From Octopus bimaculoides (Eukaryota), in the NCBI RefSeq assembly GCF_001194135.2, contig NC_068994.1:903441-967440 (forward strand): 64,000 bases of DNA. The letters are read 5' to 3'. Numbering within the stretch: the stretch's first letter is position 1; each line of letters starts with the position of its first letter. Position numbers and translations under genes: made by a program. This document shows, in pieces, positions 1 through 64,000 of this stretch. The notes beneath the pieces are model-generated. The model was not told the origin of the DNA. It worked only from the letters and a program-made list of their open reading frames with translations, and ran no database searches.

Positions 1-3000
1 TCATTTCCTTCTCACACCAACACACAACTATCTGCCCGTCACCACCCCACACATTGTTATTCAGGGTACTGCTATGTACTTCATATTCCTGGGTATGGTG
101 TGAGAGAAGCAAGAGAGTTGTATTATGAAGAGGCGCAGGGAAAATAGAAAACACTGTTTGCTGCAGCCTGCTTTCTCTGCTTTGTTGGCTTTTGTGTGTG
201 TGTGTGTGTGTGTGTGTTAGATTTTTCTCTATGAGATCTCTGCTTTGCTCACGCTGTCCATGTGTAGTCACTGTTACTTTGCTCGTTTCTCATGGCTTTC
301 TTACTGATTCTTTTGGGAAAATGGGGATTGTTAAATGGCCAAAGTGGGCCTTTGGTCAACATGATCTTTCTCTCATTTTAATTTACCCTGACACTTCTTC
401 TGTCAAAAGGAATTTACAAATTGTCTACGAATTGAATGACCCCCCCACACCCACCCTTCTCACTGCATCTACTGCTTTTTACAAATAGAAAATTGAAATA
501 AAAAAAAAAAATGTAACTTTTGTTGGTTTTTAAATTATTCTCACACCTTGTGTAATCATAAATGTGCACATGCGCTTCTGCACATATGCATACACCAATA
601 CAAAAGCCGATGCAGTATCATTCTTTTTTCATCTGCACACGTGCAGAAATGTGTACACATATACATCTAACACTGTTGTAGACAGCAAAATGTATAAAGA
701 TACTTAAATACTTTATTTTGTACAAAATTCTGATTTTGTACAAAATTCTTATTGGTTATTAATAACAAATTAGTTTTCCAATATTTGTCTTATGTAATTG
801 AACAGTGAGAAAGATGAGGCATGCACAACATGAACAAGTGAAAGCTTAAGCTGTTTAAGCTCCTACTATTTACACCCAAATTCTGCTGACGCCATTTTAT
901 ATATCATGCAATTGCTTGGTTGTTTAAGCGGTTAAATATTTTGTTTAATTTTACTCCTCTAACTGACCACTGGACAAAGGCTTGTAGGGATGGAAGAAAG
1001 TTGATCTTTTCTCAGACATGTTTTTTTGGACTAAATGATGAAGAGCTGAACAATTGTGTTGTCTAGCTGGCCTGTCACTGCACAGTTGTCTATCGTACTG
1101 TTGAGACAGTAGACCTGAACGGTATGAATAACTGACCACTCCAGCTATCTTCTTCTTCTTCTTATTATTATTATTATTATGATCATCATCATCAAAATAT
1201 ACTCTCTACAGATGACCACTTGGTTTACACATTAACAAAACAGTTACAAAAGGTAAACATTAAATGTATTCCGTAAACTATTTTTTAAAAATTCAAACTT
1301 ATTTTCCATAACTCTATCAGTTTGTCCCCTTTCTGTTGAAACCGGTTCACAGTCTTCTCTTTACAACTTACACATTTCTTTTGTTTTTGTACACACAGAT
1401 CATACTTTATGTTGTGTTAAATATTTCTTCTCTTATCTAATGTTCTCGTTCATTCTGCGATGTATTTGCTCGACTTCTTTCTTGCGTTTCTCATACACAT
1501 AACAAATACCATGAAATTCTTCAGAGCATTTCTTTGTTATCTAATTAAATAATTTGTCTCATTAACGTGTTTGAAGTTGTGTAGTTTATTAAGCCTCCAG
1601 CTGGTGTCAGTGAACATTTTGAAAGAAATTTTTATTTAATTTTACATAAAAGTGACAGTATTGATTACAAAAAAGATGTTGGTATATTTCAGTTTTGCAA
1701 TGCTTCAGTGTTTGCTGTGAATCTTGTTTAGTTTGTTCAGTCTGTAACAGTGAAATATCAGGTGTAATTAACAGCCAGTTCTCTAGAGATTGATTAGTTC
1801 CCTTTGCCATCATTTCTAAATTTTATTTAAATGGAAATAGAAGTCATACTTAAAAAGTTATGGAGATAAGCAAGTGTTTTTAAGTTATCTCTAGATGAGA
1901 TAATTCTAGGTATCTCAAATTATGTTGAGATCGTATTTCATTGGTGTAAAAACTTTGCATATCTTATGGAAATTATTTAAAATGTGAACATCCCAAATCA
2001 CATTCTTCCTTTTCGAACTCTCAAATGTTTCCCTGTGTTGCTCCTCAATACAACCAGACTTGAGAGTTCTTTAATAACAAATGTGAACAACTGAGAAGTT
2101 TTTCCTTCATAGATTGTTTTATTGGACATTGTTAACATATTGTTTCCCCCTCATCTCATATGTCTTCCTTTTTCTTAGAGATTACCCTTGAAAGATGTCT
2201 CAACTTGTCATCTCCTTCTTGTTTTCTTTTCTTTATACATAGCACACTCTATACATCTATAAACACACACAAAGTGCTTGTGTGTATGTACACACACATG
2301 TATATACGCAGTATATATACACAGTATATACAATAAACACACACACTGACTACATGCTGACCTCTGTCCACATCTCACATGCTATTCTCAGTCCTCTGGA
2401 GCTGAATCAGAGTCATTTCTCACTTTGAACACTTTATACATTTGCACACTTGCTACGCGGCGTCTGTTTGTAAGGTTAAACAAATTCTGTTGTTTACACG
2501 TATGAAGAATGTTTTCTAGATTTTCTCTGGAGACACTCTCCTTCTCAAACTCCTCATGAATCGACTTCATACATTGGAGTAGAACCAACAGACAATAGAT
2601 TCTCAGTTTATACTCATTACTCCTTAAATTCATCTTCTATGTGTTACACTGCCATTTCTTGACCATTCATTCCTTTCCATTGTACCCACAATTCCAAAAC
2701 ACCAACTGCCCTCTGCAATAATCACTTGACATCAAATTCATATTACTTCTGTCCTCTGCATTTTCTGTTTATTTTCAAAACTTGGTCTCTCTTTAGCCCA
2801 GATCATATAAGTTACATAGAACAGAAACTGAATTTCTTTTCTATTGTGTTTTCTTAGTTTTCCATTTGCTGACAGCTGGCATCATTTCATTATATTTTCT
2901 CTCTCATTAATCCTGTAATTATTTCACACTTCTACTTCACTAAATAACAAAGATCCATTCAATTTGGAAGACAACTGTCACATTTTGGTATTGTTGTAAT

Positions 3001-3221
3001 AATGTTCAAGGTAGTTGAGGAGTGTTTAGCTTGAGTAGAGCCTGAATGCTATCAACCTAGTTTAGATCTCAGAACATTTTGTAATATTTTGGAGACCAGA
3101 AAAAAGTGAAAATTCCGATTCCGATAATGATTTCAATAAACCAAACAATTTTTCATATTATTGTCATAGATTTAATTTTGTTCAACGAGAATGCTTTCTG
3201 ATTAATATATAATTCCTGCTT

Positions 3222-3430
3222 AGGGTGGCGAGTTGGCAGAATCATTAGCACGCTGGGCAAAATACTCAGCAGCATTTTGTCTGTCTTTATGTTCTGAGTT
3301 CAAATGCTGCCAAGGACAATTTTACCTTTCATCCTTTCGGGGTCAATAAAATAAGTACCAGCTGGACACTGGGGTCGATGTAATTGATTTAACCCTCACC
3401 TGAAATTGTTGAGTGAAAATTTGAAACTAA
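3222..3430 (+). mobile_element. tRNA-derived SINE, family A
   Basis: Head GGTGGCGAGTTGGCAGAATCATTAGC and body CTTTCATCCTTTCGGGGTC..AATAAGTACCAG. Homologous copies at about 8953-9150(+), 9696-9830(-), 24395-24555(+), 35610-35825(-), 58133-58310(-), 58890-59010(-) and 59290-59474(-). Confidence 0.88.
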
Positions 3431-3978
3431 TATATTTCTTTTGCTTAATGCTACTCATTTGTTATTTGAAATCAAAATGTTTAATCACATCTCTGGGGAT
3501 TTTAGCGATTTTTTTCCTCCTCTTTCTTGCAACTTGACAATTTCTGGAATAAGATTTATAATCACCTTTTGAGTGAATGATTCGTAATTGGTTGCTTTGA
3601 ATTATTGAATAAAATTGTTGAGTCCCAGGGAGAGACTTAGAGATGTTTGTGTGTGCGTGTGATGTATTACTCTAATAATACTGAAACAGATGTATTGGGT
3701 TCACTTGATTTGGAAACGGGCCTGGATACAATCTGCTGATATTAAATCCTACAACACTGTCATTACTTTACCACATTTTCAAAATATTCAAAACAAAAAT
3801 GTTCATTATGAACTTATTGTAAATTGAAAAGTGGAGAACCATGAAATTCAATCAGGAATGGCTAAGAAGAAAATTATTCTGACTTGTATATGGAAACAAA
3901 TTTATGTTCAACTTTCTGACACATAATTAAACTTTAAGAGGACTTTTTCAGTATTTAATTCAAACTAGTATGACATTC

Positions 3979-4300
3979 AAGAGGACAACATTGCTATAAG
4001 CAGGTCAGAGGTTAGGGAGCTGACAACACTTCTGTGACCACTTTATATAATGGAGAGTTGAGAGGACAACATTTCTGTGATCAGCTTTTACAATAGGGAG
4101 ATAAGAGGGCAACGTTTCTGTGCCAAGTTTATATAGTAGGGAGTTGAGAGGATAACATATCTGTGAGAAGTTTATATAATAGGGAGTTGACTGGACAAAA
4201 TTTCTGTGACTGGTGTATATAATAGGGAGTTGACAGGACAATATTTCTGTGATACATTTATATAACAGGGTTTATGTAACAGGGAGTTGACAGGACAACG
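3979..4300. repeat. 43-bp minisatellite, about 7 degenerate copies
   Basis: TCTGTG recurs at 4031, 4074, 4117, 4160, 4203 and 4246; unit approximates ATATAATAGGGAGTTGACAGGACAACATTTCTGTGA.... Confidence 0.92.
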
Positions 4301-4899
4301 GTAGGTTGACCTGTTTGTAGATTAGGGTGTTGATGGTACATCATTGCAGTGATCTGTCTATTTTAAAGTCAAATTTTTGAACAATATGTTCTATGTTGAA
4401 TTTATGAAAAAAAATTAAATTTTGTAAACAAAAATTAGTGTCATGCTGAATTTGTAAATTTTAACATGAATAGAATTGTATCTATATTATACTGGAAACT
4501 GTGTATTCACACTTTCTAAACTTCAATTGATATGTGGTTGAAATGCATATTTATTTATTTATTTATGTGTTTCAGCCAAGTGGCTGCGGTCATGCTGGTG
4601 CACCGTTCTGTATCTTTCTTGCATAACATTACACCAGGATGAAGGAAACAATATCTTCTACATTTGCTGCTGTCCATTGATTTTGGAAATAGTTTCTCTG
4701 TTTCACAAGCAAAACCAAAGCCCTGCCTTTGACTCTTTGATAGCATAGTCCTGTTCAAAACTAAATCTCAAAAGCTTCTTTACATGATTAAGATTTTAGA
4801 TAAAAATCAGTTATCACCAAGACACAATATTATAATATTTTTGTATTATTGCTGTGTTGGTATCTTTGGAAATAATAACCCAAAAGAGAGAAACTTTAC

Positions 4900-6266
4900 A
4901 TGAACAGGTAATGAAATTGCATGGGTGTGTGGTGTGGGTGCTGAGAAGTTGTCAGTTCTGATGTGTGTGGAGTGGTGGGGGTTGGGATGTGTGAACAGGG
5001 GTGTGGGGGTAGTGGTGGGATGTGTAGGTTGAGGGGGTGGTGGTATCAATGAAGAGAGGAGGGGGGAGTTGAGTCCATATGGCACAAAGGAGCGAAGAGA
5101 GAAGATTAACTCCTGTTCACAGCAAAGGCAGGAGTATGGATGGCTCCTGTGCAAAGACAATTTGAACACAGACAGGTGTTGTAGTGAATGACCAGTAGAA
5201 GTGTCATTGCTGAGTCTGATATCTTGGAGGAGCTGTGTAAACCGGTCAGCCAAGCAGTGTCCCGTTTGACCGATGTACAGAGAAGGGCAGAAAGAGCAGG
5301 AGATGCAGTAAATGATGTTGCTAGAAGTGCAGGTAAAGGAGTTGGTGATATGATAGGGATGATGATGGGTGCCTGTGAGGATGGTGGTTTTGGAGAGGTA
5401 GAGACGAGTGTGGCAGTGTGGGCAGGAGCAAAGGAATGAGCCAGGATGGGAGGTGGGGTTAGGGAAGAAACTGTAGACCAGGAGGACATGCATGTTGTGG
5501 GATTGTTTGAAGGAGAGAAGGGGTGGGTTGGGGAAGATGTGTGAGGTACAGGGGTTAGAGTGGAGTTGCCGGAAGGCATGGAGAATAGTGTGTTGGAGGG
5601 GAGGGTAGAGGGGTGGTAGGTGAGGGAAAACGGGGAACAGGCAATGGCAGGGTGGGTGCGGAGAGAGAGAGAGCAGAAGCACGGTCCATGAACCGTGCTC
5701 TGCCAAGGGCTGTGTACATAGTGGTGAGGGTATATCCATAAATGATGAAGCATCAGCCATGAGTTGAGACTGAGTTTCAGTCATGGTTGTCACTGCAGAG
5801 CCTGCAAAGACAGAGGAATTGGGTGTAGGGAATGAAGAGTTTGGTGTGGGTAGGGTAGGAGAAGTTAAGGTAGGAGTGTGAGTGGGTATGCTTGTAGTGG
5901 ATGGAGGTAGTGAGAGCAGAGTGGTATATGTTGACAGAAATGTCGAGAAATCCGATGAAAGTGTTGGAAATAGCGCAGAATTTGAGAGCAGGATGGAAGG
6001 ATTGGACAAAGGAGAGGAAGGAGTCTAGTTGTTCGCGGGAGAGTGAGGTTGCACCGATACAGACATCAATATAACAGCCATATAGTTTGGGAGTGGGACC
6101 AGTGAATCGTTAGAATATTTGTGTCTCAATGTAGCCAGCGAACAGGTTCACATAGTTGGGGCCCATTCTCATGACCTGTTGGTAAAAATCCCCCACAAAC
6201 GAGAAGCAGTTGAGGGAGAGAACAAGTTCGGCCAGATGAATAAGTGTAGAGGTGTCAGGTTGGGGA
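4900..6266 (-). mobile_element. Penelope-like retroelement relic (RT plus GIY-YIG endonuclease), 5'-truncated and pseudogenised
   Basis: Minus frames give LIHLAELVLSLNCFSF, RMGPNYVNLFAGYIE, LYGCYIDVCIG (YIDD changed to YIDV at 6073-6062), FHPALKF, FLDISV, and FTCTSSNIIYCISCSFCPSLYIGQTG...EQELIFSLRSFVPYGLN. Stops and frameshifts are present. Confidence 0.92.
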
Positions 6267-9200
6267 TATATATATATATATATTTTAATGGCTCACCTGT
6301 ATACAACTTACCAGGGGGAGACAACAGAAAATCTGCTTCAGTTTATGTAGACAGAGGTACATCAGAACAGCACTTCTGCAGCATACCACAGACACAGCTG
6401 CACTTCTATTACTACTATAATACACTCTGAGGCAGTTAGGAACCTTTATTGTTACTTGACCTGTGAGAAATAGCAGCTAAATCACCCTCAAATTATATCC
6501 TATTTGAAAGCCATAAAGCCATAAAGTATATAGTTATGGAGTTATAAAAATATGCGAAAGGCATGGCTGGACTATGTTTGATTGGGGCTGAATTTGGACT
6601 AAACAACAAAACAATCCGAAGAGGGAGTCTGTAGATTGGTACATCTGAATCCCTTAAGGAAAAACATATCGGATAAAGAGCTCATTGATAGATCATGTCT
6701 GGAAATAGGTAATTGGCTGGTTATGGTCTGTGCTCCTAGGTCTAGTCTGTCAGGCATGATCCAAGGCCAAAATATATCATCATCATCATCATCAAGTAAG
6801 CCACTTGAATCTTACATTTTGTGGGAACAAGAGAACCCCTCTACTGACACTTAATTTCTTAGAAATAGCTGCCAAATCTCAGATCACTCGCCATCATGAT
6901 CATTACATCATCTCAGTGTCCACTTTCCCATGCATGCATGGGTCAGACAGAATTTGATAATGCAAATTCTCTGCAGCTAGATGTTCTTCCTGTGGGAATT
7001 CTTACCCGCTTCCAAGTAAGGTAATGGTTCCTCTTGGCCAGACATGGAATATTGGAGATGAACAACATCACTTGTATGTGATGCTTCTTCACAACAATCA
7101 TATGCCAAATCAAGGAGACACCAGCTCTCTCTCACACACTTGCCATAAAAATTCCTTAAAGAATTCTTCCATGTAACTGACCCCTAAAAGAAATGTCATT
7201 CAGTCGATGATTTTCCTCTCTCCCTGAACTCCCCAACTTGTTTAATTGTGTTGAAGAGATGCTGTTATTAATTAAACATACCAGCAGACTAACTGGAGTA
7301 ATACAACCCCTTACTTTGTCTTCCTTTTACTGTTTTCTAGAGTTATCTCTATTGACTTGGCCATTCATATCAGTAACATCAGTACCAGTAATATACATGG
7401 GACAGCTGTAAAATGTCTCCTACAATGAAATCCTTTTGTTTTGATCCTCATCATCTTAACTTTTTAATATTACTTTCCTTGTAAAGCGTGTAGTCTTGTG
7501 CTGTATGTCTGCTACCTCTTATTGATTATTAATATTGATCACTGATCAATTTGACTGGTCTAGACATTCTATATCATTTGTTTCCCATAGGATGTATTCT
7601 TCAATACTAAAACTGAATTGTCAACAGCACTACTATTTCAATATTCCCACCTTCAGCAATCAGAAGAGTTCACTCCAATATTTATTCTTGCAGCCTTACA
7701 CAAAACTTATTTGATGGTTTTAAACCTTTCCGGTCTCTTTCTTCCGACTTATCTAACTGCTCTTTCTGTCTGTTCCTTTTGCAATGTTATGATTTATAGT
7801 TAGCAACTGAACACAATAGAGAAATTAAATATTGTTTCCGAGTTGTTTTGTTGTGTTGTGAGTTTTATGCAGAGAATGAGAGAGAAGAGAGGAGAAGGGT
7901 TACACGTTGTATTGTGTTGTTGTGGTGCTCTTGATACAACTTCTGCTTTGTAATGTCCTATGTTGTAGAAGCATGGCTTGCCATGGGTTAGGGTTAATCA
8001 TTTTAGGGCCTCAGGTAGAATAAGGTTTGCTGTGCACTGTGTAAAATATGTGAATGTCACATTGAGGTTCAGCAAAAGTGGTGCTATGAATTATAGACTT
8101 CAGCCTGATATTGTCAGCATTTCTTCTAAGATATGGTTAGGGTGAGAAGCCGGAGCCAGAAAACAGTAAACTAGCAGTTTCTTAACTCTTTTTGTCTCAT
8201 CAGTGACCTTATACACAGCACCTACCTATCTGGTTCTTTCAATATCGCTTATATTTATGTGCTGATGTGTTCATTTAAATAATATTACATATCTCGGGGA
8301 ATTTCTACATAAAAATTGTTATTAATTCTTCTTTTTCTCTTCAAAAAGTTGAATTTCTTAACAGAATAAACAAATTCTAAAACTGTTTTAAAAGTTTGGC
8401 AGTGCTAAATTTAAGAGACACACAAAGAAGATTTGGAAAAGTTTGTCTCAACCAAGACCTCGCTGGGACTAAATTCCTCTACTATTTCCTATTAAGGTTT
8501 CCTCACTACATATGGATGCTAGGATTTCCATGTCTTTGGAGATGCACAGTGTGTAGATAATAGAATCATTATTCCCTTAACCAACCACTGTGAGAGAATT
8601 GTCCAAATATTGTTGAGTCAGACATAGATAGCTTCCAAACAATACAAGAGAGTCGAGAAGAGCCTCTTGTGTCTGTATACGACAAAGAACTAGTTTAGAA
8701 AAATCTTTGAAAGAAAGATAGTGTTCTGTAAACTAAGTAATGGCGGTTGATTTAATTAATTGTACTCACTCGTAAAATCGGTTTTTATTGTATCAGATGT
8801 TAGAAATCATTTTTATTTGTCAGTATGTGGAATAGGGAAGTGTAAGGGGATTCCTTAAATCTTCTTTGTGGTGTTGGATAGAGTTGTCACTGCCTAACCT
8901 TTCAAAGACGGTTTTATGCTTTGATTAATTAAGATTAATAATTAGTATGTTAAAGGTGGCGAGCTGGCAGACTCGTTAGCACATCAGGCAAAATGCTTAG
9001 CGGCATTTCATCTGTCTTTACATTCTGAGTTAAAATGCTGCCAAGGTTGATTTTTGTTTTCCATCCTTTTAAGGTCGATAAAATAAGTACTAAATGGGTG
9101 CTGGGGTCAATGTAACCCACTTGCCCACGGCCTTGTGTCAAAATCTCAACCCAATAATTAGTATGTGATGTGAAATATGTTTGCTATTGCCATTGAAATA

Positions 9201-12200
9201 GAACTTCAGCTTTGTTCCTGTTCATATAATATCTATCCACCATCGACCACTGGATTAAAAACCTGTTGTTGATGTCAGTCATAATTGTTATAGGGTTAAA
9301 TTCATTAACGAGGAGCAGGAGTTGGAATGTGTGTCTGGCCAATTTACTATGGACTGACTTAGCTAGTTTACAGTTACTGAGAAGATATTAACGTTAAAAT
9401 ACATTGTTGATTGCTAATATAATGTGTGTGTGTGTGAGTCTGTCCCCTCTAGATATTTAGATATTAAACAATATTGTTGTCATCTAGTAAGACTGTTGTT
9501 GCTGAAATAATTATCTCAATTAATTATCCCACCAAATCATCCAATCTTATACTATTTAAATAAACTCAATCACCTACAGAACTAATTCTCCCACTTTTTA
9601 TTGAAGAATATTAAATATTTTTTCTGTCTGTCTTCTCCTCCTCCTCCTTCTTCTCCTTCTCCCTAATAATAATAATAATAATAATAATAATGATAATCCA
9701 TTCTGCTGAAGGCACAAGGCCTGAAATCTTGGGAGAGGGACTAGTCGATCACATTGACCCCCCCAGTTTTCAACTGGTACTTAATTTTATCGGCCCGCAA
9801 AAGGATGAAGGGCAAAGTCGACCTCAGAATGTAAATAACCAGAAGAAATACTGTATGGTATTTTAAGGCTTAGTGTTTCATGAAGAAGTGTTCCAACTGG
9901 CTGCCATCAATGATGCCAGTCACTCCGTGTAGTCCTGATTGAGGACATCTGTGACCAGATTATTCATTATGTTCTTTCAAAAAAGATTGTTAGGTGTGAT
10001 TGGATGAAGATTTGGCTGCTATTTCTTGTAGGATTCCTCATTGGTTCATTTGTAGCTAGTGTAACATGTAGGAAGTGGTTAATTAATTAGTCACTGTTGT
10101 TAATGCTGGTCATCAGAGCAGATTACGACCTCTTCTTAGTGGAGAATTGCTGCATTAAGGGGACGCTATCCTTGTCATGTGTTTAAAATGTTGCTAGGAT
10201 AATGTCCCTTGACTTTTGTGAATGTTCTACCAAATGTACTAAAGAGCTCTGCTACTGAGTAAACAGCTTCCAATATACTCATAATACAGTATTTTTTTTT
10301 AAATTCTGCCTTCTAATTGTATTTCCAACTCTTTTCTAGTGTGGAAGGTTAAAAATAATTCTTTACTATTCAATGTAAATTAACTGAGAATGAAAGTTCA
10401 AAACCATTTTATTTTGTATTGTAACTATGAAAAAGATATTTTTTTTCTTCCCAATTAGTGTTATTTAATGTAGAGTAATGTTGTCATTGAGTTAAACTTC
10501 TATATTCTGTATTATATATTTCTATTCATCATGTCTTTTAGATCATGTTTTAATAATTTAATATCTCATCGGTTCAATGCTGTTTAATTAATGTTTTTGT
10601 TACCAAGCAAAACCCTGCCACTTTTTAATGAATTTCTCCAGTGGGTGGGAGGGAACATTTAATGTTTACTTTTAGACTACTAACTAGTGTAAAGTTGTTT
10701 AATTAGAGATAGTATTTTTAGTTGTGAGTGCACTGACAGCTATTGTCCATTAGTAGGCTTCTATTCCACTAAACAACTAAAGCAAATCAAAGTTTAGAGG
10801 AATTACTGATGTTTTTCAGGTGATTTTTTTGTTTTTTATACTGTAATCTCCACTTTCAATGTAGATGTAAACTGGATGACTAGAGACCATACTACATTAA
10901 ACAACCCTCAGACCCTTATTAATAAAGATCAATAAAGGGGACTTCAAAAATATTGTGCTAATTTCTATAGCACAAGTGTGAAAAGACTAAAATTTTATTT
11001 AAAAATAAGCAAGAAATAGAAACTGAAATTCTAGGCTTTATGCAATGTTGTAAGTAGCTAATTTTTTCTAGCTTAAATTCTGTTTATAGGATAAAATAAA
11101 TAAATATCTGTTTTTAGATTAATTCTACTATATGCAGCGTGCTGAAATAACATTTGCTCCAAAGTGTGGTGGTCAAAACAAATTGGGGACTGCTGCCATA
11201 TTTCCCTCAAACCATATTCTTCTGTCTGTCTGTTTGTCTCTCTTTCTCTATCTCACTCGTGTCCTTTTCTTTTTTAGAGAGACAAAAAATTAAGTGAAGC
11301 CACATTAGATAATGTTGCCTTAGATATACAATGCCTGAATAAAAGATATGGACCAGCTGGATTGCTTTTGATCAGAGATCTGTGTGATCAAGGCTGATGT
11401 GGTGTTTAAGCAACAAGGGTTTTCATGACACAGGGGTCGACTGGGTGTTCTTGAAAGATTAGCTAATGTCAGTCTTTGACCATTCTGTTTTGGGACATAT
11501 TCCTGGAAACAAGTAACAAGGAACGTCTTGGTAGACTTGGCTAGTGGATAATAAATAGCTGAAGATAGTCCATAGCAAGTAATGATAAATGGAAGAGATG
11601 CAAGTTTACCAATGTTTTAGCAAATTTGAAATATCGAGTGGGGTTTATAGTTGAGTTGTGGAAGAAGGAAAGAATGAACGATAGAAAGATTGGTCAGAGA
11701 GAGATTGTTGGAAAATAGGGAGAAGCTGTAATCTACCTAAGAAACCTTCAAAGGAGCAACTAGAAAGATTAGTTTGACAATTTCTGAGATATTGGTAACT
11801 TGGATGTGAGTAGTGGAGGGTCTAGTTATATTACCATAGTTACCAATATTACAACCAGAATGAGGGATTGTGGAGAACCCAATTATTGTGAATCGAATCG
11901 AATGGTATCAAATCCTATTTACTGCATTACCTTTCATTTTGATTTGCATCTTAGTAGGATACTGTCACAAGGTATCCATTTTATCCATACTGCTTTCTAA
12001 CTAGTGACTGACCCTGCTGATTCTTGAAGTAGAGTTATAATCAACATAATATTTGACTAAAACGTTTGAAATGTCTGTTAATTGTTTGGTGAACAAAATC
12101 TTTATTTTCTACATACATATACTTGTGAAAAAATATTTTGAGTAGTAATGTCCACCAGTTATATTGGAAATTTATGAATAATTTCTGTCGTTGTATTAGC

Positions 12201-14159
12201 ATGAGCTGCTAAGTCAGCAGGTGGTGTTTGACTGAAAGATAAATAATAAAGTACCATTACATTAAAGGAAGTTTGAAATATTATTACTCGATAATATAGT
12301 GGTGGTGATGGTGGTGTTGAGTAGCTGTAAGTTTTATGAAATATAATAAATAAAAGGTGGGTATTGAGCTGTAACAACAGCCTCCTTGATATATGGCAGT
12401 ATGATATTGTATTTGTAGTGATTCCATCATTCTTCCATTTTGTGTCTCAGCATTATATTTCCACAGAAACTGTTTGCTTTGTTCATAACAAAGTTGAGAT
12501 ATTTTATCTGACAGTACACATATCACTGTAATAAAAGAACAAAAATATTTGTCTTGTCTCTAATATGAATTATTGAAATTACCTGTCTTTCCCAATGAAA
12601 GTAAATGATGTAATCACTAAGTTCACTGAAGTGGCTGGCTGGATTTTTAATTATTATTTAAAATATCAAAGTGGTGTGTGTGCATGCATGCGTACGTGTA
12701 CATGTGTGTAAGTCATCAATGTTAAACTAAGATTATTCTGCAGACGTAAGTCTTAAATTGTTGCTAAACTTTTGTAGATTTTTTCTTTTTTTTTTTTTAA
12801 TGGAGAAGTGATCTGGTATGATTTAATGGAAGATCTGCTGACACTTGTATGGCTAGCAGGTCTAATGAAGCTGACGAGAAATAAAAGTGTTATAATTTGG
12901 ATATGCTATCCACATGGTCTTTCTGTAGAAAGACTGTATAACTAACCAGTCTAATGGAGCTGATGCTGATGATGATAAATAGATAGGGAGATAAAAGCTA
13001 TGTGTTTTTAACATGGCCTTTCCATACATAACAAGCAGGTCTAATGTAACCACTGCTGCTGCTGTTGAGGATGGCATCAACAATATAACATAGATGTTCT
13101 ATGAATATAGTCTTTCTGTGTCATCAAATGAACACATTCAAATGTTAACCCACTTGTCCGGGATTGATTGAAATGATTTCTCTCGAAAACAATTATTTTT
13201 TTATTATTTAACCCCCATGTTGACCCTGATCCACCAGCTTTGTGATCAAAGAGGTTCCAGTTATGACCATTTGATTATTTCTGTTTTTCAGGCAAGATAC
13301 ATAGATCTCAATTTTACTTTTTTTTTTTGATAGTAGGACATATGTTGAGGGAGATTCGGATGGTTATTAACTGTCTTGTATGTCACTTGAACTAAATGTT
13401 GCTCCAGTCAAGTCTGTGTTGAATTTACTTGAATTTCTTGCTTAGATTATTAGAATTGATTGACATAGCAGTGAACTGTATCGGATCAGTTTATTTTGAG
13501 TATATGATTGGTTATTTAGGGGGTCAAACAGAAAACACAGCCTTTGAAAGTCTCTAACCATCTTAGACTTTCTACTGTTTGTGTTTATTCCTTCATCCTA
13601 CTAATTGGAGTGGACTATATTATAAATATTTCCAACTTAATTACTGTTGTACAGCATAATATCTACCCTGGGTTTCCCACCCAATATATTTCAGTTAATT
13701 CTCCATCTATTACTCTCTCTCTCTCACCAATTATATAACGAGGTAAGTTGTTTGATCTGTACATATTTAATTCCTCCGCTATTAATCTTTATCACTCTAC
13801 CATCATGATGCCTGTCTAATAAGGGATGGCATAGATCTGCCCAGGTTTAGTACCTTTTCCCATCACCCATCTATATTGCTACTCATCCACACACACACAC
13901 ACACACTCTCTTCTCCCCATTCTGCTCTTCATTGACACCTACCATTCTCACTACATTATCTCCCAACTTTATCCTGTACCATTCATACTGTTTCTCTAGT
14001 CAGCCTCCTCCTTATCAACAACCAGCATGTACCTACTACGACTACTACTACTTTCTTTTTCACATTACTTCTTCTTTTACCTCTGTCAGTCTGTTTCTCT
14101 CATCAAACTACGCTTTGTCTCTTCCACTCAACCAACCAGGTTTACCTTGAATCAAGTTT

Positions 14160-14440
14160 ATAGTCTTGCTGAGAACAGGGCAGCCTGTCTAGTGCCGGTG
14201 CCATAATAAAATACACTCACTACACTAATGGTTGGTATATAGCAGAGGAGGTAAATTTGGGAATCATAGCAGGACCTGTGTAATACTGGTCTCACAATAA
14301 AATGCAACCAGTACAGTCTGTGAAGAGGTATTAGGAAAGGCTTCCAGTCTTCGAAACCATATTGAGAGTAAGACCTGGTCTTCCATCTCAGCTTCAAGTG
14401 CAGTAACTTTGAATAAGATGTTTGGTGACCAATCCAATAT
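14160..14440 (-). mobile_element. Possible degenerate CR1/L2-type LINE RT C-terminal fragment
   Basis: FLIPLHRLYWLHFIVRPVLHRSC loosely resembles the LY-x-x-LVRPxLEYC motif; weak. Confidence 0.3.
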
Positions 14441-15559
14441 ATATACCAACATACAAAAATAGATGTAAAGTGGTGGTGATAGTGGCTCTGCACTGCCAAA
14501 ATAGATATTTTTATGGAGACAAATCACTGCGAATACTCACAGACATGGTTTTACTGCTGTTATTTGAATCATTTACTTATTCTTCCTCTCAAAGCAGTCT
14601 CATTCTTTTACTAATTCTCCTCTCATCTAAACTTTGTAGTTTTGTTTTCTTCTGTATTATCCTTTCCTTCCACAAAGTAAAAAATTGTACTCACCCTCAT
14701 TGCTATTTCTTTTTCAAAGCCTTGTTCTTCTTTTACTGTTTCGATGATGAACTCTTCCAGCTCAAACTTAGGTAGTCAGTCTTTTCATGATTAGATTTTT
14801 CTGATTTAGATGTTCTCTACCCCTCTTTCACTCCATTTTTTTTTTGTGCATCCTGTTCTGCCATAACATTCCGTAACAATTCCATTGTTCACTCTGAGAC
14901 CACCATCTCCTAATCCTTGCAGCTGTCATTGGATAATGACCAGGCTGATCCTGTTGGATTGAGAGGCACTCACTATGCAAGAGAACTTACTTGAAAATCT
15001 AGTTTAATGAAAGCAGTTTAGATAACATTCTCCAAAAATTTGAAAGAATTATGATGATGATGATGATGCTTAAGCTAGTGGTTGCTAATTTAGTTGGCAG
15101 GTATTTTGTCTTGATGGTTGGTGACAAGAAATCTCAAATTTCAAGAACCTTTCTTAAGATTTCTTGCAGAGTATATGATGGTACTCTCCTGCAGGTTAAC
15201 AGAGTGACTTTCATTTACAACCTCTTTTGGGGAGCATCTTGGGTGCTGTACCAAATGCAATAATTACTACAGGAAGAATAATTGTTGTCTTAGTCTTCCG
15301 CTGTCTCCTTCTCCTCCTCCTCATTATTATTATGACTATTACATGCTGTATTAGTCAGCAGGGATGTTGTCTTGAGTTTTCTCAAATCTCAAAACTCTTT
15401 CTTCGGATTCTAAGCTCCTCAACCAATTTGTCCTTGTCAAGCCTTCTCCCTCATCCTTCTATCACTCCCTTAACTATTGCATTATTGAGAGTAGCTGAAG
15501 TATATATCCCATCCTTTTCTGTGCTACCAATTATCTCTCTTTCTCCCCCTCAACCACCT

Positions 15560-16461
15560 CCTATTGACACCCATGTTGCCTCATCCGCAGAAATTGACGA
15601 TATCCAGGTGATGTTTGACAAGGACCCCTCCAAGTCAATCAGGTCCATTGCCAGGGACATGGAAATGTCTGAGTTTCTTATTAGACAGGTAGTGCATGGA
15701 CACATTTGGTATTCCTCATAGCAAATGAGAAAGGGCCAATTTTTATCCCCAGTCATGAAGACAAGAGAAAAGACTGTGCTACGAAGCTTTTGAAGAAACT
15801 CAAGCATCCCCTCCTACTGAAAATGCTTTGGTTTTTCTCAGACGAGAAAATTTTCTGCCAGGATCAAATGGTAAGCATACAGAGCAACCATTGGTTTTCT
15901 GTATCCCCAAAACATGTACCAGGAGTGATAAAAATCAAACACCCATTCAACATCATGGTGTTTGGAGTGATCACTAGTGATGGGGATGTTGTGCCTTCAT
16001 TTATCTTCCCACACAGACTCAGACTCAACACGGAGCTGCCCTGGGTCAAGAGAGTGGTTGCTGGAAGATCCTATGTCTTGCAACAGGACTCAGTGACCAC
16101 ATCACCCCTAAAATCTGGTCACCTCACTCCCTACACTACAACCCCCTGATTATTATTTGTGGGACACAGTTGAGCGAGCGACAGACAAAACTCCTTGTAA
16201 GACCACAGATGAACTGAAGGCAAGGATTATGGCAGCATTCACCAACTTAAACAAGGAGACCATCCAGAAGAGTTGCAGGAGATTCCAAAGTCATTTGGAG
16301 GCCTTGGTTGAAGTCAATGGCGATTTTATTGAATAAATTTACTCTTTAATATTTCAAAATATTTTCATTTAATTTTGGTAAATGTATCTGTTAAAATGAG
16401 ATGTCAGAATTATTTCCATTTTTGCGTAATTTAGATGACAATTTATTGACTGCACCCTGTA
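15560..16461 (+). mobile_element. DD37D (maT-type) Tc1/mariner transposon relic, 5'-truncated, with internal deletions
   Basis: LWFFSDEKIFCQDQ, IMVFGVITSDGDV, GRSYVLQQDS and DELKARIMAAFTNLNKETIQKSCRRF motifs; 3' TIR ...ACTGCACCCTG followed by TA. Confidence 0.9.
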
Positions 16462-19400
16462 TATGCGTGTGTGCATGCATGCACCCACTACTACTACAAG
16501 ATAGTTAAGCACCTCCCTTTTAAACAGAAATCTGCTTACCTGTGGATTCTATATACATTAAAATCAACAGTTTTCACCCCTGTCTTTGTTACATGCTGTG
16601 CTGCATATGTAAAAGATTCTACAGGGTCACTCAGCCTGCTAGATCTAGTTGTGGAATCACACTATACCATCTAAAATAAAGGATGTGTCAGATAATATAG
16701 AAAAGACAGGGAAGTCATAGCTAGAATGTCTTTAATTGTAGGTCCGCACGGTTGCAGTTAATCTGGAGTTAACAATCTACTAACCCCCAAATAGTATGAA
16801 ACCCATCTAAAACTATTCTCTCATTGCAAAGTAGACACAAAATTGCCTTTTTAAGAGGAAAAACTGTGTTTCTGTTTCATCTGTTGTTTCATCAAATGTA
16901 CAATAATATTGCTGCAGCCACTAATGGATTCCCCCTGACTTTATAACAATCACCAACATGATCAAGTCTTTCAACTCCATCTCTTCCATTGTTTTTTTTC
17001 TTTTCTGTCTTGTTGTTTCTTGACTGAGTCGATGATGCTGCTGCAGTTATGTCCTGTATTGTCCATCACAGAAGGCAACACTGTACTAATGTCCTGTTGT
17101 GTCTGCTATCTGAGAATGCTTTATATTTGAGATTATGAAACGTGCAGAGAGTAGAATGTCAGAGTTCAGTGGGAAATGAGTTGTATCCTATACCACCACC
17201 CTAACCATATCCTTGAATATGATTTATGGTACCCCATACTACTACACCTTAATGTACCCCACACTATTATTACACTGTAAAGTACCTATTGCCACTTATA
17301 GACTATAAGTAGAGCCCCAAATTAACCTTGGTTAGACCAAAGCCTTCCAGCTTGGTTTTTAAAATTTTTTATTGTTGTATATTTGCAACTGTTGTGACAT
17401 TGCCCTTCCTTTATTAAGGGTGGTGGTTGGTTGGGATTTGATGCAGATTCTAACAAGTCTGTCAACTCGTCACAGCATTTTCAACATTGCTGAAGTAAAT
17501 CGATTGCTTTAGTTAATCACTTGTCATTGATCTTTCTCATTAGTTTTCTTACATTTTTCAAATATATTTAAAATATCTTGTTTTCTAATCATTTATTCCA
17601 ACAGTTTTAAACAAATTTTTGAACCTGCATCACATCTATCCTAAACATTCTCATTGAAGTAATGCCTTAGTGTTCACACTGTTTATTTGATCATTTAGTT
17701 GTGGCTTGCTTTCTAACCCTTTCTTTCCCCATGAGTACTTTCTTTATCAACCTTAAAAAGACATCTATAAGATGTTGCACCTGCACTCAACTCTGGGTAC
17801 ACATTTCCTTAGGACCAAAACATTTTGTAAGTTAAAGAAGGTGATTATGTAACTCCTGTTGTCATTCAATTATTAATTAAATTATATATGAATGCATATA
17901 TTCATATATGTATGTGTGTATACCAACACATACATCATACGTATATATATGTGTGTATGTGTATATATATGTACTAGCTTCCGTGCTGGTGGCACGTAAA
18001 AAGCACCCACTACACTCATGGGGTGGTTGGCGTTAGGAAGGGCATCCAGCTGTAGAAACACTGCCAGATCAGACTGGAGCCTGGTGCAGCCTCCTGACTT
18101 CCCAGACCCCAGTCGAACCGTCCAACCCATTCTAGCATGGAAAACGGACGTTAAACAATGATGATGTATACACACACACGTGTATATAATGTGGAAGATG
18201 CTGATACATTACTGTGTCGCTGTTCAGCTTCTCACAAGTTGTAATCCTTTGGACAGCAAAGCAGTGTTACCTCAATGATGACATGTAGTGTTGCAGTGGA
18301 TCATCAGCGTCTGTTAATCAAAAATAAAGACTACTCTCATTGAGTACTCACACACCTGTCTATGAAAGTAAAGCACTACTCTGAGTTTCCTGTTTCACTT
18401 ATGTCCTTCAAGTCGACTTAACCTGCAAGGAATAAAAATTTCAGTGTAGATCTTGAAAAAGGTTTAGCTTTGAAAAAATTAGTAACACCTGCTATGTGTA
18501 TTTTGTCTTTTTTGGGGGGAGCATTTGTACATTCAAACAGAATGCATCCTCACACATACAGACCTAAATTTATCATCATTAACACATATACACTTCTCTC
18601 ATGGCTACAAATATATAGACATTTATTGCTGAACTGCCCAACTTGTATGTGTAAAATTTTGATTTTAGTTGATTTTTGTCTCCAAATGAAACTGCTACAA
18701 CTGATTTTTTAATGTTGACCAAATGCAAGTAGTTATTTACAAAATGTTCGCTTATTAAGATGGCTATATGATAGAAATTTTTACCCAGAATTCTCTGTCC
18801 ACTGTGCTTTGGAGACTTTGCCAAGATTCACTTTGCAAATTTTATCAGAATACTCATGATTCTGGTGACTATTATATTTCTTGTTACAGTGTATTTTTGT
18901 CTTGTATGTTCAGAAGTTCTCGAAATGGAAATATTGTCTCCTTCCCTGCCGCTCATCTTTAAAAGTTTATTTTTTAAACAGCTCCTCTTTAATGAATTCC
19001 CACAATTCAATGGCAATCTCACACAGAATTCAATTTCCTGTATATCAATTTGACTTCATACACAAATTTCAAATATTATATATTTCTACTGTTTTGATAG
19101 CGTTCACTAATTATATAATATTATTTGGCTTCATTATTTAGTTTGTGTTCAATTAATTAATCAACTTGTTTCTTCTCAATAATAACAATAGTTTAAAATT
19201 CTATTTGAGATTTTATTGCAATCTCTTCACAACGTTTCCCTTCCACATCATCTACCCGACAAGCAAGCAGTGTTAATTTATCAATGACATATACATGCGT
19301 ACACACACGCATATACACATTTTTACATGTGTACACATGCGCATACATACACAAAATTACTATATTAACACATCAACACAAGTATATAAGTAACTATATA

Positions 19401-20049
19401 TGTATATGCCCCTATATCTATATATATACACATATGTATATACACAAATATATATCTTTTTAAGTCCTTCTATAGTTTACCTCCTGGGCACTTTAGGTAT
19501 TTGTATCATAAGGCGAGAAAAAACAGAATGAATGCAATTATGTTAAACTTCTATCTGAAATTTTGTCATAGAGTCTGTTGGTGAACAATTTCTAGTAATA
19601 TAGTTATTTTACAAGTTTTCCTAGTCACAGCTATTAGTAAAATATATCTACTTTATAGAATTTAATCATAGTTATGAACCCGAAACCCACTGCGACCCTC
19701 AGGAAGTCTGACTTTTATATATCCCCAGCCACAATAAAAGAGGAGGAAAAGTCATGTTTAGATCTAAATTTTAGTTCCTATTTTACTTTGGTGTTTGAAA
19801 AATATTTATGAAGTTTTTTTTCTCGCTTCCTGGTTGCAATTACTTCATCTGTGTATATATGGAAGACAACAGTTTTGAACATGGTGTCGCCAAACATTTA
19901 ATAGATTGTTTCTTACAGTAGTTAACGACAGTCTTTCAAAAGGGCTTTTCTGGATCAAATGTGGTTTAATTCGGGTTACCTTCCCATCTTTTAAATTTGA
20001 AACTGCAGCTGCAAAGTTTTAGATATTAATGGGATTCTAGATGTGCAAG

Positions 20050-20250
20050 CAAATAAATCAGGAAGATGGCGTTTTCTGTTCATGCGCATGAGTGTAAGTA
20101 GTAGTAACTTGAGCATGTATGCATGTGAAGAGACTTGCTTGGTATCTAACATGTGCAACTATGCAGTCACAGCACAGAGGTTTTCCAGCTAGAATGCTGT
20201 CCTGTGCATTTAATAAATGTAAATGTTCTGCGCATGTCTATTGATAGTGA
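20050..20250. promoter_or_regulatory. Candidate distal promoter (YY1-like and NRF1-like motifs)
   Basis: AAGATGGCG at 20063-20071; TGCGCATG at 20083-20090 and 20229-20236. Motif matches only. Confidence 0.35.
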
Positions 20251-20649
20251 GGACTATGGTGCAGTATGAGAATGCAAAAAGGAATAATAAGGTTCTAGAA
20301 TTTAGAGGTCATCGGTCCTGTGATGAGTAGAAAGCCTGCTGACAATAAAATCCTCTTGGACTGGGTTGGGTATCTAACTGCAGGTAGGCTCTTCAACTAT
20401 CACAAATATAAATGGTGGCTATATTTAGATGTGCATTTTAAACTGTTTATTGAAATGGCTCGATTTTCTTTCTTTCCCTGTTAAAGTAGTTACTTCAACT
20501 TTCTTTAGGCTTTCGAGAAACAAATAAAGTTGTTTTCCTTGCAACATATTGTAGAGTTAAATTTTTAGTAGAAAATTTGAATTGTTTTGTAGCAGTTTCA
20601 AATAATATCAACTGGCTTGTTGTGTTAGTTTGTCAGGTGTGCATGCTGT

Positions 20650-21037
20650 CTTGATTTTAAATAGAGCTCTCTGTCTGCTGCTATCTTTCTCTTTCCTCTG
20701 ACCGCTCTTGTTGTTGTTGCTGCTGCTGCTGCAACTCTTACTAATTCTGTCATTGCTGTAGCTGCTGCTGCATTGTTGTGCAGCCGTCTGTCTGTGTCTG
20801 TGCAGTTTGTAACCGATACCTCAGCTGCAGCTACGACGCCATCTTACATATCTGCTTCTTGCTTGAACAGTTTACTTTGGCAAACTCGACCGGTTGAAGT
20901 CCACTTTTCTCTTTACTCCTTTCCCCTCAAACTTGTGCTGGCTGTCCAACTTTTCCCATTCCTCACTGAGACTACGTCTACCAAAGCTATATGCATCTAA
21001 CAAACTAAACCACCAACATTATATAATGTATGTAAGG
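20650..21037 (+). other. Candidate non-coding first exon of ER (5' boundary uncertain)
   Basis: CT/CTG-rich, CpG-containing segment with a YY1-like CGCCATCTT (20837-20845), ending at the strong donor AAGG|GTGAGT. Confidence 0.35.
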
Positions 21038-22117
21038 GTGAGTTGGTAGTAGATATAATACTTTTTAGGTTTCTTCTCTTTTTATTTAGTGACTCTCACT
21101 ACATGTTTGCATTGGTTTATATGCTTTCTACTCATGTGTGTGCACATACACACATCATATGCATGTAAACATACATATATTAATATATGTGTGTGTGTGT
21201 GTGTGTGTACAGACAAACATTTATGCATATGTGCGTGAATGTATATATACATACACATACAGAATGTGTGTATGTGTATATATATGAGTGTGTGTTGTGT
21301 GTGAGTGTCTGTATGCATCTGTGTCTTTGTATAGGTGCATGCCAGACATGTGTGTGTACATAGGAACATGTTTATTTATGTCTGTGAAACAGTTCCATGT
21401 CAAACTCTTCAGTGTCGGAGGGGGTCCCCCACAATATTTTCTGTTTGTCACATTAGTTTCTTTAATTTGGTTGGAAGCTTTCTCAACTTTCCATTGAAAA
21501 CATACCTTACTTCCTTGTACTCAATACTTGTTTCCACTCTCTTTACTCGCAGTAAACATTGTTTTATTTTGTAACAAACTCAATATTTCTTTCATCTTTT
21601 AACATTTAGTTTTGTTTTGTCCTCAATATTTCTTAACTGCTCCAAATTATTATTATTATTATTCCATTCTCAACTCTGTTGTACCTTCTATTTATAGTCT
21701 GTACTTTTTCTAGACAAAAGGTTAGAGAATTTGTGTTGTTATTTCTTGATTTTATTTAGTTGGTTCGGTCAGAGAATTTTGGTTGTAACGCAAGTCCTCA
21801 ACGTTGGTTTTGTTTCTGTTAAGTCACATCACCAAACTTCTTATAGTTTTACTTGGAATTCAAGTTCATTTATTTTTCAAACTGACTTTATCCTCTAAAT
21901 ACAAACTTATTCTTGTTTAATCTAACACAGCTGTCTTTTTCCCCCTCCTCGTCCTTTCTCTCTTCCTGATCATTATGATTTTTAAAAAAAACCCCAAGAG
22001 TTCAATTCTCAAAATCTAAACCAAAACAACATTGTTTTACATTTTGCGAAAATGCCTTCAAATAGGTGAAATGTATTTGTCATTTGATCCATATTGCACC
22101 TGGACTTCTTTTCGCAG

Positions 22118-22279
22118 ATCTTAACCAATAACTTTTTTTTTCAATAACGTTATATGAATTAACTGTCCAAGAAAGTTTTCCTCTTGCTTCCATTTTTCTT
22201 GTGCTATTAGCAATTTACTGGTTCTCAACATCCGATATTGTTGTTGGGGGTTTCCTGTAAACAGTGTATCAATGCACAA
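22118..22279 (+). other. Candidate ER 5' exon (mostly UTR; may carry an upstream in-frame ATG at 22272)
   Basis: Acceptor cttcttttcgcag| and donor CAA|GTAAGT. Splicing to 34855 gives ATG CAC AA|A GAG ATG, in frame with ER. Confidence 0.45.
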
Positions 22280-25200
22280 GTAAGTGTTTTCTTTACAATA
22301 ATTCATCAGTTAACTCGATTGACTCTCAAATGTTCACTCAAAATGGTTAGAACTCAACTTTTATGAAGACATCTTCCATGTAAAATTTGACTTAAGATAA
22401 CTGATATTTAATGACAATAATGTGAAATATATAAGCCAAAGTTTCTTGTAATAATTTGCGTTTTCTTAAAAGTTTTACAATTATGTATTTTTAATGATTA
22501 AAAAAATCTTCACTAATTCAATGAAAACTGTTTCTAATGAAGGTTCAGTGGTAGATGCAATTTATTAAGCCTACTGCTATATTTCTCTGAAACATCCAGG
22601 GTGCAGTGTGTGCATTGTGCGCATGTCCCTTCTCAGCCTTGTAAGCTTTGTCAGAAATTCTCGAAAAATTTGATGTGAAACTTAAAGATTGGTAAATTTA
22701 TTGTAGATATTAGTTTTATATCAGTCTATTATTATAATATCGTTTATAATCAAGTCAAACACTTTAGGTAAGTTATATTTTTCTTTTATTTGAGTAGAAA
22801 ACTCGACATAGTTTCAGTCAACCAATACAATCAATAGATTCTCATTTGATTTTACTCACCTCATATCAATCTTCAATAGTTTTTCTTTCGTTAAACTATT
22901 TTTACTTTAATATTTTCAGCCTGTTCTCTTTGTTTTCTCTGGGTCTGCATGAGGTTGTGTGCATTGGCAGACACTATGCAATCTATGTGCAACTGACTGC
23001 TTGGTCATGACAATTGATATCTACTGCATGTGTAAAAGTGTGGGGGGAATTTGCAACTGCACTCACCACATTTTGGCAACAGCTAACACCATATTTTGCA
23101 GTCTTCTTATTTACAGCCAGGCTATTTGTTACAGCAAGTTGTTACTCTAATTTTTTTTTTTTAAATTGGAAACAGTTTTTATTGTGGTTTGCACACAGTA
23201 CAGTCTCGAGATGTGCAGTTGTAGTGTTGGTGGCCTGAAACCGAAATAAAATGCAGTTGTGTTTTGTTTTAGAGTGATTTCATGATATGTCCTCTTTCTG
23301 GTTCTATCAACTAATTTACTCGAGAGAAGAAGTACATTTTCGAAAAAGAAAAGGTGTACATTTAAATTTGAATCTTCAAAAATCTCCTTCGAATCCACTT
23401 GTAAAATGCAGCGACAAGTTGTTAATTTATGTGGATGAGTTTTATGGTATGAGAGTTAAGAGAAGTGGTTCATATATCTGTTAATGAAGGTACAACACTA
23501 CAATAGATGTAAAATGTCTTCTGATATTTAATCATTCGATGATATTTTAACACAAGTCATCGCCGCTGTCTTTCGCAGCAGATTATTTCTTTAGCAAAAT
23601 TATTAGAAGCATCTGTATGCAGTGATAATGACAATATTTGTTGCAATGGTTGTCTTATTTCTTTGATGGGTTTCTGGAAACATTTCACATTTGTAGAAAT
23701 CGTAAGTCAAATTTCATGCTTTTGTCTAGATTTATCAAAAACAAATTCCATTTTTGTATGATTTTAGTCTCTGTTGGAATTGCGCAGTTTTTGAAGCCGT
23801 TTTTTTTGATGGACCAATGAAAGTTTTTCTACCCAGGATGCCATTTTATCAAGTGTCTGTTGCCTGTTTAATATATCCTTTCTTCTTCTTCAGCAGTTTT
23901 TGATCATCAAAATAATTAGTTAACTTCTAAAATCTCTGCTTAACATGTAGCTTACATAATCTTCATCATTCTCAAAGGTCGAAATATCCCCTGCTTAAAA
24001 TCTTCACTATTTTATAAGGAAAAAACTTCTGTTTAATTTTAGTGAAGGACCCTAGTCCATTGTTCATTTAACATGACATTGTGAACTTACCCTCGGTTAG
24101 CAAAGTCACACTAAAATATGCAACAAATGCTCTTATACAATGTTGTAAACATTTCAACACATTATTGAAAATGATTTTGAAACCTTCTGATCAGTTTCAA
24201 ACAAAAATCTAAGTTTATTTGTTAACAAATCTTGTATCTCTAACAATCTTGTTGAATCATCCAACTAAAAAGGGCCTCTTGATTTTTATCCTCTTGAGAA
24301 ATTATATTTTCACGTTTTTGTTTTTCTAGACAAAAAAGACCATTCAGGTGATCCGAATTTAGACAAAAAACATTCTTTAATATATATGAAGCAATATGGC
24401 GGCAATTGTTAGCATGGTGGTCAAAATGCTTAGTGATTTTGCATCTGTTTTTGCATTCTGAGTTCAAATTCCGCTGCGATCGACTTTGCCTTTCATCATT
24501 TTGGGGCTGATAAAATAAGTACCAGTTGCATATTGGTCGATTTAATTGACTTAAACCCGGAGAGAAAAAAAGAATATGTAGTGACTAGCGATCTATCATG
24601 GCGAAATATATATATAAAGCAACCCATCTAATATTTATGAGTAATTTCTCTCATTTCGTTTGATGTTCCTGCATCTGTCTGTCTTACATCTCCATTAACA
24701 AGTGGTAACAGGAATATACTTGTAAACAATGAGCTTTGATGATATTTAACAGGAGGAACATTTAAACTGGTTTAAAATGAGATTAAAGACTGGATTATTT
24801 TAGCATAGATTATTACTAATATGAAATCATAACAATATTTAAACCAGTATTAACAAATATTCAAGTTATTATTATCTACATGCCAATTTAAGGAATATTT
24901 TACAGTTGTGTGTATTTATTCCATTCTCTTATTATTTAAATTTCACATTTGTGACTTTCAGAATGCAATGGTCAATATTTACTCAACACTAAGTTGTTAA
25001 GGCTCACTTTCTACAGTGTATGGTGAAAGTGAAGGGTTTGAAAGCTTATTGTCATAGATCACAGCTTTAGAAAGTTTGTATGAATGTGTGTGTGGGGGGG
25101 AGAGAAGGACTCTTTATTGACTTGCTCGACATTATTAGTTGTTTATTATATGTAAAGTTTGCAATATGTTAATGAGGTTTGTTCTGCATGGTACCACCTC

Positions 25201-28050
25201 CTCCTCCTCTCCCTCATTTTTAATTGGTTATCCTTACTTTTACCAAGTATTTTACAGTAAGACTGGATACAGCAATAGACAGGCTGTCTGTAGTAGAGTA
25301 AAGACTTCACTCAGCGCCACCTATCAGTTATTATTTTTCTAGATGGGTTACCTACCTTGGCTGCAGCCCCTCCGTAAATCTCAGTATTACAAACTATATA
25401 GTCGGTTTTGAGGATTACGACACATATAAACACTAATTTAATCACCTAATATACTTAGAAAATTATGCTACACATGTAAAACCATTGAGCTGTTGCTAGC
25501 TTTCATTGTAATCAGATTTTGTGTCTACACTCTCATAAAATATCCAAACCTTGATCTCCAAACCATCTCAGTTCCTGACCAAATTTGAACAGTTCTACTT
25601 CTATTATACAGAAAAATCTCTCTGCAAAACTATTTTCTTCAAATATTTTGAGGCTAAAGAAAATTTTTCCATCTCAGTTGTTTGTTCAGTGTCTGGCATT
25701 TCAGTTTATCGAAATCTGCCAGTCTCAACTTGATTCCATATCACCATTACCGACACCACAAACAGCAACCATATTTCTAGGCACTACTAAATCTCTATTC
25801 TCTTTGTACGTGTGTGTGTGTGTTAGCTTTTCTTTAAGAAACACCTTCTTAGCGCTCTCTCTTTCATGCACATGCATGCGTGCGCACGCACATACACACA
25901 CACAGCACTGGGTTATTGTCGTTTTATTAATGTTTTACATTTCATGTTTAAACTTTTATTTTATCAAATATATTTGGATTGAATTATTTGAATTATTTGC
26001 AAAGTTATAAAGGTTTTCTCATTGTTTGGGCCACTTTGATCTCTAAATAATCTTTCGCAAAGCCTTCACATTCGATTGTACTTACATCACTATTTGCCCG
26101 ACATGTCTTTCCATAGAGTATGTTAATAACCTTATGTCAGTGTCATTACTGGATCGCCCTTTGATTTTGTTTTTCTCCCCCCCCCCCTGTTGGATCCAAT
26201 CTAAATCAGAATAGACTCTTCACTGAGTTTACTTGTATCTTGAAACACCTTTTCAAAACTAACATCTACCACACAGTATTAATCTAGGGTACTAAATCAA
26301 CATTGTTCTTGCTAAAATCACTCCTACTAATCAATACTATAGCCATCATTTACAGCTTTTAAATGCCTTTTTTTTTCTTTTACTTCGGTGTTAGATATTG
26401 GTTAGATGACTGGATCATCACTCTCAAATGGTCTTTGAATTTCTCATAGAAAACGGTCATCATCATCACCTTTATAATCGTTATTGTTATCATCATTTTG
26501 ACATTGGTTGAACACGTCTCCCACACACATTCTGTTTGTGTATCTTGATTGTCTATTACTTTTAATATGTGATCTGAGCTCTTCTGAAGCCTTTCTTGGT
26601 CTACCATCTGCATTGTACACATCAAGCAATGTTTTTGATACCAGAGTGTATTTTTTTTTTGCTTCTTCCCCGTCTCATTAGAATGCTTTCATCATTACTA
26701 TCCCCATCACCTCCACCAAAAGCCATTGGTTTTATTATTGACTTCCAGCTCTATTCTACACATTGTACCTTTCAGCTTTGGAAGCTGTCCCTTACAGAAA
26801 TCCTTAATAACCTTGACACAATCTTGGTTCTCTCCTACTTCCTTTTCATAACCTCAACTCGCTAACCACCAGCCTTTCTTAACACACACACACACCTTCC
26901 TAGGAATCAGCTCACAAACTACCAAACTTTATTGACATCATCATCATCATCATCATAACCGTCATCAAGATCATCTAATGTGTGTCTTGCATGCTTCTAT
27001 GTGTCGGATGGCGAGACAAGATAGTAAAAGTCAAAGGGCTACGTTGAGTTCAGTAGTGGTATGGGATGATATGGGAAGGTGGATCCAAGGAGAGGGGAAA
27101 CTGATGGCACAAAACTGTTGAAGATGATGAAATGTGTGCATCCTTAATCTTGTATAATCATTGTAATTAGAGCAGCTGAAGTAGTGGCTGTAGTTAGAAG
27201 AGTAATGAAGGGATAGGGGTTAGGAAGATGAGATATAAATACATATATACGTGTGTGTGTGTGTGTGTGTGTGTATGAGAAATTAAGATAAACACAAGTT
27301 CATATTATTAGTCCCTATGCATCAGCTGTCTGAAGTGCATTTGGCTTCTTAAGTAGAGCAGATTATCAGGGAACACTTTCTTGCCTTAAGTTACAGGGAA
27401 CGACTGTCATTAGTTCTAGTGTTAATATCTCTTACATTTCCTCTCTATTTCACAACTAATTACACCACTCAGTATAGTAATTACTTAACAACACTACAGA
27501 ATGCAGACCGGATTATGAGGATCTATGGGGAACTCTGAACATAACAGTAGTAGTCTTGCATGCAAATACACACATATATAGATATTAGATATGATGGCTG
27601 TCCACTTGTGATTGAAGAAGACCATCACTGACCATTAAGAGCATTGGGCACTCAGACAAAATTACACTTGGCACTTGTGGCTCTGCTCATAACTAATGAG
27701 CCCAACTCTTGATCAACTTACATAGCCACAGATATTGCAGACCCCCACCCCCCAACCATTCACTACACTGGTGGTGTGTTTTCAGGCAGTTCACTTAAAT
27801 TCTACATGGAAAATGCCTGTTTTTTTGAAAATACTGTCTTCTTGTTTTCTCTATTGATGGTGACGATTACAATAGCACAGGTTGGTGCCTGGCATGATGG
27901 AAGAGCACCGAGAGTGAGGCCGCCTTAGCTTTGTGGAAGCATGTCTCTAGAAGGTCACTCCAATTTTACACACCATAAAACTTAAACCATGAGACAAACT
28001 CACAGCTTTAGTTTTAATGAAAATGTATTTGTAATGTGTGTGTGTGTATA

Positions 28051-28186
28051 CAGTAGTACCTTGGTTTACAAACACCTCAGATCACAAATAAATCGTGCTT
28101 TATTTTTATATATTTATATATATATATATATATATAAAGCATGATTTATTTGTGATCAGAAGCATTCGTAAACCGAGGTACTACTG
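28051..28186. mobile_element. 136-bp hairpin MITE (pogo/Tigger-like TIRs, TA target duplication)
   Basis: 52-bp arms at 28051-28102 and 28135-28186 (45/52 identical as inverted repeats), starting CAGTAGTACC, flanked by TA, with an AT microsatellite spacer. Confidence 0.9.
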
Positions 28187-29212
28187 TATGTATGTATGTA
28201 TATAAAACATCATTTCTTTGTATATAATGTAAATATACGTATATGTGTGTGCCTGCCTTTCTGTTTGTGTTAGTTCACCCACCCACCCCTTGACAGCCAG
28301 TACTGGTTTGTTTATGTCTCTGTACCTTTGCAGTTGGGCAAAAGAGATCTATAGAATAAGTACCAAGCTTAAAATGAAGTACTGGGGTCAATTTGTCTGA
28401 CTAAGACCCTTCAAGGTAGTGCCCCAACATGGCTGCTGTCCAATGACTGAAACAAATAGGAAATAAAAGGTATACATATGTGTGTGTGTGTGTGTGCGTG
28501 TGCATGTGTATTTATCATCATTATCCTCCTCCTCCTCATCATCATTTTATATCTGTTTTCCATGATGTCATGTTTGGATGGTTTGAGAAGAACTGGCAAT
28601 CCAGAAAACTGCCCCAATCTATGTTATCTGGTTCAGCATGATCTCTACGGCTCGATGCCCTTCTTAATATCAACCACTTTACAGTAATATGCTGGGTGCT
28701 TTTTATGCAGTACCCAGTATACTCTGTGCATTAGTGCCGTGAGCAGGTAACCTGCAAGACAAGATTCTCTCAACTGGAGTGGGTGGAGTGGTATTGAGGG
28801 CGGTGGCTTTCAACCAAGTGATGAGAGGTGATGGAGGGACAGGAACAAGTGTCTTACTGTAGGGCAGATACATGGTTACCCGATTTGGGAAGAGAGAGAG
28901 AAGATGGTGTTGAAGAGGTGTTTGTGCAATCTGTCAAGTTAGGCGAAAATGAATACAAGTGGCATGGTTGGAAGCATGGTCAATCAGAATATTGTTTGGT
29001 GGGGGAAGGTGGAGAGAGGTAATAGTTCTCCACCCTCTTTATTGACATATATGTTGTAAGGGATGAATTTCTTGTTCATGCCACTTTTGCATCTCTTCTG
29101 ATGCTGTAATTACCTGAATCACAGAAGACCATGCAGTGGGACTGAACCCAGAATCATGTGGTTGAGAACCAAGCATCTTACTACACAGCCATGCCATGTG
29201 TGTATATATGTG

Positions 29213-29219
<7 letters not shown>

Positions 29220-29286
<67 letters not shown>
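29220..29286. repeat. (TA)n microsatellite at the mariner insertion site
   Basis: Directly visible. Other long simple repeats: (AAT)n ~9664-9694, (TAG)n ~33186-33216, (TA)n ~37625-37683, (TG)n ~39593-39636, (AG)n ~39826-39867, (TA)n ~46085-46116, mixed ~53645-53815. Confidence 0.95.
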
Positions 29287-29290
<4 letters not shown>

Positions 29291-30571
29291 GTTGTTCAGA
29301 AAGTTTGTGCCGATTTTTCAAAGAAAGAAAAAGGTCAATAAATACTTACCATTACATTTTTAATCAACCAAATATGAACCATTTTGTTGCACAATGCGTC
29401 TCCATCTTTCCTTTAATTTGAAAATACCCTCTTCCCAGAATTGAGGTGGTTTCATGGCAAAGAATTCATCAAGGTATCTTTTTACATCATCCAAGGAATT
29501 GAAATTTTTACCATTAAGACTATTCTGCTGAGACTTGAATAAGTGGAAATCCAAAGGAGCAATGTCTGGTGAATATGGAGGGTGGGGTAACACATCCCAG
29601 TCGAGCTGCAGCAATTTTTGTCTGGTTACCACAGAAACATGCGGTCTTGCATTATTACATTGGAAAACAACACCCTTCTTGTTGGCCAATTCTGGACATT
29701 TCTCTTGAATTGCTGCTTTTAACTCGTCCAGTTGTGTGCAGTATTTCTCAGAATTAATTGTCTGGTTACTTGGGAGAAGCTCATAGTACAGAATTCCTTT
29801 CTAATCCCACCATACACAAAGCAAGACTTTTTTAGGGTGAAAACCCGCTTTTGGGGTGGTTAAGGGTGGCTCATGTCACTTACTTGAGGATCGCTTTCTC
29901 TGAATATTTCGGTAGATAATCCATTTCTCATCACCTGTCACAATTTGCTTTTAAAAAAGGCGCGTTTTCATTCCGTTTATAAAGCGAATCACAGATGGAA
30001 ATGTGATCCAAAAGGTTCTTCGCACTCAACTCATGTGGTACCCAAACATCGTAGCGATTTGTGTACCCAAGCTTTACCAGGTGCTCATGAACGACGGATT
30101 TTGATAGGTTGAGGCTTTCTGCCAATTCTCGGGTTGTGCAATGTGGGTTATTCTCAATTAATGACTTGATTTGGTCATCATCTGTAGTGGATGGTCTACC
30201 TGATCGCTCTTTATCAATAAGGCTGCAATCTCCAGCTCGGAACCTTGCAAACCACTTCTGTAGAGTTCTTTCAGATAAAGAAACGTCACCGTAAACTGCA
30301 AATATTTCTTTGATTGCTTGTGAGGCATTTTTCCCTTTATGGAAAAAGAAAAACATCAAATGCCGAAAATGAATTTGCTTATCTTCCATTTTAAAGGGTT
30401 ACAGAATTAACACAGGTTATAGGAACATAAACCTTCTTCCACGAAAAGATAGCTTAAACTGTGCTCTAAATGGAAGCGAAGTTAAATCCTATTTTATGCA
30501 CTCAACCATGTTCTAAAATAAGTCGAAAGGTAAGCTACTATAAATTGGCACAAACTTTCCGGACAACCCAA
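29287..30571 (-). mobile_element. Full-length (1285 bp) mariner transposon, inactive
   Basis: 30-bp TIRs (27/30 match, TTGGGTTGT..GAAAGTTTGTGCC) with TA flanks. Transposase at 30389-29360 has WVPHEL and YSPDIAPLDF motifs, a frameshift near 29950, internal stops and HDNA changed to CNNA. Confidence 0.97.
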
Positions 30572-31007
30572 TATATATTTGTAAAGTTAACGGATAAGAT
30601 TGAGAGAATCTATCTATCTATTTAGATATAGATAGAAGACAGTAGTGATCAAAAGATTTGTTCTTACACTCTGAAATCCTTACCGAGGACCAAGTCAATG
30701 GGGTGTAGATTGGCTCTAAGGGGAACCCAAATGAGCAGATAGGGAGAGACAATGATGCAAATAGATAGATCAAACTGCTTGGGTTTGATACATGCATATG
30801 TACTCTGTGTATCAAACCCAAGGAGTTTCAGGTGTTTATTTGCATCATTGGTGTTAGGAAGGGCATCCAGCCATAGAAACCATGTCAAATCAGACTGGAG
30901 TCTGGTGCAGCCTTCCAGCATGCCAGCCCTGGTCAAACAGTCCAACCCATGCCAGCATGGACAGTGGACACTAAATGATGATGATGATGTCTCTCTATAT
31001 ATTTGTA

Positions 31008-31038
<31 letters not shown>

Positions 31039-31569
31039 TTATAATACACACATGCATGTCCAACCCATGCCAGCAGACATTAAATAATGATGATGGTATA
31101 TATACATATACACACATACACACACATGCGTACATGTGTGTGTGTGTGTGTATGTGTATACATGGACACAGACACATGTTGCAATAATCTTCTGAAATTA
31201 ATAATGATGCTTCTGACCTTGCTCCACCCTTCTCTCTCTCTCTCTCCCTCCCTCCCTCACACACACACACACAAAGCACATTTGAGATACCTTTCTGGAA
31301 ACATTCCAATAATTTGACAGAATTAAACAGACTTGTTTTTGTATAATTTTTCTTGTTAACTATTTGACATCATTCTTTGATTGTTGTTGATGAAGTGCAC
31401 AGTAATAGTGGAGGCTTACCAGACAGTGGTTAATTGTGGAAGCATAATCCACCACGTACATAGACACATACACACTACATGATGGACTCTCTCTCTCACT
31501 GTTCTGACAGATGAGGGTTCATCAAGGCACAACTGCACAGTGTAGGACTATAAACAATTTCAATTTCCC

Positions 31570-32050
31570 TATTGTTGTCTTTGTGCAAGGTCAAAGCTGA
31601 AGCTTCCAGTAGTATTTTCTACTTGTCCCCATTACATCTTTCCCCTATCACCACTGGACTTACAAAGAAAGCAGATGGTGTTGGTGCTAGTGTTTTGGTT
31701 TGCTGTACATCTTGTATGATGACTACTATCATGGTGGGCATGGTTTGTGCAGAGCCCAATCCCACTCTCCTGTCTTCCAGACTTGTATTGATCTGGTGTA
31801 ACACATGCCATGAGCCCAGTAGTTATCAGGATGCAGGATTTGTATGGAGTCACCTTCTCTTAGATGACCTGTTAAAGAGCTGAAGGACCTCATTGGCCAT
31901 GGGTCCATTGGTAGGGTCTGTGAGTGACATGCTAATTAAGCCATAGTTGAGAGTTGAATGAGTTCTACTAGACCAGGTCACAACTGACCCGGTGACAATA
32001 ATAGCTAAGAGCTGGTTCTTCATCCTCCCTCAAAGACCCTGAAACTCCCA
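31570..32050 (-). mobile_element. Possible RTE-type LINE endonuclease relic
   Basis: Fragments such as YKSGRQESGIG and MIVVIIQDVQQTKTLAPT loosely match RTE APE motifs; GC above background. Confidence 0.3.
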
Positions 32051-32151
32051 AATGGAGGCCCCACTACTAAATGTACTTCAAGTCATACTCACTATAAACA
32101 TGTGTATAAATTTGCACTACATATACACAATATTCAAGTCACACTACAAAC

Positions 32152-32199
<48 letters not shown>

Positions 32200-33183
32200 A
32201 TAATGTTAGTGTTGTTAGATCTATTGTTATCATTGGTCACCTCCTTGCTGCAACACACATCTCTAAAAGACTTCTTGTTATTTCTGGCCTCATCTCTACC
32301 TTCCTTATCCTGTCATCCTTTGTTGACTTTCAACATCCATTATTGATGGCCATCCAAATGATTCAAGCTGAAACTGCTAAAACTTCATTTTGATGCTCCA
32401 CCATTTACCACTTCTGGAAACATTTTTTACTTGTTTAGAAGGGTTTTGGATAATTGAATATTCTTCTGACAACAGTATACACATGTATGTCCTTTCAGAC
32501 CATCTCTGTGACTAAAAGATTTAAACCCATTGGTAAAAAGCCATTAAAATACTAAAATGACCCCCATTCCTTAAAAAAAAAAAATCATCAGGAAAATTTG
32601 GATATTTTTACTGCTTGAGATGTGTACAAGTTGACTTTTATAAATTTTGATAAGATTGTGTTGAGTTGTAATACTGGGGAATTGATAGATATTGAGACGT
32701 TGGCATTACATAATAAGGATTTAGGATCAACAGAGGGTAAATACAGAAAAAAGGGCAATTGATATGGCAAAGTTGACGTATTTCAATATGCTCTAAATTA
32801 CTGCAAAATACTGTCGTATAAATACACAAAAATTCACTGCTGCAGTATATTATAAAGTGTTGTAACAGAGTGTATATATTAACTACGTATAAACAATTGA
32901 TATGTGTATGAAGGGAAGTAATCAAGTATTTGGTAGGGCAAGAGTCAAACATCCAAGCTTACAATTTACTACATTTACTTTACTCATTAGTTTTTTTTCT
33001 TTTTCTAGAGACTTCTGCCATGTAATATCAGGAAGGCCTGGCATCAGATTATTTATAGAAAATAATCTCCCCCCCTCCCCTCTCTTTCTAATTTTGGCTT
33101 TGTTTGACTCCTTGTCCATAGTGTTGTATTAGTGTAACATTTTCAATATAAGTGGCATATAACCTTGGTCTCATCCTACAGCT

Positions 33184-33228
<45 letters not shown>

Positions 33229-33628
33229 TAGCAGTGATATTGTTGTAGTAGAAGTCATATCAGCAGACACTTAGGATGGTGTTTCCACTTGTCATTAAAA
33301 AAGGTATATTGTGTGTGTGTGCACGCATGCATGTTTGTATGCACATGTATAGTTGTGTGTGTGTTTGTTTACATCTAATGCCCCCTTATTTGAAGGTCAT
33401 GAATGGTCATAGTGTTGGTATTTCTCGTGTTTATATGTCATACATTCACTTTGTGCTTTCAAAGAGAAAGGGTTTAAGAGTTAGTGACAGGGAGGGCACC
33501 AGTTGTAAAACAATGTCTCAATAACATTTGTGTAACCCATGCTAACATGGAAAAATGGATGTAACAATAAATGAAATTATATCTATGTGTATATATACAT
33601 GTATATATATATATATATNNNNNNNNNN

Positions 33629-33866
33629 GGGTGGCACATAAAAGACACCATTTCGAGCGTGGCCGTTTTCGTGTGGGTGACACGTAAAAGCACCCACTAC
33701 ACTCTCTGAGTGGTTGGCGTTAGGAAGGGCATCCAGCTGTAGAAACTCTGCCAAATCAGACTGGAGCCTGGTGTTGCCATCCGGTTTCACCAGTCCTCAG
33801 TCAAATCGTCCAACCCATGCTAGCATGGAAAGCGGACGTTAAACGATGATGATGATGATGATGATA
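33629..33866 (+). mobile_element. Family B retroposon ((GAT)n tail; SINE or LINE 3' end), young copy
   Basis: GCACCCACTACACTC...GGAAGGGCATCCAGCTGTAGAAAC...CCAACCCATGCTAGCATGGAAAGCGGACGTTAAACGATGATG. Other copies at about 17978-18166(+), 28510-28790(-), 30850-30990(+), 36810-37010(+), 38716-38875(-), 49985-50110(-) and 61965-62420(-). Confidence 0.88.
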
Positions 33867-34858
33867 ACATTGTACAGCAATAAACAGTGAGTAAAACTAG
33901 AGAGGTAGTAGACAATGGTTAATTCAGTTTACTACAGATGTTAGATTGCATAATCAAAACTACATCTATGTTTCTAACAAGTTTCTTTCAATTCAGACAA
34001 TGTTTTACTATCTAGATAGTTGTGGAGCTTCTACAGAGCATGACACCACACCCCTCCACTTACCACCTGACTATTATATATAAATCAACCGCATTGACCT
34101 GGCATAAAGTTTGCCAGAATAATGTAAGTGCTTCCTGTCATTAAATAATGGACAACATTTTGAGATAAAACATATTACAAACAAGACAGTTTGTTGTTAA
34201 AGATGATAATGGGATTAGAGTTAGCTTGTTTTGGAGATCAACTGATATTTAGAAATTATTCCCCACAAAACCTATTATTACTGGTTAGATTTGTTGTGAT
34301 ATGTTAGCAGTTTATATCTTCTTCATGTTGTTTTGATTGTTTCAATAAGGAACCGATTGTTAACCATTAGTTTTCAAAACTTCTTTGTTTTTATTTCAAC
34401 TCACCTCCTACTGTCTTCTATGCTCGCTTCCATCACCCCACCCCTATACACAACCCTTCTTCCTTATAACTATTTCCCCCTGGAACTCTTTTCCACGTTT
34501 TTCACTTCAATCATTAAATTACAACATAACCTGTACCACTGGCTATAAATACAAGAAATAGTCGCACCAATAGTTGATAAGCTACTGTTTTGACTACATC
34601 ACTGCCAATCATGACCACCACCATTTATCTTTTATGAAATTTTCAGTGGAGAAATGGTTGGAGTAATATTTCCACATTTATTTCAATTATTTAATTCAAA
34701 TATTAGTTTCACACAAATGTAGAAGTTGATATTGTTCTTTTGATCTAATAAACTGGCCTGCACGGGTCAGCTGTTGGTAAGATTATGATATTGTTTGAAC
34801 GATCCTACAACTAAGATATTTCTCTCTTACCCCTTGTAATTTCTTTAATTTCAGAGAG

Positions 34859-35228
34859 ATGATCGATAAGCAGGTAACAGCGGCAGATGACATCAAGATG
34901 CTCTCACCTGATAGGTGTGCTCACATCCATGGATCTACTGGCCATGCTGCCACAGCAGCTTCTTCATCTTCAGGCCATTCTGCCACAACATCCTCCTCCA
35001 CCACCACTTCCTCCTCCACCTCATCGTCATCATCATCATCATCATCGTCATCGTCATCATCATCTTCATCATCAGCTAATCCTCAAACACCCACATCAAC
35101 TACTCTGGAAATGGCTGACATGCAAACTGCTGGCGAAAGTGGAGGAGTACAATTGGCCACGACTGCAGCTGGAGACACAGCTCTACTAACTGCTGACTTT
35201 AAGAAAAAATATGATAGTGTTGTTGCAG
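34859..35228 (+). CDS. ER: ER coding exon 1 (A/B domain, Ser/Thr-rich with poly-Ser)
   Basis: Acceptor tttaatttcag at 34854, ATG at 34859, donor GCAG|GTTAGT. Phase 1 joins the next exon as ...[12 protein letters not shown]. Confidence 0.85.
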
Positions 35229-37622
35229 GTTAGTATTTATAAGTCAGCCTTATTTTACCGATTTTGTTGAGAGAAGAGAGAGAGTGTGTGTATATGAGAA
35301 TATATATATATATATGGTGTTTATTTGAGGAAGATGCTTCACTTTAAAACCCTTCTTTGCTGGATTGGAGCAACTAGTTTTGTATTAGGTAAGAACCAGG
35401 TAGTAGCACTTGTATTCTTCCTTCTGTATCAATCATTCTTCATATTTAGCTGCTATCACTGATATTGCTATTCTTCTTTGGAGTTCCAGCTCTCCTGTAA
35501 CTGAACTGAAGTAGTTCCCTTCTCATTCCCTGCTGCTCTCATATAAAAAACATACAGAACACTAGAGTTGGCCACTCGGGGGGGGGGGGGAACGGAGAAA
35601 TAATAATAATATTAATCCTTTCTATTATAGGCACAAGGCTTGATATTTTGGGGAAGTGGGTTAGTCCATTACATTGACCCCAGTATTCAACTGGTACTTA
35701 TTTCATCGACCCGGAAAGAATGAAAGGCAAAGTTGACCTCAGTGGAATTTGAACTTAGAACATAGTGACGGGCGGAATACCGCTAAGCATTCCATTCAGT
35801 GTGCTAATAATAATTCTGCCAGCTCACAGCCTTAATAACAACAACGATGATGATGATGATGATGATAAGCATATTGTATACAGTACTCAGATACTCATAA
35901 TGGTAACCCTGCTGAGGATGATGTTTGCTGGGGTTAATATGAAGCCATTGTAATAAAATGTATGTTTGGTATTGGCACCAAGAGGGAGAACACAAGATCC
36001 TCTTTGTAGTTACGAGGTTATGATAGAAATAATAGGCATACCTTCTTCGGATGACAACCTTCTGTCAGGCATGTATATATGAAGGAGCCAACTGAAGAGC
36101 TGTCTACAATGGGAGCTAGACCTAAGTAGAAAGTGTAGCCAAATCTCTGTCAAGCTACACTGTTTTGCCTTATGCATGTATACATGGTATGTGAACGAAT
36201 GAGGAAATCTTCTACCTGATAGCTTGACCTGATAGAAATAGTAATCAAATCACCCTCAAATCATGCCTTATTGTCTTATGTATGGATATATGAGCCAAAA
36301 GTGACCTTGTAGAAGTAAAAGCTTAATCACATTCAAGCTTCACCCTATCTTAGACACATATGCATACACATAAATGAATATAGGAGTAAATGTAAGGACA
36401 AGCAAGTTGATATACAAAAAATGTACACATAAAAAAAAAGTCTTTAAACTCCATTTTGTCAACCCCTCAAATGTAAAATTCTTCCCTGAAGACAGAAGCT
36501 GGTGTTATCTGATGATGGAATCAAATTACTATCATTATTTGGGACCACCAAGCCCCCCCAAAACAGCTGGACTCGTAAAACTCCTACTCAACCTCTTTAA
36601 TTCTTGATATCCTTTCTTTTCTGTGTAAGTCGGACTTTTCTTTTTTACATTTTTTTGTATTAAATGTATTCAATATTTTTTGTACATCGATTTGCCAAAC
36701 GTGCTTGTCCTTACAGTTATTCTCTGTCTGCTCAAGTTCAAATCTCTTGAGCACTACAAAGTGTTTTCTCTACAGAGAATACCCGTCTCTAATCTATCAA
36801 CTATAGTTCCACCTGACTGGCTCCCGTGCTGGTGGCACGTAAAAAGCACCCACTACACTCTTGGAGTGGTTGGCATTAGGAAGGGCATCTAGCTGTAGTA
36901 ACCATGCCAGATCAGATTGGAGCCTGGTGCAGCCTCCTGGCTTGCCAGTCCTCAGTCAAACTGTCCAACCCATGCCAGCATGGAAAGCAGACGTTAAACG
37001 ATGATGATGATACACATGAGATTTGTTCCAAAAGAAACCAGAAGTTAAAAAAAATCTAAGTTATTGTTTTACTTACAATTTAATCAGACTTATTACAGTC
37101 AAAACAGCCCTTGGTCCCAGACTATCAATAAACTGCTCCCAACATTTCCCCCCAGTTTTGAAACAACTTGTTGAACATGAGTGTAGTGTTCAGTTGCCTG
37201 TACCCTATAATTCTTGGGGGTAGTGTACAGTTTACTGTCTGATGATGATGATGAACAAATGTCCTTGCAATCAAAGACCTCACTTTTAATGGATTATGTT
37301 GAGTGACTAGAGGTGGGTGTTTTACTAAAAGGTACACCTGTGTTGGCATTAGCATTGATGATGGTGATGGTAGATGGCAGGTGAGAGGTAATCAGGAGAC
37401 AACACAGAGCAGTCATCGTTGGAAAGTGAAAGTTGAAAATAGGACGTTGAGAAAAATGAGCCATTATTCAGCGAAAAGAAAAGTCGATATTTTAGCCAAT
37501 GAAATCTTGGTGTAAAGCACCCAGACCTAGCTATGTGAATCACTAATGACTTACAATGTCACGGGTGAAGGGACCATATGATAGTAACTATCATTCTTCT
37601 TGTGTACTACTAACAATACAGA

Positions 37623-37688
<66 letters not shown>

Positions 37689-39591
37689 TGGCTGGTATTA
37701 CTATATAATGTAGACACCATCAAACCATTGAAGGAATCTCTGTAGAGTCATTCAAGCTGTGAGAAATAGCAACCAATTATTCCCAGCATTATAAAAAGTA
37801 AAGGACACATTGAATAAAATAATTGTAAATAAAACAGATGGTCACAACTGGACTGTCTTTGATGAAAGGTCTGCTCTTTTAGAGATTACCTATGATTAAA
37901 TAACTATATAGAAAATAAATATACCATGACACACTGTTAGACTATATTAGTGTCATTGTGTAGCTAGGAGTATGCTATTATTGATGATACTCAGCCTCCT
38001 CCATGCTCCAAATGCTTTCTGCTCCCAATTACCATCCTACTCTGTTGACACCAAGAACATGGTTCATAAAAAGACAAACCTATCAACCCATTACCGTATT
38101 CAACTTTGCTATTTTCTTATCTGGGAATTCTTTTCTCCGCAATTCAACTCAACCAGACATGGAAACCTCAGCAGTTTCATCATCCAGGGTATCATGTCTT
38201 AGAAAATAATCTTAAACTATTATGTTGTTGGTTTTTTTGATGTTACTAAGGTTTACAACACTACATTTGTTTAACTGAATAGGAAAGCATATTAAAAATA
38301 AAATATTAACTTACGACCATTCTTAACAGAAGTAGATTTCACATATTATAGAATGGAAACAATTCTTTGTGAGCATGTTTGGTGTATAAATTCTCCAACT
38401 GGATGGGACGCTCATCCGTTGCAGGATTTCTCATTTTTGCCAGCTGAGTGGAACTGGAGCAATGTGAAATGAAGTGTTTTGCTCAAGAACACAATGCATC
38501 GCCCAGTCCATGAAACAACAATCTTACAATCATGAGTCCAACACCCTAACCACAAAGCCATGCGTCTCCACATGACACAGTAGTGTGTTACAAGGAAATG
38601 AGACAGTGCTAGGTTACCATGACATGAAACAGTGTGTGTTACTACAACATGGGACTGGACTGTGTTACTATGACATACGAAAGTAGAATGTTAGTGTGAC
38701 ATGGGACAGCAACATCATCACCACCATTAAATATCCATTTTCCATACTGGCATGGGTTGGATGGCTTGACAGGAACTGGCAAGGCCAAGTTCCACTGCCT
38801 GTTTTGGCTGGATGCCCTTCCTCATGCTAGTCTCTCCATTGAGGGCTTTTTACATGGCACCAGCACCCACACAATACTTTTTATCTAGCACCTTAGTTTT
38901 AGGATCTCAATTCTGTTGTGGTGGGCAGGTCGAGCACAGCAATGCACCACATATCTCAGTCCTCTCTCATCTCCTTCAGTGTTATCTTATTTAAAGTTTT
39001 CTTCTGTTATCATAAACAGAACAAAATTTCTCTATACATTTTTCTTGAGATTTAGTGAAAACTAATTATGTTGTAGTTTGCAGGAAGCAGGTTAGATTTG
39101 ATGAAAGTAACTGTCATATTTGAGTTAGTCTGGTGGCAGTGTTGTGTGAGGAAGCTTATGGAGACATAGTACTGTGACAATATCAAGGAGTGCCATAGGA
39201 GATTGCTTTTAATATTTACATCTCAAAGAACACTTAATTTATGGGCAAGAGGTCATTATCCTAACCCTACTGTTTTCCCGTCCCCTTTTGCTTCTAGCCT
39301 CAACTTTATACAGGTTGTTGGATGTTTGTGGGGGACCATGGTGGCTGCTGTTGTTGTTAGGGTCGTTTAGATGGAACTGAAAGAAAGCACAATGGTTGTA
39401 GAAATATTAAGATGGCAACTTTGATTTTCAGAGATGTTTCCTTCGATTTTATATTTTTATTTACATTTACATTTATTCTTTTATACATGCTGCTAGTCCT
39501 CCATAGGCCGATGACAAATCCAAAAAGTAAGTTTCTCATACTTGGGCTGGTATTTGTTTCTTTGTAGAAAGTACAACACACACACACACAT

Positions 39592-39638
<47 letters not shown>

Positions 39639-39821
39639 GTACTCTGTTGTTTACTGCAAATATTACACTGTTGACATCACAGGCACAGGTTATCAATAAT
39701 GATTACCATATATGATTGCTAACAGTAACAAGTTTAATACTGTGATGTATATATATGTTTATGCAGGTGTGTGTGTGTGTGTGTGTATTAAACATACATA
39801 TTGAAAAATATATTCTCACAC

Positions 39822-39871
<50 letters not shown>

Positions 39872-39954
39872 AGGTTGTTTCTTTATGAAAATATAATTTG
39901 TAAATATTAGCAGAAAATATGTGAACTTTGGAAATCTTGTAAATTGTGTGTGTG

Positions 39955-39996
<42 letters not shown>

Positions 39997-42900
39997 AATA
40001 TTCTATAATTATANNNNNNNNNNAGTTGCAATGTACATCCGAGAAGATGTCACACCCCTACTACTCCTATCACACTCAAACTCTGTCTGTGACACGTTAA
40101 TAGTACACATAAAAAACCAATTGATGTAGTTGTATGCTCAACATACCATTCACTAAATACTGCAAAGCAGGAGGGTAAAATTGAGGATAGCCTCAGACAC
40201 ATAGAAGAGGTCTTGACAAATCTGGACCAANNNNNNNNNNGCTTCACCACATACCGAATTTAGAAATAGGAGTTAAAAATTCCTTTTCTAATACTATAAA
40301 AATCTAGAGTATGCCGTACTCCGAACAGACAGAAAAGGCAGAAGTCATGGCGGAGTTGCAATGTACATCCGAGAAGATGTCACACCCCTACTACTCCTAT
40401 CACACTCAAACTCTGTCTGTGACACGTTAATAGTACACATAAAAAACCAATTGATGTAGTTGTATGCTCAACATACCATTCACTAAATACTGCAAAGCAG
40501 GAGGGTAAAATTGAGGATAGCCTCAGACACATAGAAGAGGTCTTGACAAATCTGGACCAACACATCAATATACTTTTCCTAGGCGACTTTAACCTCCCAA
40601 ATGTTAAATGGCCTGAAGGTCACATCTTCTCTGGGATGTCACTGCATGAACAAAGCCAGACAAAATCTTTGTTAGAACTCTCCAGCATGTTGTTCATGGA
40701 ACAAGTGATACTCCAACCAACCAGGGGAAGCAATATTTTAGATATCTGCTTCACAAACAATGTGAGTCTAATCCATAATGTGAAAGTAACACCTCTTTCA
40801 GATCATAACATTATAGAATTAACAATACATGGTCGTAGACAACCCACTGACACCCACTCCATCAGGAGGACTCAAGCCATATCCAACCTGAATTTCCACA
40901 GGGCAGACTGGAAGTCATTTTCTGTCAACCATACAAAATATATGCACCAAATATGTGCCAGAAAGAAAGGCCAGCAAACATGCCAATAAATGTAACTGAG
41001 GGTGTCAAGATACCTACATTGCTAAAAATAAGAGCTAAAATGCTCTAATGCATGGTTGTTTATATATTTATTTTTTTTATACACATCAGTGGTTCACTAA
41101 ATCATCTCATACATTTTTATGGTAAATACACATATGTTGTCAGTGGATTAAGCCTGGAATTAGCTGAATGAGAAGTCCTTACTGAAGAGGCTCTGGAAAT
41201 AGCCAAAACTGAACTTTCAATCTAGGGAATTCTCGAGTTGGTGTTTTCGGGCAATTGCAGCCCAGTGCATTTCTTTCGCTCCAGTTTCATGATAAAACTG
41301 TCAGTCAGTGACTACGACAGCTTCCTCTGCTACCGGATTATCTAAGTAACTATCTTCTGCTGTACTTCAACAGATATTTTGATAATTTCACTGACTCTTT
41401 CCTAATGGACCAGGTGCATTCCCTCCCTTCGTATTCTTAATTGTGCTTGCTACGATATTGATGTCCACTTCAATGGCTCATCTCTCTGTTACATCTTCTT
41501 CAGGTAGACTCTCACCTGAAGACTATACATTCTCTTCATTTAACAGCTTCTCATAGCCTCTCATATGAGCAGTTCTATGACTCTTCCACATTAGTAGTGT
41601 CAGAATTAGCAGATGTAATGTTATCACTCTTGATACACTTATCTACGAATATGTTTCAGTTCTCTTTGCTACACTGCCTTGCAATCAGGAATACCCCCTT
41701 AAATATATGGTCATTGCAGTATGTGTGTGTGTGTGTGCATTTGTGCACATGCTCATAGACACACATGAACAAACACACACACAAGCTTATGAAGAAATTG
41801 TTTGAATTTGATTGAAGAGAAATACAAAGATTGAGAGAGATTGGTTGGAAATTTTGATGCGTGTAAAAAATAGATTTATGACGGTGGAGGTAAAATGGAG
41901 ATTGATTGTATCTCACACACAATGTTGTGTGAAGTTTGCAAGATTAAGCAACATAGGACTTGTAACAGAGCAAAGACTAGGACAGGTCCCCCCACCTCAC
42001 TCACTCTTAATCAATCTAAGTCACTTGTGAGGTAGACAAACATTTTCAGAGGCCTGACTTGCAGTCAAATCTGTTGGTCCAAATCAGGTTTAACAGGGTG
42101 TATTAGCAAGTCACATAGCAGTGGTAATCAACAAATTCATTCAAGAGCTGCAACACAACTTGCAGATAAGCAACAGGTCTAAAAAGTTAGTGTAGAGTCC
42201 ATGACAAAGAGGTAGTCCATCGGGGGAAGGGGGTCATACACAGCAGTCACCAACCACAAAGCACGTGTGTGTGTGTGTGTGTGTGCATGTGCCTACATAT
42301 TGTATATGCATATATTTATTTATTTGAAGTTGAGGTTTCATTTTGTTACAACTCAGACTGTATAAATAAGCAAGAATAATGAATGATTTAATAAAAAAAC
42401 TCTGTACACATACAAATATTCAAAACTGTATAGTGTAATGAGTAAATTAAACTAGTCTGTATTTCTTTCTGTGCCATCATTATAAAGAATAATACATCTA
42501 CCCATCAGATGAGAACATAGCTGCCTCCTTCCAGATATGTTGAATGGATTGTTATGATGTGATTTCAGCTTGTATTTAGAGTTAGTGACTCTCTAGAGAT
42601 GTCTCAGTCTCCCCTTTTGTTCACAGCCTATTTTGGCTGCTGTAATGAGGCTCTATTAACATAAATATTACATGTTGTGAATGTGTTTTCAATTGATAAA
42701 GTGTGTGTTGGTGTATCATCTTCTGTTGTAGGTAGTAGCACGGGTAACACTACCAGGTTATGTCAGGTGTGTGATGACAATGCTTCAGGATTTCATTATG
42801 GTGTATGGTCTTGTGAAGGTTGTAAAGCTTTCTTTAAACGAAGTATTCAAGGTAAGTGATTTAGTTTCTCATTCTTGATTCTCCTTTTTGCTACAGTAAT

Positions 42901-45900
42901 TGTCTTTGATGCTGGTAAAGTTTAATGTGGTTGTGATACAACTAGTATCTGACTTGTGGCAGAATTGTTTTCCAATGTGATCTGAGGAATAAACCAGTAT
43001 CTGGTCATGATTCAAAAATGTTGAAGAAGATCCCTTAAGGTTAGTTCTTCATTTAGATTGGGATTGTTTTCTTTTGTTGATTTATGAGTCACTTAACTCC
43101 TTTGGTTGGTTCATCTGATGGACTAACAAACAAGAACTATCTCTATGTATTTGCTTGTAAACCTGTATTTTATGGTAACTGTCTGAATGTTGTTCAAAAA
43201 AGTATCAGGACTGGTGCTATAAGACACAAAACTACAGCACATATCAACTTGGCATTTAATCCCTCTTCTGAAGCCACACACTTTATCTAGCATTGTTTCC
43301 ATTGATGGAAGCTTTGTTTTCCCATGGCATGCAGGTGTCAATGAATGGTGGAAAAACCAAATCCAAGCTTCTCTGCTAGTTCCTCAACAGTTACAATGGG
43401 ATTTTTTTCCACCAGGGTTTGCAGGATGTCCTCGTCAAGCTCTACAGTTCTTTGAGGACAAGGGTTGTCTTCTAGGCTGTAGTTTCTGACTCAGAATTTC
43501 TGGAACCACCGTCGACACTGGCTTACGCTTATTGTCCAATCCCCATATACTGCATTTAATATTCCTCCCACTTTCCATTGCATTGTTGCCTTTACTGAAC
43601 TCATAAAGCAAAATATGCTGAATATGCTCCTTTGTCACTTCCATTATACCTTTGAAAAAATAACTATTAAAATCGAACTGCACTCTTCAAAACTTGCACT
43701 AAGAATAAGTACAAGGTAAAATTACTACCTGCTTTTATAGCAAGTTGATGCAGGTAGTTTATCCTGTCCCCCTCTGACTTTTAGTTCATACAATTGAAAG
43801 AAACTATTACTTATGGGATGACCCACTACATATATATAACTTAATCATATACCGATCACATTGTACTGGAATATGGGGGAAAGTACTCTTTATTGATATG
43901 GAATATGGAATAACTATGCCATCCCACAATATTAAACATTAAATTAACTTTATACAAAAGAGGAAACAACCGTTCTATCCTATCGTAATGACCTGAAAAT
44001 AATACGGTAATGCTTTTAGTGAATTGTACTTTTGATGTTTAGTGGGCAGGGGGGATTTTGTTTGAACTTGATTACTTAATTCTTTATTATTTCAACTTTT
44101 TTCTGATTTCATTGTGGAATATTTTTTCTGCAGTTGTTCACATTTTCTATTTGTTTGTGTTTAGGTCCAGTTGATTATGTGTGTCCTGCCACTAACAGCT
44201 GTACAATTGATAAACATCGACGTAAGAGTTGCCAAGCTTGTCGCTTACGCAAATGTTATGAAGTGGGCATGAATAAAGGTAAGATTGTTAGCCCCCAACT
44301 GATGCTTCTATTTCTTGGTCAGTAGAGACCCAATTCCTTTTGTTCTCTTAACTTCACAACAATGATAGTTTGTTGATGCAATTGAAGCATTCTATTGTTT
44401 TGGAAAGATAATGGATTACAAGATACACACACACATACACACACAGCCATTTGTTTACGGCTGTTTCATAATCTTGTTATATAATAGATGTTACATCAAC
44501 ACACATATAAATTATACATATACACACAAAGGTGTATACATATATATATATATATATAGGTTGTATATATATCTGCATATATATTGTTGCTTTGATTTGC
44601 AGGTAGCCAAAGGAAGGAGAGAAAAAACAGTTCCAACCAAACTAAAGTAAAACGAAGCAGTGCCGACTTCTCAGATTCAACAGTGAATTCAACCAGTGGA
44701 AACCAACCAGCAAAGGTTTACTACCCTAATCCTCTCTTTGTGCTGTGTGTGCATATGGCTGACCATTCTATCATGTTTCAGTGAAATGTTATAATGCCAT
44801 CTATTTTAGTGTTTATATTATTCAATGTACAGCCATATAAGTAACAAATCCATATAACTGGTGGATGTATATAACCAATAGAATTATTCAATGAATAGAT
44901 CCATATAAGCATTTGATCCATATGACAATAAAACCAGCTGACCCTATACATCCATGTGACTCAAAGATCCTATCAAATAAGCAAGTTAACCTAAGCCTTG
45001 TCCCCTAATTACCATCACATACCGTGTTTAGTGAAATACTTTCAACGTTATCTTGTTTCTATTTCAGAGTCAGCGTTTATCAAAGTCTTCCTCTTTGGTT
45101 GAAGAACTCTCCAAGAATGATTTTGCCGTCCCTGAATGCAAGCTGAATCCCAGTATTCCTCTGACCAAAAATTATATTTTACAGCTTCTGATCCAGGTTG
45201 CAGATAAAGATTTAGTTCAGTTGATAAACTGGGCCAAACACATACCTGGTGAGTTGATGTTTGCTTACATTCACCACAACAGTGGCAGTGGCAGTGTTTG
45301 CTAACGTTGACATGCGATCATTGAATATTCCTTTTCTTCATCAGCATTGGCTGCGAAATATCCAGTTATTTGGCCTGGAATTTTACTGAAGTCAAAACTC
45401 ATCTCAGTGTTTTTGCTGTGAGTTCGTTCCCAATTCGGTGAGAGTAAAACAGATACTAAAGAAGGGCATCTTTTATCTTTTACTTGTTTCAGTCATTAGA
45501 GTGTGGCCATGCTGGGCACTGCTTTGAAGAATCAAGCCCAGAACTTACATTTTTTGTAAGTTTTGTAATTATTGTATTGGATGCTTTTGCTAAACTACTA
45601 AGTTACAGGGACAAACACAGACACACTACTATAGCCTGAGGCCATAGGTTCCACACAGTGGGACTAAACCTAAAGTACAGTCCAGTGGGAACTGGAACCA
45701 GGTGGTTGAGAAACAAACTTCACACAGCCACCCATGAGCCTACTCAGCGAGACATGATAAAATGAACAGGAATAATAGGCTGAGTTGGCAAAGAGTATGG
45801 AGGGAACTTACACAGCCTTAAAGCTATATTTATAGAATGCTTGGACTAGCTACTTCCAAGCAGTAGCTTTGAATATAAAATATTTTGACCCAAAGCCTCA

Positions 45901-46083
45901 AATCTTCCTTTTAGTGGTTAGGCAAAATGGAAAGAAATGATGATCATGGCTGTTTTCTTCCCCACCACCTTTACAAGACTCAGTGACAACCAAAGATAGG
46001 CCGAGAGATTTGACTTTTGTTAAAATTTCAGAAATATAAACAGCATGAAATGGATGTTATGCATGATATTAATCAGTATTCCC

Positions 46084-46119
<36 letters not shown>

Positions 46120-48365
46120 TTCTATATACTAACTATTATATAACTAAGATCTCTAACTTTATAAATCTCTAATAATCATTAGTAGAACAAAATTATTTTC
46201 CCATTATCTTAAAGCCAATCACCTATCCTTTGTTGACTAACTTTAGTCTTCTTTTTGTCTTTTGTTTCTCTTTCAATAGGTTATGCTGATTTATCTTTGT
46301 CTGACCAAGTACATCTTATAGAATGCTGTTGGATGGAGTTAGTGTTACTTAACTGTGCATATCGTTCCATGGAATATGAGGGAAAACGGCTTGCCTTTGC
46401 CTCAAATCTAATCTTAGAAAATTAAGTATTTCATTTGTTCTTTAAAATGTTTCGAGTTTAGCATTCAGATTACTTTGTCAGATGTAATGTTTATTTATTC
46501 ACATTGTTTAGAATTAATCTTGTGTTATCTTGGTGATGTGATTGTTTACTTTTAGAATGACATTGTAGGACAGATGTTTTATGTTCAAAATGACCAGGTC
46601 CAGGCTCTAACATCAGAAACATTTTGGGCCCCCGATATGGTCAGTTTAAATGCTAAATGGGTAAAGTTAGCATTCCCTGTTTGATGGTATATCTACCATT
46701 GCATGTTAGATTGTCTGGGATGCACCTCACTGACTTTCTTCTCATTGAAGTAGCTATCTAACTTCAACAGAGAGAGAAAGAGATATGATGTGGTTGAGGT
46801 AATATACCATTGGATTCAAGTTCAAACAGCTTACTTTGCATGAGTCATCCTCCTTTATATTGTCACCTACTGGCTTGTGATGTCTGTTTAGGGTTAGTGG
46901 TGAGGTGTTGTTGTGTGTGTGACGTTTTTTGTGGGTTGACAGTGAAAGGTAAAGTGAGAATATAATGTTTGATTCAGATATATCACATATTTCTGAAATA
47001 TATGTACAAATGGAAGAGAAATTCAACCACCATTTCATACTTTGAACAATGATAATGACAACAAAATGCACAGTATTGAATTCTATATTGGTTATAGCAA
47101 CCACTGTCTGATAGTTTGACAAAGATGGAGTTTATGATTCAACTGTCAATGTTTTATGAAACTTTAGCAACTACAGTTTCCTACGTTTGTCTTAGTTATC
47201 TATTTTCATTGTGAAGATTATTTCCATTCTTGTTTCAGGCACCACTGGGAGATTCTAGGAATGACCCAGATCTTGGAACAAGTAGCAGCTGTTAGTGAGC
47301 AACTTTTACAGTTTGGTATTAATCGAGAAGAATTGTTATTACTTGAAGCTACTATCTTAGTAAATGCAGGTATGTTGGTGACTTTACATGATTACTAACT
47401 CAGAACCAATCCATTTTATTACATTATTAATGTAATTTACCTGACATACATGTGGCCTACTGTCTGATGTGTGTTGTACATTACAGACATATTGTACACC
47501 TCAAATGTGCCATAAAAATGCCTGTCAGACAATGTATTATGTATGTGAGATATACTGTATGACACATCAGACATACTATATGACGCATCAGACATACTGT
47601 TCACACATCACTCATGTGTCATATAGTATGTCTAATGTATGTCCTACACTATGCCTGATGTGTTGTACAGTATCTTTGATATGTGTCCTACAGTATGTTT
47701 GATGTGTTTGTGCAGTCTGTCTGGTGTGTGTTGTATAGTATATCTGATATGTCATATTGTATGTCTGATGCAAATCGTAGTGTATAGTCATACTGTATGA
47801 CACACGTCAGACATAGGNNNNNNNNNNNNNNNNNNNNNNNNNNNNNNNNNNNNNNNNNNNNNNNNNNNNNNNNNNNNNNNNNNNNNNNNNNNNNNNNNNN
47901 NNNNNNNNNNNNNNNNNNNNNNNNNNNNNNNNNNNNNNNNNNNNNNNNNNNNNNNNNNNNNNNNNNNNNNNNNNNNNNNNNNNNNNNNNNNNNNNNNNNN
48001 NNNNNNNNNNNNNNNNNNNNNNNNNNNNNNNNNNNNNNNNNNNNNNNNNNNNNNNNNNNNNNNNNNNNNNNNNNNNNNNNNNNNNNNNNNNNNNNNNNNN
48101 NNNNNNNNNNNNNNNNNNNNNNNNNNNNNNNNNNNNNGATACTGCCCAGAAGTATCACCCAGATAACCCGCGGCATGTTCCGTCCGCCCTACTGCTGCTC
48201 AGTCATGTACGTCAAGCCTCTGATCGTAGTATCATTTATCTACAGAAACAGAAAGACGAAGGTCATGTGACATTTTGTGAACTGATAACTGAGATGCTAG
48301 AAGCGCAGAACAGTTCTAACGATATTGTAGCACCCAGAGCAGATGTTATTGGAATGGGCACTTGA
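34859..48365 (+). CDS. ER: Estrogen receptor (molluscan ER, NR3A-type nuclear receptor), multi-exon CDS; part of the last exon lies in the 47818-48137 N gap
   Basis: Spliced translation gives two C4 zinc fingers ([31 protein letters not shown] / [30 protein letters not shown]), an ER-type P-box CEGCKA (ERR has CEACKA), the LBD signature [27 protein letters not shown] and the AF-2 helix ELITEMLEA. All exon phases are compatible. Confidence 0.96.
38398..38572 (-). mobile_element. tRNA-derived SINE with a Meta/CORE-like central box
   Basis: Minus strand has a tRNA-like head (GCATGGCTTTGTGGTTAGGGTGTTGGACTCATG) and the box TTGTGTTCTTGAGCAAAACACTTCATTTCAC. Confidence 0.7.
38572..38710. repeat. Degenerate 26-bp minisatellite, about 5 copies
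   Basis: GTTA(C) recurs at 38587, 38613, 38638, 38664 and 38690. Confidence 0.7.
40290..40930 (+). mobile_element. LINE (CR1/L2-like) apurinic endonuclease relic in ER intron 1
   Basis: [18 protein letters not shown], then a frameshift at the A run near 40441, then [36 protein letters not shown] and NFHRADW. Confidence 0.92.
42732..42851 (+). CDS. ER: ER exon, first zinc finger of the DBD
   Basis: ttgtag| acceptor and CAAG|GTAAGT donor; encodes [31 protein letters not shown]. Confidence 0.97.
43190..43740 (-). mobile_element. Internally deleted mariner-like element in ER intron 2
   Basis: [22 protein letters not shown] is a mariner N-terminal HTH start; a frameshifted continuation joins directly to a C-terminal-like segment. 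Confidence 0.75.
44165..44278 (+). CDS. ER: ER exon, second zinc finger of the DBD
   Basis: tgtttag| acceptor and AAAG|GTAAGA donor; encodes [37 protein letters not shown]. Confidence 0.97.
44603..44715 (+). CDS. ER: ER exon, hinge
   Basis: tttgcag| acceptor and AAAG|GTTTAC donor; encodes [37 protein letters not shown], phase 1 to 0. Confidence 0.88.
45068..45248 (+). CDS. ER: ER exon, hinge and LBD helix 3
   Basis: atttcag| acceptor and CCTG|GTGAGT donor; encodes SQRLSK...[20 protein letters not shown]. Confidence 0.95.
46280..46421 (+). CDS. ER: ER exon, LBD helices 4-5 and beta-turn; ends at a non-canonical TT donor
   Basis: tcaatag| acceptor; encodes [46 protein letters not shown]. The next exon needs phase 2, which places the donor at AA|TTAAGT. 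Confidence 0.9.
47239..47369 (+). CDS. ER: ER exon, LBD helices 6-8
   Basis: tgtttcag| acceptor and GCAG|GTATGT donor; encodes [43 protein letters not shown]. Confidence 0.95.
47440..47817. repeat. Degenerate direct and inverted repeat block (CATCAGACATAC / GTATGTCTGATG) next to the gap
   Basis: 47565-47584 is the reverse complement of 47751-47770 at 19/20; further direct copies at 47585-47597 and 47788-47815. Confidence 0.8.
47818..48137. other. Assembly gap (320 N) hiding the acceptor and 5' part of the ER terminal exon
   Basis: N run; the reading frame resumes mid-LBD immediately after it. Confidence 0.95.
48138..48365 (+). CDS. ER: ER terminal coding exon (visible part), LBD helices 10-12 to stop
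   Basis: Starts at the gap edge. Reads [75 protein letters not shown] with TGA at 48363-48365. Confidence 0.93.
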   Translation, partial: DTAQKYHPDNPRHVPSALLLLSHVRQASDRSIIYLQKQKDEGHVTFCELITEMLEAQNSSNDIVAPRADVIGMGT

Positions 48366-48389
48366 GGAGGAGTGTTGCTACTAAACAAT

Positions 48390-48424
48390 CTATGAATGTG
48401 TGTTTGTGTGTGTGTGTGTGTTTA

Positions 48425-48478
<54 letters not shown>

Positions 48479-48632
48479 TTATGTACATATATACATTCAA
48501 ACATATACACACACACACATAAATCTGTGTCTCTAACCATAAATGTGCATATATACCTATATATACAAACATATATATACTAACATGTATATAATACACA
48601 AATATACATACACACTCACACATTTGTATTTA

Positions 48633-48670
<38 letters not shown>

Positions 48671-49172
48671 TATATACACACACACACATACAGAAAATTA
48701 TTTATTTAAACACACACACTTAATAGAAACAAATATTGGAGATGCAATGTTAATATATTAGTTTCATGCTGAAATGAAGCCGTTTCTCAGATTGTTCTGT
48801 TTCAGATTATTAATTTGCATGAAAGGAAACAAAAAAGGACAGAGAAGAGGAGAAAAAAGTTACAGTCTGAAGTGTATAAGTCTTAGTTTACAAATCATGT
48901 TCGAAATTGAAAGTTTTAGGAAAAGGATAGGGGTGTGTGTGTGTTTATTCAGGTGTGAGGTGTGCGTGTGCATATTGCCACAAATTTTTTGGTTTCCTGC
49001 TCCTCGTTTCTCTATTGAAGAACCTACAACAGTCCCTGAAAGGTTTTCATTCTAGCATGAAAGTAAGACATTCACTTCATATTGCGTATTGGCCATTCCG
49101 TGTTAGATGTCGCTTGTTTTCTTCATTAACATCTTTTATTTTTCACAATGTGTGTATGTGTGTGTATTTATG

Positions 49173-49214
<42 letters not shown>

Positions 49215-49380
49215 NNNNNNNNNNNNNNNNNNNNNNNNNNNNNNNNNNNNNNNNNNNNNNNNNNNNNNNNNNNNNNNNNNNNNNNNNNNNNNNNNNNNNN
49301 NNNNNNNNNNNNNNNNNNNNNNNNNNNNNNNNNNNNNNNNNNNNNNNNNNNNNNNNNNNNNNNNNNNNNNNNNNNNNNNN

Positions 49381-49429
<49 letters not shown>

Positions 49430-49604
49430 CACATTTGTGAATATCATATACATATATAAACACACATTTATGAATATTATACACATATGTATACATATAT
49501 TTGTGAATATTATACACATATGTATACATATATTTGTGAATATTATACACATAAGCATATATATATATATATCTACATATACATATGTACATATACATAT
49601 GTAC

Positions 49605-49637
<33 letters not shown>

Positions 49638-49770
49638 NNNNNNNNNNNNNNNNNNNNNNNNNNNNNNNNNNNNNNNNNNNNNNNNNNNNNNNNNNNNNNN
49701 NNNNNNNNNNNNNNNNNNNNNNNNNNNNNNNNNNNNNCACACACACACACACATATATATATCTACACAC
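48390..49770. repeat. Dense (TG)n/(TA)n/(CA)n microsatellite block just after the ER stop codon, including a 33-bp tandem repeat (about 4 copies, 49435-49555) and two N gaps
   Basis: Directly visible; TGAATAT recurs at 49438, 49471, 49504 and 49537. Confidence 0.9.
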
Positions 49771-52495
49771 ATGTATACATATATTTTACATTTTAGTTCG
49801 TAGACCTACAAGCTAATCTGTAAAATTTATAGTATTAAAAGATTAAAAAACAAATAATTAAGCTAATTAGAACTACCAGTGAAGTCATTCTCTTTTGTTT
49901 TTCAAATATACCTAACTGTACCAAGGATCTCACACATTTTCCAAGATATATATATATATTCACACACACCCAACAGCAATGTGTATGATCGTCCTTCACG
50001 TAGAGCCGTGGGTTGGGTGGCAAGCCTAGAGAATGTGCCGAGCTCTATTGTCTGCTTTGGGTTGTTTTCTATGCCTGGATGCCCTTCCTAACCCCAACCA
50101 CCATACAAAGTATACTGGGGGCTTTGCATGTCACAGAAGCACTAGCAGGGTCTTGCAAGAGAAAGATCTCAAATCTCTGGGAGTGGGGAGCAGCTTTGTG
50201 CGAGTTGAAGTGTGGTTTGAGTGTGTGTGCGCTTGCATACATACATATATGTATATATATCTATATAAATATCTACAAACATACAATATATACATTGATA
50301 CAAATACACACACACCCATCGACACTTATGCAAACCTTGTGCTTATATATAAAGTGGTTCATATATTCATAGGCACGTGTATGCCCGTACAAATATGTGT
50401 ACTTAAACACATACATATATATGTTTGCAATAACTGAAGCTAGGGCTACACTCAGAGCAGGCTGCCAGCTTTTGATACCAGAAACATTTCTCTCCACTTT
50501 ACCCAGTATATTCACCTCTGCATCAGATCATTCTTTCTACTCCATAACTGTATATTTTTAATACATGTTACATCACTTACATTATATATATAAACACATA
50601 TAATCATGTGTTTGTGTGTGTGTGTATAAATGAAATATGTCTATGCATGTATATATATATACACGTGTGCGCATTTATGTATATGTATATAAATTCATGT
50701 TCATATATGCACATGTATACATCTATTTATAATTATGTATACATATTTTTGTAGTCCTACGCAAACATTTATATACACATGCTTAATTACACTATGACAC
50801 TAATTTACATACACGTGTGTGTCTATAGATGCATATATCACTCATGCACACATGTGTGCGTGTGTATGCATGCAAATAGCCATTTATTTGTATGAGTGTA
50901 CAATATGTTTGTGTTGGTGTATGTGTATATGTGTGTGTATATGTTCTTTTACTGATAGGTTCAGTGATGAAGCACATAATACATTTCTGAGTTACTGACA
51001 TGTTTCTGTTGAATGTTTTTTGTTAGGAGAAACTAAATCTTTCATGCCATGTGGTGAATGTTATGCCATTCCTCAGTTGTTTGCATCAGGGTCAGTTGCC
51101 TTAGCTATCCTCACTTTTGTTCACCAACTTAACAGCTTGTCAGGCTATATAAGCTAGATATTCTAAAGACTAGATTCCTCACCTTCTCCCTGAAACGAAT
51201 GGTTTAGGAGCTTTACACTGTTGTGACGTTCCTACTATAGATACATTGAGAAAAGCCTCATAGGTGTAGTGGAAAACAGCACAGAAGCAACATACTTGCT
51301 GCTTCTCTGGACCTTAGTTGAGGCATCTATGAACCCTGCCATAAAACCCATGAGAAGCAAAGATATATATAAAGGAACTATCTTAAATCTCCACCTTAAA
51401 AAAAATCATATAGTCACCTTTACATTTTCTTGTAATGTTAACATTGCTGAGCCTGCTCGATCAGCATTTCCCAGAAGATGACAGCTGTAACAGTATCTGA
51501 AATTGGCTACAGTTGTGGGGATCAACAGGAACACTCTAACATCAGATACACCAAACACTTGATTTTAGGATACAATTTCAGAAATCCAGGCTCCCCCTCC
51601 CCCTGGTCACTAGTTTAGGCATATAATTACAGTTGTGGATGAAAGTAAAGTCTTCTCCACAAAACGAAACCAAGCAACAAGACAATGTACAATGGTATGT
51701 GAAGAAGAAGAAAAAAACAAAACATTTTATAAGTAACGAAGCATCTTGTAAGTTCAAAAGTAGGTTCACAAGCAAAAGAAATAGAATGAAGTGAGCAACC
51801 CATGTTTGGAACTGAAAACATTCCCATATTGTATTAAATGGAAAGTGTTCATGAGAGGAAAAACTTATGGGAATGAAACAAAGAAAGGCTCCATCTATCG
51901 TTGATGAAAAACTAACATTCTACTAAAATTGATGAACAACACCTATTTAAATATTTAAATTCCCGAACAGAATTTTTTACAAAATGTGTAAACAGTTTCG
52001 GAATCTAGCTTAATATCTCCTTCAAGAAATAATTTCAGAACTTCTTGAAACGATTTGACAACATCACCCAACAACTACAATTAGACACTGAAGACACCAA
52101 GTGACTTGAAATGATTTATCATATATATTAGGGTCCTTCCTTTTTAAAACATTGGAGTTGAATTCAGCTGACAATCAAAGGAACGCTAATTACGTTACAT
52201 ACTGAATTACTGCCCTTCATAAGTGAAATAAACCATCTTGTTTATTATTATTATTATTATTATTATAATGCTTTGTTTTCAAATTAGATGTGTTTTTAAA
52301 GCTCCAATATTCAGGGTGTTGGAGTTTGTGAACAAAAGTGAGGTCTGCTGAGGCAATTGATTGCAACTGGACTTAGCTGTCAATAAGAGGAGAACCTTGA
52401 CCTCATGGCCGGAGACTTTTAGTCTTTTGTTACAACATAATTGTATATTTATGTTTATGTATATATAAAATGTATAATACACATGTGTATGTACA

Positions 52496-52552
<57 letters not shown>

Positions 52553-53729
52553 AAAGAAACCATGAGCAGAGGAGGAGCTGTTGATGTTTTTTTTAAATTG
52601 TATTTTCTATTTTTTTCTTTGTTTCCCTCGTTCTTTCTGGCCAATGTGAAATATTTTGTTGCAGCATTTCAATGACAGTTTTGACATTACAAAACTTACT
52701 TTTTANNNNNNNNNNNNNNNNNNNNNNNNNACCATCACCATTACCACCACCATCACAACAACTCCATGGAAAATAATTTTCACAATAGTAACTTGATTTA
52801 TCCGCTGTAAATTTATGGCATTAAATATTTCAAATTGATTAACATGGACAGAATTAATCTGTTAGAATTTGATAATTTTGTTGTGTTAGTAATTGATCAG
52901 TCCATTGTTGTATATTGCTAACTCATTATAACTAATAGCTTTACTGAATTAACAGATACACATTTCATTCAGCTTGTTAATAATACTAGTACAAAATTGT
53001 TCAGTAATCTTTTAAGTTAATCTCTTAATAGCCATGGGAGTTGTGGCCTTAAGGAAGTTAAGAAATGTAGTTGATTGCAAAATTGAGATGGAGGAATGGT
53101 AATGGTGGGTTGACCCTGAAGAAGAATTGGATCAAGAAATGTCACTCAACAAACAATAAAATCCCACAGAAATATAATAGCACTCTCCATGTTCCATTGT
53201 TTCTCTTTTATTTGTATTCATTGCTCATCCCCATGGTTACCAATATGTCACACGAATGTGTGTGAGTTTGTGTGTGTGTAAATGTCTATCAAATTCTGTA
53301 TGGTGCTCTTAACTACCCAACATGTATGGAGGAGGAGCAGGAGAAAGACTTCTCCCCCTTAACATACTTGTGCAGCTCTTATTAGACTGAACTCACAACG
53401 TCAGTCTATATCAACACTACTACTACTACTACTACTACAGCCTGCTGAAAAACCAACAACATCCATGGTCTGTTCACGGTCTCAGCAAACTCTGACAAAT
53501 AGTGAGAAAAAAATGTCTATGATCTCTCAAGACTAATGACTAAACAACACAGAGGATCAGATTTATTTAAACAGTTACAGAATCATTTTTTTAAATACAA
53601 ATCTAGAAAACTAAACGTTTCTTTTTCTCTAACAAAACAGGCAGTGTGTGTGTATACACATATATATACACACACACACACACAATTATATATACACTGG
53701 TATGTATATATATATATATATATACACAT

Positions 53730-53792
<63 letters not shown>

Positions 53793-55339
53793 CACATGCA
53801 CACATACATACATATTTTATTGAACATTTCCTATTTATTTTTCATTTATTGTTTAGCCTGTTTTCTTGTTTTATTTATTATTTCCCCCCCTCCCTGACGA
53901 TATATTTCTCTCATTTCAAATGCCACCAATCTGCTCATCTCTCTACATCATTTCCTTGATTCTCTCAAATTTTAATTTCTTTGTTTATTTTATTTATTTA
54001 TTTGTTTTTTTTTTGTTCTTTTCGACCATTTTTGCTGTAAGCATTGGAAAAAGATATTTTCATTAAAGTCCTTTTGTGATAATCTCTCTCAACTATTTTA
54101 CTACATTTCAAACATTGAAACTTTTCACTAATATATATATATATTTTTTCTTAATGGGAGGAAAGCTTTACTTGAAATTTATGTCTTCACCTGTTACTAA
54201 TATGACCAGAAGGAGATTTAGATTCAAGTGTAGACTTTAAGGAAAAAATATTGACCAAGCACAATGCCATGGCTTTAGTTCGCTTGGTTATTGGAGGAAA
54301 CTACTGGTCCCTATAAATAGCTGCATACAAAATTCACAACCGTAACTGTTTCACCAAGTTTTATGAACTTTTTCAAGGCCTTATTTAAGTTGAAAAGCTT
54401 ATCTATAAACAAGACACAAACACACATTTTATACACTCACTTGCAAATTACTTTAATCCTTTTGATGCCAACCTGCCTGAGACTGATCCTGTTTGAAAAT
54501 GACCCAAATTAAAATGCTTCCCTCAAAATAATTTATGTTCCAATCATTGACTTAATAATACTAAATTTATTATTTTCAAAATTAATTGAAACAAAAGCTA
54601 AGTATTTCGAGTAAGCAAAGGATTAACAAAACCTAAAGAGGCATAACCTTTGACCCCAGTGTCTTCTCTTTGTTTACATAACTATCTTTATACTTGAATT
54701 AATGATTTTGTAAACTGCTTTCCATTCCTCAGTTGTAGAAGAGTTGTGCTATTCAGTGTCCAAAACTTCACCATGTTCCAATAGGCAAGTCGACAAAGTG
54801 TCATCTTTTAGCCAAGTATGGTCAGTACACTTCCACTGGTCACTCAGTCTACTGGATAGTCTGCCAAACAATTGGTTCTCTTGCTCTAAGTATAGTTTTA
54901 GTTCTTAGCTTTTCTCTCCATACCCATGTAGCTGCCAGATTTTGAAATTGACTTTAGCTCTTGACATCAATACAATAGAAACAAGATATCCATTGAGTTG
55001 CCATGTGTGATTATTGGGAGTGAGTCAGCACGAGGGAACAAGAAAGACTAGTGACAACAGTTGACACTAAACAGGCAGAGTGAAAGCTGGACTGGTCACA
55101 ATCAAGTGCGCTCCCACCACCTCCATAGCTTGTTTCATCATATTGCTGTCTGTGTCTCTAGATCACTCTACATCAATGAACATGCTTTGTGCTCCAATTG
55201 CCAGCAGATGCTAAGATGTTCCTTTTGTTTGCAACAATAGGGAGAAATGATTGTTGGATTATTGTCATTTCACTTGTTCCAGCTAATTCTGTAAGAACGG
55301 CCAACAACCTGTTGTCAAGGGTCTCACAGGTTCTTTAAG

Positions 55340-55825
55340 GCAGCGATCTGGTAGGATTCTTAGCTTATCAAACAAAATGTTTAGCAACATTTATTCTGAG
55401 TCTTTATGTTCTGAGATCAAATCCCACTGAGGTGAAGACAACTTTGCTTTTCATCCTTTGTGCATGGGGGGGGGGGTGTCAATAAGATAAAGGACAACTG
55501 AAGTATTGGGCTCAATGCAACCGACTTGCTCCCTCCCTTTAAAATTGTTGGCTTTGTCCCAAAATTTGAAACCATCATTGTTATTATAATTATTATTATT
55601 ATTAAGGTGGTGAGAATCTAGCAGAATTATTAGCTTGCTGGACAAAATGCTGCTTAGAAGTTTTCTATCTTTATGTTCTGAGTTCAAATTCTACCAGGGA
55701 CGATTTTGCCTTTCATCTTTTTGGGGTTGATTAAATGAGTACCAGTCATGTACTGGGGTCTATGTAGCTGACTTTCTCCCATCCCTGAAATTGCTGGCCT
55801 TGTGTCTAAATTTGAAACCATTATT
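55340..55825 (+). mobile_element. Head-to-tail pair of family A SINEs separated by an (ATT)n tail
   Basis: Two consecutive same-strand copies, each ending AAATTTGAAACCAT. Confidence 0.8.
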
Positions 55826-57285
55826 ATCATACTGCGATTAGTACAAGTGCAATGGTGTGCTCTGAATTACATTATATATTGGTGTAACACAAAGTGGCAC
55901 TTTTAACAACTAGAATAATAATACAATAAAATATATTCATTTATTTATTTAGAGTAATAGAGGAGGAGGAGGAGGAAGAGTAAGGTGCATAGTTTATGTT
56001 TTCCCCAAAATAACAGAAATATCAGTAAAAGAATTTTAATAACTGAAGTGGAAATCAGGTGAATCAGCCGTGCAGCAATATTCAATCCTTGTGTCGTCTA
56101 TTCAATGAATTTGTCTCCTTCTCACACACACTTTGTCATGGGTGGTGGGTAGGTGGGTTGCTACATCTGTTAATTGCTGTGGTAAATAGTGAAATATATC
56201 AAGTTGGCTTGGAAACATTTAAAAGGTGGTGGTGGTGGGATTAGTTAGGAAAGAGAATGTTTCTGATGTTGGTGTGTAGGAAGGTACATTGGTCATTTGA
56301 TTCCAGTGTCTTCTCTCCAAAAACTGATGCCTGACATTTCATTGATTTCGTTCCAGCTACTCTCACCTGTATTCACACATATTGTCTATGCAGTAGTTCC
56401 ATTATTTTAAGTTCATGTAAAGGTAAAGAAATTATAACATTAAAGAAGTTCTCTCCATAGTTTCACTACGGCTGTAAGTATATGCTTTCAACAGGAAAAA
56501 ATAGTTGAGATTTCGGGAGTTGAATTCTGTTTCTATTCAACTTTGACCTCTAAATTCAGTAAAATTTGCCAAACTTTATCTTCTCCCACTGCTTACAGCT
56601 TTTCCACAACTCCAGCTGGCCACCTTGTCATCTTTGTAAAACATCATCTGAACACTTCTCTCTTTTTTTCTCCCCGTTGCCTCCGCACACATTTTGCCAA
56701 AATCATCTTCATTCATTCAACAACAAAAACAACAAATTTCTGGCTCATTCATTTTGATCAATTTTTTTTTTTTTTTACAATTTTGTTTTTTTCTTTTTTT
56801 GTGCTTCTACCATTCCTTAATCATCCTGACTTTATAAGCGTCACTTTCTGTACACATCACCATCACACACTCATATTGCAGTTTTTCTTCTTTCTGCCAA
56901 ATCATTTTTATGACATATCGCCATTGTTTTAATTAACATCGTTAAGATCTTTTATAGGCATTTGTTTTGATTCTGCTTTTTAAAATTTTTATTTAAATTT
57001 TGTTTCTTTTTAACCCCCCTTCCCCACAAATCCATTTGTTATTTAACTGCTGCCTCAGTGTCAAACATGAATGTACCAAGGTTAATTGAGGTGGCAGAAC
57101 AGTTTGTGCTTCTCAAAGACTGTCTTCATAGTTTATGTCTCTTCACCAGGTTTTCTACAAAACCCATCAATTCTCGTCTCTGCCTCCTTTTATCATCACT
57201 CATTGCATTTCTCTTCCAAATATCAGCAGTTTTTTTTTTGTTCTTTTTGTTAAAAAAACTTCATGTTTTAAGTAGTGTGTGTGTG

Positions 57286-57317
<32 letters not shown>

Positions 57318-57730
57318 NNNNNNNNNNATATATGCATGTGTGTGCATTCACACGCACACACACACATATATATATATGTAATATACATATACATTCAAAC
57401 ACACTGCTTCTATACACACTTTGATTCACTCTCTGCAATAGCAGATTATTTACATCGACTCTTCATCCACTGCCCCCCCTCCCTTATAATCCGAAAACAA
57501 AGTACATCCTGTTGTGATGATGCTCGAAGAACTTACTGTGAAAATGCTGAAAAAATAAACTGTTGCAAATTTTTTAATTGAATTTTCGTTGGTTTATTAA
57601 ATATTGTTGTCATTGTTTATTGCCAAGGGATCTGTATGAGCTGGTCAGGATTTGAGGGAGATTTGCCTATTATGTCTAGCAGGTCAAGAAATAAGTACCA
57701 GTTGAGCACCAGGGTGGATGTAATTAACTG

Positions 57731-59340
57731 CCTCCTCCTCTGAAATTGCTGGCCTTGTGCCAAAATTTGAAATCCTTAATTCGGTTTCCCTTATTGACCA
57801 GTGACACATTCGTTTTTCTCTGAAATACTTAGCCCCTCTCCTCAAATTTGCGATCTTGCCTCTTCAGAGTTGTTGTTGTGCTGCATAAAGTGCTTAGCAG
57901 CATTTCATTTGTCTTTACAGTCTCAATACAAACTCTGCTGAAGACTGTGCCTTTTGTCCTTTCAGCTGTTCACTCTCATTTGTCTTCTTATTTTACTGTT
58001 GATGATGAACAAGGTGTGTGGTTGTTGCATGTTCCACTAAATGTGGTGATGGTCACCATCAAGTTGTTGGTTCAAGTATTGCTGAAGTAAATACAGTTCC
58101 TCACCAGTGCCATGATATGAAAATAAAAATGTTTTCAAATTTGGCCACAAGGGCAGCAATTTTGGGTGAGGAGATGAGTTGATTGTATCAACCCCAGTGT
58201 GTAACTGGTACTTATTTCATCGACCCGCCCCTCCCCAAGGATGAAAGGCAAAGTCAACCATGGCAGAATTTGAACTCAGAACATAGTGATGGGCAAAATA
58301 CTGCCAGTTTGCTACCTTGATGATAATAATAATAATAGCACTAGCCATGAAGATGTTTATTTTCTGAAGCATTTTATTCTAGAGATGGTGTAAAAGTCTG
58401 CATTGGTAGCATTGAAAATGCAGTTTATCTCTGTCAATATATGAGATCTCCTTTCCTTTCTGTCAATGCATGTATCTGTCTACTCTGACAATACAGAGAA
58501 GCATTTAAACAACTTAATAACAGTGAAATACTGGAGATGATGAGAATCTCCCCAAAAGCCCATCTCTTCAAAACTGTGTTCTGATAAATTAGAAACCATT
58601 GCTGTGTTGTAGCAGAATTGTAGCTTTTGGACTTTAAGGTGGAAGAGGAAATCTCTCCACTGACCAACTTGTAGGCAAAGAATCACCTCCCACTTCTCCC
58701 TCCAGATCACTGCCATTTATAAATTTGTTTGTTTTTAAAATCAGAATTTTGTTCAAATTTGTTACCTGCTTTCTGGGTTTTTGGTTAGTTTAACAGAAAG
58801 TAGGAAATATTTACAATGAAAATATATCCAGAATATATGAATAAAACTCATAGTAAGTCCAAGACTACAATAGTCATCAGGATTTCTTTTGTTTGCCACA
58901 AGGCCAGAAATTTTGAGGGTAGTGACACATTGATCACATCACCCTCACTGGTCCTCCAAAAAGATGAAGGCAAAGTTGATCTCGGCTGGATTTGAACTCA
59001 GACCATAACAAGTCAGAAGATAATCCTTTTTGATATAAGAAGGAGGCCTGAAATTTCTGGGGAGAGAGTAGTTGATTACATGGTATTTATTTTATCAACA
59101 GCTGAAAGGACAAAAGGCACAGTCTTCAGCAGAGTTTGTATTGAGACTATAAAGACAAATGAAATGCGGCTAAGCACTTTATGCAGCAGGCTAAATTCTG
59201 AAGAGGCAAGATCACAAATTTGAGGAGAAGGGCTAAGTATTTCAGAGAAAAATGAATGTGTCACTGGTCAATGAGGGAAACTGAATTAAGGATTTCAAAT
59301 TTTGGCACAAGGCCAGCAATTTCAGAAGAGGAGGAGGAGG
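57731..59340. repeat. Local inverted duplication, arms 57731-57970 and 59097-59340
   Basis: About 240-bp arms match as reverse complements with roughly 7 substitutions and one short divergent patch. They share a junction between two SINE pieces. Confidence 0.88.
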
Positions 59341-59503
59341 AGGAAGTTAGTTTAATGAGCCAGAAAGGATGTAAGGCAAAGTCAGCTTCAACAGAATTTG
59401 AACTCAGAACATAATGACAAACAAAACATTGCTTAGTATTTTGCCTAAAGTGTGAACAATTCTGCCAGCTCACTGATTGGAATGGAAATTGAAATAATGC
59501 CAG

Positions 59504-60137
59504 GTATTTCATCTGCCCACCTGACTGGGTCTTTTGGACAATATTACTGTTCTTTGATAACATTTTGGTAGAAAGAATTACAGCAGCAAAACAGGTGCCT
59601 TTTGGTATGCGTGTGCACACACACCTTTTACATCCACTGTCTCATTCACACATATTTACTTTCCTTCATCACTCAATAAAATATTAGTTTAATAAAACAG
59701 CTTCCTCCTCTACTTTTGAGGTCCAGTCTATGTTTTATCTTAATGAAAATCTTTAATTAAGGTGTACGCTAATAGATTTGAGATTATTGTCACATTTCAT
59801 TGTTGATAGAAGCTGGAGACACGTATGTGATACTACTACATATCTCACTTTGTATGTGATACTGGACATGTAATCTTACGCTACTTTCAGTGTAGCTGAT
59901 AGAATCTTATCTGTAACATAGGAAGGCTGGTGATACTAAAGACTAATGATTAAGACTCCAAATATACATTGTGAAGCCAGCCTGCCATTGTACTTAAATG
60001 TTTCTTTTGTTTTTCATCTATAACTAAAGTTTTCTGTTTTCCCAGAGGATTCAAAGGACACAAATGAAAACCTTATTTCACAGCAAACTGAGGAAGTTAG
60101 AACTTGTGGCACATTTAGTGGTAGATTTCCTGCTAAA
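59504..60137 (+). other. Candidate exons of an unidentified downstream gene (59504-59604 and 60046 to at least 60137)
   Basis: Donor TTTG|GTATGC and strong acceptor ataactaaagttttctgttttcccag|. Phase-1 join reads ...ERITAAKQVPF-E-DSKDTNENLISQQTEEVRTCG. No homologue recognised. Confidence 0.3.
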
Positions 60138-60313
60138 GTGGGCTCCCCTTCAACTCTTTCAAAAAGAGGACACTACAGCATTTCCCAAATTGAAAATAGG
60201 GAGCGAGCATACACACACACACACACACACATATATAATTATGAGCATAAAAATACATCTACACGTACACACACACATGTAAATATATATGTATATATAT
60301 ATATATATATATA

Positions 60314-60935
60314 GTTGAAATTTATAGAAAATCAAAAGAGGAAGACAGGTGTATGAACAACAAACAGGTGTATTAGTTTGACGTTTGGGAAAATGAAAAA
60401 GTGTGTTACGTTTCAAGCCTACGCTCTTCAACAGAAAAGAATAAGAGAAAATAAACAGAGAGAGACTGAAAAAAAAAGAACTTGTTGATTTAGCGGTCAA
60501 GCATGGCGACTTATTAGAAAAAAGTTTGAAGAGGTTGGAAGAAAGGGAGATAATAAAGTGATGGTGATCCCACATGAAAATGCATGTGTGTGAATAGGGG
60601 CTAGTGACTGACGTGTGTAAGTGTGGGGGTCTGTAGCATGTGGCTGCTCATATAGTGGTATGTGTGATGACACTATTGATTGTGTGGGTGGTGGGAAGTG
60701 GTCAGTGCTAGTGTGTGGGGGTGGTTGTATGAGGGTAGGGGTGGTGTGTGTGTGTGGGGGTATCAATGAAGAGAGGAGATGGGTAGGTGTGAAGAGAGGA
60801 GGGGAGTTGAGCCCATGTGGCGTGAAGAGAAGATTAATACCTGTTCAAAGCGAAGGTGGGAGTCTGGATGGCCCTTGTGCAATGACACGCCAAACATAGA
60901 TGTTGTAGTGAATGACTGGTAGAGCGGAAATGGCA
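60314..60935 (-). mobile_element. Second Penelope-like element fragment (GIY-YIG C-terminus plus 3' terminal region)
   Basis: 60730-60920 is homologous to 5030-5200 (SLHKGHPDSHLRFEQVLIFS versus SLHRSHPYSCLCCEQELIFS), followed by a purine/GT-rich 3' region with a hammerhead-like motif. Confidence 0.8.
60401..60440 (-). ncRNA. Minimal hammerhead-ribozyme-like motif (variant core) in the Penelope terminal repeat
   Basis: Minus strand reads UCUUUU-CUGUUGA-A-GAGC-GUAG-GCUU-GAAAC-GUA. Stem II and the GAAA/NUH elements are present; the core has U at the conserved A6 position and stem I is degenerate. Confidence 0.55.
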
Positions 60936-60949
60936 TGTATATATAATAG

Positions 60950-61960
60950 AGAGTGCTAAGGCTGTTTAAGACCATGACACTGTTTAACTTTTACTGTTTT
61001 TAAATCAATTTTATGTCATGAATATTTCAGAAAATAATAATGGCAGACAGTTTACTCAAGAAATGAAGAAGCCTGCTGTAATTGTGGCATTAAAGGCTGA
61101 GCACGGCAATTTAGAGAGCAATCAGTTTTTCAAAGTTACCAGGTTTTTTTTTATCTACAAAGTTTGCAAGAAGTTAAAAGCTTCAAATGGAAAGGTATAT
61201 CCAGTATTGAAATGCAAAATGCATTCCCAACACTCCAATACCCCCAGAATTTATTCGACAAGTTCAGCAGATCATTGATGGAATTCCCCCAAAATCCATG
61301 AGTTCAGTAGTTGCAAAAGATCTCCATGTGTCAGAAAAGACAAATGTTGTCCACAAAGACATCCAGCACAAATCTTGTGTGATGAGAAGCGGTCAATGCA
61401 TATAAAAAAAACAGGAAATTTGGGGGGGTTTTTTCAGATTTAAAAGGCTTTTAAACAAAGTGCAGAATTTGACATAATTTGGTTTTGCTCAGATGAGAAA
61501 AACTTTGTCATTTTTCTCTGCTAATCTTCTGGTCCTGGTCAAATGATTTTAGTCAGACACTTCTTAAGTTCCAGTAGTCATGTACACAAGCTTTCCTGCA
61601 ACTGTCATGGTTTTTGGAGTTGTCAGCAATGAAGGACAATATGATGCCACCTCACGTCTTCCCCTAAGGCCTTAGAAGAGTTAACTCTGCTGGCTACATT
61701 GAGGTCCTAGAAACAGTTGTTATGTCCTGAGTAGACAGGGTATATAATGGAAGGTCATACATGTTTAAGCAGGGCTCTGCACCATCACATGAGGCTCAAG
61801 CAACCCCATAATGGATGATTGAGAATCTTCATGACCCCATAATCCCTAACATTTGACCTCCAAACTCACCAGATCTCAATCCATTGGACTAATATATGTG
61901 GAATGTTGTTGAGAGAGTGGTTAATCACCATAACACCCAAGATTCTTTGAAAGCTGATAT
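60950..61960 (+). mobile_element. Diverged Tc1/mariner (DD37D-like) transposase relic, different subfamily
   Basis: SDEKNF (ca. 61488-61505), VMVFGVVSNEG and PPNSPDLNPLD..WNVVE motifs across frameshifts. Confidence 0.8.
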
Positions 61961-62428
61961 AGTCATCACCATCATCATCATTCAAAGTTTGTTGTCCATA
62001 GGTTGGACGGTTTGACCAGGGCTGGCACACTGGAAGGCTGCACCAGACTCCAATCTGATTTCTATGGCTGAATGCCCTTCCTAACGTCAACTACTCTGAG
62101 AGTGTAATGGGTGCTTTTACGTGCCACTGGCAAGGGCACCATTTGCATGACACCGCTTTCTGCCACGACTGCAATTTCACTTGGCTAGATGGATCTTCCT
62201 CTCAAGCACGACATAATGCCAAAGGTCTCGGTCATTCGTTATTGCCTCTGTGAGGCCCAATACTCAAAAGGAAGTTTTCACATGCCTCCGTGAAGCCCAA
62301 CACTCGAAAAAAGCTTTACATGTGCAACCAGCCCCAGCAACTGTGCTTCCATGAGGTCCAACACTCAAAAGGTGCCCTTTACATGCCAGTTCCATGACAC
62401 CTGCATCAGCCATGACTACAATTCCACT

Positions 62429-62911
62429 TGAAGTGCCTGGAGGAGGTAGTGCTGTCCTAGGCCAAGAGGAAGACCCTATGTCTGGCAACAGGACTCTGAC
62501 CCATGCCACACAAGCAGGAGAACCCCAGTCATGGGTGTCAGACAATTTCCGTGACCACACCACCCCTAACACCTGGACACCTAACTCCCCAGACTGCAAC
62601 CCGTTTGATTATTATGTGTGGGGTGCAGTTGAGCAAGAGACCAACAAAACTCTTTGTAACACCAAAGATGAACTGAAGGCAAGGATTATGGCAGCATTCA
62701 CCAACTTAAACAAGGAGACCATCCAGAAGAGTTGCAGGAGATTCCTAAGTCATTTGGAGGCCATGGTTGAAGCCAATGGCGATTTTTTTGAATAAATTTA
62801 CTCTTCAGTATTTCGAGATATTTCAATGCAATTTTGGTAAATATATGTTAAAATGAGATGTCAGTGTTATTTCCATTTTTGTGTGATTTAGATGACAGTT
62901 TATTCACTACA
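62429..62911 (+). mobile_element. 3' fragment of the same DD37D family as 15560-16461
   Basis: After correcting one extra C near 62524, QQD-(37 aa)-D reads SPDCNPFDYYVW. The 3' end closely matches 16190-16450; the TIR is cut by the N gap. Confidence 0.92.
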
Positions 62912-63100
62912 NNNNNNNNNNNNNNNNNNNNNNNNNNNNNNNNNNNNNNNNNNNNNNNNNNNNNNNNNNNNNNNNNNNNNNNNNNNNNNNNNNNNNNNNN
63001 NNNNNNNNNNNNNNNNNNNNNNNNNNNNNNNNNNNNNNNNNNNNNNNNNNNNNNNNNNNNNNNNNNNNNNNNNNNNNNNNNNNNNNNNNNNNNNNNNNNN

Positions 63101-63391
63101 GTCCATATATTTTCGAACAATTATTATTTCTAAATCTCTGAACGAGAAACATTCAGTAACAGTCCTTGAGAGTAAAGATTATTTGCCAACATAATGTGGC
63201 AGTCTTGATTAGGATGAATGTTACCGTTATTTAACCCCAGGAAACAGTCTCCAGGTGGCTATCGATGCACTATTTGCGTCCATATATTTTCGAACAATTA
63301 TTATTTCTAAATCTCTGAACGAGAAACATTCAGTAACAGTCCTTGAGAGTAAAGATTATTTGCCAACATAATGAGGCAGTCCTGATAAGGA
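63101..63391. repeat. 177-bp-period tandem repeat (about 1.6 visible copies) next to a 189-N gap
   Basis: 63101-63214 repeats at 63278-63391, identical for 96 bp and then with a few mismatches. Confidence 0.85.
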
Positions 63392-63761
63392 CAGACATAC
63401 ACCACACCCATAATATACACACATATGATGTGTATAAATAATTTGTGCATGTACAAAGCATATTTCACAGGTTTCTGTACATGATGAGGAGGAAAACCTT
63501 TAGTTCTTACAGAACTGCCATTGGCTGATTCAGTACTTGCAGCGATTCTCTAATATTACTCACTCATCTGACTACACACACACAAATATATATCCACGTA
63601 CGTAAATATATACACGTATATATACACACACACACACATAAATCTGTATACGTTTATACATACATAAATATACACACGTGCATATATACATACACACTAC
63701 ATAAACATATACACGTGTATATACATACACACATACATATACTACATAAATATATTCACGT

Positions 63762-63762
<1 letters not shown>

Positions 63763-63794
<32 letters not shown>

Positions 63795-64000
63795 GTTTAA
63801 CGTCCGCTTTCCATGCTAGCATGGGTTGGACGATTTGACTGAGGACTGGTGAAACCGGATGGCAACACCAGGCTCCAGTCTGATTTGGCAGAGTTTCTAC
63901 AGCTGGATGCCCTTCCTAACGCCAACCACTCAGAGAGTGTAGTGGGTGCTTTTACGTGTCACCCGCACGAAAACGGCCACGCTCGAAATGGTGTCTTTTA
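63763..64000 (-). mobile_element. Family B retroposon, nearly identical to 33638-33866 in opposite orientation
   Basis: By eye the reverse complement differs at one position over about 225 bp. Confidence 0.9.

Follow-up and report, generated by a model that had tools for sequence, protein, structure and literature searches.

Among non-canonical donors TT ranks second after GC, and natural human examples include the TT donors of FBXO9 (aAG/TTAAGTAT, the slash marking here and below the splice junction) and ETV1 (aAG/TTAAGTtg) (PMC6280755), the latter belonging to a constitutive, annotated TT-AG junction (PMC4176328). A GT is present within every high-confidence TT site (PMC6280755), and accurate splicing at +1 of TT donors accompanied a GT at +5/+6 (PMC6280755, section 6). 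Most human GT>TT changes abolish splicing (PMC6280755). The pathogenic TT donor FANCC c.165+1G>T (atG/TTAAGTAg), which an earlier note on the DNA analysed here had invoked as a usable TT donor, is documented as such: it retains residual correct splicing, and it is cleaved partly or wholly at the -1 GT, depending on the reporter (PMC6280755). As relayed in PMC6280755, Hartmann et al. (2010) found that a +1 G>T change in an otherwise strong donor allows cleavage in the right place, with lower efficiency.

The window, i.e. the whole 64-kb stretch of DNA analysed, carries on its + strand an intact mollusc-type estrogen receptor (ER) gene with eight coding exons. Exon 1 (34859-35228; ATG at 34859, MIDKQVT..., donor CAG/GTTAGTAT) encodes a poly-Ser tract and the A/B domain; the ORF in this upstream region of the gene is conserved in a related species. 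Exons 2 (42732-42851; donor AAG/GTAAGTGA) and 3 (44165-44278; donor AAG/GTAAGATT) encode the first and second zinc fingers of the DBD, exon 4 (44603-44715; donor AAG/GTTTACTA) the hinge, and exon 5 (45068-45248; donor CTG/GTGAGTTG) the hinge and the start of the ligand-binding domain (LBD). The LBD continues in exon 6 (46280-46421), which ends in phase 2 after ...ASNLILE plus AA, and in exon 7 (47239-47369), which begins with G and runs to ...ILVNA before the donor CAG/GTATGTTG. An assembly gap of 320 N (47818-48137) cuts off intron 7 at its 3' end and costs the last exon ~23 codons; the visible part of this exon (48138-48365) ends ...VIGMGT with the stop codon TGA at 48363-48365. Exons 1 to 7 were placed by the gene model and by BLASTN against the cDNA of the related species (L014), with support from TBLASTN with ESR1 for exons 2, 3, 5 and 6, from the Pfam zf-C4 domain for exons 2 and 3, and from an ungapped alignment to the oyster ER (4N1Y) for exon 6. 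Homology of the predicted protein identifies the gene as a mollusc estrogen receptor (NR3A), with a C4 zinc-finger DBD, a nuclear-receptor LBD and ER as the closest relative: Pfam reports zf-C4 (E=6.6e-32) and Hormone_recep (E=4.1e-14), among solved structures the oyster ER 4N1Y matches best (E=5e-48), and the named matches are mollusc ERs with 61-69% identity. Nine N gaps interrupt the window, one of them inside the ER gene, 1.4 kb 3' of the donor discussed below. The ~1.4 kb of ER coding sequence contain no frameshift and no stop, and local base accuracy therefore looks good.

Six of the seven visible donors of the gene are canonical GT, the exception being the donor after exon 6. Joining 46421 to 47239 yields GAA AAG CAC CAC TGG (E-K-H-H-W), and exon 7 is then read in frame to its end. 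The cDNA of the related species is collinear at this point (...TTGGAAAG/ACACCATTGG, ILE-R-HHW), its genomic acceptor, ...ttttaattttcag/A (ttttcag/A), lies at the matching place, the protein of another mollusc (P0001) reads FILE-S-SHW, and the oyster ER structure 4N1Y aligns across 46421/47239 with no gap. Of the in-frame GT/GC-AG or AT-AC pairs, 51 in all, not one gives a product of homologous length. Judged by frame and homology, the exon 6/7 junction is 46421/47239, the only join that closes the frame with a homologous product.

Intron 6, delimited in this way (TT...AG, 46422-47238, 817 nt), is not conserved with the intron of the related species. Bases 46417-46429 read GAAAA TT AAGTAT, with T/T at 46422-46423, which makes AAA/TTAAGTAT (46419-46429, positions -3 to +8) a non-canonical 5' splice site with T at +1 (46422). 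It agrees with the U1-complementary consensus at 8 of 11 positions, namely at all seven contiguous positions from +2 to +8 (TAAGTAT) and at -2. Besides +1, the mismatches are at -1 and -3. These two mismatches count against a real site, as does the G at -1 of human TT sites, which may stabilise the U1 snRNP. The A at -1 means that no GT at -1/+1 competes, and the next GT after the exon end is the one at +5/+6 (46426-46427). Retention of the intron, or use of GT 46426, runs into an in-frame TAA at 46423-46425, so that the protein would end ...NLILEN. The 3' end has a polypyrimidine tract and AG acceptor, attatttccattcttgtttcag (47217-47238; ...ttcttgtttcAG, AG at 47237-47238), followed by the exon 7 G at 47239. 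These bases bear out much of the earlier note, which had started the intron at the TT of 46422, held that the frame closes only with this start, recognised a U1 complement at +2 to +8, and derived ...ILEN-stop from intron retention or from GT 46426. Features of U12-type introns (minor spliceosome) are lacking, with neither the donor RTATCCTT at the intron 6 donor nor the branch motif TCCTTRAY, which in such introns lies 10-20 nt from the acceptor, anywhere in intron 6. The donor region is unique, non-repetitive sequence. With 3 copies in the window, where 5.1 are expected, the 8-mer TTAAGTAT shows no enrichment, and its only + strand copy falls exactly on the exon end fixed by homology, which is beyond chance. 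TAAGTAT occurs in none of the six other ER donors of the gene and TAAGT in one of the six; TAAGTAT is also absent from the two donors seen in the related species. As far as sequence context can tell, the 7/7 match at +2 to +8 is what is expected of a usable TT site and is unexpected of a random error or variant.

By position and phase, ER intron 6 is the orthologue of the ESR1 exon 5/6 intron. The orthologous introns are in phase 2. They interrupt the codon following L-[DE], with ...NL[IL]L[DE] on one side and the next helix on the other; cDNA and genomic DNA of the related species agree on this position. In a vertebrate genomic ORF (P0147), ...FAPNLLLDR leads straight into intron sequence (phase 2, LLLD-R codon), in accordance with the phase-2 ESR1 intron that the earlier note had placed at the matching codon. 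Mollusc genomic ORFs likewise reach ..L[DE][RK] and continue into the intron. Across molluscs and the vertebrate, the ORFs that pass through the donor show ..ER, ..DR or ..DK at this point, and in a further orthologue, L016 (gac aa/gtaggt), the donor splits an AA/G codon, as in the window. Every other readable orthologous donor, in other molluscs and in the vertebrate, has the canonical G at +1. Contigs of the related species (L001-8, L009-12) contain the flanking exons only, and an exhaustive search of representatives revealed no genomic ORF for its exon 6. Protein searches for transcripts of the species itself returned a single cephalopod-like cluster (P0008, P0023-27), 92% identical to the window protein and derived from one distant species (pS 0.65-0.76). 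A chimeric query of all ORFs around the donor matched ER proteins of other species and nothing else; neither the exon-6 ORF nor the 122-aa intronic ORF nor the exon-5 ORF returned a record on exact look-up; and no matches came from a protein scan of JGI metagenomes or from DNA-pattern scans of metagenome and prokaryote genome contigs. Junction peptides were not found in the full-text literature, where the supplement of PMC3886901 gives the Octopus vulgaris ER as accession Q19AB0, without sequence. We also considered stop-codon recoding for a 447-aa "long" ER of the related species and rejected it as a gene-caller artefact, in which TGA was read as Trp.

The exons on both sides of the junction are under equally strong purifying selection (omega ~0.02): the 118 codons downstream have an omega of 0.017 and the 261 upstream ones 0.023; synonymous sites are saturated. 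The gene thus still requires the second half of its LBD, and an old pseudogenisation or truncation of the ER gene is rejected, since the downstream exons are constrained as strongly as the upstream ones. A stop codon located upstream of an exon junction makes a transcript a likely target of nonsense-mediated decay, and the transcript retaining intron 6 is expected to decay because its stop precedes at least one more exon junction. A rescue of the TT donor by RNA editing was likewise rejected, as A-to-I editing cannot make G from U.

Taking these observations together, we favour, with about even confidence, the view that ER intron 6 is a true U2-type intron with TT-AG ends that belongs to the U1-complementary TTAAGT class and is spliced at reduced efficiency. 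We infer both that T is the animal's true base at 46422 and that the spliceosome uses it, and our weighting towards a real TT site relies on rough base rates derived from human data. According to this model, U1 snRNA would pair with positions +2 to +8 (UAAGUAU, seven contiguous pairs) and with -2, the GT at +5/+6 would aid its recruitment, and with A at -1 there would be no GT at -1/+1 to pull cleavage one base upstream. The exon would then be cut at 46421/46422 and joined to 47239, to produce the codon AA/G (Lys) and an intact ligand-binding domain, with a splicing efficiency lower than at a GT donor. Transcripts left unspliced or spliced at +5 would stop at the TAA of 46423-46425 and would probably be degraded rather than act as a regulated isoform.

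The earlier note had weighed a real TT-AG intron against an allele or a consensus error. These remain the right alternatives, and the sequence context together with the literature tilts the balance towards a usable TT donor. A consensus or base-calling error in the draft assembly, which we regard as unlikely but as a serious competitor, would mean that 46422 is G and that the donor is an ordinary strong one, AA/GTAAGTAT, with the Lys codon unchanged. A single G>T reversal is enough to give the perfect consensus, normal splicing predicts the strong selection seen on the downstream exons, and both the draft character of the scaffold, with its nine N gaps in 64 kb and the 320-N gap within the ER gene, and the G at +1 in all readable orthologous donors of other molluscs and the vertebrate, including the AA/G donor of L016, count against a real TT site. 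On the other hand, substitution errors are rare in a high-coverage short-read consensus, the site is unique, non-repetitive and 1.4 kb off the nearest gap, the ~1.4 kb of coding sequence are otherwise without defect, and the error would by chance have had to strike the one donor of the gene with the full TAAGTAT context. Chance weighs equally against a real T that the sequenced individual carries as a heterozygous or rare null or hypomorphic allele, G being the normal allele of the species, as a random variant rarely lands on a TAAGTAT donor; furthermore, loss of function in a gene with omega ~0.02 should meet strong counter-selection. Such an allele, which appears to us rather less probable than an assembly error, would fit the strong long-term selection on the downstream exons, and general population genetics suggests that essential splice-site variants would segregate at low frequency in outbred animals and that a haploid consensus would take one of the two alleles at random. 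FANCC c.165+1G>T provides a precedent for the persistence of such alleles with residual correct splicing (PMC6280755).

The remaining possibilities concern the fate of the transcript and the position of the junction. If the TT donor were fixed in the lineage, it could act as a built-in throttle or a regulated switch: efficient splicing would need particular enhancer proteins, and where these are absent from a tissue or stage the intron would stay in the transcript, leaving no ER at all or a fragment comprising the DBD and half of the LBD, which would compete with the constitutively active receptor at response elements. We consider this improbable, and the proposal of the earlier note that the intron could switch the ER from constitutive activity to a truncated, possibly dominant-negative product is unsupported, as nothing shows regulated retention and decay is expected. 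Very improbable in our opinion is a dead donor, with a truncated receptor (DBD plus half of the LBD, ending ...NLILEN) as the main product of a decaying gene or as a new dominant-negative protein. The in-frame TAA directly after exon 6 agrees with it; however, exon 7 is intact, as is the last exon, the omega values on the two sides of the junction would require the loss to be very recent, the position of the stop makes nonsense-mediated decay likely, and the product would miss the C-terminal half of a domain that can be aligned with the oyster ER 4N1Y. Scarcely to be expected, too, is a different junction, be it a one-base shift, an AT-AC/U12-type intron, a cryptic GC donor or a micro-exon. 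On paper, an AT-AC join 46420/47175, adding ~20 residues, and a GC-AG join 46388/47239, deleting 11 residues, are in frame, but all such joins alter the length of a segment that is collinear at every residue with the cDNA of the related species, P0001 and the oyster ER, the related species shows no conservation upstream of 47233, and shifting the junction by one base produces AT..CA or TA..GG, poorer pairs than TT..AG. On length, collinearity and the missing U12 donor and branch motifs, we rejected these candidates.

If the T is real and used, ER intron 6 would be an invertebrate example of a natural TT-AG intron, located in a transcription-factor gene of deep conservation and lacking the -1 G of the human sites; the requirements of a TT donor could then be tested cleanly on a natural case. 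Annotation pipelines restricted to GT, GC and AT donors would break or truncate the ER gene model, and the low splicing efficiency would set the dose of a receptor that is thought to be constitutively active in molluscs. Should the throttle or switch exist, this would be the first natural TT donor without a -1 G, and pairing at +2 to +8 together with the +5/+6 GT would suffice. If instead an error or a private allele accounts for the T, the lesson is limited to care over single-base anomalies in draft assemblies.

Compared with the vertebrate ESR1 exon 5/6 intron and the mollusc ER introns, ER intron 6 of the window has the same position and phase, but T at +1 where these have G. With GC-AG, AT-AC and U12-type introns it shares a departure from GT-AG that is offset by an otherwise strong snRNA match, and it differs from them in having TT, an AG acceptor and no U12 donor or branch-site motif. 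FANCC c.165+1G>T is a disease allele with a GT at -1, which the window site lacks. The closest counterparts are ETV1 and FBXO9, with which ER intron 6 shares the U2 type, TT at +1/+2, the AG acceptor, TAAGT(AT), the GT at +5/+6 and a host gene, of the housekeeping or transcription-factor kind, that stays in frame only through the TT junction; the octamer TTAAGTAT of FBXO9 is identical in the window. The host here is a mollusc, and -1 is A whereas it is G in the human sites, by which a possible extra stabilisation of the U1 snRNP would be lost and the risk of mis-splicing at -1 would be removed. In its frame-required TT...AG, its TAAGTAT and its internal GT, the window ER donor has the sequence features of the ETV1/FBXO9 class.

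The estrogen receptor (ER) gene on the + strand of the window was delineated by tblastn with human ESR1 and a mollusc ligand-binding domain (LBD) fragment, and by blastn with the cDNA contig (L014) of a relative, whose full-length ER, 92% identical to that of the window, is present in the Logan RNA-seq assemblies SRR3011302 and ERR4009645. The model comprises exons 1 (34859-35228), 2 (42732-42851), 3 (44165-44278), 4 (44603-44715), 5 (45068-45248), 6 (46280-46421) and 7 (47239-47369), and the visible part of the last exon (48138-48365). The product contains a C4 zinc-finger DBD and a nuclear-receptor LBD; its top match among solved structures is the oyster ER LBD (4N1Y, E = 5e-48), and the closest named proteins are gastropod and bivalve ERs (61-69% identity), with no named cephalopod protein among the hits of any search. 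Every acceptor in the model is AG, and all but one of the seven visible donors are GT; the ~1.4 kb of coding sequence shows no defect besides that one donor, TT.

The 84 codons upstream of MADMQ (34859-35110; L014 1-328) form an open frame conserved at the protein level in the relative's cDNA; the frame reads MIDKQVT[A/P]ADD[I/V]... and continues into a poly-Ser tract, with (TCA)18 at 35021-35074. Thus, the true start is probably the ATG at 34859, and the MADIQ start on the Logan contigs a gene-caller choice. A 447-aa "long" ER of the relative (P0008, P0024; L014 329-1672) was rejected as a recoding event: the contig has a plain TGA after ...GMGT, which the gene caller took as Trp (code 4), and the true protein stops at that codon, like P0023 (407 aa). 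A 320-N gap (47818-48137) interrupts the gene in the window: intron 7 has lost its 3' end, and the last exon lacks ~23 codons (EVRRL...NALI in the relative). Tandem repeats of 21, 23 and 45 nt precede this gap (47548-47752) and probably broke the assembly there. Immediately past the stop codon lie extended microsatellites of (TG)n/(TA)n/(CA)n type (48380-48480), and a ~250-bp AT-rich array (49381-49637) sits between two further N gaps; assembly of the 3' UTR region is poor. Elsewhere in the window, a 43-bp tandem repeat (~5.8 copies, 4022-4270) lies in a 2-kb stretch (4001-6000) with strong G-over-C skew (+0.45) and a GC content (0.43) above its surroundings.

The earlier note had placed a TT donor at 46422, within the LBD, and its coordinates and description proved correct when bases 46417-46429 (GAAAA/TTAAGTAT), the acceptor and the frame were re-read. 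Exon 6 encodes ...A-S-N-L-I-L-E and ends with AA (46420-21), directly followed by TT (46422-23); reading through gives AAT TAA (...ILEN-stop), while joining 46421 to the G at 47239, after the acceptor ...ttcttgtttcAG and before CAC CAC TGG, creates the Lys codon AAG with the frame maintained. The relative's cDNA (...CTGATCTTGGAAAG/ACACCATTGGGAG, ILE-R-HHW) aligns collinearly with the window, a single codon bridging the junction, and its genomic contigs (L001-8) carry an acceptor (...ttttaattttcag/A CAC CAT) at the same position. An extended exon 7 is excluded, since upstream of 47233 the window and the relative's intron share no similarity. A cDNA-type ORF of a second mollusc (P0001) reads FILE-S-SHW at the junction, and oyster ER aligns over it without gaps (LVLD-R-SSW). 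All in-frame GT-AG, GC-AG and AT-AC pairs near both sites were enumerated (n=51), and each adds or removes residues relative to the homologs; neither a U12 donor nor a U12 branch motif was found in intron 6. A TT...AG intron (46422-47238) is therefore what the homologous junction requires.

Genomic ORFs of other molluscs (P0003-6, P0135-141) run past the exon end as ...LVLER-stop, ...LILER-F.., ...HLDR-Y.. or ...HLDK-stop, and a vertebrate ESR1-like ORF (P0147) as ...NLLLDR-SVC. In all of these the read-through codon fits a purine at +1, and the next codon (F, Y, L, S or stop) starts with T at +2. At the nucleotide level, the mollusc contig L016 reads gac aa/gtaggt, with the same AA/G Lys codon as the window but a canonical GT. 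Position and phase of the intron are thus ancient, T at +1 being the exception.

Nei-Gojobori comparison of the window with the relative's cDNA gave omega 0.023 for 261 codons upstream of the junction (pN 0.033, pS 0.645) and 0.017 for 118 codons downstream (pN 0.033, pS 0.693). Synonymous sites are saturated over the whole coding sequence (pS 0.65-0.76 against L014) despite 92% identical proteins, so the two species are distant; the L014 species was the only relative retrievable from the collections searched, which yielded no close comparator for intron sequence. The downstream exons are constrained as tightly as the upstream ones, which excludes a long-standing truncation or a pseudogene; the T at 46422 is recent, harmless or not real.

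The earlier note had posed a real TT-AG intron against an allele or consensus error; both alternatives are kept, and the weighing between them is indirect. That intron 6 is a genuine, used TT-AG intron appears to us about an even proposition. The balance is tilted towards a real site by the context: the TT donor is the only one in the gene with a complete TAAGTAT (TAAGT occurs in just one of the six others, and in neither of the relative's two observed donors). Chance errors or variants would hit such a context in only a few per cent of cases, and usable TT donors have it nearly by definition. A rough estimate from human figures, made without computation, puts natural TT donors, private splice-site alleles and consensus errors at roughly 1e-5 per intron each. 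Counted against a real site are the draft scaffold with its nine gaps, the orthologous donors (G at +1 in L016, purine-consistent in the rest) and the human GT>TT changes, most of which abolish splicing (PMC6280755). A consensus error is the less probable but still substantial explanation, given those gaps; however, the sequence around 46422 is unique, the nearest gap is 1.4 kb away, and the coding sequence is otherwise intact. A heterozygous or rare allele seems rather unlikely, and it too would have had to fall on the one donor with this context.

Use of a different junction is highly improbable in view of the length changes that all 51 alternative pairs entail, and it is just as hard to credit the truncated receptor as the main product, given the constraint on the exons behind the stop. 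The earlier note had raised a switch to a truncated, possibly dominant-negative receptor; we found no support for such a regulated switch and no evidence of regulation. Retention would leave one or more exon junctions downstream of the stop codon, the standard trigger for nonsense-mediated decay.

The TT site matches the U1-complementary consensus at 8 of 11 positions. Among the gene's canonical donors, that of exon 4 (AAG/GTTTACTA, 44713-44723) is the weakest; with 4 of 11 matches it ranks, on paper, below the TT site. In reporters and RNA-seq, Erkelenz et al. (2018) ranked non-canonical donors as GC > TT > AT > GA > GG > CT, and gave two natural human TT donors, FBXO9 (aAG/TTAAGTAT) and ETV1 (aAG/TTAAGTtg) (PMC6280755); the ETV1 TT-AG junction is constitutive and annotated (Parada et al. 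2014, PMC4176328). All high-confidence TT sites of the former study contained a GT; accurate cleavage at +1 coincided with another GT, at +5/+6, and with U1 complementarity short of the maximum, and TT sites with G at -1 were frequently cut at -1 too (PMC6280755). The window site (AAA/TTAAGTAT) has the GT at +5/+6, is mismatched at -1 and -3 and hence sub-maximal, and has no GT at -1/+1 through which cleavage could slip by one base and disrupt the frame. According to this published work a TT donor can function in such a context. If real, intron 6 would be a new member of the known rare class of U1-complementary TT-AG introns: its intronic octamer is identical to that of FBXO9, and it would bring a single novelty to the class, the absence of the -1 G that both FBXO9 and ETV1 possess.
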